Below are positions 1 through 64,000 of a DNA stretch of 64,000 bases, one piece after another. The DNA is from Deltaproteobacteria bacterium (GTDB lineage Bacteria; Myxococcota; Kuafuiibacteriia; Kuafuiibacteriales; Kuafuiibacteriaceae). Both the position numbers and the translations under genes were made by a program. Positions within the stretch are counted from its first letter, which is position 1, and every line of letters begins with the position of its first letter. The stretch is from assembly GCA_040218735.1 (NCBI GenBank), contig JAVJQW010000019.1:376850-440849 (forward strand). The letters run 5' to 3'. The notes beneath the pieces were generated by a model, which saw only the letters and a list, made by a program, of their open reading frames with translations, searched no databases and had not been told where the DNA came from.

Positions 1-828
1 GCCGTCGAAGAACGACCAAGTCGTGGTTCGCTGCGCGGCTTCGTCCGTGAAGTTCTTGTGGTTGAACGGGAAGAAGGCCGGCACAAGCTCGCCGTCGAAG
101 ACCTCGCCGCTCCGGCGAACGGAGATCGGGAGCGGGGTCGTTCGCGAGAGGGGGATCTCGTCCAGTGCGGTCACCAGTGTTGAAGAACGCCCGATGGGTA
201 TGCCGTCGAACTCGACGATGTAGTCACCGACCTGGAGCCCGAGCTCCTCGCCGGGCATGCCTGGATGGATGCGTGTGATTTGCAACCCCTGGGCGACGTC
301 TCGGAGGCCGATGCCAATCTGGAACGGCGCTTCGCGCCCCTCCGATTCGAGCAAAAGGGCTTCGTAGGCCATACGCCCACGGAGGATGCGAGCGACCTCC
401 GGTGCTTCGCTCACCGTGGCTCTTGACGGGCCGAGGAGCGTGAGACGATTCGATTTCCCGCTGAGTTTCCCTCGGTGAAAGCCGCGTGTGGTTTTGCAGC
501 CGTCGTAGTTGCGCTCGAAGGCCTCACTCGGGTCGACGCACATCTGATGCGGGCCGCTCCAGACCAACCCCCCGGAGGTCCCTGAGATCCACTTGGCCAG
601 CTCGCTCCGAGATTCCGCGAAGTAGAAGAATGCCTCGCCCTGCACATCCTCGAAGCGGGTACATGCTCCTGGCTCCATTGCGTACCATCCCCGCGTCCGG
701 AACCCCCGGTCGTCGCGGTATGCGGTGGCGACGTAGCTCTGAACGGGCGCGGCGTTGCACAACTCGACCTCTGTGCCTTCGGCGGGTGCCGCAACTAGTA
801 AGAATAGATGGGAAAGGGCTTTGGCCAT
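1..828 (-). CDS. Exported DUF1036-like + PDZ domain protein (3' end runs off the window; absent from the ORF track)
   Basis: Hand translation gives an open minus-strand frame from ATG at 828 (GGAG 6 nt upstream) to position 1. It has a signal-like start MAKALSHLFLLVAAPA, then ELCNAAPVQSYVATAYRDDRGFRTRGWYAMEPGAC...FFYFAE...WSG..MCV..GC...GF (DUF1036 pattern), then QIGIGLRDVAQGLQITRIHPGMPGEELGLQVGDYIVEFDGIPI (PDZ pattern). Confidence 0.8.
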   Translation of the reverse strand, partial: MAKALSHLFLLVAAPAEGTEVELCNAAPVQSYVATAYRDDRGFRTRGWYAMEPGACTRFEDVQGEAFFYFAESRSELAKWISGTSGGLVWSGPHQMCVDPSEAFERNYDGCKTTRGFHRGKLSGKSNRLTLLGPSRATVSEAPEVARILRGRMAYEALLLESEGREAPFQIGIGLRDVAQGLQITRIHPGMPGEELGLQVGDYIVEFDGIPIGRSSTLVTALDEIPLSRTTPLPISVRRSGEVFDGELVPAFFPFNHKNFTDEAAQRTTTWSFFDG

Positions 829-1043
829 GAAGGACTCCAGGTCGTAGCACTGAGTCGCCTGGATTGAGCTCCAGCGCGCTTGCTACGTTTCCTCCACTCT
901 AGCGGGCCTCATACGGCCAGCCAGTGGCTCCGGATTCCTTGCGGTCGTTTCTCGTTTTTACTGGAAAGTCCGAACTCAGCCGGCTTTCCTACGGGCCCGG
1001 GTGGGATCGCTAACTCGACAATCGCGGCGCGAAGCGGCCAAGA

Positions 1044-4715
<3,672 letters not shown>

Positions 4716-4860
4716 GAGAGGCCCATCGTAGGGTTGGGTTCGCTGTGAACGCCAGTCCTCGGCCGCCGGGTGCGCGCGGCCAACCGATGGGGGAATGTGC
4801 GGGCATGTCGGATTCGCCAGCGGACGTAAGGAACCGACGCCCGCGGCAACCCACCCTCCG

Positions 4861-5661
4861 ATGCAGCTCATGCGCTCGGTCGCCCTGGCGATCGCCTCGT
4901 TGGCGTTCGCGGGGCCCTCGTACGCCCAGGACGAACCGAAGGAGGGGGATCCGCCCTTCGCGCGGGTCGCCGACGACGAAGAGACGATCTACGCCGTCCA
5001 GCGCAAGGCGTTCTCGGTGGAGGACAAGCTCGAGCTGACGCCGTTCGTCGCCGCGACGTTCGCGGACCGCTTCGTCCAGAGCTTCGCGATCGCCGGGAGC
5101 CTCGGCTACCACCTCCGCGAGACGTTCGCGGTCGAAGTGTTCGGCAGCTACATGTTCCCGACCGAGTCCGGCCTCACGCGAGAGATCCTCGACCGCGGGA
5201 TGTTGCTCCCCGAGACCGCGAAGCTGACCCAGCTCCTGTGGGCGGCGGGCGCGGGCGTCAAGTTCAGCCCGCTGTACGGGAAGGTCCAAGTGATGGGCGC
5301 CGTGCTCGGCAACCTCGCCTTCTACGTCGGCGCGGGGTTCGCGATCGGCGAGTCACGGGTGCGGTGCACGTCGGGGCAGCGGCTCGACCCGGCGAAGTTC
5401 GGCGATCGCGTGTGCCCGATGCAGCCGAGCGTCGACGAGGAGGCGTACGAGCCGGCGACGCTCCGACCGCTCGGCGCGATCTCGGGCGGCGTGCGCTTCG
5501 ACCTGTCGGAGTGGCTCGCGATCGAGTTCGAGGTGAAGGACTACATCTACGTGGCGCGTGTCTTTCGGCCGGAGGTCGACGCGCCGACGCAGCGCTACAC
5601 GGACGCGGTGCGCAACGATCTGTTCGCGCAGCTCGGCGTGGGGATCTTGATGGGCCCGTAA
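4861..5661 (+). CDS. Outer-membrane beta-barrel protein, myxobacterial GltA/GltB/GltH-like family
   Basis: Signal peptide ending SYA-Q; IYAVQRKAF...LELTPF...GSLGYHL.E.FAVE; G.KFSPLYGK; GGVRF.LSEWLA..FEVKDYIY; C-terminal amphipathic strand. Start is 4861 or 4870. Confidence 0.75.
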   Translation: MQLMRSVALAIASLAFAGPSYAQDEPKEGDPPFARVADDEETIYAVQRKAFSVEDKLELTPFVAATFADRFVQSFAIAGSLGYHLRETFAVEVFGSYMFPTESGLTREILDRGMLLPETAKLTQLLWAAGAGVKFSPLYGKVQVMGAVLGNLAFYVGAGFAIGESRVRCTSGQRLDPAKFGDRVCPMQPSVDEEAYEPATLRPLGAISGGVRFDLSEWLAIEFEVKDYIYVARVFRPEVDAPTQRYTDAVRNDLFAQLGVGILMGP

Positions 5662-5665
5662 GCGG

Positions 5666-7798
5666 TTACAGCCCGTCGACGAGCGTGGGCTCGAGGAAGC
5701 GGGTCGGCACGGCGGTGACCTGCCCGAACCCGTTGGAGCCCCAGCATTCGAGGTGCCGATCGGTGCGAACGGCGCAGCTGTGGTCCGCACCGATCACGAA
5801 GTCGACGGTCGCACTCAAGTGCTCCACGCGGGTCGGACGCAGCTCGTCGCGGGCGTTACCGTTGGCGAGGTTGTGCGCCTCGTTCTGTCCCCAGCACGAC
5901 CACGCGCCGCTCCCGAGTCTCGCGCACGGGGAGTGCTGTTTACCGCGGATCTCGACGGCGCCCGAGAAGTCGTAGACGCGCTCGGGGGCCATGCGGTGGA
6001 TGCGGTTGTTCGAGCCGAGCGCGCCCTGTTCGTTGTTCCCCCAGCAGTACACGTCGCCGTTTTGGAGTCGGGCGCACGAGATGCTGCCGCCTGCGATCAC
6101 CTCCTCCGCGGGCCCCGGCAGTGGCACGGGAAGGTCGGGCGTCTCCCAGTGGTCTACGCCGAACAAGTAGGCACCGATACACACGACCGTGTCTTGGAGC
6201 GTCACGGCGCACACGTGATGATCGCCGAGGGCGAGCGCGCGGACCTGCCCGAGCTCGGGCACCGGCGTGACGCCCGCGAAGTAGCGACCCCAACACGTGA
6301 CCCAGCCTTCACGGTCGATCACGCAGCTCCGATCCCAGTTCGCGCGTAGCGCGATCGCGTCGGGCGCGTCGACGATCTCCACGGGCGCCCGAATCTCCGC
6401 GGGACCTCCGGGCAGCACTTGTCCCCAATCGTTCCTCCCCCAGCAGTGCACTCGGTTTTTGGGGTCGAGCGCGCAGGTGTGGTTGGCGCCGGCGGCGAAG
6501 TCGCGTGCCTCGTCCAGCTCCACGCGGACGGCGTGGCCGCCGACCAGCGGCGCCGCGGCCGACCCGAGCTGGCCGGAGGTGTTGTTTCCCCAGCACCACA
6601 ACCCGCCGGGCTCGTCGAGCGCGCAGGAGTGGGTGCTACCGACGTCGACCGCTTCGACGCGCGGCAGATCGAGGGGACGTGGAGTCGCGACGAGCGGGGA
6701 GATGTCGACGCCGAGCTGGCCGGACGCGGTCGAGCCCCAGCAACGAAGCCGACTGTCGTCGTCGAGGAGACACGCAAACGAATGACCGACCTCGATGCGC
6801 TTCGCTCCACTGAAACGAAGCGGCGTCGCGAGGTCCACGTGGTTCACGATCGCCCCCCAACAGACGACCTCGCCGTCCTCGAGCCGGGCGCAGGTCCACG
6901 ACGCTCCGGCGCGAATCTGAACGGCACGGCCCCCGAGATCCGGAACGTTCGCCCCGGCCGACGGGCCCCAGCACAGGACGCTCCCGCTCTCTCGTGTCAC
7001 GCAGGTGTGGTGGTAGCCGGCGGCGATCGAGGTCACGTCGGTGAGCCCCGTGTCGAACAGCTGCGTGCCGGGGAGCGGCGTCTGGGCGCCGAACATCCCG
7101 GCGGCGCCCTCGCCCCAGCAGTACACCCGCCCCTCGGCGACGGCGCAGGTGTGGTTGGAACCCATCGCGACCGCTTCGATCGGCCCCTCGATACGCGCGA
7201 AGTCGTCCGGGTGTCCCAGCTCCTGGCGGTCGTTGGTGCCGAAGCACCGAAGCTGCCCGTCTTCGAGCACGGCGCAGGTCGTCTCCTGTCCCGCGAACAG
7301 CCGGGTCACGCCGGTGAGGTCGCCGCTCGCGAGCTGGTCGTAGTCGTCGTTGCCCCAGCAGGTGAGCGTCCGGTCGCGGCGTACGACGCAGCAGTGACTC
7401 GAACCGCACGCGAGCTCGGTCGCGTCCTCGACGCCCGGGATAGAGTTCGGCGTGGCGACGATCGGGGTGGACGCGGGCGCGCCCGCCAGCCCCGCGACGT
7501 TCGCGCCCCAGCACTTCACGCGACCGCTCGGCTCGAGGACACACCCCGTGGTGTTGCCCAGCGCGACGTCGACGTACCGCGGGTGGCACATCCCGACGTA
7601 GCAGACGTCGCCGCGCTCGCAGTCGGCGTCGACGGCGCACTCCAACAAACAAGCGCCGGGGTCCCCGGGGGCCACGCAGATGTCGGTCTGACACACGAGC
7701 CCGTCGCCGCAGACACCGTCGCACGGCTCGCACAGGATCGGGTCGAGGCCGCGGCAGGCGAAGAGCGCGAAAGCGGCGAGCCCGACGAAGCGATTCAC
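5666..7798 (-). CDS. RCC1/BLIP-II repeat lipoprotein (14 repeats, probably two beta-propellers) with a Cys-rich N-terminal region
   Basis: Lipobox LFAC; 14 C(W/F/I)G-ending repeats, many preceded by GxxHxC; start overlaps the caspase stop (GTGA). Confidence 0.85.
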   Translation of the reverse strand: MNRFVGLAAFALFACRGLDPILCEPCDGVCGDGLVCQTDICVAPGDPGACLLECAVDADCERGDVCYVGMCHPRYVDVALGNTTGCVLEPSGRVKCWGANVAGLAGAPASTPIVATPNSIPGVEDATELACGSSHCCVVRRDRTLTCWGNDDYDQLASGDLTGVTRLFAGQETTCAVLEDGQLRCFGTNDRQELGHPDDFARIEGPIEAVAMGSNHTCAVAEGRVYCWGEGAAGMFGAQTPLPGTQLFDTGLTDVTSIAAGYHHTCVTRESGSVLCWGPSAGANVPDLGGRAVQIRAGASWTCARLEDGEVVCWGAIVNHVDLATPLRFSGAKRIEVGHSFACLLDDDSRLRCWGSTASGQLGVDISPLVATPRPLDLPRVEAVDVGSTHSCALDEPGGLWCWGNNTSGQLGSAAAPLVGGHAVRVELDEARDFAAGANHTCALDPKNRVHCWGRNDWGQVLPGGPAEIRAPVEIVDAPDAIALRANWDRSCVIDREGWVTCWGRYFAGVTPVPELGQVRALALGDHHVCAVTLQDTVVCIGAYLFGVDHWETPDLPVPLPGPAEEVIAGGSISCARLQNGDVYCWGNNEQGALGSNNRIHRMAPERVYDFSGAVEIRGKQHSPCARLGSGAWSCWGQNEAHNLANGNARDELRPTRVEHLSATVDFVIGADHSCAVRTDRHLECWGSNGFGQVTAVPTRFLEPTLVDGL

Positions 7799-9291
7799 GG
7801 CGCCGGCTCCGACGCGAAGATCTCGTTGGTGACGATCGCGCGGACCACGGCGACGATCAGCGCGGTCGCCCCGATCGACAGCGCCGTCACCGCACCGGCG
7901 CGCAGCGGGCCGACGCGCTGGCTCGCGTCGATCGCCTTCTGCGTGATGGGTCGCGCGTTGGCGTCGGCGGTGGCGTCCGCCGCCAGCATCGAGAGCACCG
8001 CGCCGCCCCCCGCGATCGCGAGGCCGGATCCGAGGAACGCCAGCGTCGTGTTGTCGTCGTACCAGGAGACGGCGGGTACGTAGGGCGCATCGAGGGTCGT
8101 CGACGTCGTCTGCAGGGCCATCGCTTCGACGCCTGCGACGAACTCCGGCGTCAGCGCTCTTTTGAATAGACTCCGCCGGAGCTCGTCCGCTATCGGCCCG
8201 CGCGACGCGAGTCGATCCGTCGCGTCCGCGAGCGGCGCGCCGAGGACGAGCCCATCGGGTCGCGGTTCGATCCGATGCACCGACCGCTCCGCGAACAGGT
8301 ACAGCTCGCGTTCGCGTTCACTCACCAGCGCGAGCGCCATGCCCGCGGGTTTGTTGGCGTCGAGCACGCGGCGCCCGGCGGCGTCCGAGATGTAGAAGTG
8401 GCCGGCCAGCTCGGCGTCGATGTGCAGGCGTCGCTCCGGTTCGACACCGCGGAGATCGACGAGCGAAGCCCCGCGTGTGTGCGGTCGGCGAACGAAGGGC
8501 TGGATGCGGACCTTGGCGTTGTCCACCTCGTGGTTCGCGGCGACGAGGTACCCCTGTACCTCCGCGTAGGTGACGATGCCGTCGCCGTCGACGTCGGCCG
8601 CGCCCTGCAGCGCGCCGAGCACCTGGTAGCTGAACACCCCGGCCTGGTAGCCGCTCCACTCTTGGACCTCCTCCTCGGCGCTCGTCGAGAGCAGGAAGCC
8701 GGTGTTCGGGTGACGCTCGAGGGTGTCCTCCGTGAGCGCCGCCGGGACGCGCTGTCCGCGTGAGCTCACGAGGAAGTACGAGTGACACGAGTCGATGATC
8801 ACGTGTTTGCGGTAGGCGGGGACCTTGCGCAGGACGAGCTCCGCGAGGTCGGTGCGCGAGAACGGCTCGTCGACGAGGTGCAGGTACGCCTCGGCGGCGG
8901 TCACCGTGCCGTGGCCGGAGAAGTAGAAGTACAGCTCCGGGTTGCGGTCCTCGACGACCTCCATCGCGCGCGTGACGTCTTCGAGCGCCGCCTCCAACGC
9001 CTCGCGCGTGGGGACGCGCGCGCGGTTGGCGCGATCGCCGAAGCGCACGGCGGTCTCCTGGTCGACCCCCGCGAGCAGGTAGACCTGGGTGCCGAGCCCT
9101 TCGAGGAAACTCGCGACGCGCATCGCGTCGTCGTCGGCGTAGCGGAGTCGTTCGTAGTCGCTGCCGGGGAGGGGGTGGTTGTTGCCGATGACGATCGCGA
9201 AGGACGGCGGACGGACGCCCGGAGGTCCCCACTGCACGAGCGGCGTCGAGGTCACGGTCGCCGTGGCGGCGAGCAGCAGCGCTCCGATCAT
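7795..9291 (-). CDS. Caspase family (peptidase C14) protein with signal peptide and C-terminal hydrophobic hairpin
   Basis: Start at MIGALLLAA (ATGA overlap with the upstream stop). FAIVIGNN, LRYADDDA, catalytic YFYFSGHG and IIDSCHS, QEWSGYQAGVFS, GAADVDGDGIVTYAE; two C-terminal hydrophobic segments. Confidence 0.9.
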   Translation of the reverse strand: MIGALLLAATATVTSTPLVQWGPPGVRPPSFAIVIGNNHPLPGSDYERLRYADDDAMRVASFLEGLGTQVYLLAGVDQETAVRFGDRANRARVPTREALEAALEDVTRAMEVVEDRNPELYFYFSGHGTVTAAEAYLHLVDEPFSRTDLAELVLRKVPAYRKHVIIDSCHSYFLVSSRGQRVPAALTEDTLERHPNTGFLLSTSAEEEVQEWSGYQAGVFSYQVLGALQGAADVDGDGIVTYAEVQGYLVAANHEVDNAKVRIQPFVRRPHTRGASLVDLRGVEPERRLHIDAELAGHFYISDAAGRRVLDANKPAGMALALVSERERELYLFAERSVHRIEPRPDGLVLGAPLADATDRLASRGPIADELRRSLFKRALTPEFVAGVEAMALQTTSTTLDAPYVPAVSWYDDNTTLAFLGSGLAIAGGGAVLSMLAADATADANARPITQKAIDASQRVGPLRAGAVTALSIGATALIVAVVRAIVTNEIFASEPAP

Positions 9292-10052
9292 GGCGCCTCC
9301 ACCCGGACGTCGAACACTTGCCGGTGTTCGAGGCGGTTCGGATCCTTCGCTTTCAGCGCCGCCGCGACCTCGGCGGGCGAGGCGTCGAACGCCGCGATGA
9401 TCCGTAGCGCGCCCGGTTGGTAGTCGTCGTCGACCTTGATGTCGAAGGGGAGGCGGACGCTCTTGGCGTCGGCGCCGCCGCGGATCACCTCCGCGGCGCC
9501 GTCGACCGACTCCGGGTAGTACCAGTGCACGCGTCGGCCGTCCCAGCCCGCGATCGTGAGGGTCCGGTGCGCGCCCTCGGTGTTGCCGTACTTGAAGCCG
9601 ATCTGTTCCCCGGGCCGAATCGTGTCGCCGGTGCGCAGGTCGCGTTTGCCGTCGGGGCCGATCGCCAGGAGCGCGACGTCCGCGGACCGAACCTCGGAGG
9701 CCCCCTTCGACCGCAGCTCGTCGCGCGGCGCGAAGACGAGCACGGCGGCGGTCGCGGCGGCGATCAGCGCGACGGTCGCTCCGCGGCGGGCCCAGTGTGC
9801 GGGCCGGCGTCGTCGTTTCGGCGCGGCGCCGTGGGCTTCGAGCAGCTCGCCGACGATCGCTGCGCACTCGGAGCAGCGCGCGATGTGGGCGCGCTCTTCG
9901 TCGGTGAGCGGTGCGCCGCCCTCCGCGATCAGCGCGAAGCGTTCGTCGGTGATGTGGCCGGCTTCGACGGAGTCCCCGAGCAACGCGTCGGCGTTGTGGG
10001 CCACGAAGGCCTCGAGCTCTTCCGCGGGGTCCTTCACTCGACGGATCATCAT
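9288..10052 (-). CDS. Zinc-binding (ZAS/zf-HC2) transmembrane anti-sigma factor with an extracytoplasmic DUF4384/ActD-like domain
   Basis: GH...HIARCSEC (HxxxCxxC); one TM segment (ATVALIAAATAAVLVFA); LRSKG motif; GDTIRPGEQIGFKY...DG...YYP...LP..I.VDD...G..RI.AAF...P; directly downstream of the ECF sigma with an ATGA overlap. Confidence 0.75.
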   Translation of the reverse strand: MMIRRVKDPAEELEAFVAHNADALLGDSVEAGHITDERFALIAEGGAPLTDEERAHIARCSECAAIVGELLEAHGAAPKRRRRPAHWARRGATVALIAAATAAVLVFAPRDELRSKGASEVRSADVALLAIGPDGKRDLRTGDTIRPGEQIGFKYGNTEGAHRTLTIAGWDGRRVHWYYPESVDGAAEVIRGGADAKSVRLPFDIKVDDDYQPGALRIIAAFDASPAEVAAALKAKDPNRLEHRQVFDVRVEAP

Positions 10053-10648
10053 AGCGCATCACCTCCAAGCTTCGCGGCGAGGCGGGCGAAGAGCCGCTTC
10101 TTCTTCATGCGGACGGCCGGCGCGCTGAGCGAGAGCACTTCGCCGACGACGGTCGTCGAGGCCTCCTGCTCGTACATCAGCTTGAGCATCACGCGGTCGT
10201 CGTCCGGCAGTCCGTCGAGCAGCGCGCGGACGGCCGTGACGCGCGCGGTGGTCAGGGTCGCTTCCTCGGGGTTCGGCGAGTCCGTCGGGAGCTCCTTCGC
10301 GGCGGTTTCGTCGATGGGTGCGTGAACACGACGTTCGATGCGCGCCGTCTGTCGGAAGAAGAACCGAATCGCGACGCTGTGCATCCAGGTCGTGAGGGCC
10401 GCGCGCCCCGAGTAAGTGGTGAGGACGCGGCAGTCGTCCTGGAGCAGGAACAGGTAGAACGACTGCAACAGGTCGTCGCGGTCCGGCCTCGACGCGGGGC
10501 GTTTCGTGATCGCGCGGCCCAGGCAGCTCATCACGATCCCCGCGGTGTCCTGTTTCAGGCGCTCGAAGGCCCCTTGCTCACCGCGGATGACGGCACGGAC
10601 GCGTGCCAGGTCATCTTCACGCTCGGGCACGTCGGGTCGAGGCGTCAC
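10049..10648 (-). CDS. RNA polymerase sigma-70 factor, ECF subfamily
   Basis: DDLARVRAVIRGEQGAFERL; DDLLQSFYL; YSGRAALTTWMHSVAIR (region 2); LDGLPDDDR...EVLSLSAPAVRMKKKR (region 4). Start uncertain (GTG at 10648 or 10630). Confidence 0.88.
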   Translation of the reverse strand: MTPRPDVPEREDDLARVRAVIRGEQGAFERLKQDTAGIVMSCLGRAITKRPASRPDRDDLLQSFYLFLLQDDCRVLTTYSGRAALTTWMHSVAIRFFFRQTARIERRVHAPIDETAAKELPTDSPNPEEATLTTARVTAVRALLDGLPDDDRVMLKLMYEQEASTTVVGEVLSLSAPAVRMKKKRLFARLAAKLGGDAL

Positions 10649-10740
10649 CCATGCGGTTCGGGGCGTCAATACGTTCACGTCTCGGGGGGTGAGAGACGGA
10701 CCGCCGCGCGACCGTAACGAAGAAAATGACGTGCCGATTC

Positions 10741-10920
10741 TCAGTGACAGTCGCGTTTGTTCGCGTTCTTCAGGCCGCGCTCGAGGCGTGAGCCCATCAC
10801 GACGTTCGCGGTCGGCTTCTTGCGGCGCGGCCACCCGGTGATCTTGTGGACCATGTACACAAACGCGAGCCCCGCGATGACAAGGGCGACGAGCTCCTGC
10901 ACCCAGGCGTCGCTGAACAT
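10741..10920 (-). CDS. Small FeoB-associated membrane protein (59 aa)
   Basis: ATG overlaps the feoB stop (TGATG); one N-terminal TM helix, basic tail, ends in CH. Confidence 0.65.
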   Translation of the reverse strand: MFSDAWVQELVALVIAGLAFVYMVHKITGWPRRKKPTANVVMGSRLERGLKNANKRDCH

Positions 10921-13073
10921 CACGTGAACCCGAGCAACTTCCCGCCCTGGTAGACGACGAGCGCGGCGACCCACGCGAGGACGTTCATGTAGACGAGCAT
11001 GAAGATCGGCCACTTCCAGGAGCTCGTCTCGCGTTTCACCACCGCGATGGTGCTCATGCACTGCGCGGCGAGGAGGAAGAAGATCATCAGCGACAGGCCG
11101 ACGAGTGGTGTGTGCTCCGCCGCGATGCGTTCGCGGAGCGTGGTGTTCTCTTCGTCCGCGTCCTCACCCGCGCCGTAGACGAGGCCCATCGTGGAGACGA
11201 AGACCTCGCGCGCTGCGAACGACGCGAGCAGACCGATGCCGATCTTCCAGTCGTAGCCGAGCGGCGCGATGATCGGCTCCATCGCGTGCCCGATGCGGCC
11301 CGCGTAGCTCGCGCCGAGGCGGTGCTCCTCCGCGCGCTGCTGGAGCCGTTCGAACGCGACCTCCGCCTTCTCGCGGACCTGCTCCTTCTGCTTCGGAGTC
11401 TGCGCGTAGGACATCGCAGTGTTCGTCGCGTCGCGGAGGCTGACCGCCTCCTGCGCGGGATCGAACTCACCGAGGTCCGGGTCGCGCGGGAAGTAGACGA
11501 GCGCCCACAGGACGATCGAGCAGGCGAGGATGATCGTGCCCGCGTCGCGGATGAACACCTTGCAGCGCTCGTAGACCTGGCGCGCGACGGAGCCGATCTC
11601 CGGCGCGCGATACGGCGGGAGCTCGAGCACGAGCGGGGGCGTCGGGCTCTTCAGGAGCGTGCGCTTGAAGACAAACGCGACCGCGACCGTGAACACGACC
11701 GACAGCACGTACATCGCCAGCATCAGCAGGCCGCCGAGCGAGAGGATGCCGAGCACCTTCTCGTCGGACGCGAAGAGCGCGCTGATGATGAGGATGTAGA
11801 CCGGGAGGCGCGCCGAGCAGGAGATCAGCGGCGTCACCAGGACCGTGACGAGGCGATCCTTCGGGGACTCGATGGAACGCGCCGCCATGATCGCCGGAAC
11901 CGCGCACGCGAAGCCGGACATCAGCGGCACGAACGCACGACCGTGCAGACCGATGCGGGCCATCAAGCGGTCCGAGATGAACGCCGCGCGGGCCAGGTAG
12001 CCGGAGTCTTCGAGGATCGCGATGAACAGGAACAGGATCCCGATCTGCGGGACGAAGACGATCACGTTGCCGACGCCGCCCACGACGCCGTCCACGAGCA
12101 GGTCGCGGATCGCACCTTCGGGGAGCGTGTCGGTGACGAAGCCCTGCGTCGCGCCGACCGCGCCTTCGATGAGATCCATCAGCGGCTCCGCCCAGGCGAA
12201 GATGCTCTGGAACACGATCGCCATGACGACCGCGAAGATCACGATGCCGAAGACGGGGTGCAGGAGGACGGCGTCGAGTTTGTCGCTCTTGGATTCGGCC
12301 GTGCGTTGGCTGCGATCGATCGAGGCCTCGGCGGCGGCGTTCGCGACTTCGTAGCGGCGCTCGATGATCGCTTCGGCGAGGTCGACGTGCGCGCGTGCGG
12401 CGTCGAGGAGCTTGGGGTCGACGGGGCTCTCGTCGTGCCGTGACGTCGCGGCGATCGACGTGATCGCCCACAGCGCGGTGCCTTCGTGGCCGGAGGCTTC
12501 GGTGACCTTCGCGAGGCGGGCTTCGGCTTCGTCGTCGAGGCGCCACTTGCGTTCATAGGTCGCGGGGAGGTCGGCGAGGGCGGCTTCGATCGTGCGGGTG
12601 AGGTCGTCGAGGCCTTCGCCGCGCTTCGCGACGATCGGGACGACCGGGACGCCGAGCTGCTCCGCGAGGCGCTTCGCGTCGACCGGGCGCCCGGCTTCGG
12701 AGGCGGCGTCGGTCATGTTCAACGCGACGACACACGGGGAGCCGAGCTCGAGGATCGACAACGCGAGGTAGAGGTTGCGGTCCAGGTTCGAGGCGTCGAC
12801 GACGATCACCGTGAGCGTCGGCGTGGGGTCGTCGGTGCGCCCGGTGATGACCTCGAAGGCGACGGCTTCGTCGCGGCTCTGCGCGGCGAGGGAGTAGGTG
12901 CCGGGGAGATCGATCAGCGTGACGTCGTCGCCGAAGTTCGCCTTCGCGAGGCGCCGCTCGACCGTGATGCCCGGGTAGTTGCCGACCCGCTGACGGAGGC
13001 CGGTGAGTTTGTTGAAGAGCGTCGTCTTGCCGGAGTTCGGGTTGCCGGCGAGCGCGACGAGGGCACCCGTCAC
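10920..13073 (-). CDS. feoB: Ferrous iron transport protein B
   Basis: G1 GNPNSGKT, NYPGITVE, DLPG, NMTD; membrane domain with LEDSGYLARAAF, GFACAVPAIMA, SCSARLPVY, FAAREV. Confidence 0.97.
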   Translation of the reverse strand: MTGALVALAGNPNSGKTTLFNKLTGLRQRVGNYPGITVERRLAKANFGDDVTLIDLPGTYSLAAQSRDEAVAFEVITGRTDDPTPTLTVIVVDASNLDRNLYLALSILELGSPCVVALNMTDAASEAGRPVDAKRLAEQLGVPVVPIVAKRGEGLDDLTRTIEAALADLPATYERKWRLDDEAEARLAKVTEASGHEGTALWAITSIAATSRHDESPVDPKLLDAARAHVDLAEAIIERRYEVANAAAEASIDRSQRTAESKSDKLDAVLLHPVFGIVIFAVVMAIVFQSIFAWAEPLMDLIEGAVGATQGFVTDTLPEGAIRDLLVDGVVGGVGNVIVFVPQIGILFLFIAILEDSGYLARAAFISDRLMARIGLHGRAFVPLMSGFACAVPAIMAARSIESPKDRLVTVLVTPLISCSARLPVYILIISALFASDEKVLGILSLGGLLMLAMYVLSVVFTVAVAFVFKRTLLKSPTPPLVLELPPYRAPEIGSVARQVYERCKVFIRDAGTIILACSIVLWALVYFPRDPDLGEFDPAQEAVSLRDATNTAMSYAQTPKQKEQVREKAEVAFERLQQRAEEHRLGASYAGRIGHAMEPIIAPLGYDWKIGIGLLASFAAREVFVSTMGLVYGAGEDADEENTTLRERIAAEHTPLVGLSLMIFFLLAAQCMSTIAVVKRETSSWKWPIFMLVYMNVLAWVAALVVYQGGKLLGFT

Positions 13074-13300
13074 GCGGCCACCTCCACGACGAACCGCTTC
13101 GCCTCCGACCGCCGAATCGACAGCACGTAGTCGCGCACCCGCAGCTCGAGCGGCCCGCCGAGCGGCGCCCGCTTGCGCACCGACACCGACGCGCCGCGCA
13201 CCATGCCCATCTCCATGAGCCGCAGGACGACCGGGCTGCGGTCACCCTCGATCGCGCGGATGGTCGCAGGACGATCCGTGGGGAGCTGATCCAGCGTCAC
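13070..13300 (-). CDS. feoA: Ferrous iron transport protein A
   Basis: 76 aa; RLMEMG...G..V....APLGGP......LSIRRSEA; overlaps the feoB start. Confidence 0.95.
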   Translation of the reverse strand: MTLDQLPTDRPATIRAIEGDRSPVVLRLMEMGMVRGASVSVRKRAPLGGPLELRVRDYVLSIRRSEAKRFVVEVAA

Positions 13301-13321
13301 GACGAGGACGATCCGGCGTTC

Positions 13322-13342
13322 TGAGAACGAAAGTCAATCTCA
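13322..13342. promoter_or_regulatory. Putative Fur box upstream of feoA
   Basis: AT-rich palindrome TGAGA-ACGAAAGTCAA-TCTCA; the core GAGAACGAAAGTCAATCTC matches GATAATGATAATCATTATC at 13/19 positions; about 20 nt upstream of the feoA start. Confidence 0.65.
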
Positions 13343-15325
13343 ACGAGGTTGGACCTGGTCGGGGAGGTCCACGAACGGTTCGTCGGCGTAGAAGAAGCGG
13401 TACAGGCCCCACGTCTCCGTCACGCGCTTCACGTAGCGGCGGGTCTCTTTGACGGGGATCGTCTCGACCCAGAGGTCGAAGTCGGTGGGGGTCTTGGGGA
13501 GCACCCGCGCGGTGAGCCCGGGGCCGCCGTTGTACGCCGCGAGCGCGAGCGGCTCGGTCCCGAAGCGGCGCAGCCCGGACTTCAGGACGTGCGCGCCGAG
13601 GCGGAGGTTGAGGACGGGGTCGGTGAGGCGCTGCGTGTCCTCGATGTCGAGGCGCCCCTTGAAGACCTCCGCGTACGCGCCGACCGCGGTGGGCGGCATC
13701 AGCTGCGCGAGGCCGACGGCGCCGGCCCAGCTGACGATCTCGGGGTCGAAGGTGCTCTCCTCGCGGACGAGGCCCATGAGGAACCACGGCTCCACCTTCG
13801 CCTGCTTCGCGGCCTCGTCGATCTCCGCTTCGAACGCACGCGAGTATGCGAGGCGCCAGACCGCGGCGTTGTCGGGCGTGAGCGCGTCGAAGAGATCGTG
13901 ACGGCGGCGCAAGACACCTTGCGCTTCGGGGTAGGCGCCGTACCCGTGGTAGGCGCGCGCGAGGTCATGCGCCTGGGCGTGGTCGAGGTCCCAGCACTCG
14001 AGGATCGCGAGCTCCGCGACGGCGAGCTCCGTCGCGCCGCGGGCGTGCAGGGCCGCGGCGCGCGCGAGGGTGGTGGCCCAGCGGTCGCCGCTCGGGGAGG
14101 GGGAGGCGCCGGCGCCGCCGTTCGCGTTGCCGCTGGCGCTGCCGTTCGCGTTGCCGCTGGCGCCCGCCTCACCGCCCCCTGCGCCTCGGTTCGCGAGCAG
14201 CGCGGCGCGCAGGGTCTTCGCGCGTTTCTCGTCCTCGCGGCCGAGTCGATCCAGCGCCAGCCACGTATAGAACGACGGTCGCGCGGTCAGCGCGGCGAGG
14301 GCGGCCTTGCGGCCCTTCGGATCGAGTCGGTACGTCCAGTAGTGCGCGCGCGCGGTCTCGACCGCGCGCGGCGGATCCGATTCGACGATCTGCGCGAGGA
14401 GCGGCAGCGCGGTCTTGGCGTCGTTCGCTCGAATGGAATCGAAGGCCAGCCGCCACGCCGCCATCGAGACCTGGTCGCCGCCCATCGTGCGGATCCGGTC
14501 GTAGATCTTCTTGGCTTCGGCCGGCTGCCCGCGACGGTCGAGGACCTCCGCGACGATCATCCACGCGTCGTCCACGTACGAGTGCTTCGGGTGCTTCGAC
14601 TCCAACCACGAAGCGACCTTCCGCGTGCCGATCGTCTGCCCGCGGATCCCACGCACCTGGATCTCCAGCAGCGCCGACCGCCGCGCGAAGTCGTCGTTCT
14701 TCGCGGCGTCGCACCGCTTCCGCGCGTCCGCCAGCGCGGCGATCGCCGGCTTGTACCGGCGCATCTTCCGCTCCGTCTTCCCCACGACGTACGCGATCTC
14801 GCAGGCGTACGCGTGCTTCGGTCCGACGGCGCTCCCGAGCCGCCGCGCCTCGACGTTGGCCTCGCGGCTCTCGTGCAGGTCGAGCAACGCGCGCACGCGC
14901 TTCATGCGCCCGTCGACGTCCAACCGCTCCGCGATCCCCTCCCCGCCGAGCGCCTTCGCGAGCGCGCGCGCCTCGGGCGTGTCGACGACCGTCGTCAGCA
15001 GCGTCGCCTCCGCGGCCTTCGCGCGGGTCTCCTCCTCCGCCGCGCGGAGCAGGTCGATCGCGCGCCGCAGCCGCGCGCCGTCGGGCGGCAGCGCCAACAG
15101 CCGTTCGGCCGCGGCGGCGGGCCGAGTCTTCGCGAGCAGCTTCGGCGCGAGCAGCGAGGCCTCCTCGAACATCAAGTCCGGCGCGCATACCTTCCGCGGC
15201 GCGATCCGGTCGATCGCCGCGATCGCCTTCTTCGCGTCGCCCGCTTCGGCGGCCGCTCGGGCTTCGACGAGCGCGTCGTAGTCCGCGAGTGGGCCGGCGG
15301 CGACGAGCACGAGGAGAAACTGCAC
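13340..15325 (-). CDS. Soluble lytic murein transglycosylase (Slt70-like: TPR/helical region + SLT domain)
   Basis: C-terminal LVREESTFDP..VSWAGAVGLAQLMP.TA, LAAYNGGPG, IPVKETRRYVKRV. Confidence 0.92.
   Translation of the reverse strand: MQFLLVLVAAGPLADYDALVEARAAAEAGDAKKAIAAIDRIAPRKVCAPDLMFEEASLLAPKLLAKTRPAAAAERLLALPPDGARLRRAIDLLRAAEEETRAKAAEATLLTTVVDTPEARALAKALGGEGIAERLDVDGRMKRVRALLDLHESREANVEARRLGSAVGPKHAYACEIAYVVGKTERKMRRYKPAIAALADARKRCDAAKNDDFARRSALLEIQVRGIRGQTIGTRKVASWLESKHPKHSYVDDAWMIVAEVLDRRGQPAEAKKIYDRIRTMGGDQVSMAAWRLAFDSIRANDAKTALPLLAQIVESDPPRAVETARAHYWTYRLDPKGRKAALAALTARPSFYTWLALDRLGREDEKRAKTLRAALLANRGAGGGEAGASGNANGSASGNANGGAGASPSPSGDRWATTLARAAALHARGATELAVAELAILECWDLDHAQAHDLARAYHGYGAYPEAQGVLRRRHDLFDALTPDNAAVWRLAYSRAFEAEIDEAAKQAKVEPWFLMGLVREESTFDPEIVSWAGAVGLAQLMPPTAVGAYAEVFKGRLDIEDTQRLTDPVLNLRLGAHVLKSGLRRFGTEPLALAAYNGGPGLTARVLPKTPTDFDLWVETIPVKETRRYVKRVTETWGLYRFFYADEPFVDLPDQVQPR
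14117..14162. repeat. 24-bp-period tandem duplication inside the Slt gene (encodes ASGNANG twice)
   Basis: gccgttcgcgttgccgctggcg at 14117 and 14141. Confidence 0.8.
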
Positions 15326-15487
15326 GGCCCGGGAACATGGCAGACGAACGTTCGAAATCCCAACGTTGGAATGTGGCTCCCGAGTCGGTTTTCCCCGGGT
15401 CGGACGATCGTCGCAACTGTCCGGATTCGCCCGCTTTCAATCTTCCCACCGCGGGTCGTGCTCCCTATGCTGCCTTCGGTCCCCCAC

Positions 15488-18400
15488 ATGACCAACCGCC
15501 GTCGTTCAGAGCGCTTCGAGGTCGCGCTGCCCATCTGGCTCAAGGACGGCCACGGCGGAGAGCGCACGACGACGGCCGACGTCTCCGCACACGGGATCGC
15601 CGTGTTCTCCCCGAAGGCCCGACCGCTCCGTCAGTACATCGAGCTGGAGATCGCGTTGCCCGAGCCGCGGGCGAACATCAACGTCACCGCTGTCGTCGCG
15701 CGTCATGCGGATCTGATGAACCGTGACACGCGCGCGCAGACCGCGGGGCTCGGGCTCGACTTCTTCCTGTTCGACGCGAGCGCGAAGTCGCGGTGGAAGG
15801 CTTTCCTCGAGAAGCTCCGCGTCGAAGGCACCGGCTTCCTCGAAGAGGCCGCGGCGGCCGCGCCCGAGGTCGAGGGCGAGCGCGCGCTCCCGCAGATCGC
15901 GAAGGCCCCGGTGGAGCTGGAGCTTCCGTCCGATCTCCCCGAGGACGACGAGACCCCGACCTTCATCATCAAGCCCCGCGACCTCGGTCGCCTGTGGGCG
16001 TTCTACCGCGGCGAGCTCGCGAAGGGGCGCGTGCGCATCGAGACGCCCGTCGCGCAGGAGGACGGCACCGAGGTCGAGCTCCTCGTCGTGCACCCCGGGT
16101 CGCACGCGGAGTGGATCCTCGAAGGGTACGTCGCCGAGACCAAGTCGAAGGCCGAGCGCGGCAAGCGACCGATCATCGAGATCAACCTGGTCGCCGTGAC
16201 GTCGGAGTTGAAGACCGCGTTCCGAAACTTCGTCGCGACCGGCCGCGGCATGATCGAAGAGGACGTCGAGATCGGCGACGAGCCTTCGCGCTCCACCGAG
16301 CCGCCGCGTCTGGAGTCGGTGGTGATCGATCTCGACGCGCTCGACGACAGCAGCGTCGATCTCCCCACCGGCATTCCGAACCCGCCGCCGCCGTTGCCGG
16401 AGTCGACGACGGACGACCTCCCGGAGATCGTCGACGACGAGCCGCTCACGCCCACCGGCCTGGCGACGACGCCGGAGCCGGACATCGTGGCGGAGCGCGT
16501 CGATCCGGACTCGCTGTCGGACATCGCGGCCCCGGAGCCGATCCCGCTCGTGACGCGGCGACCGTCGCTGCAGATCGTGGATCCGGCCGCGACGAACCAG
16601 CAGCGCCCGCAGCGCCCCGAAGAGATCGACGCCCGCCCGCTCGACGGACCGACCGAAGAAGATCTCGACGCCGAAGAAGAGCTCGCGGCGGAGCCGCCGC
16701 GTCCCAAGACGGACGACCTCGTCGTCGCCGAGCCGGACACCGACGCACCCGGCGCTTCGACGGAGCCGCCGCGCGGCGTCGACGACACGGACACCTCCCC
16801 GAAGGCGCCGTCGTCGCTGCTCGCCGCGCGGAGTGTCGACGATACGGACACGTCGCCGAAGGCGTCCGAGCTCGCGCCGGGCCAACCGCGGATCGTCGAC
16901 ACGTCCGCGCACGCCGTCGCGGACGCGGACGAGATCACGTCACCGAAGACGCCGTCGTCGCGCGTGTCGGCGCGCGACCTCGACCAGACGGAGGCGTCGC
17001 CGAAGACGCCGGTGGCCCGCGAAGACCTCGACCCCACGGACACGTCGCCGAAGACGCCGTCGTCGCGCGTCACCGCGGAGCAGCCCGGCGAGGAACGCGA
17101 TCAGGGTACGGTCCGCGGCGGCTCGATCGACGAGGCCGTCCGAGTCGCGCCGACGACGCGCACGAGCTCCGCGCACCCCGGCACGGCGGCGCCGCCGTCG
17201 CCGCCGGATCTGCCGACGCTCGACGAACGTCAGGTCGATGCGCCGTCGTCCGAAGAGGTCTGGCGCCGCATTCGATCGAACGAGGGTTGGCGCGCGGCGT
17301 TCGAGGACGACGAGGACGCGTCGACCGCCGACGAAGAAGAGCCACGAGCCTCCTTCGACGAGGACGAGGATCCGACGTACACGCAGGCGCCCCCCGCGCC
17401 CGAGCCGGCGGGGACGAAGAGTGTGTTTGCTTCGTTCTTCGAAGAGGCCGCCGCGAGTCAGCTCCCCGAGCCGGCGCCGAGCGACGGACCGCGCGCCGTC
17501 GAAGAAGACCGCCCGCCCATCCTCGACATCGGCAGCCACGAGCTCCGGGCGCTGCGCGAGGAGGTCGACGCGCCCCAGATCGCCGAGCACCGCGCCGCAT
17601 CCAACGAGGGTCGCAGCGGCAGCGTCGCCCGCGCTGAACCGCCGAGTGCTCCGAGTGTTTCGAACGCACCGAGCGTCGCCCGCGCGCAGCCGCCGAGCCT
17701 CCCGCGCTCCGCCCCGCCGAGCCCTCCGCGTACCGCCCCGCCGAGCCCCCCGCGCGCCGCCCCGCCGAGCCTCCCGCGCCCCGCCCCGCCGACCGCACCG
17801 AGCGTCGCGCGCGCCGATGCGCCGCAGAGAGAACGCGCCGACGCGCCGAACGTCGCGCGGGATGCGCCGCGGAACGCACGGGATGACGCACCGCAGGTGA
17901 TGCGTGCGGCGACGCCCGACGCACGCCGCACCGATCAGCATGACGGCGATGAAGGGGCGATCCTCCGGCTCCCCACTTCGGCGATCGTGACGGACGGGAT
18001 CGCGCGCGCGCCGAGCAAGTCGCCGGTGGAGGGGAGCCAGCGCTTCTTCACGACCGGAACGAGCTCCGACATCATCGCGGCGCGTTCCGTTCACGCGTCG
18101 CCGCCGAAAGCCCCCGTCGTGCAGGGGACGCCGGAGCCGCAACCCGAGGCCGCGCCGGAGCGCGCGAAGCCGGAGCTCCCGGACTGGGTCGTGCCGCGCA
18201 ACGAGGCGCTCGCGAATCCGCCGCGCCCGCCGTCTGACATGTTGAAGCCGAAGCGCCCCGGCGTGAGCACGCCGCGCGGCGCCGGACCGCAGCACGCGCC
18301 GCCGAAGAACACGCCGGTGCCGCCCGGCTCGATGTACGACTTCGAGGAGGAAGAGGCGGAGGACCACGAGCTCCCGGTGAAGCCGGCGCCCTCCGGTCCA

Positions 18401-18871
18401 AATCAGGTCGCGCCCGCGAACCGCCCGATTCGCCAGAACCGCCCCGCGCGTACGACGCCTCCGCCGCCGCCGCCGAGCGCGCGCCGAGGGCTGCCGCCCG
18501 AGGATCGCGAGCACGCTGGACACAAGAACGTGTCCACCGAGAGCGGGAACCCGGATCTGGATCGCGACATCGGCCTCGCGCGTGCGCGTGTCGTCCGCAG
18601 CCCGCACAGCGTGACCGCGTGTTACCGCCTGAGCATGTTGCTCATGCAGCGCGGCGAAGGGACGCACGTGGGTGAAGCGCTGGAGTCGTTGAAGCGGGTC
18701 ATGACGCTCGAGCCGAACCACCCCGGCGCGCACCACAAACTCGCCGAGCTGCTCGCGCGCAAGGGGGACTACGCCCTCGCCGCCGAGCACCTCAGCCGCG
18801 CGCGTCGCCTCGGGTATCGAATCGATCCGGACCTGGAGCGAATCGTCACTTCCGGTGCGAAGAGCACCTGA
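15488..18871 (+). CDS. PilZ-domain protein with a second PilZ-like domain, long acidic/Pro-rich linker and C-terminal TPR
   Basis: Start MTNRRRSERF (RxxxR) and DVSAHG (DxSxxG); second domain WAFYRGELAKGRVRIETP...GTEVELLVVHP; C-terminal LEPNHPGAHHKLAELL TPR. The upstream part of the track ORF is the antisense shadow of the Slt gene. Confidence 0.82.
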   Translation: MTNRRRSERFEVALPIWLKDGHGGERTTTADVSAHGIAVFSPKARPLRQYIELEIALPEPRANINVTAVVARHADLMNRDTRAQTAGLGLDFFLFDASAKSRWKAFLEKLRVEGTGFLEEAAAAAPEVEGERALPQIAKAPVELELPSDLPEDDETPTFIIKPRDLGRLWAFYRGELAKGRVRIETPVAQEDGTEVELLVVHPGSHAEWILEGYVAETKSKAERGKRPIIEINLVAVTSELKTAFRNFVATGRGMIEEDVEIGDEPSRSTEPPRLESVVIDLDALDDSSVDLPTGIPNPPPPLPESTTDDLPEIVDDEPLTPTGLATTPEPDIVAERVDPDSLSDIAAPEPIPLVTRRPSLQIVDPAATNQQRPQRPEEIDARPLDGPTEEDLDAEEELAAEPPRPKTDDLVVAEPDTDAPGASTEPPRGVDDTDTSPKAPSSLLAARSVDDTDTSPKASELAPGQPRIVDTSAHAVADADEITSPKTPSSRVSARDLDQTEASPKTPVAREDLDPTDTSPKTPSSRVTAEQPGEERDQGTVRGGSIDEAVRVAPTTRTSSAHPGTAAPPSPPDLPTLDERQVDAPSSEEVWRRIRSNEGWRAAFEDDEDASTADEEEPRASFDEDEDPTYTQAPPAPEPAGTKSVFASFFEEAAASQLPEPAPSDGPRAVEEDRPPILDIGSHELRALREEVDAPQIAEHRAASNEGRSGSVARAEPPSAPSVSNAPSVARAQPPSLPRSAPPSPPRTAPPSPPRAAPPSLPRPAPPTAPSVARADAPQRERADAPNVARDAPRNARDDAPQVMRAATPDARRTDQHDGDEGAILRLPTSAIVTDGIARAPSKSPVEGSQRFFTTGTSSDIIAARSVHASPPKAPVVQGTPEPQPEAAPERAKPELPDWVVPRNEALANPPRPPSDMLKPKRPGVSTPRGAGPQHAPPKNTPVPPGSMYDFEEEEAEDHELPVKPAPSGPNQVAPANRPIRQNRPARTTPPPPPPSARRGLPPEDREHAGHKNVSTESGNPDLDRDIGLARARVVRSPHSVTACYRLSMLLMQRGEGTHVGEALESLKRVMTLEPNHPGAHHKLAELLARKGDYALAAEHLSRARRLGYRIDPDLERIVTSGAKST
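16778..17070 (+). repeat. Five imperfect coding repeats of DxTDTSPK(T/A)P(SS)
   Basis: DDTDTSPKAPSS, DDTDTSPKAS, DEITSPKTPSS, DQTEASPKTP, DPTDTSPKTPSS; the DNA motif cgtc(g/a)ccgaagacgccg recurs. Confidence 0.75.
17690..17785 (+). repeat. 4 x 24-bp tandem repeat encoding PPS(L/P)PRxA
   Basis: ccgccgagcc...gcc units giving PPSLPRSA, PPSPPRTA, PPSPPRAA, PPSLPRPA. Confidence 0.8.
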
Positions 18872-18935
18872 CCCCTAAGCCTTCGAAGACAAAGGGGACT
18901 TGCGCGTACGCCGCGCGCGCACGAGGATATTTTTC

Positions 18936-21209
18936 GTGCGTCGCCCCATCGTGTTGATCGGCCTCGCCGTCGTGGCTTGCAAGAGCGAAGTCACGACGAC
19001 GTCGCCCGGGCCGGAGTTCGTTGCCGCCCCGCAGCCGTACCAACCCCCGCAGAACTGCGCGCCCTGCCACCAGCGCCAGTTCGACGAGACCCAGCAGAGC
19101 GTCATGTCCGGCTACCGCTCGGTCAGCCCGCTGATGAACTCCCTCGAGCTTGCAGGCAACTTCGCCGCGCAGGCGGCGCTCGAGGACGGCGCCATCGGCA
19201 ACAACCTACGCCCGGTCTATCCGCAGGAGGGTGAAGAGGGCGGCACGAACGTGCTCAACAGCGTCCCGCCGACGGGCGGCGATCAGATCCGCTCCGCGTT
19301 CTGCATCGGGTGCCACGCGTCGGCCGCGGTGCTCGTCGGCGACGACCCGGACCGCCGCGAGATTCCGGAGTGGCAGGGCGTGCTCGAGCCCGAGGATCCC
19401 AACTGCACGCAGACATCGACCGTCGCGTGTTTCCGTCGCATCACGAACGTGCGTCCGCTGCGCGACTATCACCTCGTCGACGCCAACGGCGAGCAGGTGC
19501 TCCCGGAGGTCCCGGGCGGTCCGCCGCCGGCCGGCTCCGGCCCGTCGCTCGGCGCGCATGCGATCACCTGCGACGTCTGCCACAACGTGCAGGGCCCCGC
19601 GTTCGAGCGCAGCCTCGCGAAGGACGGCTTCGCGAACAACGCGCTGGAGTACGACGCCACGTATCTGAAGGTCGGTCCGTTCGCGGACGCGCGACCGGCG
19701 GGGCCGTTCGGCGAAGAGGGCGTCGCGTTCCACGAGTCGAGCTCGGACCCGGCGAAGATCGACTTCTTGCGCAGCTCGGAGTTCTGCATCGCGTGTCACG
19801 ACGTGCGGGTGCCGAGCGGTAACGTCATCGCGCCGGAGGACGAGACGCTCCCGTACTTCCGCCTCGAGAACCTCGGCACGGAGTGGAGCCAGCAGGCGTA
19901 CGCCGACCCGGAGGCGAACCCGTTCGGGCAGGTCGTGCGCTGTCAGGACTGCCACATGTCGCTGTACCCGTACACGGACGACGCGACGTACCAGGTCGTC
20001 GACGAGACCACCGGCGACACCCTCACCGTGACGGGTCCGACGCCCGGAGTGTTCGCGATGGGCAAGGCCGCGGTGGGGATCGACGATCCGACGGGCCGCG
20101 GCATCGAGCTGCCGGACCGCCCGATCGTCACGCACCAGTTCACCGGAGTGGACGTACCGCTGCTGTCGGACGAAGAGCTGCGCGCGCGGCTCGGTCCCGA
20201 TCGCCCCGACACGTACCGCGAGGGGGAGGACGAGTTCGGCGTCCCGCACTCACTCGAGACGCGGCGCAAGGATCTGCTCGACGCGAGTGTGCGCATCGAT
20301 CTGTCGCGCACGGATGCGTCGGCGACGTTCGGCGAGCCCTTCGACGTGCGGGTCACGGCGGTCGCGCTGACCGGGCACAACTTCCCGTCCGGCTTCTCGC
20401 AGGAGCGGACGACGTGGATCGAGCTGACGGTGAGCGCGCCGGACGCGAACGGCGACGACTTCGTGCTCTACCAATCCGGTTACCTCACGGACAAAGCGCA
20501 CCCGGAGACGGGTGAGCTGACGCCGGACGGCAACCTCGACGATGAGGACCTCGGACACCTCCTCGTGACGATCAACCCGTTCACCCACGACAACGAGATC
20601 TTCGAGCGCGGTCCGGACGCCGGGCCGCTCGCGCGCATCTTCGAGGGCGAGGCGACGGGGCTCGTGTTGTTCCGCAACGAGCTGATTCGTTTGTACGGAC
20701 CGGAGATGTTCAACGATGCGCCGACCGGCATCCCGGCGTCGAACCGGCGGCACCCGCGCACCGGGGAGCTGCTGACTCAGATCGTCGAGGAAGAGACGTT
20801 CTCCGCCGGCTTGGCGAACGCGGTCGACAACTGGCGCGCGCTGCAGCCGCTCGTGCCGCGGACGTACCGCTACGAGGTGATGCTGCCGACGCGCGCGAAG
20901 CTCGCGTCGCTTGGTGTCGACATCGTGGGGCCGATCAAGGTGCAGGCGAAGGTGCACTTCCAGCACTTCCCGCCGCTGTTCATGCGCTTCCTCGCGCGCA
21001 CGTCCGGGTCGGTGCCGTACCAGCTGCCGCCGACGGACGCGCGGGTCGCGGGCTTCGACGTCGCGCGGTTCGGTTACCAGGGCGCCGAGGGTCGCCGCGG
21101 TCCGGCCGACCACGACTTCACTTTGATGGACGAGGCGCGGATCGACCGCCACCTGAAGATCGTGCGGGACATCGCGACCGCCGAAACCATGGTCTCGGTG
21201 ACCCCGTGA
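18936..21209 (+). CDS. Multiheme (5 CxxCH) c-type cytochrome lipoprotein
   Basis: GTG start after GAGGA; lipobox VVAC; CAPCH, CIGCH, CDVCH, CIACH, CQDCH; post-heme H.FTG and GHNFPSG motifs typical of c554/c-552-like multihemes. Confidence 0.88.
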   Translation: MRRPIVLIGLAVVACKSEVTTTSPGPEFVAAPQPYQPPQNCAPCHQRQFDETQQSVMSGYRSVSPLMNSLELAGNFAAQAALEDGAIGNNLRPVYPQEGEEGGTNVLNSVPPTGGDQIRSAFCIGCHASAAVLVGDDPDRREIPEWQGVLEPEDPNCTQTSTVACFRRITNVRPLRDYHLVDANGEQVLPEVPGGPPPAGSGPSLGAHAITCDVCHNVQGPAFERSLAKDGFANNALEYDATYLKVGPFADARPAGPFGEEGVAFHESSSDPAKIDFLRSSEFCIACHDVRVPSGNVIAPEDETLPYFRLENLGTEWSQQAYADPEANPFGQVVRCQDCHMSLYPYTDDATYQVVDETTGDTLTVTGPTPGVFAMGKAAVGIDDPTGRGIELPDRPIVTHQFTGVDVPLLSDEELRARLGPDRPDTYREGEDEFGVPHSLETRRKDLLDASVRIDLSRTDASATFGEPFDVRVTAVALTGHNFPSGFSQERTTWIELTVSAPDANGDDFVLYQSGYLTDKAHPETGELTPDGNLDDEDLGHLLVTINPFTHDNEIFERGPDAGPLARIFEGEATGLVLFRNELIRLYGPEMFNDAPTGIPASNRRHPRTGELLTQIVEEETFSAGLANAVDNWRALQPLVPRTYRYEVMLPTRAKLASLGVDIVGPIKVQAKVHFQHFPPLFMRFLARTSGSVPYQLPPTDARVAGFDVARFGYQGAEGRRGPADHDFTLMDEARIDRHLKIVRDIATAETMVSVTP

Positions 21210-21217
21210 GGACGACG

Positions 21218-21916
21218 ATGAAACGCGCACTCATCATCCTGCTGTTCGCTCCCGCCGTCGCGACGGCGCAGGAGCCGTACTACTCCGGCGTCGACAGCAT
21301 CGGCGCGAAGCCGATCGCGCAGCGCGAAAAGCCGGCGTTGTTCTTCGAGGCGAAGGTGCACTGGCCCTCGCTGAAGATCGATCAGCCGCGCAGCGCGTGG
21401 GAGTTCGCGCAGCGCGGGATGTACCGGCAGGACGACCTCGAGGACGTCGCCGCGGCCGAGGCGGACTACCGCGAGGCGATCGGACTGGACGGGCACCTCC
21501 TCATCGCGCGCGCGCGGCTCGGGACGATTCTACTGAAGCGAGCGCGGACGGAGACGTCGACCACGACGCGGCTGTACCAGACCGCCGAGGCGGTCGCGCA
21601 GTTCGACGAGGTGCTGCACGAGCAGCCATTCAGGCCGGGGATGCACAAGAAGATCGCGCAGGCGTACGTGATCGAGTACGAGACCACCGGCGACGGCGTG
21701 AAGGCCGACATGGCGGTCACCGCGTACCGCGCCGAGCTCGCGCAGGCGCCGCGCAACCAGTCGGTGCACTTCGAGCTCGCGTTTCTACTGAATGGACTCG
21801 GGCGTAGCACCGAGGCGCGCGAGCACATCGACCGGTACCTCGCGCTGGCCGCGGTGCACGGGGATCCGTACCCGTACAAGATCCTCGAGGCCGAACAGCT
21901 GCGTCAGGGCCTCTGA
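21218..21916 (+). CDS. Exported TPR-repeat protein
   Basis: Signal peptide MKRALIILLFAPAVATA; TPR-like helices (AEADYREAIGLD, AYRAELAQAPRNQSVHFELAFLL). An alternative GTG start at 21206 overlaps the cytochrome stop. Confidence 0.8.
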   Translation: MKRALIILLFAPAVATAQEPYYSGVDSIGAKPIAQREKPALFFEAKVHWPSLKIDQPRSAWEFAQRGMYRQDDLEDVAAAEADYREAIGLDGHLLIARARLGTILLKRARTETSTTTRLYQTAEAVAQFDEVLHEQPFRPGMHKKIAQAYVIEYETTGDGVKADMAVTAYRAELAQAPRNQSVHFELAFLLNGLGRSTEAREHIDRYLALAAVHGDPYPYKILEAEQLRQGL

Positions 21917-21954
21917 GATCGCCAACTCGCCAGCGTGAGTTGTAGGTCGTGTCG

Positions 21955-23022
21955 ATGCGTCGTCTCGTCCTCGTCTGGCTCCTCGTGAGCGCCTGCGGTG
22001 GGGAAGCCGTGGAGGTGCGTGCGGTATCCGACCTCGGCCTGGTCACGCAGGACCCCAACATTCGCGGGCGAGACGGCGCGCTCAGCTCGACGGTCTTCGG
22101 GCGCTCGGTGTGGACGTTCGGAGACACGGTGTTGGAGGCGCCCGACGCGCGCGGGGAGAACTGGCACCACAACTCCTACGCGACGGGCTCGAAGGACGGC
22201 TTCACGCTGACGGACCCCGTCGACGCTTCGGGCGCGCCGAGGTACGTGTTGCCGCCGACCCTCGCGGAGCAGACGTTCATCGATGCCCACGCGGGTGATG
22301 ACTGCGAGGTCGAGCCGTGCCGCGCGCGCTACGCGGCGTGGCCGGGGCGCGCGGTCGAGCTCCCCGACGGCGACGCGGTGGTGTTCTACGAGCTGATCTA
22401 CGCCGAGCCGGGGGAGTTCAGCTTCGAGGGCGTCGGCTCGTCGCTCGCGCGTTGGCGTGACTACGACGCGCCGGCGGAGCGGCTCTGGGTCGATCGTGTC
22501 GAGGGACACCCGGACCTGTTGTGGACGGCCGACGAAGGGCCCTGGCTGCACGCGCCGGTGGTGGAGGGTGACTTCCTCCACGTCTTCTCTTGCCCCGTCT
22601 CGCTCGGGACACACGCGTGTCGCCTCGCGCGGGCGCCGCTCGATCACTTCGAGGCGTTCGAGGACTGGCGGTACTTCGACGGGGACCAGTGGGTCGCCAA
22701 CCCCGGCGACGCGAAGGACCTCTTCGACGCCGGTTCGATTCTGGAGGTCGCCTACGACGAGACGCTCGACGCGTGGCTCGCGATCTACTCGGCGCCGTTC
22801 TCCCACGACGTGAAGGCCCGGACCGCCCCGTCCCTCACGGGCCCGTGGTCGGACGCGACGACGTTGTTCGAGGCCCCCGAGGACCACGCGCCCTACGACG
22901 CCGTGCACCACCCGGAGTGGTCGGACGGCGCGGCGCACTACGTGACGTACTCGACGCCGACGGAGGCGTTCCTCGGGAGCGAGCTGAGGCTGTGGCGGGT
23001 GGAGCTGGGGCCCGTCCCGTAG
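21955..23022 (+). CDS. DUF4185/DUF5005-like beta-propeller lipoprotein (possible GH183-type glycosidase)
   Basis: Lipobox VSAC; GRDGALS...WTFGDT; RLAR...WRYFDG..W; RTAPSLTGPWS; YDAVHHPE. Confidence 0.7.
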   Translation: MRRLVLVWLLVSACGGEAVEVRAVSDLGLVTQDPNIRGRDGALSSTVFGRSVWTFGDTVLEAPDARGENWHHNSYATGSKDGFTLTDPVDASGAPRYVLPPTLAEQTFIDAHAGDDCEVEPCRARYAAWPGRAVELPDGDAVVFYELIYAEPGEFSFEGVGSSLARWRDYDAPAERLWVDRVEGHPDLLWTADEGPWLHAPVVEGDFLHVFSCPVSLGTHACRLARAPLDHFEAFEDWRYFDGDQWVANPGDAKDLFDAGSILEVAYDETLDAWLAIYSAPFSHDVKARTAPSLTGPWSDATTLFEAPEDHAPYDAVHHPEWSDGAAHYVTYSTPTEAFLGSELRLWRVELGPVP

Positions 23023-23060
23023 CCGGCGGAGCACCGGCTACGAGATTCGAGGCCCGCCGA

Positions 23061-24461
23061 TCAGAAGCTGACTTCGGCGCGCGTCGAGGCGCTCGAGAGG
23101 GACTCCTCTTCCAGCGACTCGAAGGCGACGTCGTTCAGGTTCGTGGCGCCAAAGTCGAGGACCGTGGCTTCGAGGATTCGGCCGCCCGTGAGGGGGTCGT
23201 TGATGCCGTCGGGGACGGCGGGGAGCGCGACCGTCGGGTCGGTGCCGCCGAAGACGACGATGTTCCACAGCGACTTGTCGTCCTCGGCCGTGCGCAGATC
23301 CATGATGGTCACCGAGGCGCCCGTCACCGCGCTCGTGCCGACCATGCGGCCGGTGGCCGTGGGAGCGTTCGGCGGGGAGAGGACGCTGTCGAACGTGAAC
23401 GACGTGTCGGTGCCGCGCGCGATGGCGAACGCGGTCGACGCGGCGACGTCGCCGACCTCGTCGTCCGAGAAGAACTGCAGGAGCGCGACGTAGCGCGCGC
23501 TCGCGAAGTCACCCGAGAGGGCCGGGCCGTTCCCGGTGCGCATCCCGTTGTCGAGCGCGCCGCCGGAGAGCGGGACGAGGAGGCCGTCGAGCTCGGCGGC
23601 GAACAGCGCGTTGTCGTTGGCGAGCATCGGGAGGTTCGACGCGGTGATCGTCAGCTCGGTGTCGAGCGCGTTCGACAGCGCGAGGTTCGCGCTCACCGTG
23701 GCGCCCGCGGTCAGGGCGGCGTCGGCGATGCCGATGTGCGTGATGTCGAAGGTCTGCGTGGGGACGTCGAACAGACCGGAGACCGCGAGGATCTTCTCGG
23801 CGCGTGTGTCGGCGCGGAGCGCGTAGTCCGTCCACATCGGGAAGGGGTCGTTGCCGTTGATGACCAGGTTCGTGGGCGTGCCCTCGGGGTCCATCAGCGT
23901 CGCGGTGCCGGGGCGCGGCGCCTGCATGAAGTCGGCGAGGTCGTCGCCGAGCGCCGAGATCTGCGCGACGCGCGCGGCGGTCGCCGAGTTGGCGGGGAGG
24001 TTCTCCCAGCCGGTGATCGTGCCGGTCACGGTGCCGACCTGGCCCATCGGGGGCTCCACGTCGGCGCCGTCGTCGAGGACGATCGTCACGACGGAGGCGT
24101 CGAAGCCAAACGCCGAGGAGAACTCGAAGCCGTCCTTGAAGATGTGGACGGAGACACCCTTGGCGAGCGCGGCGTCGTTGAAGTCGACGCGCCCTTCGGC
24201 GTCCGTGCGTGCGGAGAGGTCGACGCCGTCGGCGACGAGCACGGTCGCGTCGGCGATGGGTGCGTCGTCTTCGTCGAGGACGAAGATCGTGAGCACGCCG
24301 TCGATGCTTCCGCCGGCGGTGCCGCCGCCCGCGATCGGGTCTACGTTGCGCGGCTGCGGTGTGTTGTTCGTGTTGTCGTCACCGCCGTCGTCGTCGCCGC
24401 CGCCCGTGCAGGCGACGAAACCGGAAGCGAACAGGGCAAGACCTAGAGCACGGAGCTTCAT
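23061..24461 (-). CDS. Lipoprotein with carboxypeptidase-regulatory-like (Ig) domain, function unknown
   Basis: Lipobox FVAC; V.DEDDAPIADATVLV...TDAEGRV.F; acidic, beta-rich sequence. Confidence 0.75.
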   Translation of the reverse strand: MKLRALGLALFASGFVACTGGGDDDGGDDNTNNTPQPRNVDPIAGGGTAGGSIDGVLTIFVLDEDDAPIADATVLVADGVDLSARTDAEGRVDFNDAALAKGVSVHIFKDGFEFSSAFGFDASVVTIVLDDGADVEPPMGQVGTVTGTITGWENLPANSATAARVAQISALGDDLADFMQAPRPGTATLMDPEGTPTNLVINGNDPFPMWTDYALRADTRAEKILAVSGLFDVPTQTFDITHIGIADAALTAGATVSANLALSNALDTELTITASNLPMLANDNALFAAELDGLLVPLSGGALDNGMRTGNGPALSGDFASARYVALLQFFSDDEVGDVAASTAFAIARGTDTSFTFDSVLSPPNAPTATGRMVGTSAVTGASVTIMDLRTAEDDKSLWNIVVFGGTDPTVALPAVPDGINDPLTGGRILEATVLDFGATNLNDVAFESLEEESLSSASTRAEVSF

Positions 24462-24509
24462 GAGGACTTGATACCGCGACGGCGCCGAGTTGGCGCGATG
24501 TGGTCGCTC

Positions 24510-25868
24510 TCACAGGTACTGCAGGAAGAACAGCGATACGAATGTGTAGATGGTGACGCCGGAGATGTCGTTGAGCGACGTGATCAGGGGACCGGCCGCG
24601 ACCGCGGGATCGATGCCGAAGCGCTGAAGGATCGCCGGCTCGGTGGAGCCCAGGAACGACGCGGTGATCATCGAGAGCCCCAGCGCGACGCCGACGCAGA
24701 GGCCGAGCGCGACGCGGCTCTGCCACAACGTGACGATGCCGGTGACGCAGACCGCGCAGACGATCGCCATGATCGACGCGACCGCGAGGTCCTTGATGAT
24801 CTCGCGGCCGAGGTCCTCCTTCTCGATATGCCCGACGGCCATACCGCGGATCATGATCATCGCGGACTGGGTCCCGACGTTGCCGCTCATGCCGGTGATG
24901 ACCGGGACGAACATGAGGAGGATGACCGCGGTCTCGAACACCACGCTCGCGCGGTGGAGGATCCAGGTCGCGAGCAGCCCGGCGAGGAAGGTCGACCCGA
25001 GCCACGGGAGGCGCTGGCCGACGATGCGCGTGATCTTGTCCGAGTAGATGACCTCCGGCTCCGCCGCCGTACCCGCCATCTTGAGCATGTCCTCTTCGGC
25101 CTCTTCGACGAGGACCTCGTGCACGTCGTCGGCGGTGATACGTCCGATCAGCCGGCCGTCGTCGTCGACCACGCCGAGCTCGACCAGCGAGTAGTGGTCG
25201 AAGATCCGCGCGACCTCCTCCTGGTCGACGTCCGGTTTCACCTCGACGATCTTCGGCTCCATCACCCGCTCGATTGGCGTGTTGGGTTTGGAGAGGACGA
25301 GGTCCTGCAGAGCGAGGTGGCCGCAATAGTGGCCAACGTCGTCGACGACGAAACAGGAGATGATGTCGATGTCGTCGGCGACCTGTCGGACCTGCTCGAG
25401 CGCCGAGCCGATGGTGGAGTCGATCGGGATCGACACCAGCTCGGTCTGCATGATGCCGCCCGCGCTCTCCGGGTCGTACGCGAGGAGCTGTTCGACGTCG
25501 CCGCGGTCCTCGACCGGGAGCGCCGCGAGCACCTGCGACGCGGTCAGCTCGTCCAGGTCCTGGATGAGGTCGGCCGCATCGTCCGTCTCCATCTCCGCGA
25601 GGATCGGGCGGAGCTCGTCGGGGACGATGAGGCGGAGGATGCGTTCCGCGTCTTCGCCATCGAGCTCGGAGACGAGGTTGGCGGCGCGCTCGGCGTCGAG
25701 GTGGCGGAGGATCGCGACGGCGGTGCGTTCGTCGACGTCCTCGACCAGCTCCGCGACGTCCGCGGGGTGCAGCAACAACAGGAACGTGCGGAGGTCTTCC
25801 TCTCGACCCGGACGGGTCAGCAGCTCGAGCTCGTCGACATCGTCGGTGCTGCGTCCCGGCTCCGCCAT
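24510..25868 (-). CDS. mgtE: Magnesium transporter MgtE
   Basis: LHPADVAE, METDDAADL, YDPESAGGIM, tandem CBS domains, RLPWL, GNVGTQS, IDPAVAAGPLITSLND. Start MAEPGR. Confidence 0.95.
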   Translation of the reverse strand: MAEPGRSTDDVDELELLTRPGREEDLRTFLLLLHPADVAELVEDVDERTAVAILRHLDAERAANLVSELDGEDAERILRLIVPDELRPILAEMETDDAADLIQDLDELTASQVLAALPVEDRGDVEQLLAYDPESAGGIMQTELVSIPIDSTIGSALEQVRQVADDIDIISCFVVDDVGHYCGHLALQDLVLSKPNTPIERVMEPKIVEVKPDVDQEEVARIFDHYSLVELGVVDDDGRLIGRITADDVHEVLVEEAEEDMLKMAGTAAEPEVIYSDKITRIVGQRLPWLGSTFLAGLLATWILHRASVVFETAVILLMFVPVITGMSGNVGTQSAMIMIRGMAVGHIEKEDLGREIIKDLAVASIMAIVCAVCVTGIVTLWQSRVALGLCVGVALGLSMITASFLGSTEPAILQRFGIDPAVAAGPLITSLNDISGVTIYTFVSLFFLQYL

Positions 25869-25965
25869 GCGATGGGTGCTACGGGTCCGGCCGGGGGCCG
25901 TCAAGCGGGGAGTGCCCGCGAGCAAGTTCCGCCTTTTTACCGAAAGCGTGGTAATCCAACACGCT

Positions 25966-27390
25966 ATGTCGGAAGGGCAGGACCAGTACGGGCAGCGGAT
26001 CGCGGTCGTCGACGACGAGCGCAACATCCGCCGCACGCTCTCCATGGTGCTGGAGGGTGAGGGCTACACGGTCGAGACGTTCGAATCGGCCGAGGCGTTC
26101 GAGCCGCGCCTGTCGCAGGGTCGCATCGACTGCATCCTGCTCGACGTCCGCCTGCCGGGGATCGACGGGCTGACGATGCTCCAGAAGATCAAGGACGACT
26201 ACGCGGCGATCCCCGTCGTGATGATCAGCGGGCACGCGTCCATCGAGGACGCGATGAGCGCGCGCGACATCGGCGCGGCGAACTTCCTCGAAAAACCCCT
26301 GTCGCGTGAGCGGGTCCTCGTGACCGTCGCGGACGCGATCGAAAAGCGCGCGCAGACCGCCACCATCCAGGCCTTCCAGGCGCTGGAGGGCGGCGACGAG
26401 GAGATGCTCGGTGAGTCCGGCGCGATAGACAAAGTACGGGAGCAGATCGCGAAGGTCGCCGGCACCGGCGTGCGCGTCTTGGTCACCGGCGAGTCGGGCA
26501 CCGGCAAGGAGCTGATCGCGCGCGCGATCCACCGCGCGTCGAAGCGCGCGAAGGGGCCGTTCGTGAAGGTGAACTGCGCGGCGATTCCGTCGGAGCTGAT
26601 CGAGTCGGAGCTGTTCGGTCACGAGCGCGGTGCGTTCTCGGGTGCGGTGCAGAAGAAGCGCGGCCGCTTCGAGCTCGCGGACGGCGGCACGCTGTTCCTG
26701 GACGAGATTGGCGACATGAGCATGGACGCGCAGGCGAAGGTGCTGCGCGCGCTGCAGACCGGCGAGGTGATTCGCGTCGGCGGCGAGAAGGCGTTCGTGG
26801 TCGACGTGCGGGTGGTCGCGGCGACGAACAAGGACCTCGAGGAGGAGGTGAAGGCGGGCAACTTCCGCGAGGACCTCTACTTCAGGTTGTCGGTGGTGCC
26901 GATCATCTCGCCGCCGCTCCGCGACCGCGGGGACGACGTCCTGATCATCATGAAGTCGTACCTCGACCAGTTCTCCGGCGAGCACGCGGTGTCCCCGTCG
27001 GTGACGCTCACGCCAGAGGCGGAGAAGGCGATCCGCGGCTACGCGTTCCCGGGCAACGTGCGTGAGCTCCGGAACCTGGCCGAGCGTCTGGTGATCCTCG
27101 CCGACAACCCGGTGCGCCTCTCGGATCTCCCCCCGCAGATCGCGGGCCAGGACGGCAGCGCCCGCCCCCCGACCCTCGGCGCCGACGGTGACAGCCCCGG
27201 CATCATCAACCTCGAAGCCTACGGCAACCCCACGCTCCGCGAGCTCCGCGAAGCGGTCGAGCGCGACTACATCCTCCGCAAGCTGGAGGAGACCGGCTGG
27301 AACGTCACGCGCACCGCCGAGGTGCTGGGGATCGAGCGCACGAACCTGCACAAGAAGCTGAAGCAGCTGGGCCTGAAGAAGAAGAGCTGA
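25966..27390 (+). CDS. Sigma-54-dependent response regulator (NtrC/NtrX family)
   Basis: Receiver (VVDDE, LLDVRLP, EKP); GESGTGKE; ESELFGHERGAFSGA; LFLDEIG; FREDLYFRL; FPGNVRELRN; Fis-type HTH. Confidence 0.95.
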   Translation: MSEGQDQYGQRIAVVDDERNIRRTLSMVLEGEGYTVETFESAEAFEPRLSQGRIDCILLDVRLPGIDGLTMLQKIKDDYAAIPVVMISGHASIEDAMSARDIGAANFLEKPLSRERVLVTVADAIEKRAQTATIQAFQALEGGDEEMLGESGAIDKVREQIAKVAGTGVRVLVTGESGTGKELIARAIHRASKRAKGPFVKVNCAAIPSELIESELFGHERGAFSGAVQKKRGRFELADGGTLFLDEIGDMSMDAQAKVLRALQTGEVIRVGGEKAFVVDVRVVAATNKDLEEEVKAGNFREDLYFRLSVVPIISPPLRDRGDDVLIIMKSYLDQFSGEHAVSPSVTLTPEAEKAIRGYAFPGNVRELRNLAERLVILADNPVRLSDLPPQIAGQDGSARPPTLGADGDSPGIINLEAYGNPTLRELREAVERDYILRKLEETGWNVTRTAEVLGIERTNLHKKLKQLGLKKKS

Positions 27391-27413
27391 CGTCAGGCGC
27401 GAGGAGTCTGAGG

Positions 27414-27875
27414 TCAGCTACGCTTCGCGACCGCCGCCAAAGGGTGCTCGAGAATGAAGCGGTACCGATCTTCCTCCGACATCGCGCGAATATCGATGCC
27501 GTGTCGTCGCTCGTAGAGGAACGCAATCTCACCGCTTATCGCGTGAGCTCGTCGAAGTGTCTCCAGATCGAGGGTGACACTCTCGGCGCGCTCGATACGA
27601 CCGTTCATGAACACGATTTCGGCCCATTGAGGCAGTTCGTGTCTGTTCACGCAGCTGAAGTCCATGACGACCCGCAGCGACTCGCTATCCTTGGGCATGC
27701 GGAGCACGAAGTACACGCCGTCCAGGCAGTCGAGCTCGGGTTCGAGCGCGTCGCCCACCTGGAACGTGCTGCCGATCTCGACATCGCGCACGTCGAGAGG
27801 AACCAAGACAGGAACGCTTTCGCCGCACTCCCGACATTGAAGCGTTGCTTTTAGATAGTCACAGTCGTGAGACAT
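27414..27875 (-). CDS. Putative immunity protein with zinc-ribbon-like CxxC/CxxxH motifs
   Basis: 153 aa; GAGGAG ribosome-binding site; 20 nt downstream of the toxin-like gene; CRECG and CVNRH; visibly lower GC than the flanks. Confidence 0.65.
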   Translation of the reverse strand: MSHDCDYLKATLQCRECGESVPVLVPLDVRDVEIGSTFQVGDALEPELDCLDGVYFVLRMPKDSESLRVVMDFSCVNRHELPQWAEIVFMNGRIERAESVTLDLETLRRAHAISGEIAFLYERRHGIDIRAMSEEDRYRFILEHPLAAVAKRS

Positions 27876-27895
27876 CGTCGTGGCTCCTCTTGATC

Positions 27896-30541
27896 CTATT
27901 CGACCGTGACCTTCGCGGCCACCGGCAGTACGCGGAGGCGTCGACGGCCAACCTCGATGATGAATCCAGTAGGGTGGTTCGCAAGAAACTCACTTGCATC
28001 ACGGAGCGTCGGATCGACACCGACACCGAAGTTCTGAGCGAGACGACGGAACACGCGCGTGTCTTGCACCGCGAACGTAGCAGCGGCCCCATCTGCCGTC
28101 TCGGCAAAAAGAAGATCGGCCACGATGGATCGGTCAGCGCTGCCCTTCGGCGTCCCCACATCCTTGTCACACAGCGCCTTCATCACCGCCCCATACTCCT
28201 CGCTGCTTCTGGACACGGACATTGAGAAGCCAGGGAGATCCGAACCACGGCGTGCCTCGATCGTGGCAGCGTCGGTCACGCGCACGCGCTCCGGCTCAAT
28301 CTGTCGCATGAAGGCAACAGCTGCCTTCTGTCCGTCCTGGAGCCCTTCGTACCCGCTCTCATCCATGATCCGCCGCGAGATCAGCATCTGCGAGTCCACC
28401 ACCACCGCGTCCGCGGGGAGGGGCTTCTTGTTCGCGTCGAACGCGCCCAGCCTCGCGCCGTCCACCAGCGCCTGACGCGCGATCGCGTCTCCCGCGGTGC
28501 CCTTGGCCCTGCTTGCGCGCTTCAGCTCCGCCGCGAGTTTCTCGCGCGCCACCGGGGTCAGGCCCTCCGGGAGCTTCACGCCGGCGCAGCGGCACGCGTC
28601 GGCGAAGTCGAGCAGCTCGGGGATCGTCGCGGCGGCGAGGCCGCCGTTCGCTTGAATGGACTTCGAGACTTCGGCGAGCTGGGCCATCGCGCGCGGGTCT
28701 GCGGCGGCGCGGCGCGCGAAGTCGGTGACTTGCACGAGGCCCTCGATCTCGACGCGGTCGCCGACGACCGCGAGCTGGATGTCCGCGAGCGCCGACCCCA
28801 TCGCCTGGTGCACCCGAGCGACCGCTTCGCCTCCGAGCGGGGCGAGCGCCTGCACGTTCGTGATGCCCAAGTCCCGGACCGCGAGATCCAGCAGTCGCGG
28901 GTCCATCCCATCGAACGCGCGCAGCGCGTCGGGGCCGAGCTGCTCCAGGAGCGACGCCGCGCGCCGGGGCGACAACAGACGCGCGAACGCGCCGAGCCGA
29001 TCGGCGTGCGCCTCCACCAACGCCGCGATGCGTCGCCCCGACAGCTCGAGGCCCCACGACTCCAACGCCTCCGCGCCGAGCGCCGCGTACATCGCTTCGA
29101 CCTCGCGCGCCGACGTCTCGCGGATCAGCTTCTTCGCCACGAATCCGAGCGCGCGGTTCGAGCGCATCGCCCTCGCCAGCGCCGACAAACCCAGCGCCAC
29201 ACCCGCCGCCGACCCGGCGGCGCCCAACACCGCCATCGACGCGCCGAACGCCGAGGGCGCCTCCGCGAACGCCTGTCGCTCATCGAAGTCCGTGCCGGCG
29301 AACGCCGCCTGCGTCGCGTACAGATCGAGCTCGCGGACGACGTCCACGACATCGACGACCGCCGCCGCGCCCGCGGCCAACACGAAGCCCGCCCCGCCCG
29401 TGGGGATCGCCGCCGCGATCCCCAGCGCGACGCTGATCGCCGCCATCGCGACGTCCGTCAGCACCTTGTCGCGCGCCACACCCGCCGTCGCGTCCTCCAC
29501 CATCCGCGCGAGGAGCGGGTCCGACGGCACCCCCGCCGCCTCCACGATCCGCGGCATCGACAACACGACCGCCGGATCCGCGGCGAGCTCCCGCTCCACC
29601 GTCGCGAGGTTCTTCTCGATTCGCGCGATCTCGCTCCCCAACACCCGCGCCGCCTCCGCCGAGGGACCGGCGGCCAGCGCGTCGAGCGCATCGGCGTCGT
29701 CGACCGCCTGGAACATCGCCAGCACCGGGTGCGCCTTCATCGCCTTCGCGAGCGCCGAAGCGTACGCAGCCTCCGCCGCGATCTGCTTCGACTCTGCCTG
29801 CGCGACGGTGACGCCTACGTCGTCGTACCGCTCGAACCGATCCCCCGAGTACGCGGCGCTGGCCTTCGCCCGCCCTGCGAGCCGACGCGCCGCGAGCACT
29901 TCGTCGCGCAGCGCAGCCAAACGCCCGGACGTCTTCGCGAGGTCGCGCGCGTCGGGGCTGTCCGCCATCGCGTACGTGGTGACGACGACGTCACTCTTCG
30001 GCGGACGCGAACGCGTCGCGGTCAGTCCGTAGCGCTGCTTCGCGTCGTCCAGCTTCGACCGGCTTCGCGCGACCGCGGCGCGCACCACCGCCGACCCACG
30101 CGACACGACCGCCGAGACCGCCTTCGTCTCGACACGCTCCAGCGCCGCGGCCGTGGTCGCGAGCTTGGCGATCAGATCGCGCCCGGCCTCCGCGCGCCGG
30201 TCGTGCGCGGCGTTCCCGCGCCCTTCGTACGTGTCCGCGAACGCCTCCACCGATTCACGCACCCGCCGCAGCTGGGCGCGCACCGCGTCGAGCCCGCCGT
30301 CCTGCGCGACCTCCACGAGCGCCGCCATCACCGAGGCGTCGGTGTTGGCGACGACGAAGCCGTTGAAGTCGAACCGCTCGACCGGCGGTGGCGCCGGGAG
30401 CACGAAGCGGTCGGGCGTCGCGACGACCGATCGATCCAACGGATCCAAGGGATCGACGTCGACCTGGGCCTTGGCCACCGCGACGGACTGCGTCCGCACG
30501 AAGAGCGTTGGATCGCTACGAACCCCGCCGACACCGCTCAT
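27896..30541 (-). CDS. Polymorphic-toxin-like protein: helical N-terminus, hydrophobic hairpins, C-terminal PIN-like nuclease domain
   Basis: Hydrophobic segments AISVALGIAAAIPTGGAGFVLAAGAAAVV and FGASMAVLGAAGSAAGVALGL; tip with VVVDSQ, ATIEA, GSADRSIVAD, FAVQD (four spaced acidic residues as in PIN domains). Confidence 0.65.
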   Translation of the reverse strand: MSGVGGVRSDPTLFVRTQSVAVAKAQVDVDPLDPLDRSVVATPDRFVLPAPPPVERFDFNGFVVANTDASVMAALVEVAQDGGLDAVRAQLRRVRESVEAFADTYEGRGNAAHDRRAEAGRDLIAKLATTAAALERVETKAVSAVVSRGSAVVRAAVARSRSKLDDAKQRYGLTATRSRPPKSDVVVTTYAMADSPDARDLAKTSGRLAALRDEVLAARRLAGRAKASAAYSGDRFERYDDVGVTVAQAESKQIAAEAAYASALAKAMKAHPVLAMFQAVDDADALDALAAGPSAEAARVLGSEIARIEKNLATVERELAADPAVVLSMPRIVEAAGVPSDPLLARMVEDATAGVARDKVLTDVAMAAISVALGIAAAIPTGGAGFVLAAGAAAVVDVVDVVRELDLYATQAAFAGTDFDERQAFAEAPSAFGASMAVLGAAGSAAGVALGLSALARAMRSNRALGFVAKKLIRETSAREVEAMYAALGAEALESWGLELSGRRIAALVEAHADRLGAFARLLSPRRAASLLEQLGPDALRAFDGMDPRLLDLAVRDLGITNVQALAPLGGEAVARVHQAMGSALADIQLAVVGDRVEIEGLVQVTDFARRAAADPRAMAQLAEVSKSIQANGGLAAATIPELLDFADACRCAGVKLPEGLTPVAREKLAAELKRASRAKGTAGDAIARQALVDGARLGAFDANKKPLPADAVVVDSQMLISRRIMDESGYEGLQDGQKAAVAFMRQIEPERVRVTDAATIEARRGSDLPGFSMSVSRSSEEYGAVMKALCDKDVGTPKGSADRSIVADLLFAETADGAAATFAVQDTRVFRRLAQNFGVGVDPTLRDASEFLANHPTGFIIEVGRRRLRVLPVAAKVTVE

Positions 30542-30555
30542 CGCGACGAGGCGAG

Positions 30556-30571
30556 TTCAAGCCGCGTACCA
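30556..30571 (-). promoter_or_regulatory. Sigma-54-like -24/-12 promoter candidate for the toxin gene
   Basis: Minus strand reads TGGTACG-CGGC-TTGAA versus consensus TGGCACG-N4-TTGC; the -12 GC is replaced by GA. Confidence 0.35.
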
Positions 30572-30594
30572 CGCGTCGCCGACGCGAGAACCGA

Positions 30595-30632
30595 GGATTC
30601 GTCCGACCGCGCGCCGGACGAATCCGGACGAA
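30595..30632. repeat. Perfect 11-bp inverted repeat plus a third half-site (regulator binding site or hairpin terminator)
   Basis: GGATTCGTCCG-accgcgcgc-CGGACGAATCC followed by another CGGACGAA; no U-tract. Confidence 0.7.
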
Positions 30633-30652
30633 GTGAACCGTGTCCGTAAGAG

Positions 30653-31339
30653 TCAGTCGTTGAACACGAAGAACCCGGTGCCGCCCGGGTCCTGCACGAT
30701 CGCGTTGTCGGCCACGCCCTCCTCGTTGAAACACGTGATCTCTTCGAGGAGCGGGACGCCGGCTTCGCGGATCTTCGCGAGGTTGTCGAGGTTCTTGCCG
30801 CTGTTGAAGTAGGTGAGGCCGGGGCTGAAGAACAGGTGCGGGCACGTGAACATCGGCATGATGCTCAGCCCGAGGCCGCGGCCGTCGTCCATCGTGAGCC
30901 ACGACTCGCCGCTCTTCTCGGGCACGACCGCGTAGCCGAGCTGCTCCCAGAACAAACGCTCGCGCGACAGGTCTGCGGTCTCGACGCTCAGCCCCGCGAA
31001 CTTGCCGAGCCGCGTGAAAGAGTCACGCGGTTTGCGTTCGGACAACGCCGCGGGCCGCGCCTTGTCGAGGTAGACGCGCACGCCGCTCGGCGCCGTAGCG
31101 ACGAACACCCCGTCGCGTTCGACGACGCCGTCGAGCGACTCCGCCTGCTTCGTCCAGTCGTCCGCAAAGAGCCGAAGGCCGGTCCGTGCGTAGCGGTCGG
31201 GATCGATCTCCACCACGACGCCACCGTCGTCGAAGTACGCGCGCGGCTCACCGGGGAGGCGCTCGAAGCCGAGGCGTGTGTAGAAGTCGACGCTCGCTTC
31301 GAGCTTCGGCGTGGGCGTCGTGACGATCGCGGAGACCAT
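30653..31339 (-). CDS. VOC/glyoxalase-bleomycin resistance family protein (two modules)
   Basis: LEASVDFYTRLGFE; TAPSGVRVYL; TADLSRERLFWEQLGY; QDPGGTGFF. Confidence 0.8.
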   Translation of the reverse strand: MVSAIVTTPTPKLEASVDFYTRLGFERLPGEPRAYFDDGGVVVEIDPDRYARTGLRLFADDWTKQAESLDGVVERDGVFVATAPSGVRVYLDKARPAALSERKPRDSFTRLGKFAGLSVETADLSRERLFWEQLGYAVVPEKSGESWLTMDDGRGLGLSIMPMFTCPHLFFSPGLTYFNSGKNLDNLAKIREAGVPLLEEITCFNEEGVADNAIVQDPGGTGFFVFND

Positions 31340-31400
31340 CCATCGCGCGTAGCGCGAAGCGACCTTCGCGGCAATCCGCGGCGCCGGAGCGTCGTTCAGG

Positions 31401-32108
31401 TCAGAGCTGCAGGAAGAGGTTCAGCGCGAGCACGTGATTGATCGCGTCGGTGGCGCGGTTCAGCACCACGTTGAGGTAACCGACCTCCACGCGCATCCCG
31501 GGGTAGCCGACGATCCCGGGTCCCACGAAGATGCGGTTCTGGTCGAACCCGGCGGCCTGGCCCCAGGCCGCGTCGTTGACCGGAAGGAACACCTCGTCCC
31601 AAACGGCGATGAGAAAGGGCGAGTCGCCGAAGCGGTAGTTCGCTCTCAAGAAGAGTCGCGCGCGGAGCCCGAGCCCGCTTTCGCCCTGAACGAGGCGCTG
31701 CTCGAAGCGCGGTCGGACGTTGAGCACCAGGCCTTCGACGGGCTTGGGGACCCAGAGGAGCTGCTGCCATACACGATGTTCGTGCCGATTCGGCGCACCG
31801 TCGTTGAACGTCGGCACCCACGCGTAGCCGAGGTGCACCGTGAGATCGGAGGTCAGTCGATAACCGAGCGCCGGACGAATGATCGCGACCGTGTTGTCAC
31901 CGCCGCGTCGTGCGTGCCCGTCGAACCACAGCGTGAAGTCGCTGTCGCCGACGTTCTTGCCGAGGAAGGTCGCCGCCCAGCTCTGGAACTCGGAGGTCGT
32001 GCCCTGTGCGGCGGCGTTCGAGGGCGCGACGAGCAAGCCGAGCACCACCACTGCGCAAGCGGAGGCCCGACGAAGGGCGGGTGGACCAAGAGGGGATCGC
32101 GAGGACAT
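31401..32108 (-). CDS. DUF2490 family outer-membrane beta-barrel protein
   Basis: IIRPALGYRL; EHRVWQQL; RPRFEQRL; DEVFL; GFDQNRIFVG; EVGYLN. Confidence 0.85.
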   Translation of the reverse strand: MSSRSPLGPPALRRASACAVVVLGLLVAPSNAAAQGTTSEFQSWAATFLGKNVGDSDFTLWFDGHARRGGDNTVAIIRPALGYRLTSDLTVHLGYAWVPTFNDGAPNRHEHRVWQQLLWVPKPVEGLVLNVRPRFEQRLVQGESGLGLRARLFLRANYRFGDSPFLIAVWDEVFLPVNDAAWGQAAGFDQNRIFVGPGIVGYPGMRVEVGYLNVVLNRATDAINHVLALNLFLQL

Positions 32109-32153
32109 CGAAGCGCGGTAGCGCGGACCCGACGGCCTGTCGAGCCGTGAAAC

Positions 32154-33515
32154 TCACATCGACGCGGTGCTGGTCTTCGTCACCAGGCCCTCGTCCGCGA
32201 GCCAACCGTAGATCTGCTTCGCCACGAGCGCGTTGCCCTTCGCGGTGAAGTGGTCTTGGTCGAAGAAGTACTCGCGGATCTTCCACGCGTAGAACTTGCG
32301 GATCGCTTCGTCGTCGTACTTCGTTCGCATCGCGGCGAGCAGCTCCGGGTCGTCGAAGAGCGCGGACTCGAATTCGGGGAGGACGTCGATCGCGTCCACC
32401 CCGTGGCGCTTCGCGTGGTCGAGCACGATGCGCTGCGGCGTCTTCAGCGCGTCTTCCGCGAGGAGCTGGAAGGTGAACGGGAACACGAGCACGAGCAGCG
32501 GTTTCTCTTCTTTCTCGGCGATTGCGTAGATCCGCTCGAGGTCCTGCTCGATGAACTTCCACGCCTCCACGAACCGCGGCTCGGTCTCGGAGCCGAGCGC
32601 CATCGCGCGCACGTCGTAGCGCTCGTGGCGCTTCTCGGCTTCGAGGGTCTTGCCGCGCGTCTGCAGCGTCTGGATCACGCGCCCCACGCCGGTCTCGTTG
32701 AGGAGCCAACCGAGCGCCGCGCTCGGGGTCTGCTGGACCGCGTGGTAGTCGACGCCGGTGCCGCCGAGCTCCGCGTCGACGATGAACGGCTCGGTGACGT
32801 CGTTGAGGCAGAAGCCGACCACGATGAAGTCCGGCTGAAACCGCAGCGCGTCCTCGAGGACCACGCGCTCCTGGAACGTCGAGTACCCGTGGACGCCGGT
32901 GTTGATCGCCTGGTGCTGCGCGTGGGTCTTGTCGTGCGCCGCGAGGAGCTTCTCGAGCTGCGTCGCGTAGGTGGCTTCGTGCGGGACGCCGTACCCCATC
33001 GTCACGGAGTCGCCGATCATCAGCCCGCGTAGCTCACCCTCCGGCTTGGCGACCGGGAACGCCACGTCGTGCTGCCCGTAGTCGTTGATGTGGTACTGCC
33101 CGAGCGACGGGTCTCCCGGGTGGATCCAGCGCGTGACGCCGGGGCGGTGTCGGTAGCGCAGCACCGGATCGTGCTCCCACAGCGGCAGCCCGAACGACGC
33201 GAGCACGTAGCGGTCCGCGAGGATCACGCCCGCGAGCATCAACGTCAGCATGACGAGGCCGTCGTGTTTAGGTGATCTCGAGAACAGGCTCCCGAGCACG
33301 AAGACCAACACGCCGATCCCGAACGCCCACAGCGAGTAACCGAGGAGGACGTCCATCCGGTCGAGCGCGCCGGGTCCGCCGAAGCGGCCAGCCACCCACG
33401 GGCTGCGGACGACGCCGGAGGCGAGGATGCCGAGACCCATCAACGACAACAAGCCGCCGCCGATCTCCCGACCCGTGAACGTCCGCATGGCGGCGGGATG
33501 GTCGGTGTGATCCAA
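32154..33515 (-). CDS. Membrane-anchored SGNH/GDSL hydrolase family protein
   Basis: Three N-terminal TM segments; blocks IGDSVTMGYG, NTGVHGY, FCLND, DQDH. Start may be ATG near 33488. Confidence 0.88.
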   Translation of the reverse strand: MDHTDHPAAMRTFTGREIGGGLLSLMGLGILASGVVRSPWVAGRFGGPGALDRMDVLLGYSLWAFGIGVLVFVLGSLFSRSPKHDGLVMLTLMLAGVILADRYVLASFGLPLWEHDPVLRYRHRPGVTRWIHPGDPSLGQYHINDYGQHDVAFPVAKPEGELRGLMIGDSVTMGYGVPHEATYATQLEKLLAAHDKTHAQHQAINTGVHGYSTFQERVVLEDALRFQPDFIVVGFCLNDVTEPFIVDAELGGTGVDYHAVQQTPSAALGWLLNETGVGRVIQTLQTRGKTLEAEKRHERYDVRAMALGSETEPRFVEAWKFIEQDLERIYAIAEKEEKPLLVLVFPFTFQLLAEDALKTPQRIVLDHAKRHGVDAIDVLPEFESALFDDPELLAAMRTKYDDEAIRKFYAWKIREYFFDQDHFTAKGNALVAKQIYGWLADEGLVTKTSTASM

Positions 33516-33544
33516 CCGCGGCGCAAGCGCCCGGGCGCCCGTGT

Positions 33545-36001
33545 TCAGTCGGTGCGCACGGTATAGGCGAAGTCCTGCGCGTCGGGTTCGTCGAGCAGCG
33601 GTTGCAGCCGCCCGTCACGGAGGAGCGCGAAGACCCCGTAGTCCCCGTTCACCACCGCGCGGACGATCGGATACGGCGCGTCGACCGGATACATCCCGAC
33701 GACCGACGTCGTCCGGTCCGTCAGCACCTGCGACCAACCGAGGTCGAACGCGTACCGATACAGCCGCCCGTCCGTGTTCTCGAGGTGGAACAGAGCTTCG
33801 TCGCCGTCGCTGAACGCCATGGGCGTCGCGTCGAACCCGATCGCGATCGGCTCGAACGGGTCCAGCGATCGGACCACGTTCAGCCACCCCGCCACGCGAT
33901 ACGCGAAGCCAGCGCCGCTGCGCGTCGGGAGCTGGTAGACGAAGCCGTCCCGGGTGATCGGCGTGACCTCGCCCGTGTCGAGGTGCACGAGGTCGGCGGC
34001 GCTCCCGTACGTGACGAGCACCCGACGCTGTTCGAGGAAGATGGCTTCGACGCGCCCGTCGGCTTCGAGGCGCCGCGGCTCGGTGACCTCGTCCAGCGCG
34101 ACGAGGTACGGCCCGTTGACGCCGCCGAAGGTCAAGAAGGCGACGTCGTCTTCCACGCGAAGGTTCAGTGAGAGGCCATCGCGTGGGTTGCGCGGGAACG
34201 ACGCGTACGTCGTGACCACGCCGGCGGGCGTGACACCGATGATCTCGATCTGCGCGTCCGAGTACGCGAACACGACGAGCTGGTTCGTCGACGCCGACCA
34301 CTGGGCGTCGCCGACGAAGAGGCCTTCGAGCACGAGGATCTCCCGCGGTGCGTCGTAGGTGCCGTCCACGTCGACCACGACGACCCGCGCGGAATCGAGC
34401 CCGAACACGTGGGGCGCGGCGATGCGGATGTCGAACGGGAACCCCGGCCAGACCTCTTCGGTACCTTCCGCGTGGCGGCCGTCGAGCGCGAAGGCCTCGA
34501 GCCCGTAGGCCTCCGTCCCCTGGAGCCCCGCGAGGACGTAGTCGCCAACGGGGTCGAGTCGCACGGAGAAGCCGCGGTCCGCGATCCTTCGCGACTCTCC
34601 CGCGGCGCGCGGCGTCCACCACAAACCTCCCGCGCCGCGGTCGGTCACGACGCCGTCCCCGGCCGCGATCCCGAGTGTGTTGTTGGGTTGGAACCAGTCG
34701 GAGACGACCTCGGCGCGCCCCGGTCCGTCGACGCGATACATGCGCATCCCGGTGCCGCGGAGGAGCGCGAAGCCGCCGGTCGACGTGAAGAACGCGCCGT
34801 TCACGAACGTGTCGAGCTCGCCGGTCTCGAGGTCCAAGAGCTGCCCGCCGGAGAGCCGAAGGAACTGTCCGGTGGGGTCGAACTCGAAGCCGTTGCCGTC
34901 GGATTCAGCGATGAGCGACCCGTCGGCGCCGTAGACGTGCGTGCGTCCCTCGACGCGGACGGCGGCGTGCTGCCCGTCTTCGGAGACGGCGCGGATCGAC
35001 GGGACGACCTCGAAGCCGACCGTCGCCGTCGTGGTCCCGTTCGCGGTCGGTGCGACGAACAGCCCGGTGTCGAGGACCCACCAGATCCACTCGCCGTCCT
35101 TGGAGATCCAGGAGTTCCGGCTGTCCTCGATGACGACGCGCGGGGCGTCGTAGGTCGAACCGTCCGTGCGGTACGCGGTGACCGCGTCGTCGTCGTCGCA
35201 GAAGATCTCGCTGGCGTCCGCCGTGAAGCCGAGCACCTGTCGGCACCGCAGGGTCGGCGCGACGGCGGTGGTCGCCAGGTTGGTCGGGACGATCCGGACC
35301 CAGTCGCTCCCCGAGGTCGCGAGGATCGCGTCGCCGATGACCCGCGCCAGTCGTACGCCCTGGTTGTCCTGCGGATCGAAGAGGGTGAACGTCAGCCCCC
35401 GATCGATGTCGTAAGCGGTGAGCCGCTCCTCCGGGAAACGATCCTCGCGCACGATGAACCGCCCGGCGATCGCGATCTGAAAGCCCGAATCTCCGGAGAA
35501 CGCGACGACCGGCGCGGACGCGCCGTCGATCGGCGCGACCATCGTATCGAGCCCGAGCTCGAACACGACGTGGGTGTCGGAGACCACCGCGAGCCGGGTG
35601 AGGCCTTCGCCCTCGAAGAGGATCGTCGGCGCGGCCTGCGGGCGCGTGGTGTCGATGACGACGACGCGGTCGAGGCCGTTGCGGTCGTCGTGCCGGTAGA
35701 CGATGTGCGTGCGATCCGGCGTGAGCTGCGGGAGCGTGAAGCTCCCGCTCGGGATGCCGTACTCGATCGACCGCAGCGGCAGGAGCGGCGTGCGTTCCAG
35801 CGGGGTCTTCAGATCGAACGCGACGAACTCGTCGACGTCGCTCGTCGCCCCGCAGAGGATCGGATCGAACGCGGGGGGCACCTGCACACCGCCGTCGCGC
35901 GGGACGACCTCTGGTCCCCCGTCGCGCGGGAGGGGGAGCGGCGTCTCGGCGGCGCACCCGACGGCGAGGAAGAGGACGGCCCACCGGCGCACGACCCTCA
36001 C
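33545..36001 (-). CDS. Large beta-propeller-like lipoprotein, function unknown
   Basis: Lipobox AVGC; beta-rich with recurring xxDG(S/T)xxxPR turns and TolB-like PD/SxDG motifs. Confidence 0.7.
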   Translation of the reverse strand: MRVVRRWAVLFLAVGCAAETPLPLPRDGGPEVVPRDGGVQVPPAFDPILCGATSDVDEFVAFDLKTPLERTPLLPLRSIEYGIPSGSFTLPQLTPDRTHIVYRHDDRNGLDRVVVIDTTRPQAAPTILFEGEGLTRLAVVSDTHVVFELGLDTMVAPIDGASAPVVAFSGDSGFQIAIAGRFIVREDRFPEERLTAYDIDRGLTFTLFDPQDNQGVRLARVIGDAILATSGSDWVRIVPTNLATTAVAPTLRCRQVLGFTADASEIFCDDDDAVTAYRTDGSTYDAPRVVIEDSRNSWISKDGEWIWWVLDTGLFVAPTANGTTTATVGFEVVPSIRAVSEDGQHAAVRVEGRTHVYGADGSLIAESDGNGFEFDPTGQFLRLSGGQLLDLETGELDTFVNGAFFTSTGGFALLRGTGMRMYRVDGPGRAEVVSDWFQPNNTLGIAAGDGVVTDRGAGGLWWTPRAAGESRRIADRGFSVRLDPVGDYVLAGLQGTEAYGLEAFALDGRHAEGTEEVWPGFPFDIRIAAPHVFGLDSARVVVVDVDGTYDAPREILVLEGLFVGDAQWSASTNQLVVFAYSDAQIEIIGVTPAGVVTTYASFPRNPRDGLSLNLRVEDDVAFLTFGGVNGPYLVALDEVTEPRRLEADGRVEAIFLEQRRVLVTYGSAADLVHLDTGEVTPITRDGFVYQLPTRSGAGFAYRVAGWLNVVRSLDPFEPIAIGFDATPMAFSDGDEALFHLENTDGRLYRYAFDLGWSQVLTDRTTSVVGMYPVDAPYPIVRAVVNGDYGVFALLRDGRLQPLLDEPDAQDFAYTVRTD

Positions 36002-36103
36002 TGTACCAAACGTGATCTACGTCTCGGCGCGAAATTACTTGGCGCGTGTAACCAACATCGGGCGGCGGGCTCCGTAGGTCACGGCAAGGAGTCATCCCAC
36101 GAC

Positions 36104-36946
36104 GTGAACAACCTTCCGATCACCCGAAATTACCTCCCGATCACCGCGACGGTGGCCACGCCGACGCAGACGCCGCGCGAGCTCACGCTCACGCCGGATC
36201 TCGCCACCGCGGACAGCTGGTCGCCCGTCCTGCACCGGCCCGCGTGGGCCCCCGAGGGACCCTCGGGCGGGAGCGCTGCACGCGATGCGTTCGTCGCCGC
36301 GACCGACACCCTCACCGGCGATCTCTACACCGAGCTGCGCAACACCAGCGGGCAGGTCGAGGGGTCGTTCATCCCGGCGTTCGATGAGCTCGCGCGCATT
36401 CGTCACCGCATTCGTCAGGGGGAGGCGGTGCCGCGGCAAGAGCTGGAGGACGCGATCGCCGCCGCGCGGAGCGGCCTGCAGGAGGCGATGGCGAACCACG
36501 ACAGCGACGCCTTTCACGCCGCCGCGCAGCGGGCGATCGGTACCCTCGACGGGCTGTCCTTCGAGGACGGCGACACCGCGTTGACCGCGCTGCTCGACGG
36601 ATCGACGAGCGCGTTGTCCGAGGCGTTGGAGGGCGGCGGGCTCGTCTCCGACCTCGTGAACACCGCGACGAACGAGACCCCGGATCTGCTGCAGAACGCG
36701 ATGTACGATCTGCTGACGCGTCTGGAGTCGGGGGACGTGTCGCTGTCGCAGCTTCGACGCGAGCTGAACGCGTTCCGTCGGGACCTGGCGCCGCTCGCGG
36801 CCGGTGGAAGCGACGCCGCGTCCGCGCTGCTGTCGTTCCTGAACGAGCTGCGGCCGCTCGAGCGCGCGGCGGCGGTCGAGCAGCTCCAAAACGGCGCGCC
36901 GATCGCGGCGCACCTGTTGATCCCGCGCGACCGGATCAGCGGCTGA
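36104..36946 (+). CDS. Hypothetical alpha-helical protein (280 aa)
   Basis: GTG start downstream of AAGGAG; GC3-rich codon usage; Thr/Pro-rich N-terminus followed by helical heptad-like sequence. Confidence 0.7.
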   Translation: MNNLPITRNYLPITATVATPTQTPRELTLTPDLATADSWSPVLHRPAWAPEGPSGGSAARDAFVAATDTLTGDLYTELRNTSGQVEGSFIPAFDELARIRHRIRQGEAVPRQELEDAIAAARSGLQEAMANHDSDAFHAAAQRAIGTLDGLSFEDGDTALTALLDGSTSALSEALEGGGLVSDLVNTATNETPDLLQNAMYDLLTRLESGDVSLSQLRRELNAFRRDLAPLAAGGSDAASALLSFLNELRPLERAAAVEQLQNGAPIAAHLLIPRDRISG

Positions 36947-37580
36947 TCACGTTGCGGCGGACGGCCTGCACCTTGCGGCTGCGGCGCGCCTTCTCGATCC
37001 GCGGTCGCCACGCACACCCGTCGAGGTGATCGTTCACGAGCCCCATCGCCTGCATGAACGCGTACGCGGTGGTGGGGCCCACGAACTTCCAGCCGCGTTT
37101 CTTCAGGTCCTTCGACATCGCCTTCGCGGAGGCGGTCGTCGTCATCGCGCGCATCGCGGCGTAGTCGAACTGCGCCGGGCGTTCGTCGTCGCCGGGCTCC
37201 CAGCTCCAGAAGTACGGGGTGAGGCCGCCGCACTCGTCGGCGAGGGCGACGGCGCGCTTCGCGTTGTTGATCGTCGCTTCGATCTTGCCGCGGTGGCGCA
37301 CGATGTCGGCGTTCTCAAGGAGGCGGTCGACCTTCGATGCGCGGTACTTCGCGACGCGCTCGAAGTCGAAGTCGTCGAACGCCTCGCGGAACGCTTCGCG
37401 CTTCCTCAGGATCGTCAGCCACGACAGCCCGGACTGGAACCCTTCGAGGCAGATCTTCTCGAAGAGGCGCGTGTCGTCGAGCGTCGGTTGGCCCCACTCG
37501 TCGTCGTGGTACGCGACGTAGTCGGGGAGCTCGCCGCACCACCAGCAGCGGGTTCGGTCCGTCGTGAGGAGGCCGTCCAT
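36936..37580 (-). CDS. tag: DNA-3-methyladenine glycosylase I
   Basis: RCWW...YHDDEWG; LEGFQSGLSWLTILRKR; IVRHRGKIEA.INNA; GWKFVGPTT.YAFMQAMGLVNDH..C. Confidence 0.96.
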   Translation of the reverse strand: MDGLLTTDRTRCWWCGELPDYVAYHDDEWGQPTLDDTRLFEKICLEGFQSGLSWLTILRKREAFREAFDDFDFERVAKYRASKVDRLLENADIVRHRGKIEATINNAKRAVALADECGGLTPYFWSWEPGDDERPAQFDYAAMRAMTTTASAKAMSKDLKKRGWKFVGPTTAYAFMQAMGLVNDHLDGCAWRPRIEKARRSRKVQAVRRNVISR

Positions 37581-37658
37581 CGTGGGCGCCCACGAATCAC
37601 GAAAGGCGTCGGTCGGCCAACGTTTGACTCGGCGCGTCAGGCGCGCCAACCGTGCCTC

Positions 37659-40600
37659 GTGACGAAAGAGCACGCGGCGTGTGGGGTCGGGTTCGTGGCG
37701 GCGACGGACGGCGAGGCGCAGCACGCGTTGCTCGGTAAGGCCATCGGGGCGCTGTGTCGGGTGGAGCACCGCGGCGGCGTGCTGGCCGACGGGGCGACGG
37801 GCGACGGCGCGGGGATCATGGCGGAGGTGCCGTTCGAGCTGCTCGGGGTCGAGCGGGGCTCGGTGGCGGTGGCGACGTTGTTCCTGCCGCAGCGGTCCTC
37901 GCGTAGGCGCGCGGCGCTCGACTGCTTCGAGGCTTCGCTCGACCACCTGGGGTTGGAGGTCGGCGGGTACCGTGACGTTCCGATCGACACGTCGATCCTC
38001 GGGCGTCAGGCGCGCGAGTCGATGCCGAAGATCGTCCACGCGTTCGTGAAGTGGCCGGCGTTCTGTCGCACGGCGGCGTCGTTCGACCAGCGGCTCTACC
38101 TCGCGAAGCAGTCGCTGAGGACGCGCCTGCGTCGCGCCGGGATCAACGACGAGATGTACTGTGTGTCGCTGTCGACGACGACGATCGTCTACAAGGCGCT
38201 CACTCGCGCGGACGCGCTCGCGAAGTTCTATCCGGACCTGTCGGACCCGCGCTTCGTCACCCGGTTCGCGCTGTTCCACCGGCGCTTCTCCACGAACACG
38301 AGCACGTCTTGGGACAAGGCGCAGCCGTTCCGGATGATCGCGCACAACGGGGAGATCAACACCATCGCCTGCAACCGCGCGTGGTCGTACTCGCGCGAGC
38401 AAGCGCTCGGGCTCCCCGTCGACGAGCTGCTCACGCACGAACACATCAGCGACTCCGGCAACCTCAACGAGATGGTCGAAGCGCTGCGCTACCGGAGCAG
38501 CATTCCGCACGTCTCGGAGATCCTCGCGATCATGGTGCCGCCCGCCGCGACGTCGCCGTTCTACGAGTTCTGGAGCCGCGCGGTGGAGCCGTGGGACGGC
38601 CCGGCGTTCCTCGCGTACTGCGACGGCGAGGCGGTCGGCGCGCGGCTCGATCGCAACGGCTTCCGCCCCGCGCGGTGGGCGCAGACGAAGCGTGCGCTGT
38701 ACCTCGCTTCGGAGGCGGGGGTGTTCGATCTCGACGAGTCGGAGATCGAACGGAAGGGCGCGCTCAACGGTGGTTCGGGCGCGCACGTCGTGCTCGACAC
38801 CGGCGAGGTGTTCTTCCGCGATCCCGCGTTGTCGCGCGAGAACAAACACGCGCACTTCGACGCGCGGCTGGAGCCGGTGGGTGCGCTGCCGATCGAGGGC
38901 GAGCCGACGACCGACCCCGCGCTGTTCGCGTACACCGAAGAGGACCGAAAGCTGTTCCTCGAGCCGATGTTCGAGACAGGCAAGGAGCCGATCGGCTCGA
39001 TGGGTTACACGGCGCGCCCCGCGGTGTTCTCGGATCAGCCGCGCTCGTTCTTCGACTTCTTCCACCAGACGTTCGCGCAGGTGACGAACCCGCCGCTGGA
39101 TCACTTGCGCGAGAAGATCGTCACGGACCTCCGCATCGCGCTCGGGCGTCGGCCGAACGTGTTCTCCGCGAAGGAGCTGATCCCGGTGACGCCGGGGCTG
39201 CTGCTCGAGTCGCCGATCCTCACGCTCGAGCAGATGGCGTACGTGCGGCGCGCGGCGGAGCTGTCGCCGAACGGTCGGTGCTTCGAGGCGGTGGAGCTGC
39301 ACACGACGTTTGCGCGGGTGCGCGGTCCGGAGGGGTTGGCCGAGGCGTTGGACGAGCTGCGCACGAAGGCGCTCGCGGCGATCCGGGGGAACTGTTCGAT
39401 CCTCGTCCTCACGGATCGTCTGGCGCGCCCGGCGCGTCCGCCGATCCCGAGCCTGCTCGCGCTCGCGGCGGTCGCGCAGGGGCTGACGGAGTGGGGGCAC
39501 CGGCTCGACGTCTCGTTGGTCGTCGACACGGGCGACGCGCGGACGAGTCACGACATCGCGGCGCTGATCGCGTTCGGCGCGGCGGCGGTGTGTCCGTACG
39601 TCCCGTTCGAGCTCGCGGGGGAGCGGAAAGACAACCTGCTCGCGGCGTACCGCGGGGGCCTGCTCAAGATCATGAGCAAGATGGGCATCTCGACGGTGCG
39701 CGGGTACCAGTCGTCGCAGCTGTTCACGACGCTCGGGTTGTCGCAGCGGCTCCTCGACGACTTCTTCCCGGGGCAGGTCAGCCCGATCGGTGGGTTGGAC
39801 CTGGACGCGGTCGCGGAGCGGATCCTCGCGTGGACCGACGAACCGAAGAAGAAGCTGCACGTGTTCCAGTGGCGCGAGCACAACAAGGGGGAGAGGGGCG
39901 AGCGCCACTCGATGACCAGCGCGATGTCGCGCGCGGTGCACGAGGTCGTCGAGGACGAGGGCGACGGTTTCCAACGCTGGGATGCGTACGAGCGCTACCT
40001 CGCGCTCGCGGATCACGAGCATCCGGTGAGCCCGCGGCACTTGCTCGACTTCGACCGCACGTCGTCGATCCCGCTGGAGGACGTGCAGCCGCTCGACGAG
40101 ATCCTGCGGCGCCTCTCCGCGGGGTCGATGTCGTTCGGTGCGATCAGCGCCGAGTCGCAGCGCGACATCATTCGCGCGATGAAGATCGTCGGCGGGCGGA
40201 GCGGGAGCGGCGAGGGCGGCGAGAATCCGTACTACTGGGTCGACGGGACGTACGCGAGCAGCAAGCAGGTCGCGTCGGGGCGCTTCGGCGTGACGGCGGA
40301 GTATCTGATCGGCGCGGAGGAGATCGAGATCAAGATCGCGCAGGGCGCGAAGCCGGGCGAGGGCGGGCAGCTGATGGGTGTGAAGGTGTCGGCGGACATC
40401 GCGCGCGCGCGGCACTCGAACGCGGGCGTGGATCTGATCTCCCCGCCGCCGCTGCACGACATCTACTCGATCGAGGATCTGCGCGAGCTGATCTACGAGC
40501 TGCAGCAGCTCGCGACGAACGCGCGCATCGCGGTGAAGTTGGTGGCCGGCGCGAACATCGGCGCGATCGCCGCGGGGGTGGTGAAGGCGGGCGCCGACGT

Positions 40601-41897
40601 CGTGCACATCAGCGGCGGCGACGGCGGCACCGGCGCGGCGACGCTCACCTCGATGAAACACGCGGGGCTGCCGTGGGAGCTCGGGCTCGCCGAGGCGCAC
40701 CGGGTGTTGGTCGAGCAGCAGCTCCGCGAGCACTGTGTGTTGCGGGTGGACGGTGGGTTGGCGTCGGGGCGCGACATCGTCGCGGCGGCGCTCCTCGGCG
40801 CGGAGCAGTACAGCTTCGGCAAGCTCCTCCTGATCGCGGAGGGCTGCATCATGGCGCGCGTCTGCGAGAAGAACACGTGCCCGCGCGGGATCGCGACGCA
40901 GGACGACAAGTACAAGAAGAAGTACCGCGGCACGACCGAGCACGTGGTGACGTTGCTGCGGTACCTCGCGGAGGACGTGCGTCGGCACCTCGCTTCGATG
41001 GGGGTGTCGCGGATCGAGGAGATCATCGGCGAGGGATCGCGGTGGGGGATCGGCGAGCGATTCGCGGACCTCGCGCGGGAGCGGGGGATCGATCTGTCGA
41101 TGCTCACCGCGTCCCGTCCGCATCGCCGCGGGACGCGTGGGCGTCTGCTGCAGGAGCCGACGAGCCGCCTCAACCAGCGCATCGTGGAGGACGCCGCGGA
41201 CCCTTCGCCGAAGCGCTACCGGATCGAGTCGAGCGACCGCGCGGTGCTCACGACGCTGAGCGGAACGATCGCGAAGCGTCGCTACGAGGCGCGGATCGCG
41301 AAGCGCGAGGTCGAGCGCGAGGCGACGCTCGATCGGACGTTCGTGGGCAGCGCCGGACAGGGCTTCGCGGCGTTCCTCGTCGACGGGATCCACGCGACGC
41401 TGATCGGCGAAGCGAACGACTCGGTGGCGAAGTCGATGTCCGGCGGGCGCCTCGTGGTGCGGCCGGCCGACGAGGCGCCGTTCGAGCCCGCGACCAACGC
41501 GATCATCGGCAACGCCGCGCTCTACGGCGCGACCGGCGGGACGCTCTACGTGTACGGCACGGCGGGGGATCGGTTCGCGGTGCGCAACAGCGGCGCCACC
41601 GCGGTGGTCGAAGGGACCGGCCTGCACGCCTGCGAGTACATGACCAACGGCGTGGTGGTGATCCTCGGCGACGTGAAGCCGAACGTCGGCGCGGGGATGA
41701 CCGGCGGGACGCTCTACCTGCGGCGGCACCAGATCCCGCAGGTCAACGAGGCCTACCTCGCGTGCCACACCATCGAGGACGACGCCGAGCTGCGCGCGCT
41801 CCTCGAGGACTACGCAAAGGCCACCGGGAGTGAGACGGCGGAGCGTGCGATGACCGAATCACTCCCGGAGGCCTTCGTCGTGTGTCGCCCGCGCTGA
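37659..41897 (+). CDS. gltB: Glutamate synthase large subunit
   Basis: EHAA-CGVGF amidotransferase N-terminus; RFSTNT; AHNGEINT; EPWDGPA; FAQVTNPP; KQVASGRFGVT; QGAKPGEGGQL; ISPPPLHDIYSIEDL; CIMARVCEKNTC; GXGXG domain. Confidence 0.97.
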   Translation: MTKEHAACGVGFVAATDGEAQHALLGKAIGALCRVEHRGGVLADGATGDGAGIMAEVPFELLGVERGSVAVATLFLPQRSSRRRAALDCFEASLDHLGLEVGGYRDVPIDTSILGRQARESMPKIVHAFVKWPAFCRTAASFDQRLYLAKQSLRTRLRRAGINDEMYCVSLSTTTIVYKALTRADALAKFYPDLSDPRFVTRFALFHRRFSTNTSTSWDKAQPFRMIAHNGEINTIACNRAWSYSREQALGLPVDELLTHEHISDSGNLNEMVEALRYRSSIPHVSEILAIMVPPAATSPFYEFWSRAVEPWDGPAFLAYCDGEAVGARLDRNGFRPARWAQTKRALYLASEAGVFDLDESEIERKGALNGGSGAHVVLDTGEVFFRDPALSRENKHAHFDARLEPVGALPIEGEPTTDPALFAYTEEDRKLFLEPMFETGKEPIGSMGYTARPAVFSDQPRSFFDFFHQTFAQVTNPPLDHLREKIVTDLRIALGRRPNVFSAKELIPVTPGLLLESPILTLEQMAYVRRAAELSPNGRCFEAVELHTTFARVRGPEGLAEALDELRTKALAAIRGNCSILVLTDRLARPARPPIPSLLALAAVAQGLTEWGHRLDVSLVVDTGDARTSHDIAALIAFGAAAVCPYVPFELAGERKDNLLAAYRGGLLKIMSKMGISTVRGYQSSQLFTTLGLSQRLLDDFFPGQVSPIGGLDLDAVAERILAWTDEPKKKLHVFQWREHNKGERGERHSMTSAMSRAVHEVVEDEGDGFQRWDAYERYLALADHEHPVSPRHLLDFDRTSSIPLEDVQPLDEILRRLSAGSMSFGAISAESQRDIIRAMKIVGGRSGSGEGGENPYYWVDGTYASSKQVASGRFGVTAEYLIGAEEIEIKIAQGAKPGEGGQLMGVKVSADIARARHSNAGVDLISPPPLHDIYSIEDLRELIYELQQLATNARIAVKLVAGANIGAIAAGVVKAGADVVHISGGDGGTGAATLTSMKHAGLPWELGLAEAHRVLVEQQLREHCVLRVDGGLASGRDIVAAALLGAEQYSFGKLLLIAEGCIMARVCEKNTCPRGIATQDDKYKKKYRGTTEHVVTLLRYLAEDVRRHLASMGVSRIEEIIGEGSRWGIGERFADLARERGIDLSMLTASRPHRRGTRGRLLQEPTSRLNQRIVEDAADPSPKRYRIESSDRAVLTTLSGTIAKRRYEARIAKREVEREATLDRTFVGSAGQGFAAFLVDGIHATLIGEANDSVAKSMSGGRLVVRPADEAPFEPATNAIIGNAALYGATGGTLYVYGTAGDRFAVRNSGATAVVEGTGLHACEYMTNGVVVILGDVKPNVGAGMTGGTLYLRRHQIPQVNEAYLACHTIEDDAELRALLEDYAKATGSETAERAMTESLPEAFVVCRPR

Positions 41898-42038
41898 GCC
41901 GCCGTCCGCGTCGTCGCCCGCGTCGTCGGAGGCCGTCACCCAGTACGCGAACAGCTGAGGCTCGAAGTTCCGCTCGAACGTGATCGGGTCGTAGACCTCG
42001 ACGAGGCGGGTGTCGGTACGCAGCTCCGAGCGGCTCAT
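41859..42038 (-). CDS. Small hypothetical protein (59 aa)
   Basis: From ATG 42038, MSRSELRTDTRLVEVYDPITFERNFEPQLFAYWVT... has almost all G/C third positions and fills the gltB-glnE gap. Confidence 0.5.
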   Translation of the reverse strand: MSRSELRTDTRLVEVYDPITFERNFEPQLFAYWVTASDDAGDDADGGSARATHDEGLRE

Positions 42039-42199
42039 GGCCGTGAGGTATCGCAAGCACCGGGCCACCGGATCCGGGGCCTCGGCGGCGACGATCGTGT
42101 GCACCCTGCCCCGGCGCGGGTGCATTCGAGGCTCGCGGCCCGGCCGATCGCCCACACCCCCTTGTGAGGCCCTTGGGGGTGTGTTCAACGAGAGCTTCG

Positions 42200-45100
42200 A
42201 TGGACTGGCGAGCGGTGGCCGGGCTCGACGCCGCGTCGCGGAGCGGCGTGGTGCGGGAGCACCTGGAGGCGCAGGGCCTCGCGGAGGCGAGCAAGGTCGC
42301 GCCGGTGTTCGCCGACCTGCTGCGTCTGCCGGTCTTCGAGATCGCGGCGGACCGGGTCGCGGAGGCGCTCGCGAGCGCCGGGAGCCCGCGGCGGGCGATC
42401 CTCGGGCTGTCGGACTGCATCGAGCGGTTGGAGGCGTCGCGCGGGAATGCGTCGCCGATGTTCGTGGATCCGGTGCTCGGGATCGTGGTCGAGCTCTCCG
42501 GCTCCAGCGCGCGCGCGGCGCGGCTGCTGGCGCAGGATCCCGCGCTCGCGATCGAGCTCGGCGCGCGGTTGGAGCAGCACGACCACCCGACGCCGGTCGA
42601 CTTCGACGAAGCGTGTCAGCGCATCGTCGCCAAGTGCGGGCACGACACGGAGGCGTTCGACCGGCGGCTCCGTCGATTCCGCAACCGTCAGCTCCTCCGT
42701 ATCGCGCTCGCGGAGCTGCGTCGCGCGGACGTCCGCGACACGGCCGCGCAGCTCGCGGACCTCGCGTCGTCGGCGATGCAGGCCGCGCTGGATCACCACC
42801 GACCGATCCTCGAGGCGGAGCTCGGCGTCCCCGATCCGCCGTGCGCGTACGTCGTGATCGGCATGGGCAAGCTCGGCGGGCGCGAGCTGAACTTCTCCTC
42901 CGACATCGACGTCATCTACCTGTACGAACACGACGAGGGCGGCGTCGGCGAGCTGTCGATGCACCAGTTCTTCGTGAAGTTGTTCGAGCGCGCGACGGCT
43001 TCGCTCGCGCGCATCACGCAGGAGGGGTTCGTCTTTCGCGTCGACCTCGACCTCCGCCCCGAGGGGCGGCAGGGCCCCCTCGCGAACAGCCTCGCGAGCG
43101 CGGAGCGGTACTACGAGACGTGGGGTCGGAACTGGGAGCGTGCGGCGTGGATCAAGGCGCGTCCGATCGCGGGGGACCCGGCGCTCGGTGAGCGTGTGCA
43201 GGCGATGATGCGGCCGTTCGTCTATCGCAAGAGCCTCGACCTGTCGGCGATCGAGGACATCGTCGCGATGAAGACGAAGATCGATGCGGCGCGGAAGAAG
43301 GCGGCGTTCAAGAACCGTCACCGCGGGCGAGACCTCAAGCTCGGGCGAGGGGGCATCCGCGAGATCGAGTTCTACGTGCAAGCGCATCAGCTCCTGCACG
43401 GCGGTCGCACGCCGGGGCTGCGGTTGCAGAACACCCTCGAGGCGCTGCATCGGCTGGAGGCGAGCGGCCTCGTGAGCGCGCAGAAGCGGGAGCTGCTCGC
43501 GAACGCGTACTTGTTCCTGCGCACCGTCGAGCACCGCGTGCAGATCGTCGAGGAGCAGCAGACCCACCGCGTCCCGGCTGCGGCGGAGGACCAGCTCCCG
43601 ATCGCGCGCTCGTTGGAGCTGCCGGACGGTGAGGCGTTGGAGCGCGCGCTCGCGCGACACATGGAGAACGTGCACGACACGTTCACCACGTTGCTCGGCG
43701 AGGAGCGCGAGGAGGATCCGATCCCCACCGAGATCGACTTCGTGCTCGACGACTCGCAGGGCGAAGACGAGCGCGTGGCTTCGCTCGCGGCGATCGGTTG
43801 CGTCGAGCCGCACGCCGCGCTCGCGAACCTGTCGTCGGCGGCGCGACCGATGCGGAGCCCGTTCCACCCGCGCGCGTCGACGCAGGACACCGAGGTCGCG
43901 CGACGTCTGCTGTTCGAGTGTTGGAAGAGCCCGAGCGTAGATCGCGCGATGCGGCATCTTCCGGAGCTGATGCGGTCGATCTCCAACCACGGGTCGTACC
44001 GGGCGCAGCTCGAACGTCCGGTCATCGCGCGGGGTGTGGCGCGGGTGCTGGGGACGAGTGATCTGCTCGCGCGCATCCTCGTCGCGAACCCGGCGCTGCT
44101 CGGGCGGGTGCTCACGGTGTCGTTGCCGGCCGGGGACAACAACGCGCTCGCGGCGATGCTCGACGTGCGGCTCGCCGCGGCGGCGGAGGACGATATCGAG
44201 GATCGCCTGTCCGTGCTCCGGGCGATGAAACACGAGGAGCTCCTGAGGACGGCGATCGCGGACCTCGCGGGGGTCGTCGGGCCCGCGCAGGCGCCGGCGC
44301 GGTTGACGCGGCTCGCGGAGGTGCTGATCGCGGCCGCGCTGGACGTCGCGATCGCGGAGATGAGCCGGCGCTTCGGGCCGCCCGAGCGCGACGACACGAA
44401 GCTCGCCGTGATCGCGGGGGGCACGCTCGGCGCGCGTGAGCTGGGGTACCTGTCGGACGTCGACCTCTCCGTGATCTTCGAGGGCACCGGAAAGACGACC
44501 GGCGGACAGCGCAGCGCGATCACGATCGGCGAGTTCTACACGCGCGTCGTCCAGCGGTTGCTCGCGTTCCTCTCGATGCGGATGCACGACGGCAGCCTCT
44601 ACCCCGTCGACATGCGGCTGCGGCCGAGCGGCGCGCAGGGGGCGCTGGTCGTGAGCTTCGAGAACTTCGAGCGTTACCACCACCGCGCGGCGCAGCTGTG
44701 GGAGCGGCAAGCGCTCCTGCGTTCGCGGACGATCGCGGGGGACGTCGAGCTACGCGCGAAGGTCGACGCGACGTTGAGCGCGGTCGCCTACGACGAGCCG
44801 GTGCCGGACGACGCCGGCGCACGGATCCACGAGATGCGCCAGCGCATGACGCGGGAGCGGAAGTCGCGTCGCAAGAGCCTCGAGCGTCCGTTGGATCTCA
44901 AACTCGGCGACGGCGGCATCGTCGATCTCGAGTTCGTCGTGCAGCACCTCCAGCTCGCGCACGGTCGCGAACACCAGGCGGTTCGGACGACGTCGACACG
45001 CGCTGCGATCGCTGCGCTGGGCGCGGCGGGGGTGTTCTCGGAGCGTCGCGTCGAGCAGTTGATCGAAGCCCACGATCGACTGCGGCGCGTGCAAGCCTGG

Positions 45101-45289
45101 TTGCGCGTGATGCACGACGAGATCATCGACACCGTGGACCTCGCGCGTCTGCGCCCGCTGGCGTTGGCGGTGGGGTACGAAGGCGAGGACGCCGCGCACT
45201 TGCTGGAGCGCGCGCTCGCGCGGGACGCGGCGGTGATCCGCGAGACGTACGCGTCGGTGCTCTACGCCGCGGACGCGTCGCGGTTGTAG
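42200..45289 (+). CDS. glnE: Bifunctional glutamine synthetase adenylyltransferase/adenylyl-removing enzyme
   Basis: Two nucleotidyltransferase modules: GMGKLGGRELNFSSDID...FRVDLDLRPEG...WERAA and GTLGARELGYLSDVD...VDMRLRPSG...WERQAL; LKLG.GGI..EF. Confidence 0.96.
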   Translation: MDWRAVAGLDAASRSGVVREHLEAQGLAEASKVAPVFADLLRLPVFEIAADRVAEALASAGSPRRAILGLSDCIERLEASRGNASPMFVDPVLGIVVELSGSSARAARLLAQDPALAIELGARLEQHDHPTPVDFDEACQRIVAKCGHDTEAFDRRLRRFRNRQLLRIALAELRRADVRDTAAQLADLASSAMQAALDHHRPILEAELGVPDPPCAYVVIGMGKLGGRELNFSSDIDVIYLYEHDEGGVGELSMHQFFVKLFERATASLARITQEGFVFRVDLDLRPEGRQGPLANSLASAERYYETWGRNWERAAWIKARPIAGDPALGERVQAMMRPFVYRKSLDLSAIEDIVAMKTKIDAARKKAAFKNRHRGRDLKLGRGGIREIEFYVQAHQLLHGGRTPGLRLQNTLEALHRLEASGLVSAQKRELLANAYLFLRTVEHRVQIVEEQQTHRVPAAAEDQLPIARSLELPDGEALERALARHMENVHDTFTTLLGEEREEDPIPTEIDFVLDDSQGEDERVASLAAIGCVEPHAALANLSSAARPMRSPFHPRASTQDTEVARRLLFECWKSPSVDRAMRHLPELMRSISNHGSYRAQLERPVIARGVARVLGTSDLLARILVANPALLGRVLTVSLPAGDNNALAAMLDVRLAAAAEDDIEDRLSVLRAMKHEELLRTAIADLAGVVGPAQAPARLTRLAEVLIAAALDVAIAEMSRRFGPPERDDTKLAVIAGGTLGARELGYLSDVDLSVIFEGTGKTTGGQRSAITIGEFYTRVVQRLLAFLSMRMHDGSLYPVDMRLRPSGAQGALVVSFENFERYHHRAAQLWERQALLRSRTIAGDVELRAKVDATLSAVAYDEPVPDDAGARIHEMRQRMTRERKSRRKSLERPLDLKLGDGGIVDLEFVVQHLQLAHGREHQAVRTTSTRAAIAALGAAGVFSERRVEQLIEAHDRLRRVQAWLRVMHDEIIDTVDLARLRPLALAVGYEGEDAAHLLERALARDAAVIRETYASVLYAADASRL

Positions 45290-46740
45290 AGCGCCTGCCA
45301 GGTCTCGACCGTCCGGCGGAGCTCCATCCAGAAGGGGTCCTTGGCGAGCGCCTCTTTGCCGAGTGTGAGCGCTTCGTCGAACGCACGCGAACGTCGCATC
45401 TCGAACGCGCGTCGCAGGAGCTGCTGAGACTGCTCGACCTGACGCGGGTGGCTGATCCGCCACGCGCGCCGGAGCATCGCGACGCTCGGGCCGGTGCGAT
45501 CCGCGGCGGCTTTGAGGCGCTTGTCGGCGAAGACGTGTCCGTTCGCGAAGTCGTACTGGAGGCGGCGCTCGGGCGACGCGAGCGTCTCGACGACCTGCGC
45601 GAGGCACTTGCGCGCCGGGGTGAGGCGGGCCGCTTGTGGCGGTGACAGGTCGCTCGTGACGCCGCTCAGGCGGGACTGGATCTCGCCGAGCTTCGCGTCG
45701 ACCTCGGATTGGAGGGCTTCCGGCGCCAGCTCGATCGCGCTGTAGAGATCGTTCTTCTCGACACGGAGGATCAGGCGCTTGGAGGCGGCGAGCGCGATGT
45801 CGACGCGCGATGTGTCGACCACGTCGCCGTCGGTGGCGTTGAGGATCGGGCGGGCGCCGTCGAGGTAGTCGCGGACGCGCCGTTCGATGGCGGGGTCGAT
45901 GTCCACGACCTGCAGCCCGGCGCCGCTCGGTGATCCGAACTGGGCCGCCATGGCCGGATCGACGACGTGCACGACGGTCGCAGAGAGCGTCAGCACGCCG
46001 TCGGGCGTCGCGACCTCGACGGACAGCCGCTGACCGAAGTCGGGCGGGACGTCCGTCGGCACGAAGACGCCGGTCTTCGTGAGGTCGCAGTCCCAGAAGC
46101 GCTCCAGCGCGTCACGATCGTCGAGCACGACCTGCACGACGCCGTCGATCAGCCGGACATCGGGCGGCGTGGGCGCCGGGGTGGAGGGCGCCGGTGCGAG
46201 CGCGGACTCCGACGGGAGGGGCGCGACGTCCGTGGGGCGGGGGGCGTCCTCGAGGCCGGCGGCGAAGTCGAGCAGCGGCGCCGCGCCGTCGAGGTCGGGC
46301 AGTTGAAGCTCCTCCTCCAGCGCGAGCTCGAGGTCCTCGGAGGCGGGGTGGGCGCCCAAGAGCTCCGCGTCGTCGGTGGGGTCGATGAGGTCTTCGAGGC
46401 GGAGGTTCCCGGCGAGGGTCTGGGTCTTCGTCCCCGTGACGAAGAGCGGTTCAGCGTTCTCGAGGCCGGTCTCGCCGACCCGGACGCGGGTGCCTGGCTC
46501 GATTTGAAACGGCCCGGTCAGGCGCGTGCCCTGGTGCCACGTGCCGTTGCGGCTGCCGAGGTCCTCGATCCACAGGCGGCCCCCTTCGACCCACACCCGG
46601 GCGTGGCGCCGGGAGATCTTGGGGTCCCAGTTCAGCTCGACGCCGGTCGAGCCGCCGCGACGGCCGAGGACGACCTGGCCGCCGTCGGAGAGCGGAAATG
46701 CGATCTCACCGACCGTGGGATGGGATAGGCGCAGCTTCAC
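45262..46740 (-). CDS. FHA + PilZ-like + degenerate J-domain + TPR protein
   Basis: LGR...ISRRHARV...EDLGSRNGT (FHA); DLTKTGVFVPT..PP..GQRL.VEV (myxobacterial PilZ-like); DLYSAIEL...TLASPERRLQYD (J-like, no HPD); C-terminal TPR. Confidence 0.82.
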   Translation of the reverse strand: MKLRLSHPTVGEIAFPLSDGGQVVLGRRGGSTGVELNWDPKISRRHARVWVEGGRLWIEDLGSRNGTWHQGTRLTGPFQIEPGTRVRVGETGLENAEPLFVTGTKTQTLAGNLRLEDLIDPTDDAELLGAHPASEDLELALEEELQLPDLDGAAPLLDFAAGLEDAPRPTDVAPLPSESALAPAPSTPAPTPPDVRLIDGVVQVVLDDRDALERFWDCDLTKTGVFVPTDVPPDFGQRLSVEVATPDGVLTLSATVVHVVDPAMAAQFGSPSGAGLQVVDIDPAIERRVRDYLDGARPILNATDGDVVDTSRVDIALAASKRLILRVEKNDLYSAIELAPEALQSEVDAKLGEIQSRLSGVTSDLSPPQAARLTPARKCLAQVVETLASPERRLQYDFANGHVFADKRLKAAADRTGPSVAMLRRAWRISHPRQVEQSQQLLRRAFEMRRSRAFDEALTLGKEALAKDPFWMELRRTVETWQALYNRDASAA

Positions 46741-46824
46741 CTTCGTTGATGGTCATCGGTCGCTTGGCCCGCGCTTTGACCCCGACGGGGCGCTGTTTTT
46801 CGTGTTAACGAGATCGGCGGGCCC

Positions 46825-49800
46825 GTGACGAAGACGATCCTGGTCATCGAGGACGACGCATCGATCGCCACGATGCTCGAAGACGTGCTCTCGGGCGCCG
46901 GCTTCGAGGTCCTCCGCGAGGCGGACGGCGAGTGGGGGCTGCGCACCTTCGAGGCGCAGCGCCCCGACATCGTCATCACGGACGTCCTCCTCCCGAAGCT
47001 CCAGGGGTTCGACCTCATCCCGAAGATCCGCGCGGTCGCGCCGCACGTCCCGATCATCGTGACGAGCGGGGTGTTCCGCGGGCGCACCTACGCCGACGAC
47101 ATGAAGGCGCGGTTTGCGATCCGCGCGTACTTCGACAAACCGCTGGACGTCGACGCGCTGCTCGAGGCGGTGCGGACGTCGGACGAGGCGCCGCCGGTGC
47201 CGCGGCTGGCGGATCCCAAGACGGACGAGCCGCCGCTGCTGCCGCTGGAGCTCAAGGGCGACGTCGCGGACGTGTCGTTCGGTCGACTCGTCGGTGGGTT
47301 GTTCGCGCGACGTGCGACGGGGGCGTTGATGCTCCGGCGGTCGTCGGTGAAGAAGATCGTCTACTTCGTCGAGGGGGTGCCGGTCTTCGTGAAGTCGAAC
47401 CTGTTGTCGGAGTGCCTCGGGCGCGTGATGGTTTCGGAGCGGCTCATCACGCAGGACGAGTGCGACCGGTCGCTGATGGAGAAGAAGCGCCAGACCGGGA
47501 AGAGGCAGGGCGAGATCCTGGTCGAGATGGGGAGCATCTCGCAGCACAACCTGGAGTTCGCGCTCGAGCTACAGCTGCAGACGAAGCTGTTCGACATCTT
47601 CGGGTGGCGCGACGGGCGCTACCAGTTCAACCCGTCGACGGAGCCGGGCGGCGCGCGCATCCCGCTGTCGATGGGCCCCACGACGCTGATCCACGAGGGC
47701 GCCAGCCGCGAGATGACACCGGAGCGCGTGCTGGCCGACCTCGCCGCGTTCATGCCGTGCCCGGTCTCGGTGTCGCGCGAGCGGAGCTTTCGGTACCAGG
47801 CGCTCCAGCTCGACCCGCGCGCGGAGCGGATGATCGATCGCATCGACGGCACCCGGACGCTACACGAGGCCCTCGCCGACGCCGACTTCCGCAAGAGCGA
47901 CGCCGCCGTGGTGCTGTACGCGCTGGTCGCGACGGGCCTGCTCCGGATCGCGCTGCCGACGGTCGCCGAGGGGGGAATGGAGGTCGAGGCGCTGTCGACC
48001 GCCGAGATCGACGCCATCGTCTCGCGCGCGAAGCCGCCGCCGGCCCCGCCCAAGTCGATCGCCTCGACGGAGGTCTCGCCGCCGCCCGAACGCCCGGCCG
48101 GGCGCAACCTCGAACCGAGCGGCCTAGTGCGCCGCGCCGACGTGCCGGTGGACCCGAGCCTCCGGGCGACGGTGGACGCGGTGACGGCGCCGGGGGAAGC
48201 GGAGGGGCGGTCGGGATCGGGATCGGTCGCGGGATCGGGATCGGTCGCGGGATCGGACTCGGACTCGGAGTCGGTCGCGGGATCGGACTCGGACTCGGAG
48301 TCGGTCGCGGGTTCGGACTCGGTCACGGGTTCGGACTCGGTCACGGGTTCGGACTCGGTCGCGGGTTCGGACTCGGTCACGGGTTCGGACTCGGTCACGG
48401 GTTCGGACTCGATCTCGGTCTCGGGCTCCGACTCGGTCTCGGGCTCCGACTCGGTCTCGGGCTCCGACTCGGTCTCGGGCTCCGACTCGGTCCCGAGCTC
48501 GAAGCAGGCCTCGGCGTCGGATGCGGGCTCGGCTTCCGCCTCGAGTCGGGCTTCGGGCGAGGGCTCGGCTTCGAACGCGCCCTCGGCTTCCGCCGCGAGT
48601 AGGGCTTCGGATGCGGGCTCGGCTTCGGGCGCGGACGCGGTGACGACGCCGGGTGACGCCGAGGCGCGGGGCGCGGGAGAGGCGTCGGACGCGGGCGTGG
48701 ATTCGGTCTCGGGCTCGGGCTCGGACGTCGCCTCGGGTTCGGATGCGGGCTCGGCTTCGGACGCGTACTCGGCTTCCCCCTCGAATCGGGCGCTGGCTTC
48801 GGCTTCTGGCTCGGGTTCGGACGCGTACTCGGCTTCCGCCTCGGATTCGGGATCGCCGTCCGCCTCGGGCTCGGACACTTACTCAGCGTTGGCCTCGGAT
48901 TCGGGTGCGGACTCGGATTCGGGCTCGGACATCGCCTCCGCTTCGGATTCGGCAGCGGGCTCCGACGGTTTGGGCCAGGGCTCGGGCTCCGAGGGTTCGG
49001 GCAAGGGCTGGGGCACGGGCTTGGGCGAGGGGGGCGCGGAGGCGCCCGACGCCTGGAGTGCCGCGATCGACGCGCCCCGCGCGCGCCCTGCGCTGGGGCG
49101 GTCGGCGCCGCTCCCGATCCCCGAGCCGGCGGACGACGAGGACCTGCGGGTCACCGACGACCAGGAGGCGCCGCGTCCGATCACCGCGCGGCGGACGTTG
49201 CCGCGGAGCTCCTCGCTGCCGCGTGCGGGGCGGTGGCGGCAGACCGAAGAGATCCCCGCGGCCGAGCAGCCTTCGGTGGCGCCGCCGATGTCCGACGACG
49301 TGCGGCGCAAGGTGCGGGAGCGCCTCGACGCGCAGATGCTCCGGTTGGCGGAGTCGAAGAAGCTCCCCGTGCGTCGCCCGGCGCCGCGCCGGATGGCGAA
49401 GCCCGAGAATCAGATCGACCTCGAGGCGGAGCGTCGGCGCACCGAGCAGGAGCTCGCGCTGCGGTACGAGCAGATGCAGAAGCAGACCTGGTACGAGCTG
49501 CTCCGCGTGCCGACCGACGCCTCCGTCGGCGCCATCCGCGACGCCTACAAACACACCGCGAAGCGCCTCGATCCGAACCGCGCCACCGTCGGCTCCGACT
49601 CCCACGCCGCCCGGATGCTCGCGGAGAAGATCTACCTGCTCGCGACGCGCGCGCTCACCACGCTCACCAACTCCGAGGCGCGCCTCGAGTACGATCGTCG
49701 CCTCGGCATCGACGATGGCCCGCGCATCGCGGCGCACTTCGTCGCCGACGAAGCCTTCGAGCGCGGCAAGCGCGCGCTCGCGGTGGACGCGCTCGAAGAC

Positions 49801-50148
49801 GCCGCCAACGCGTTCCACGATGCGTACGGCCAGTGCCCCGACGAGCCGCTCTACATCGCTTACCTCGCGTGGGTTCGGTACGCGCTGCGGCCGGACGACG
49901 CCGAGGTCCGCGAGCAGACGATCGAGGTCCTCAGCCGCGTGCTCCAGGATGCCCCACACGCGGAGGACGTCCTCGCGTTCCTCGGCGACGTCGCGCGCAA
50001 ACACGGCGACAAGCCGAACGCCACGGCGGCGTATCAGCGCCTCTTGGCGCTGGACCCCGATCACCCGGAGGCGTTGGCGGCGATGCGTGCGTTGAGTCCG
50101 CCGCCCGTGAAGAAGGGCGGCCTGCTGTCGCGTTACTTCGCGGGCTGA
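46825..50148 (+). CDS. Response regulator + DUF4388-like + Ser/Asp-rich linker + J-like domain + TPR
   Basis: ILVIEDD, ITDVLLP, FDKP receiver; LKGDV....F.RL...TGAL....KKIVYF..G.PVFVKSN...E.LG; WYELLRVP.DAS...IRDAYK..AKRLDPN; TPRs ending LALDPDHPEA. Confidence 0.85.
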   Translation: MTKTILVIEDDASIATMLEDVLSGAGFEVLREADGEWGLRTFEAQRPDIVITDVLLPKLQGFDLIPKIRAVAPHVPIIVTSGVFRGRTYADDMKARFAIRAYFDKPLDVDALLEAVRTSDEAPPVPRLADPKTDEPPLLPLELKGDVADVSFGRLVGGLFARRATGALMLRRSSVKKIVYFVEGVPVFVKSNLLSECLGRVMVSERLITQDECDRSLMEKKRQTGKRQGEILVEMGSISQHNLEFALELQLQTKLFDIFGWRDGRYQFNPSTEPGGARIPLSMGPTTLIHEGASREMTPERVLADLAAFMPCPVSVSRERSFRYQALQLDPRAERMIDRIDGTRTLHEALADADFRKSDAAVVLYALVATGLLRIALPTVAEGGMEVEALSTAEIDAIVSRAKPPPAPPKSIASTEVSPPPERPAGRNLEPSGLVRRADVPVDPSLRATVDAVTAPGEAEGRSGSGSVAGSGSVAGSDSDSESVAGSDSDSESVAGSDSVTGSDSVTGSDSVAGSDSVTGSDSVTGSDSISVSGSDSVSGSDSVSGSDSVSGSDSVPSSKQASASDAGSASASSRASGEGSASNAPSASAASRASDAGSASGADAVTTPGDAEARGAGEASDAGVDSVSGSGSDVASGSDAGSASDAYSASPSNRALASASGSGSDAYSASASDSGSPSASGSDTYSALASDSGADSDSGSDIASASDSAAGSDGLGQGSGSEGSGKGWGTGLGEGGAEAPDAWSAAIDAPRARPALGRSAPLPIPEPADDEDLRVTDDQEAPRPITARRTLPRSSSLPRAGRWRQTEEIPAAEQPSVAPPMSDDVRRKVRERLDAQMLRLAESKKLPVRRPAPRRMAKPENQIDLEAERRRTEQELALRYEQMQKQTWYELLRVPTDASVGAIRDAYKHTAKRLDPNRATVGSDSHAARMLAEKIYLLATRALTTLTNSEARLEYDRRLGIDDGPRIAAHFVADEAFERGKRALAVDALEDAANAFHDAYGQCPDEPLYIAYLAWVRYALRPDDAEVREQTIEVLSRVLQDAPHAEDVLAFLGDVARKHGDKPNATAAYQRLLALDPDHPEALAAMRALSPPPVKKGGLLSRYFAG
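48211..48492 (+). repeat. Coding tandem-repeat array (18-bp and 30-bp units encoding GSDSV(T/A/S), GSDSDSESVA)
   Basis: Two 30-bp units at 48241-48300; about six ggttcggactcggtc(a/g)cg units; about four ggctccgactcggtctcg units. Confidence 0.9.
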
Positions 50149-50528
50149 GCCGAGGTGTCGACCTCGAGCAGCCACTGGCGGATGCGGCGCTCGTCACCGG
50201 GAGCGAACTGCTCGAACGCGGCGCCGACGCGATGTTTGCCGTCGTCCTGCATCTCCTGCCAGACCTGACGGGCGCTGACCTTGAGGATCTCCACCTCTTT
50301 GCCCCGCGGGATGTAGAGCAGGACGCGGAAGCGCTCTTCGTCCTCGAGCGGCTCGTCGAGCTGGAAGCAGATCCCGCTCGGGCTCATGTTGACGCTCTCG
50401 CTGTCGAGGCCCTCCTGGAAACGCTCGACCTCGACGCGGATCTTCACCGGCTTGCGTAGGAAACGCTTGTGGAAGGGATACTTGTCTTTCTTTGACGTGA
50501 TGTCGGCGCCGCCGTCGTTGCTGGCCAT
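50133..50528 (-). CDS. Stand-alone PilZ domain protein
   Basis: KRFLRKPV and NMSPSGICF motifs; ARQVW...GAAFEQ. Confidence 0.85.
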   Translation of the reverse strand: MASNDGGADITSKKDKYPFHKRFLRKPVKIRVEVERFQEGLDSESVNMSPSGICFQLDEPLEDEERFRVLLYIPRGKEVEILKVSARQVWQEMQDDGKHRVGAAFEQFAPGDERRIRQWLLEVDTSAQPAK

Positions 50529-50600
50529 GGAAGGCCGCCATCCTAGTGTCACACACGCCGCCGTCGCAAGCCGGGGGGCGGTCGATTGGTGGCACGCGCC

Positions 50601-51173
50601 TCAGCGCAAAACGAGCTTGCCGACGACGCCGACGATCACCGCCGCCGCGAGGGTGTGCGTGACGAGGTGCAGCAGGCTCGCGCCTTCGCAGTGTAGGCCC
50701 ACACCGACCGCCGCTGCGAGCGCCGCCGCGACCGCCTGAAGGCGGGAAGCACCGCCGAAGCGTCGTCGCGTCGAGCCCAAGACGAGGCGCGTCATGACCA
50801 CGCCGACCACGCCGATCGCGACGATCGTGGTGAAGCAACCCAGCTTCCCCCACGCCGGCCCCTCGGCCTCTTCGAGGTGCAGCGCGGCGAACGTCGGCGA
50901 GACGATCGCGACGAGCGCGAGACCCGCTGCGGCCCACCGTCCGAACCGCAGGTCCGGCGAGAACGACACCACCGCTCCGAACAAGACAAACGCGGCACCG
51001 ACCGCGGCGACGAGGAGATCCTGCGGACCGAGCTGGGACTTGAGGCCCGTACCGAACGCGACCCCGGCCATCACCGCGAACAGGATCGCGAACCACAGGA
51101 GGGCGCGGCGACCGCGCGTGCGCGCTTCGGTCGCGAGCTCGTTCCGAATTTCTCGGGCCGCCTCCATGCTCAC
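50601..51173 (-). CDS. NrsF/DUF1109-like multi-TM anti-sigma factor
   Basis: About six TM segments; conserved-type Cys in KLGCF and GLHC....HL..H; GTGA overlap with the ECF sigma stop. Confidence 0.72.
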   Translation of the reverse strand: MSMEAAREIRNELATEARTRGRRALLWFAILFAVMAGVAFGTGLKSQLGPQDLLVAAVGAAFVLFGAVVSFSPDLRFGRWAAAGLALVAIVSPTFAALHLEEAEGPAWGKLGCFTTIVAIGVVGVVMTRLVLGSTRRRFGGASRLQAVAAALAAAVGVGLHCEGASLLHLVTHTLAAAVIVGVVGKLVLR

Positions 51174-51730
51174 ATTCTTTCCGATCTGAAGCCCAAGAGT
51201 AAACGCGCGAGCGCCTTGTAGCCACGGTGTGCGCGCACCCGCGCGGCCCCCTCGTTGATGCCTAGGATCTCTGCGACTTCTGCCATCGGCCGCCCTTCGA
51301 GTTTGTGTAGGCGGACGACCTCCCGTGACGCCGGCGGCAGCTGTTCGACCGCTTCGCGCACCGCCGCGATGACCTCCTTTTCGTCCTCCTCGGACCAGTC
51401 GATCAGGGGCTTCTCGTCGGGGATCCTCTGCGCCGCCTCGTCGTCGAGCGTGCGCTCCTTCGAGACACGCGACCTCAGGTAGTCCAACGCCACGTTGCGG
51501 GCGATCGTCATCACCCACGGGAGCACCGGCGCGCCGCGGCGATAACGCTCGCGCGACTTGTGGAGCTTCATCAGGGTGTTCTGCAGGGCGTCGTCGACCT
51601 TGTCGTCGGTCCGGAGCCAGCGGCGCAGGCTCCCCCGGAGGGGGACCTGGAGCTGGGTGAACAAGGCGTCGAACGCGGCGGCATCGCCGTCGACGTAACG
51701 TTCCATCAGCTCTTCGAGATCGGCGGACAT
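51170..51730 (-). CDS. RNA polymerase sigma-70 factor, ECF subfamily (SigF-like)
   Basis: LMERYVDGDAAAFDALF; DDALQNTLMKLH; PWVMTIARN; LP...REVV.L.KLEG...AEVA..LG....ARVRAHRGY. Confidence 0.93.
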   Translation of the reverse strand: MSADLEELMERYVDGDAAAFDALFTQLQVPLRGSLRRWLRTDDKVDDALQNTLMKLHKSRERYRRGAPVLPWVMTIARNVALDYLRSRVSKERTLDDEAAQRIPDEKPLIDWSEEDEKEVIAAVREAVEQLPPASREVVRLHKLEGRPMAEVAEILGINEGAARVRAHRGYKALARLLLGFRSERM

Positions 51731-51769
51731 GCCGGGGCCGGGTGAGCGTCTCGCCCGCGCCCTACGACG

Positions 51770-54073
51770 TCAAGTCGAGCGGGCGGCTTCGGTGTGCGAG
51801 CGACGCAGCGAGGAGAACAACGACTTCGGCCGGCGGAGGAACCGGATGTGGTACGTGATCGCGTTCTTGCCCTCGCCGAGGATGACCGTCGCGATGTCGG
51901 TCGGCTCGAGGCGCAGGCACGAGTAACGGCGCCCCTCGGACAGCTCGTTGAACATCACGGTGACCTTGCCGCGCATCAGGTGCCCACCGGCATCCTGCGG
52001 GAAGACGAGGTCGACCGTGCGATCCGGATTGATACGCAGCAGGCGCAGACCGAGGTGTGCACGGCCCGGGGCCACGGCGCCCTGCGGCGTCCGGTGCCCG
52101 AGGATGTACTGCTCGTTGCCCTTGCGGAGGACGGCGATGTCGACCAGGCGGCTCTTCGTGCGCGCGGAGATCTCCACGCCGTCGAACGCGGTGCGTGGCG
52201 CCGGTTGGGACGGATCGAAGTCGTCGATCCGGCTCTTCGGACGCACCACCGGCGAAGCCCGGCGCGCGGGGCGCGAGGTCTTCGGCAGCGGCGGCGGCGA
52301 GGACGGCGCGTGCTTCGAGATCCGCGGACCGCGCTCGGCGTTCGGCGCGGCGCCTTCCACGAGCACCTTCGGGTACGGCTTCGACTTGACGAGGTCTTCG
52401 CGGTCGCTGCTGTTCGTCCAGACGTCGTCGTAGAACGACGACTCGCCGGCCATCGACCCGTCCGGGTTCAGCGCCTGGTGCTCGCCGGGTGTCGGCGTGA
52501 GCAGGCGGGCCTCGTGGACCATCTTCTTCGGCGGCTCCGCCGGGCTCGGGGCGGGCGTCGGCGGGTTCGTGTGGATCGGCGGACGCTCGCGGTCGACGAT
52601 CGGTGCACGCGTGCGGGCCACGATGCTCGGGAGCCGCGGCTCCATGAGGATCGGGATCTCGCGGTCCATCAGCTCCGTCTCGGGGCCGTCATCGAGCGCC
52701 TTCGCGGCGGTGATCGCGGCGAGCTCCTGCTCGTCGGCCTTCGCGGTGCGCGGCTGGTCGTCGTCCGCGTTCTGCGCGGCGAGGCGCGCGGCTTCGATCG
52801 CGAGCGGGTCGTTCGCGTCTGCGGCCTCGGTCGGATCCTCTTCGATGATCTTCGGCGTCGGCGTGACGATCACCGCGCCGTCGAGCGCGAGCCGCGACGC
52901 GAGGTCACGCGCGAACTCCCGCGTGCTCATCTTTGGCTGGCCGGGGAGGCTGCTGTCCTCGACGATGCTGCTGCGCGGGATCGCAGCGCTCGGCGCGGGT
53001 GTGGCCTTCGACTGGTAACCGTCCTGCCGCCACGGCACGGACGACGCCTGACGCTCGTTCCCGTAGCGGGCGTCGAGCGAGGCGATCAGATCGTCGAGGT
53101 CCTTGAGCCGCGCTTCGACCTCGGGGTCGAGACCGGCGCTGTCGCTGTCCGGTCGGAGGGAGACCTCCTTCGCGGCGAGCATCGTCGAGTCCTGGTCGAG
53201 CGGGCTCTTCGGGCGGATGTTGTGCGGCTCGACGGAGAGCTTCGCCATCGCTCCGGCGCCCTTCGGCAGACCGGAGTGCGTGCGCGCGCGCTTCGGCGCT
53301 TCGGCGCGGGTCGACGCGCGCTTCGGTGCCTCGGCCTTCGTCGCCGGGTGCTTCGGGAGCTCGACCGCCTGCGTGCGCGGGCGTCGCGTCCGCTCCGGGA
53401 GGACCTGCGGCTTCACCTGCACCGAGTCGTCGTTCGCGGTGGCTTCGGTGTGGCTGTCGTCGAGCGGGCTGCTCGGGCGACACGAGCGTGTCTCGACCTT
53501 CGCGCCCTTCGGGCGCTCCTCGCCGGTCTGGCGGCGGAGGGCTTCCGCGTACAGCGCGTTGTCGAGCTCGTCCGAGACGAGGTCCACGACGACCTCGTCG
53601 GTGCCGCCGGTGCGGTCGGCTTCGAGGATCGCGTCGACCTTCGTGGTGCGGTCGGCGGCCGCGTCGTCCATCGGCGCGAGCGGCGCGGCGCGGAGCGTGC
53701 GGACCTTGAGGGTGTAGACACCGATGCAGAGGCCGTCCGTGGCGCGGACCGGCTCGCGTTTGTAGACGCGCTCGCGGTTGATGAAGGTGCCGTTGCCGCT
53801 GCCGAGGTCTTCGACGAAGACCTGGCTGTCGACGAGGACGAGCTGGCAGTGGCGGCGCGAGATCTTCTCGCCGTCGAGGCGGACCCCCGCGCCCTGGTGG
53901 CGACCGACGACGATCGGCTCGGCGCCGTCGAACATCAGCGAACCGAGGAAGCGGTCCGCGCGGAACACGAAGATCTGGATCCCCGCCTCGTCCGCACCCG
54001 TGATCCGCGACGGAGGACGAACCTCGCGCCGAGCTCGGCGAATCGAACGAGTGGCGATCGATTGACTACGCAT
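51770..54073 (-). CDS. FHA domain protein with long disordered linker and C-terminal GltG/PglI-N-like beta domain
   Basis: VVGRH...ISRRHCQL...EDLGSGNGTFIN; C-terminal VEIS....LVDI...YILG...LVFP....G...L..TD.ATV.LG...ITYHIRF..P. Start uncertain. Confidence 0.75.
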   Translation of the reverse strand: MRSQSIATRSIRRARREVRPPSRITGADEAGIQIFVFRADRFLGSLMFDGAEPIVVGRHQGAGVRLDGEKISRRHCQLVLVDSQVFVEDLGSGNGTFINRERVYKREPVRATDGLCIGVYTLKVRTLRAAPLAPMDDAAADRTTKVDAILEADRTGGTDEVVVDLVSDELDNALYAEALRRQTGEERPKGAKVETRSCRPSSPLDDSHTEATANDDSVQVKPQVLPERTRRPRTQAVELPKHPATKAEAPKRASTRAEAPKRARTHSGLPKGAGAMAKLSVEPHNIRPKSPLDQDSTMLAAKEVSLRPDSDSAGLDPEVEARLKDLDDLIASLDARYGNERQASSVPWRQDGYQSKATPAPSAAIPRSSIVEDSSLPGQPKMSTREFARDLASRLALDGAVIVTPTPKIIEEDPTEAADANDPLAIEAARLAAQNADDDQPRTAKADEQELAAITAAKALDDGPETELMDREIPILMEPRLPSIVARTRAPIVDRERPPIHTNPPTPAPSPAEPPKKMVHEARLLTPTPGEHQALNPDGSMAGESSFYDDVWTNSSDREDLVKSKPYPKVLVEGAAPNAERGPRISKHAPSSPPPLPKTSRPARRASPVVRPKSRIDDFDPSQPAPRTAFDGVEISARTKSRLVDIAVLRKGNEQYILGHRTPQGAVAPGRAHLGLRLLRINPDRTVDLVFPQDAGGHLMRGKVTVMFNELSEGRRYSCLRLEPTDIATVILGEGKNAITYHIRFLRRPKSLFSSLRRSHTEAARST

Positions 54074-54191
54074 CCAGGTCCCGCACAGCCCTTATCGGTG
54101 TGATGTAGGCGATGGTGCGTGAATGTCGCTTTTTGGGGGGATCCCGAGAGGAGGTCTTCCGGTTCCAGATCTGGAATGATGAGCCGCCGCG

Positions 54192-55124
54192 ATGTCCGAG
54201 AACCTGGCCAAACCTGAAGCCGTCGCGACCGAATGGCTCCTGCAGCCGGTGGGGCGTCCACTGCTCGTATTCGCCCATCAGGACGACGAAACCGTCGTCG
54301 CGGGCTCGATTCGCCGCATCCTGCGCGAGGACGGCGCCCGACCCACATTCCTGTGGTGGACGAACGGCGACGGCCTCGCCCCCGGCTCCGGGATGCACCC
54401 CGACGCCTACGCGCGGATGCGCATGGACGAAGCCACGGCGTCCGTCGTCGCGTTGGGTGGCGACCCGAGCGCGAAGGTCGACCTCGCGACCTCCGAGATC
54501 GAGAACTACCGCCGCCTCACCCACGTCGCCGCCGGGGGCACGCTGGGCGCGCGCGCCGTCGACTACTTCCTCGCCGAAGCGGAGCGCGTCGAAGCCGCAG
54601 TGCGTCACGCGGATCCCGACCGCGTCTTCCTCCTCGCGTGGCAGGGCGGGCACCCCGAGCACGACCTCGTCCACCTCATGACGGTCCGCGCCATACGCAA
54701 GCTTCGCCTCGAGACGGGCCGGCCGATCCCGATCGTCCACTGCCCCGCGTACGAGTACGTCATCGCCTGCGCGCTGCGCTTCAAGCCGTGGTTTCGTGGC
54801 GACGTCCGCCGGGTCGAGCTCGACGACGACCAGCGCGAGGCGAAGCGCCGCAGCTTCGAGGCGTACGTCAGTCAGCGCGGGTTGTTCGAGCACTTCGAGC
54901 GGGTCGTGCGGACGCTCGGCGGGGTGAGTCGCCTGGTGGGGCGGCCGTTCACGGTCGAGGACTACCTCGCGACGGAGGTGTTCGGCGTGGTGGAGCCCGA
55001 CCACGACTACACGGCCTCGTCGCACCGGTTCGAGCGGCTCAACTACATGCTCGACGACTTCGAAGGGATCCCGATCCGCTTCGACCGCATGATTCGCCCG
55101 CTGGCGCGCGAGCTGTTGGGGTAG
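54192..55124 (+). CDS. PIG-L family deacetylase
   Basis: VFAHQDDE; TNGD; R..EA; GGHPEHD; AYVSQ. Confidence 0.88.
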   Translation: MSENLAKPEAVATEWLLQPVGRPLLVFAHQDDETVVAGSIRRILREDGARPTFLWWTNGDGLAPGSGMHPDAYARMRMDEATASVVALGGDPSAKVDLATSEIENYRRLTHVAAGGTLGARAVDYFLAEAERVEAAVRHADPDRVFLLAWQGGHPEHDLVHLMTVRAIRKLRLETGRPIPIVHCPAYEYVIACALRFKPWFRGDVRRVELDDDQREAKRRSFEAYVSQRGLFEHFERVVRTLGGVSRLVGRPFTVEDYLATEVFGVVEPDHDYTASSHRFERLNYMLDDFEGIPIRFDRMIRPLARELLG

Positions 55125-55134
55125 GCTCCTCGGC

Positions 55135-55548
55135 ATGGGTGTGAAGATGAGCGCCGAGTACGTCGGCGAGCTGCACTGCGTTCTGCACCACGGGCCCTCG
55201 GGCGCCTCGTTCGAGACGGACGCGCCGGTCGACAACGCCGGCCGCGGCGAGCAGTTCTCGCCGACCGACCTCGTGGGCGCCGCGCTGCTGTCGTGTGCGC
55301 TGACCACGATGGCGATCTGGGCGGCGAAGGAGGACATCCCGTTCGGCCCGGCGAGCGGCAAGGTCGAGAAGGAGATCGCCCCCGGGATGCCGCGGCGGAT
55401 CGGCCGGCTCACGGTCCAGATCACGATGCCGACGGGCCTGAACGCCGCGCAGCGCGCTCGGTTGGAGGAGATCGGGCGCACCTGCCCGGTGGCGCTGACG
55501 CTCTCGAAGGACGTCGATCTCCCCCTCGAGTTCGTCTACCCCGACTGA
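55135..55548 (+). CDS. OsmC/Ohr family protein
   Basis: TDAPVDNAGRGEQFSPTDL...L.SC..TTM; TCPV. Confidence 0.92.
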   Translation: MGVKMSAEYVGELHCVLHHGPSGASFETDAPVDNAGRGEQFSPTDLVGAALLSCALTTMAIWAAKEDIPFGPASGKVEKEIAPGMPRRIGRLTVQITMPTGLNAAQRARLEEIGRTCPVALTLSKDVDLPLEFVYPD

Positions 55549-55586
55549 ATCCACCGAAACCGCCGGCAGGCGAGTAAGATGATCCC

Positions 55587-58208
55587 ATGCGCCGGTGGCT
55601 GCTCTCGTTCGCGCTCCTCGGCGCGTGCGCCCAGCCCGGGGCGTCGGACGACGTCCCGCTTGACGACCCGCCGACCGAGCCCGTCGGGACGCCGCCTCCG
55701 CCGTCCGGCACCGCGCTCCCCACGCCCAAACCCGCGCGCTATTTCACGGCGACGGCTTCGCTGGAGGTGGTCGAGCGCTACGACGCCGCGTTCGGTGCGC
55801 CCGCGCCTCGGCGACTGACACCGCGCCGCGGGCGCGACTACGGACAAGGTGAGGGGCGCGTCTCCTTCGAGGGCACGACCCCGTCGGAGCACCTCGTCAT
55901 CGTGCGGTTCGTTCCGCTGGATTCGGGCGCCGGGAGCACGCTCTACGCGGTGTCGGCGCGCGGCGTCGCGCCGGACGCGCCGGTGCGCGTCGCCGACAAC
56001 GTGCGCGCGTTCCGGTCGGCGACGATCACCGATCGCGAGATCCTGTACGTCGCGGCGGGGGGCCTGTACGCCGCTGCGCTCGACGGGTCGGAGGCGTCGT
56101 CGCCGCGTCGCCTCTTCGTGGAGGAGGAGAACGCCGTCGTGGAGCGCGTTCAGATCGCTCGGCCCTACGTCGGTCTGCAGATCAAACGCATCGGCGACGT
56201 GATGACTTCGCTCGTCGTCGTTCGCCTCGATCCCACCGCGCCGGCGCCGTTCCCCATCGAGCTGCAGCACCGAGGTGCGGCGCTCCGCGGTGCGCTCCCC
56301 GACGGGCGGTTGCTGCTCTACAGCGAGGGGTGGTTCGGGTCCTACGATCCCGGCGAGAGCCCGGCGTTCACCGCTGCGACGTGGGGTGACTACGAGATCA
56401 AGAGCGTCCTCGACGAGGGGCCGACGCTCGTGACCTGGCGCGACCGCCGCGAGATCGGCCTGCTCCGCCTCGACGATCCCAACCCGGTCGTCCGCCGCCT
56501 GATCTTTCCGCTGGACGAAGAGGCCGTCGCGTTGTCGCAGAACGGCCGGCAGCTCTGGGGTCTGGCGTGGGGCAGCAGCGGCGTCGAGATCCGACACGCG
56601 GCGGTCGAGTCCGCGGTCGAGACCAACCTCGTCGGCGAGCTCAACTTCTCGTCCACGCCGCAGCTCGCGGTGTCGAGTGACGGTCGCTTCGCGGTCGTCT
56701 GCGATCGGTTCGAGCTGTGGAAGTACGCGCTGAACGAGCCGCCACGGCGCATCTCCCCGGACGCCTGTCTGGGTTATGGGCTCGCGGGGATCGTCGGGGG
56801 AGACGGCGCCGTCCTGTTGCTGAGCCCCAACGAGCTGCGCGTCGTGTCGCTCGAGGACGGGCGCACGGAGGAGAGCCCCGGCCCGACGGTGTTGCCGGTG
56901 GTGCTGAGGGACGCCGTGCTCGGGTTCGTCGAGACGCGCGCGGAGAGCACGATCTATCGAATGGAATCGGTCGACCGCGTCCGGCAGATGTTGCCGTGGC
57001 GGTCCGAGCCGTTCGAGAGGATCGTGGAGCTCGAAGACGACCTCCTCTACCGGCGCGGCGACGACTGGTTCGCGTTGTCGAAGGCCGACGGTGTGGAGCG
57101 CCGCGTCGCTGTCGATCGCCCCTACAGTCAGCTGCTCGGCGTGACGGACGGATACGTCGTCCTGGAAGAAGGTTCCCACGTGCGCTCCTTCCCGCTCGAC
57201 GGCTCGCGCTCCGACACCCCGACGCTCGACGTCGAAGAACCGACCCGCCACCTCGAGACCGCGATCGATCGAGGTCGAGTGATCTGGATTCGCTCGAATG
57301 GAATGGCGACCATGACCGTCGACGGCACCGACGAGCTCGGGAGCTACACGTCTTCGTACACGGTGCGCGACGGCGCCTACGACCCGGTCTCGGAGCGTGT
57401 GATCCTCGTGAGCGCGTTCAACCAGTCGACGCACGCCGTCGCCGTGTCGCTCGACGGTGACGACGTCCTCGAGCTCATCGACGGCTCCTCCGGGCGTGTC
57501 CCGGGCTGGCCGAGCGGGGTCCACGTCGTGGAGGGCGCGGCGCGTGTCGTGCTGACGGTCGAGCAGCCTGGTTCGGGCGGCGCGCTCCTGCCGAAAGTGT
57601 TGGCGTCGGTCCAGGTCGTCGACAACCCGCGGATCTTCACGGTCAGCGACACGGGGCAGCGCCTCTGGGCGGGGCCGCAGTCGCCGTACCTTTCGAACGG
57701 GACGCGCGCGGTGGTCACCGACACCAGCGCGACGTTCGTGGCGTCGCTGACCCAGACCAAGGACCTGCGATCGATCGTCACGAAGCCGCTCGCGCAGATC
57801 GGTCCGAACACCATCTCGCCGGACGGCCGGTGGCTGCTCGGCGCGGCCTCCGATGGTGTCTACGCCGCACGTACGGACGGCGCCGAGGAGCTGTTTCACA
57901 TCGCCGCCAACGCCTTCGCCGCGCGGTTCTCGCCGGCGAGCCTGATCGTGTTCGGGGTGCGCGGTGACGACGTGGACAGCGGCCTCTGGGTGCGCTCGGT
58001 GAGCGAGGACGAGCCGGTTCGCATCACGCCGCTCGGTTTCCCAGTCTCGGAGCTGCTCGACTCGGAGATCGACGGGAGCTTGGTCGTCAGCCGGTCGGGC
58101 GGCGACCGGAGCATCTTCTGGGTGCCGCACGACGGTGCGCGGCCCACCGCCGTGACTCCCATCGACGACGCCTACGAGGTGCTCGTCGAGAAGCTCACTT
58201 CGAACTGA
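55587..58208 (+). CDS. Large beta-propeller-like lipoprotein, function unknown
   Basis: Lipobox LGAC; YAAALDGSEASSPRRL, VSSDGRF, ISPDGRWL, YAARTDG motifs. Confidence 0.72.
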   Translation: MRRWLLSFALLGACAQPGASDDVPLDDPPTEPVGTPPPPSGTALPTPKPARYFTATASLEVVERYDAAFGAPAPRRLTPRRGRDYGQGEGRVSFEGTTPSEHLVIVRFVPLDSGAGSTLYAVSARGVAPDAPVRVADNVRAFRSATITDREILYVAAGGLYAAALDGSEASSPRRLFVEEENAVVERVQIARPYVGLQIKRIGDVMTSLVVVRLDPTAPAPFPIELQHRGAALRGALPDGRLLLYSEGWFGSYDPGESPAFTAATWGDYEIKSVLDEGPTLVTWRDRREIGLLRLDDPNPVVRRLIFPLDEEAVALSQNGRQLWGLAWGSSGVEIRHAAVESAVETNLVGELNFSSTPQLAVSSDGRFAVVCDRFELWKYALNEPPRRISPDACLGYGLAGIVGGDGAVLLLSPNELRVVSLEDGRTEESPGPTVLPVVLRDAVLGFVETRAESTIYRMESVDRVRQMLPWRSEPFERIVELEDDLLYRRGDDWFALSKADGVERRVAVDRPYSQLLGVTDGYVVLEEGSHVRSFPLDGSRSDTPTLDVEEPTRHLETAIDRGRVIWIRSNGMATMTVDGTDELGSYTSSYTVRDGAYDPVSERVILVSAFNQSTHAVAVSLDGDDVLELIDGSSGRVPGWPSGVHVVEGAARVVLTVEQPGSGGALLPKVLASVQVVDNPRIFTVSDTGQRLWAGPQSPYLSNGTRAVVTDTSATFVASLTQTKDLRSIVTKPLAQIGPNTISPDGRWLLGAASDGVYAARTDGAEELFHIAANAFAARFSPASLIVFGVRGDDVDSGLWVRSVSEDEPVRITPLGFPVSELLDSEIDGSLVVSRSGGDRSIFWVPHDGARPTAVTPIDDAYEVLVEKLTSN

Positions 58209-59175
58209 AGAAGTCGACGGCGACGTCCTGCAACGCGCGGTAGGCGTTAGTGCGGAACGTGAAGTGCCCGGTGCCGCCGAGCACGATGTAGCGTTTGGAG
58301 GCGGCGTTTTCGAGGTGCTCGAAGAGGCGGTGCGCGTGGGCGTCGAGTGAGGCGCGGTCGTTTTCGCCGCGGACGATCCAGGTGTGCGCGCGGATCTTCT
58401 TGGCGTCGTAGACGGGGGCGTCCGCGCCGTACAGGTCGCGGTAGGGGCCGTTCGGGAGGCGCAGCGTGTCGCCCTTGGTGAAGCGGAAGAGTGCGTCGAC
58501 GTGGGCTTCGAGGACACGTCGGTCTTCGCGGTTGGGGTCGTGGTAGTCGAAGAACAGCTGGCGTTTCTCGGTGCGCCACGCGCGGTCGGTGATGTGGCGT
58601 TTGGGCCAGCGGCGATCGTAGACCGGGGCGAAGAGGAGTAGCCGCTCCACGTCGTCGGGGTTCTGGCTTGCGTAGAGCGAAGCGACGACGCAGCCCCAGG
58701 ACCACCCGAACAACATCACGCGTTCGACGCCCGACTCGCGCTTCGCAAGTTGGATTGCGGCGCGCAGGTCGGGTTGTACGTCGGCGGCGCGGGAGACGGG
58801 TGCGTTCTTCTCGGCGGGGGCGTTCATCGCGGCGGGCATCGTGGAGCCGCCGTACCCGCGCATGTCGACGGCGTAGGTGTCGAACCCGGCGCGCGCGAGG
58901 CGGCGCATCATGGAGTAGTCGTCGACGGCAAGGTCCCAGGTCGCGCTCCCGGCGGAGCCGGCGCCGTGGGTGAACACGATTGCGCCGCGCTTGGGCTCCA
59001 GGCTGGCGATGGAGACGACGAACACCTCGACGCCGTCTTCGCTCGGGATGCGGCGCTCGACCCGACGGAGGACCTTGCCCATCAGCGGGGGGTGTTTCTT
59101 GATGGCGATCTTCGGCGTTTCGGGGGGCGGGCTCGACGCGCACCCTACGAGGAACAGGAGAGCGAGCGGTTTCAC
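58195..59175 (-). CDS. Alpha/beta hydrolase lipoprotein
   Basis: Start VKPLALLFLVGC (lipobox); FTHGAG; DMRGYGGS; nucleophile GWSWG; RGEND; GTGH. Confidence 0.9.
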   Translation of the reverse strand: MKPLALLFLVGCASSPPPETPKIAIKKHPPLMGKVLRRVERRIPSEDGVEVFVVSIASLEPKRGAIVFTHGAGSAGSATWDLAVDDYSMMRRLARAGFDTYAVDMRGYGGSTMPAAMNAPAEKNAPVSRAADVQPDLRAAIQLAKRESGVERVMLFGWSWGCVVASLYASQNPDDVERLLLFAPVYDRRWPKRHITDRAWRTEKRQLFFDYHDPNREDRRVLEAHVDALFRFTKGDTLRLPNGPYRDLYGADAPVYDAKKIRAHTWIVRGENDRASLDAHAHRLFEHLENAASKRYIVLGGTGHFTFRTNAYRALQDVAVDFFSSK

Positions 59176-59226
59176 CGGTCGACGATGGCACGGGATAGTT
59201 TGGGCGGGGTAGGGTGTTGATCGATC

Positions 59227-59940
59227 GTGAGCGAGACCGAGCGCAGTAGCCGGCTTTACCTCGTCGCGGCGGTGGTCGTGACGGTGGTGTGCTGGCAGTT
59301 CCACTACGGCCGGCTCGCGATGTACCCGTTCACGCTGCTCGCGACCTACGCCCACGAGATGGGGCACGGCCTCACGGCGATGGTCATGGGCGCGGACTTC
59401 ATGCGTCTCGAGATGCAGCCCGACGGATCGGGGGTCGCGCACTGGAGCGGCAACGTCGGTCGGATCGCGCGGGGGTTGATCGCGGCGGGGGGCCTGGTCG
59501 GCCCGTCGGTCGCGGGGGCTGTCCTGTTGGTCATCAGTCGAAACCACAAGCGCGCGAAGTGGATCCTATTGGCGCTGGGCGTGGCGATGTTGGTGACGCT
59601 CGTGGTGTGGGCCCGGGGGCTGTTCGCGCCGGCGTTCATCCTGGCGGCGGCGGCGGTGATCCTGGGGACGGCGCGGCTGTTCCCGGATCGTGGTGCGCCC
59701 CTTTTACTTCAGCTCATCGGTGCGCAGTTGTGCGTCGCAGTGTTTCGCGATGTCGGCTACATGTTCAGCGACAGCGCCGGACCCGGGAAGCTGTCCGACA
59801 GCGCCGCCATGGCAGACGCTCTGTTTTTACCGTATTGGTTCTGGGGCGCGTTGACGGCCACGTTCTCGTTTGCGGTGCTCGCCGCGGGCGTGTATGTCGC
59901 CACGAAACCCAGCCGGAAGAGGACTATCGAAAATGTATGA
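59227..59940 (+). CDS. M50 family (M50B-like) membrane metallopeptidase
   Basis: HEMGHG; GG..GP; SD.A.MA..L.LP..FWG; multiple TM segments. Confidence 0.9.
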   Translation: MSETERSSRLYLVAAVVVTVVCWQFHYGRLAMYPFTLLATYAHEMGHGLTAMVMGADFMRLEMQPDGSGVAHWSGNVGRIARGLIAAGGLVGPSVAGAVLLVISRNHKRAKWILLALGVAMLVTLVVWARGLFAPAFILAAAAVILGTARLFPDRGAPLLLQLIGAQLCVAVFRDVGYMFSDSAGPGKLSDSAAMADALFLPYWFWGALTATFSFAVLAAGVYVATKPSRKRTIENV

Positions 59941-60652
59941 ACACCAGACTCCTTACGGAATGAATCGCGGTCACGGCGCGGTGGCGGATCTTTCGCCGGC
60001 CGAGCGGACCGAGTTCATGCACAAGACCTATCAGCACCTGGCCGGCGCGATCATCGCGTTCATCGCGCTCGAAGGCGTGCTGCTCAACATCCCCGGCATC
60101 GAGAACCTGGTGTTCACGATGCTCGGCGGGCGCTTCTCTTGGATGATCGTGCTCGCGCTCTTCATGGGTGTGTCGCACGTCGCGAACAAGTGGGCGATGA
60201 GCGCCACGTCCTTCCACAAGCAGTACATGGGGCTCGCGCTGTACATCGTGGCGGAGGCGATCATCTTCGTCCCGCTGCTCTACATTGCGGCGAACTACGC
60301 CGGCGCCGACGTGATCCCGAAGGCGGCCCTCATCACGGGCGTCATCTTCGCGGGCCTCACGGCGACGGTGCTCCTGAGCAAGAAGGACTTCAGCTTCCTC
60401 GGCGGCATCCTGCGCGTGGCCGGCTTCGGCGCGCTCGGCATGATCGGCGCGTCGCTGATCTTCGGCTTCTCGCTCGGCTCCTGGTTCGCGGGCGCCATGG
60501 CCGTCTTCGCGGGCGGCGCGATCGTCTACGAGACGTCGAACATCCAGCACCACTACCGCCCCGGCCAGCACGTGGCCGCGGCCCTCGGCCTGTTCGCGAG
60601 CGTGGCGCTGCTGTTCTACTACATCCTCAGCCTGCTGATGTCGCGGGACTGA
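59933..60652 (+). CDS. Bax inhibitor-1/YccA family membrane protein
   Basis: ERTEFMHKTYQHL; KDFSFLG..L; YETSNI; AAALGLFASVALLFYYIL; about 7 TM segments; overlaps the M50 stop. Confidence 0.92.
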   Translation: MYEHQTPYGMNRGHGAVADLSPAERTEFMHKTYQHLAGAIIAFIALEGVLLNIPGIENLVFTMLGGRFSWMIVLALFMGVSHVANKWAMSATSFHKQYMGLALYIVAEAIIFVPLLYIAANYAGADVIPKAALITGVIFAGLTATVLLSKKDFSFLGGILRVAGFGALGMIGASLIFGFSLGSWFAGAMAVFAGGAIVYETSNIQHHYRPGQHVAAALGLFASVALLFYYILSLLMSRD

Positions 60653-60689
60653 GCCTTGGACAGCCACGTCATCTCCGCGTAGCCGCGTA

Positions 60690-60989
60690 TCAGATTGGAG
60701 CGTCTTCTCCGTGCCGCACGCTCCATAGGAGCAGGACTTGGACCTCGTCATCTGTGAAGCGGTAGTAGAGGTGAAACTTGGTCCGACGGAGCAGGACTCG
60801 ACGGACGCCGTCGATCGATGCTCGAGGCACCGAGCGACCTGCATTGGGGAGCGAAGCGATCGTCCTGAACGCGGCGGATAGTTCCCGCGTGAACAGGTTG
60901 CGCGCGCTTGGGCGGTTTTCGCGCCACCAGTCGTCGATTCTCTCGATCTCGGCAGCGGTATCGGAGGCGACGACGATCCGTCGTGTCAC
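60690..60989 (-). CDS. Type II TA toxin, RelE/ParE family
   Basis: 99 aa; A.AEIERID.WW...P.A...F..EL; P..GR; VRRVLL.RT.FHLYY; V.VL.LW... Confidence 0.85.
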   Translation of the reverse strand: MTRRIVVASDTAAEIERIDDWWRENRPSARNLFTRELSAAFRTIASLPNAGRSVPRASIDGVRRVLLRRTKFHLYYRFTDDEVQVLLLWSVRHGEDAPI

Positions 60990-61216
60990 GAGGACTTCGC
61001 TTCGAGGCGTGCGAGTAACTCGGCGCCGTCGACGTGCTGTCCTGCGTCGATCGCGGTCGCAGCGAGCACAAGCGCGGAGTTGATGCGTTGGATCTCCTCC
61101 GCGGCGAGCTCGCCCGATTCGTCGTCCGCGACCAGGTCGAGTACGGTTCCGTCTGGCAGGTCCGTCGGCTCATCCAGGATGAGCCGTCCGCCCTTCACCG
61201 TCGCTCTGAGCGCCAT
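60986..61216 (-). CDS. Putative antitoxin (DUF104/AF2212-like N-terminus)
   Basis: 76 aa, acidic; ATVKGGRLILDEPTDLPDGTVLDL; GTGA overlap with the toxin. Confidence 0.75.
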   Translation of the reverse strand: MALRATVKGGRLILDEPTDLPDGTVLDLVADDESGELAAEEIQRINSALVLAATAIDAGQHVDGAELLARLEAKSS

Positions 61217-61382
61217 CTCAACACGGTATCGTCCTGTGCAGGACTCAGCAACAGGCGACGGATCCGCGCGTCAGGGGCAAGGCGGCTGCTCGGGGCCCCA
61301 ATCCGTCGAGCCGCAACGATCCGAAATGAACGCGCCGACGAACGCCCCTTCGGGTCCAAGGCGCCCTCTCGGAACCCAGACG

Positions 61383-62336
<954 letters not shown>

Positions 62337-62465
62337 TTCGTGCTGCCCTTTCTAGCGGGCCCCGATGTACCGCGCCTGCCGGTTCCTCTGTAGCTCTTGC
62401 CCAATCCTCTTTCCGCCCGCAGAGGGCTTGCCGACACCCCGGGCGGCCGACATCCTCGTCTCGCC

Positions 62466-63332
62466 ATGTCCCTCGAACGGCTCATCGAACGCGCGGATCG
62501 ACGAATCCCTACGAAGAGCGCCGACGGACCCCAGATCCACGCCCCCATCGACGGTCTCCTCCTCCTCCGACAGGGCACGCCGAGCCCCCTCACCGCCACG
62601 ATCTACGAGCCCGTCCTGTGCCTGATCCTCCAGGGCCGAAAACAAGTCGCCATCGGCGAGGAGACCCTCTCCTTCGGTTCCGGCGAGTGCCTCCTCGTCA
62701 GCCACGACCTCCCCGTCACCTCGCGCATCACCAAGGCGCCCTACCTCGCGCTCGTCTTCGAGATCGATCTACCGACCGTGCGCCGCCTCTATGGCGAAGC
62801 CGAAGACACCCTCGGCGACGACGACCACGCGCGCGCCGCACAAACTCACCGCGCCGATCCCAGCCTCGTCGACGCGATCGATCGTTACCTCCAGCTCGCC
62901 GACGCACCGACCGACGCCAAGGTCCTCGGCCCGCTCACCTCACGCGAGATCCACTACCGGCTCCTCACCGCACCGTTCGGCGGGATGCTCCGCAACCTCA
63001 TCCGTCACGACAGCCACGCAAGCTCCGTCTCGCGCGCCATCGCGCACATCCGCGACAATCTCCGCGCGCCGATCGCGATCCCCGAGCTCGCGAAGCGCGT
63101 CGGCATGAGCACCTCCTCGTTCCACAAACACTTCAAGACCATCACGTCCACGACGCCGCTCCAGTACCAAAAGGAGCTGCGCCTCCTCGAAGCCCGCCGA
63201 CTCATGCAGTCCGGAGGCGCCTCCGTCACGAACGTTGCGTTCGACGTGGGTTACGAGAGCCCGAGCCAGTTCAGCCGTGAGTACGCGCGTAAGTTCGGCG
63301 TGCCGCCGAGTCAGGAAGCGCCGTTAGCCTAG
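62466..63332 (+). CDS. AraC family transcriptional regulator (YqhC-like), divergent from the reductase
   Basis: YEP.LCLILQG.K; [28 protein letters not shown]; [13 protein letters not shown]. Confidence 0.95.
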
Positions 63333-63619
63333 CAGCGCGTATCGGATAGCCGGCGCGGGAGTGCCCAGGTCCGGCTTCGCTTTTGGCGTCGGGCGGGGAC
63401 CTCCCCTCCGGTCAGAAGCCGTTCGTCTCGCCGGGTGTGGCCCCTCGGCTTCGCTGTTTGCCGAGGCGGGCGAGCCGAACTGATTCCCTCCAGAGCGTCC
63501 CCGTCCGCCGCCAGCGCTCCGCGTGTCGAGTTGCCTTCACTCGGCGATCCGATGGGGGTGGGTGACCCAGGGAGCTTCGCGCCACTGCGGAGGTGATGCG
63601 ACATGCTGCCCAGGCGCTC

Positions 63620-64000
63620 GCTCCGCTCCGGCGGCGGGCACGCCGACCTCGGTTCGGCTTGCTGGGCCATCGATCGACACGGGGACCCAGCGTTCGCGAT
63701 GGGCAAGGCACGTTGCGCTCCGCGGAGCGGCTCGGCTTTCGGAATCGGCGCGCCCGCCGCCTGCGCTCCACTATTCGCGTTGCCTGATCCCAGCGCAGTA
63801 GGACTGCAGATCAGCTCGAGAGTACGCCGATGCACGCGCTGGGTTTGGGCAACACGTCCAGCGGAGCGCAGACATCGGGCGCGGCGATTCCGACAGCCGG
63901 ACCGCCACGCCGATGCACCCAGGTACTGCCGAGCGTCGCAACGCGATCCCCGCGCCGGACGGTCGCCCGGCAAGCCGAACCGAGGTCGCCGCGCCCGATG
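63620..64000. repeat. Cluster of REP/BIME-like imperfect repeats in alternating orientation
   Basis: 63644-63662 is the exact reverse complement of 63970-63988; 63873-63887 is the exact reverse complement of 63986-64000; about 63727-63769 pairs imperfectly with about 63863-63905. Confidence 0.75.

Follow-up and report, generated by a model that had tools for sequence, protein, structure and literature searches.

A caspase-encoding ECF sigma factor operon of Myxococcota as a possible protease-gated envelope-to-transcription switch

Operons associating a sigma factor, an anti-sigma factor and a caspase have been in print since 2012 (PMC3501461, in the portion of the text available). In M. xanthus, the anti-sigma factor DdvA contains a fused periplasmic caspase-like part and is proposed to self-cleave as site 1, truncated DdvA is degraded through RseP, and the DdvA/DdvS pair regulates a defence island (PMC11506125, available portion). 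In a CRISPR-linked system of Haliangium, the small protein PCi is described as both substrate and inhibitor of the protease PCaspase (bioRxiv 10.1101/2023.06.23.546230, available portion). An earlier note on the DNA studied here had referred to such CRISPR-linked caspase/sigma circuits, which are thus in print, and had stated that no worked-out mechanism was known for similar gene triads in myxobacteria; within the available portions of these sources, our literature search agrees. Here, we analysed an operon from a window of 64,000 nucleotides, the whole stretch of DNA under study, in which the caspase is encoded by a gene of its own and is not fused to the anti-sigma factor as in DdvA.

The operon consists of four genes in the order sigma factor, anti-sigma factor, C14 caspase and RCC1 lipoprotein; all features given below lie on the minus strand. 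The genes are co-directional and each is coupled to the next by a 4-base start/stop overlap at the positions given in the earlier note: ctATGAtg between sigma and anti-sigma factor (10049-10052), ccATGAtc between anti-sigma factor and caspase (9288-9291) and ccGTGAat between caspase and lipoprotein (7795-7798). The first gene (10049..10648) encodes an ECF-type sigma factor of about 199 residues, which passes the NCBIfam model TIGR02937 for sigma70-ECF proteins (47.6 bits, cut-off 42.9), reaches 21.5 bits with Pfam Sigma70_r4, below the cut-off, and is matched at its locus by a profile built from paralogues of the same genome (E 4.8e-50).

The triad of sigma factor, anti-sigma factor and caspase is widely conserved, as the earlier note had supposed. 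In the 11.6-Mb genome to which the window belongs, 17 of the 18 caspase-family matches have their own ECF sigma factor on the same strand 0.55-1.7 kb upstream; with only about 8% of the genome sequence at a distance of 4 kb or less from a sigma match, this arrangement is far beyond chance. We also fetched 36 caspase loci; one belongs to the window's genome and the remaining 35 to different genomes of the phylum. Sigma and anti-sigma gene both adjoin the caspase in 32 of them (28 co-directional, four divergent), neither was found within 1.5 kb of the caspase in three, and a single locus at a contig end retains the anti-sigma gene only. The caspase family itself occurs in 237 of 301 genomes of the phylum, a tally including one unpublished genome (G195). 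Matches to a profile of the anti-sigma ectodomain are caspase-linked in 13 of 14 cases in the window's genome (12 directly adjacent, one 5 kb away). The distance matrices of caspases and ectodomains correlate with r 0.78, a value reached in none of 2000 permutations, which would also be expected from linkage alone; the modules diverge as units.

The anti-sigma factor (9288..10052, 254 residues) is a single-pass protein according to its translation, its AlphaFold2 model (mean pLDDT 84.4) and a 42-sequence family alignment (A3) of which it is a member. This family is highly divergent, with a mean column identity of 20% and not one strictly invariant column. The HxxxCxxC zinc-anti-sigma motif can be read directly from the translation (H56, C60, C63; 9864..9887), and Pfam zf-HC2 matches 16 of the 42 relatives, though not the window's own protein. 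One long helix (residues 87-107 in the model) with the hydrophobic run ATVALIAAATAAVLVFA marks the transmembrane segment at about residues 87-108 (9729..9794), so that both elements claimed earlier, motif and single membrane passage, were recovered. Beyond the membrane follows an Ig-like beta-sandwich ectodomain (residues 122-254, 9291..9689, pLDDT >90), predicted to be periplasmic. This agrees with the exported domain of the earlier note, but its label as DUF4384-like is weakly supported and at best points to a distant likeness: the window's protein has no Pfam match at E<=0.1, and PF14326 matches two of the 42 aligned relatives, the better of them with E 2.6e-4 and 21.4 bits, where the cut-off is 27. 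Foldseek against the PDB returned only generic sandwiches (such as RhoGDI and CARDB; TM by query <=0.30), and the neighbour found in an Atlas structure search (TM 0.78) is a Myxococcota cluster with PF14326 in 43% of its members.

Just outside the membrane, all 42 aligned anti-sigma factors share a basic residue followed by a small one, [RK][GS], at a median distance of seven residues past the hydrophobic segment. The basic column holds Arg in 34 and Lys in eight sequences, the following column Gly in 33 and Ser in nine, and position -3 is Phe in 22. In the window's protein the motif reads L113-R-S-K116-G117 (9702..9716) and falls within segment 109-118, which has pLDDT <50 and is thus a predicted disordered linker. 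Both this conservation and the linker position are new in the present analysis. From alignment and model, we consider [RK][GS] a plausible cleavage site for the co-encoded protease, with the proposed site-1 cut after K116, although the pair could instead have a structural role, for example by placing a positive charge at the membrane surface and a turn ahead of the first strand. The window's site lies about eight residues from the membrane helix, whereas known site-1 cuts are farther out.

The putative protease (7795..9291, 498 residues) is a membrane-anchored, metacaspase-like C14 protein, predicted to be periplasmic (PF00656, E 3.6e-12; model with pLDDT 86.7 and pTM 0.75). Its closest solved folds are the yeast metacaspase Yca1 (4f6p, E 4.7e-9), TbMCA2 and MALT1 caspase-Ig3. 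The His-Gly/Asp-Ser-Cys dyad is intact, as noted before (SGH127G and DSC169H, 8785..8913), and H127, C169, D55 and D167, the latter two residues before the catalytic Cys, are invariant in 41 of 41 caspases. D55 corresponds in the alignment to the Asp in the 'CVND' motif of metacaspase-4 from Arabidopsis (6w8s), and D55 and D167 stand, throughout the 41 sequences, where Arg/Lys-specific metacaspases have their acidic S1 residues. On the known pocket-residue assignment for TbMCA2, the enzyme would have a pocket like that of these Arg/Lys-specific metacaspases. In the loop that follows the catalytic Cys, R178-G179 (8755..8760) is a candidate autoprocessing site; here the family has Arg in 37 and Lys in four of 41 members, always followed by Gly. 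The two blocks of loop 171-190 have a mean pLDDT of 74 and 56, and the loop shares with the anti-sigma site the pattern hydrophobic, x, small, [RK], G. Alternatively, folding instead of processing could depend on this [RK]G loop. A canonical EF-hand loop, D233-x-D-x-D-G-x-V-x-x-x-E244 (8560..8595), is placed by the model between helices 219-231 and 242-253. Among the 41 caspases, its positions 1 (Asp), 3 (Asp/Asn/Ser), 5 (Asp/Asn) and 12 (Glu) are kept in all, position 6 is Gly in 35 and position 8 Val/Ile in 40. Matches of the family profile in the PDB include EF-hand proteins (2jnx, E 1.6e-6), which suggests a role of calcium in the enzyme. That dyad, acidic pocket residues, EF-hand loop and [RK]G loop are retained in 41 of 41 caspases is likewise a new observation.

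Would such an enzyme meet the anti-sigma site? A hydrophobic segment directly precedes the first caspase strand in 12 of 12 aligned paralogues of the genome, and classical AxA signal peptides are seen in paralogues J, M and N. The earlier note had assigned a signal peptide to the window's caspase as well; the hydrophobic N-terminal segment (residues 1-21, 9229..9291) is evident by eye, but it lacks Lys and Arg, and export therefore rests on the paralogues and on inspection by eye. At the other end, two long model helices (414-444 and 451-488), linked by a short stretch containing R, K and R, form the C-terminal membrane hairpin that had been proposed (residues 414-488, 7828..8052). Between caspase domain and hairpin lies a beta-sandwich (residues 266-354, 8230..8496) with long Foldseek alignments to MALT1 caspase-Ig3; profile comparison found no similarity between this sandwich and the anti-sigma ectodomain. 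Based on the AxA signals of the paralogues and the models, enzyme and candidate site are both predicted to reside in the periplasm, the shared compartment on which the earlier proposal depended.

The fourth gene (5666..7798, 710 residues) encodes the expected lipoprotein with 14 RCC1 repeats: RCC1-type Pfam families score far above cut-off (PF25390 with 317.5 bits, PF13540 in 12 stretches, PF00415), 14 C[WFI]G marks recur every 37-51 residues, and a lipobox, LFAC15, is apparent by eye. Lipobox Cys15 and the Cys-rich N-terminal module behind it (LCEPCDGVCGDGLVCQTDIC ..., 7586..7756) are kept across the caspase clade; the module occurs in the fourth gene of eight of eight loci of the window's clade, followed by an RCC1 propeller in five and a Kelch propeller in three. 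In the window's genome the module is matched three times at E<=2.3e-4, each time immediately downstream of a caspase of this clade. Across triads the fourth gene encodes RCC1, Kelch, fn3, TSP3, PepSY or FG-GAP types, so the idea of a swappable fourth component next to a persisting triad is supported by the neighbourhood survey.

The conserved features suggest that the caspase turns the system on by cutting the anti-sigma factor. We thus propose, with slightly less than even confidence, that the operon is one copy of a modular Myxococcota envelope-to-transcription switch, in which a calcium-dependent, Arg/Lys-specific periplasmic metacaspase serves as dedicated anti-sigma site-1 protease, and infer its steps as follows. 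At rest, the single-pass zinc-type anti-sigma factor would hold the ECF sigma factor at the inner membrane, with its Ig-like ectodomain on a short disordered stalk in the periplasm, next to the exported, EF-hand-containing cysteine protease tethered to the inner membrane by its helical hairpin. An input, which could be calcium or the state of the propeller lipoprotein as possible sensor, whose conserved Cys-rich module may dock on the protease module, would raise protease activity; contact, attack or prey detection, named in the earlier note as signals, are guesses. The enzyme would open its own [RK]-G loop first and then cut the anti-sigma factor behind the invariant Arg/Lys next to the membrane (between K116 and G117 in the window's protein). 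The stump would pass to an RseP-type site-2 protease, of which the window's genome encodes M50 homologues (best E 5.3e-65), and on to cytoplasmic proteases. The freed sigma factor would transcribe its targets, probably this operon among them. Autoregulation is assumed, because neither a sigma-70 consensus scan of the presumed promoter region (10649..10740) nor a comparison by eye with upstream regions of relatives revealed a promoter or a shared motif.

Conserved synteny would also fit a dedicated regulon of sigma factor and cargo, and ECF operons often include their own output genes. Sigma and anti-sigma factor would then sense another envelope cue and switch on caspase and lipoprotein as an output without feedback on the anti-sigma factor, the periplasmic protease/propeller pair maturing or degrading envelope, prey or competitor proteins. 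The variable fourth gene indeed resembles an effector or adhesin repertoire, the caspase fold resembles broad-substrate metacaspases, and cleavage of the anti-sigma factor is a proposal only. Yet we consider this explanation rather unlikely: an output gene is not expected to be welded to one ectodomain family, as in 13 of 14 ectodomains, or to a private sigma factor, as for 17 of 18 caspases, it is the fourth gene that varies and not the caspase, and the sole near-invariant periplasmic feature of the anti-sigma factors is a basic-Gly site suiting this type of protease.

It seems improbable that the partners instead restrain each other, with the ectodomain inhibiting the caspase or the caspase shielding the ectodomain (as RseB shields RseA) until a signal separates them, and any anti-sigma cleavage left to another site-1 protease. 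DUF4384-type domains recur with caspase domains, to which they are known to be fused, and our structure search returned DUF4384/zf-HC2 clusters only. The co-divergence of caspase and ectodomain suits a specific protein-protein pair, and PCi combines both roles towards PCaspase (bioRxiv 10.1101/2023.06.23.546230, available portion). Against this, all 41 caspases retain the dyad, the S1 residues and the EF-hand, which points to a working enzyme and not a scaffold, the module has no second conserved protease gene, and no profile similarity between the two sandwiches hints at pairing. It is very improbable that the caspase acts as an executioner in the periplasm which calcium sets off when a phage, predator or toxin breaches the envelope, with anti-sigma cleavage as a side branch adding a transcriptional response, as in CRISPR-linked circuits: the EF-hand kept in all 41 caspases, a weak PADLOC caspase match (E 5.7e-5), the DdvA/DdvS and PCaspase precedents (available portions of the sources above) and one paralogue module 1 kb from an SpvB/TcdB-type gene speak for it, but PADLOC gave no further match, no defence genes were seen among the operon's neighbours (FeoB, SLT transglycosylase, Ig-like secreted proteins, PDZ protein), and 17 parallel copies with a different lipoprotein each would suit a repertoire of receptors better than one alarm.

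The sigma frame stays open to 10834, and the stretch beyond the GTG at 10648 overlaps a 60-residue ORF whose stop at 10741 bounds the presumed promoter region; this overlap makes the GTG the plausible start of the sigma gene.

Much of bacterial signalling runs through ECF sigma factors, and to our knowledge the activating step is not known for most of their groups; bacterial metacaspases are abundant, and we know of almost none with a known substrate. The cassette analysed here pairs both problems, with one protease and one invariant site. Four genes follow each other on the minus strand, an ECF sigma factor (10049-10648), its anti-sigma factor (9288-10052), a C14 caspase (7795-9291) and an RCC1 protein (5666-7798), and the 4-base overlaps described in the earlier note were found at all three junctions (ATGA, ATGA and GTGA). 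Upstream, on the same strand, lie a gene for FeoB (PF02421, E 8e-55) and, directly after it, a 60-aa ORF (10741-10923, minus strand) with one hydrophobic segment, a basic C-terminus (...RDCH) and no Pfam match, which we take to resemble small FeoB-associated membrane proteins. A gap of 92 bases separates the end of this ORF at 10741 from the sigma factor start. On the other side, a convergent 288-aa ORF (4795-5661, plus strand) with a signal-peptide-like start runs up to 5661, leaving four bases before the RCC1 stop codon at 5666; it matches no Pfam family and, judging by its composition, may be an outer-membrane protein. Given the gap upstream and the convergent ORF downstream, we regard the four genes as a self-contained unit.

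A scan for sigma-70 consensus promoters between 5400 and 11000 found none, and the upstream regions of eight related sigma factor genes revealed no common motif by eye. Terminator scanning returned weak sites only, all of them within coding sequence, and the operon's same-genus orthologue sits at the start of a contig. The genome comprises 11.6 Mb in 70 contigs, and the G+C content of the window is approximately 70%. In the first 21,000 bases of the window, the neighbours encode FeoB, SLT, Ig-like, PDZ and cytochrome-like proteins; no cas, cyclase or SAVED genes were found among them, and PADLOC yielded a weak caspase match only. One of these neighbours, at 1044-4871 on the minus strand, encodes a secreted protein of 1275 aa with ASH/HYDIN-type Ig domains, the C-terminal third of which is extremely rich in glycine (GGxGG repeats); this run accounts for both the G+C content of 78.6% at 1001-2000 and the many spurious Arg-rich ORFs in that stretch.

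Conservation of the first three genes as a triad, a suggestion of the earlier note, is borne out within this genome and beyond it. A caspase profile HMM detected 18 places in the genome, 17 of which have a same-strand ECF sigma factor gene 0.55-1.7 kb upstream, a spacing that would accommodate a single gene of about 250 aa. With a second HMM built from 12 caspase-linked sigma factor paralogues, we obtained 109 sigma matches (84 at E<=1e-10), about 8% of the genome lying within 4 kb of one, so that roughly one sigma match in six (17/109) is paired with a caspase gene. A search with an HMM for the ectodomain of the anti-sigma factor gave 14 places, and all 13 with E<=1.7e-13 are caspase-linked, 12 being directly adjacent and one located 5 kb off in a rearranged cluster. 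The caspase family (E<=1e-20) occurs in 237 of 301 sampled genomes of the phylum, a count that includes one unpublished genome (G195) entering no other count. For comparison we used 36 caspase loci, six from a search with a three-sequence alignment and 30 from a genome profile search, one of the latter being from the window's own genome. Both partners are adjacent at 32 of these loci, upstream and co-directional at 28, in the same gene order as here, and divergent at four; one further locus, at a contig end, shows the anti-sigma gene only, and three have neither partner within 1.5 kb. Among these three is the paralogous locus B of the window's genome, with its sigma factor 1.7 kb upstream and its anti-sigma factor 5 kb downstream of the caspase. 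Sigma and anti-sigma genes divergent from the caspase gene were seen in some genomes (loci L034, L052, L059, L062 and L066), and translational coupling is thus not obligatory for the association.

Distances between caspases and between their ectodomains are correlated (r 0.78; reached by 0 of 2000 permutations), and the nearest neighbours in the two trees agree for 20 of 36, which indicates that the two do co-diverge, if imperfectly. It implies that the modules duplicate as units, a pattern that linkage alone would also produce. Taken together, we have little doubt that the triad is one functional unit.

The sigma factor itself passes TIGR02937 (47.6 bits against a cut-off of 42.9), and in Pfam its region 4 scores below cut-off and its region 2 is not detected, which is why we assign it to a divergent member of the ECF sigma factors (group 4). 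Its co-encoded anti-sigma factor, of 254 aa, carries H56-x3-C60-x2-C63 within modelled helices at 36-75, and a single long helix was modelled at 87-107; the cytoplasmic HxxxCxxC motif and the one transmembrane segment read from the sequence earlier therefore stand. The zinc-finger family PF13490 (zf-HC2) is matched by 16 of 42 anti-sigma relatives and, at E<=0.1, not by the anti-sigma factor of the window, and the anti-sigma factors of the paralogous loci D, F and H are devoid of the cysteines of the motif. In an AlphaFold2 model built from the 42 relatives (mean pLDDT 84.4), the cytoplasmic helices and the long helix 87-107 are followed by a stalk that appears disordered (109-118, pLDDT <50), and residues 122-254 form a beta-sandwich of high confidence. 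This ectodomain had been called DUF4384-like. On the one hand, a structure search of the Atlas placed it at TM 0.78 to a cluster 43% of whose members carry PF14326, and its neighbours there are clusters from Myxococcota, Fibrobacterota and Acidobacteriota, partly with PF14326 and zf-HC2. On the other hand, PF14326 is not matched by the window's protein at E<=0.1, and the two of 42 relatives that match do so below cut-off (best E 2.6e-4). With structural neighbours partly annotated as PF14326 and no Pfam match of its own, the label is therefore fair but weak. Foldseek against the PDB retrieved generic Ig-like sandwiches only, and a word-indexed homologue search with the anti-sigma profile returned nine proteins, none of them named and with uninformative Pfam content.

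Immediately beyond the membrane, the anti-sigma factors display the feature on which our reading centres. Their alignment is poorly conserved, with a mean column identity of 20% and no strictly invariant column across the 42 sequences. Nevertheless, one juxtamembrane column pair reads [RK] (R in 34, K in 8) followed by [GS] (G in 33, S in 9) in 42/42 proteins, at a median of seven residues beyond the hydrophobic segment and with a hydrophobic residue at position -3 (F in 22/42). In the protein of the window, the site is L113-R-S-K116-G117 and lies inside the disordered stalk.

The caspase is a plausible partner for such a site. It matches PF00656 (46.9 bits against a cut-off of 21.4, E 3.6e-12), and in its model (pLDDT 86.7, pTM 0.75) the caspase domain spans residues 30-256; a beta-sandwich (266-354) and two helices come next, and two long helices (414-444 and 451-488) form a hairpin at the C-terminus. 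The beta-sandwich has no homology to the anti-sigma ectodomain by hhalign (probability 1.4). The His/Cys dyad that the earlier note had considered intact is indeed so (H127 and C169 in 41/41 aligned caspases), and D55, D167 and G179 are equally invariant. According to Foldseek, the nearest solved folds are yeast (Yca1, E 4.7e-9) and Candida metacaspases, TbMCA2 and the caspase-Ig3 part of MALT1. In profile alignments, 'YADDDA' falls on 'CVND' and 'DSCHS' on 'DSCHS' of Arabidopsis metacaspase-4; the D55 and D167 positions presumably correspond to the acidic S1 residues responsible for the Arg/Lys specificity of metacaspases such as TbMCA2. By its residues, the protein may have a metacaspase-type acidic pocket and would then be specific for Arg or Lys. 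A basic residue followed by glycine also occurs within the caspase itself, where position 178 is R in 37/41 and K in 4/41 proteins; this [RK]G lies nine residues past the catalytic cysteine, where a loop of low confidence begins, and roughly matches the position of the inter-subunit cut in animal caspases. Caspase loop and anti-sigma stalk have a pattern in common: hydrophobic, x, small, [RK], G.

The same protein contains a canonical 12-residue EF-hand loop, D233-x-D-x-D-G-x-V-x-x-x-E244, the liganding positions of which are kept in 41/41 caspases; the loop shows similarity to EF-hand proteins in the PDB (E 1.6e-6), and helices flank it in the model. The closest solved relatives, calcium-dependent metacaspases (Yca1, 4f6p; Candida glabrata, 7qp1; TbMCA2, 4af8; AtMC4, 6w8s), are also sequence matches and have the His/Cys dyad and, presumably, the acidic pocket residues in common with it. 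They are soluble, cytoplasmic, eukaryotic enzymes whose calcium site is not known to be an EF-hand, whereas the caspase of the window has its EF-hand built in and is predicted to be exported and membrane-anchored. In all 12 aligned paralogues a hydrophobic N-terminal segment immediately precedes the first caspase strand, and three of the 12 have textbook signal peptides; in the window's caspase this segment contains no basic residue, and no in-frame start was found nearby upstream. The connecting stretch of the C-terminal hairpin contains R, K and R. From the N-terminal segment, whether cleaved or not, together with this connector, we infer that the caspase domain would face the periplasm, on the same side as the anti-sigma ectodomain. 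Three paralogues (K, L024:1158-3317, minus strand; M, L026:4479-6092, plus strand; N, L027:4437-6002, plus strand) have no hairpin and carry instead a long beta-rich tail ending in an aromatic or hydrophobic residue (F or L), which suggests a barrel anchor in the outer membrane with the caspase domain again in the periplasm. The genome thus probably holds inner-membrane-tethered and outer-membrane-tethered forms of one cassette. A fusion of anti-sigma factor and caspase in paralogue K, considered on account of a 719-aa frame, was rejected, as the frame resolves into two genes in different frames.

How might these parts act together? We propose a private regulated-proteolysis switch, every step of which we infer: a calcium-binding, Arg/Lys-specific periplasmic metacaspase would open its own loop, at the candidate site R178-G179, and would then clip the cognate anti-sigma factor at the invariant stalk site, with K116-G117 as the proposed cut; a protease of the RseP type and subsequently cytoplasmic proteases would complete the degradation and free the sigma factor, and the lipoprotein would set the input. 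Homologues of the M50 site-2 protease are encoded in the genome (PF02163, best E 5.3e-65 in a 580-aa frame). We rate cleavage of the anti-sigma factor by the caspase, the core of this proposal and of the earlier note, at slightly below an even chance.

Alternatively, caspase and lipoprotein may simply be the cargo of the regulon. Three observations make plain cargo less likely: the wiring of one sigma factor to one caspase is strict and would still need explaining, the ectodomain family is paired exclusively with caspases, and it is the fourth gene, not the caspase, that varies. The ectodomain may also act as an inhibitor or guard of the caspase. Finally, the module may serve as an alarm that calcium sets off upon damage or in defence; the EF-hand could be cited for this reading, and the neighbours in the first 21,000 bases of the window, free of cas, cyclase and SAVED genes, lend it no support. 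If, instead, the cleavage mechanism is right, the cassette would reveal what a bacterial metacaspase cuts physiologically, add a new class to the site-1 proteases and offer a set of naturally orthogonal protease-gated switches, many per genome and with different lipoprotein partners.

In classical regulated intramembrane proteolysis of anti-sigma factors, represented by DegS/RseP acting on RseA and PrsW/RasP acting on RsiW, a periplasmic site-1 cut removes the ectodomain before an M50 site-2 protease acts, and the logic proposed here is the same; in contrast to these systems, the site-1 enzyme would be a caspase-fold cysteine protease private to its pair and not a shared serine or metalloprotease. 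The genomic association was recorded before: four of five metacaspases of M. xanthus DK1622 share an operon with a sigma factor, and the arrangement also occurs in Anaeromyxobacter, Haliangium, Sorangium, Ralstonia and Fibrobacter (Asplund-Samuelsson et al. 2012, PMC3501461). In the available portion of that paper, the association is the same as here and is given as co-occurrence, with no mechanism and no mention of an anti-sigma factor, topology, cleavage motif, EF-hand or variable fourth gene.

A system with similar proposed logic is DdvS/DdvA of M. xanthus, in which an ECF sigma factor is held by a single-pass zinc-type anti-sigma factor (PMC11506125; PMC6061681). DdvA carries a TPR-CHAT part fused to the anti-sigma factor (about 900 residues), and for its periplasmic caspase-superfamily His/Cys module, self-cleavage in trans within a dimer was proposed as the site-1 cut, located in a flexible juxtamembrane linker and followed by RseP; a CBASS/CRISPR island is regulated by it (PMC11506125). 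Both systems have a zinc-type single-pass anti-sigma factor, a caspase-superfamily module in the periplasm (by prediction in the cassette) and a proposed cut in the linker. The cassette, by contrast, encodes its C14 metacaspase-like protease in a gene apart, and this protease has an EF-hand and a membrane anchor to itself; the ectodomain of the anti-sigma factor is a small sandwich of the Ig-like type, a lipoprotein that varies between loci joins the set, and no defence genes were seen beside the operon. The anti-sigma factor of the window has no CHAT or TPR match and, for want of a fused CHAT domain, is not a member of the DdvA family.

Caspase-family proteases also control sigma factors by proteolysis in two CRISPR-linked circuits: in the type III-E Craspase, cleavage of Csx30 by Csx29 sets free an ECF-like sigma factor (PMC10028731), and a Haliangium type III-B system combines SAVED-CHAT, PCaspase and PCc-sigma/PCi, the protease itself being activated by cleavage (bioRxiv 10.1101/2023.06.23.546230). 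As presented in the available text, these circuits are cytoplasmic, triggered by RNA or cyclic oligoadenylate and encoded beside cas genes, whereas our cassette is predicted to be periplasmic, stands alone and exists in many paralogous copies; since such neighbours are absent, it does not belong to the CRISPR-linked group. Full-text literature searches turned up no paper in which the action of a metacaspase on an anti-sigma factor was tested. In connection with group ECF54, CHAT-domain proteins are mentioned in a review (PMC8999054, in the portion available), and the terms 'caspase', 'C14' and 'CHAT' do not occur in the main text, as available, of the ECF re-classification of Casas-Pastor 2021, the supplement of which may describe such a group. 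The cassette is real and conserved; we see it as a variation on regulated anti-sigma proteolysis and not as a system of a new kind, and it probably works like DdvA and the CRISPR-linked systems. What the window adds is the caspase form with an inner-membrane hairpin, 17 sigma-wired caspases in one genome and a clade-specific, Cys-rich putative docking module behind which RCC1 and Kelch repeats are swapped.

This module belongs to the fourth gene. The lipoprotein starts with MNRFVGLAAFALFAC15, in which Cys15 was recognised by eye as the putative lipobox cysteine, followed by a Cys-rich stretch; relatives have LAGC, LTGC or GGC at this position. The 14 RCC1 repeats reported for it were counted again as 14 repeat marks, with PF25390 at 317.5 bits (cut-off 150) and PF13540 at 263.5 bits. 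As the earlier note had anticipated, the fourth gene varies between loci, most downstream genes having lipoprotein-like starts: RCC1 repeats are found at L029, L032, L033 and L043, Kelch repeats at L030, L031 and locus B, fn3 repeats at six loci, TSP3 at two, PepSY at two, FG-GAP/TIG at the paralogous locus F and an ASH-type Ig domain at the paralogous locus D, and products without a known family are present as well. In the caspase tree, the window falls within a clade of eight loci (SH-aLRT 100), and in all eight the fourth gene has a lipobox followed by the module LCxPCxxxCxxGLxCxxGxC, with RCC1 behind it in five and Kelch in three. Searching the genome with this module gave three matches at E<=2.3e-4, each immediately downstream of a caspase gene from the clade. 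The arrangement fits a putative constant docking piece with an exchangeable propeller. That the lipoprotein is a sensor rather than cargo appears less likely than not to us.

Caspase activation by proximity and self-cleavage is known from animal and plant immunity. We put forward, as a tentative and rather unlikely extension, that the cassettes of myxobacteria form a repertoire of private trans-envelope receptors, 17 in this genome, in which a swappable lipoprotein with a propeller or repeats would gate a calcium-dependent periplasmic metacaspase that cleaves itself and then clips the anti-sigma factor. If true, this mode of activation would have a bacterial periplasmic counterpart in ordinary signal transduction, and the repertoire would possibly sense prey, kin or surfaces.

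Two paralogous loci deserve separate description. Locus B (L015:2158-11413, on contig C60) is a rearranged cassette: its sigma factor gene is followed by an overlapping frame with NAD-binding/epimerase matches, possibly not a real gene, by a gene for a Rce1/CPBP-type membrane protease (3809-4402; PF02517, E 2.8e-10) and by the caspase gene, behind which a Kelch/Big lipoprotein of about 1,340 aa is encoded from an MKR start (stop at 9988; open frame of 1438 aa). At locus G (L020:7015-10986, plus strand, on contig C66), a large protein with SpvB, TcdB_toxin_midN and FG-GAP matches is encoded approximately 1 kb downstream of another sigma/anti-sigma/caspase module.
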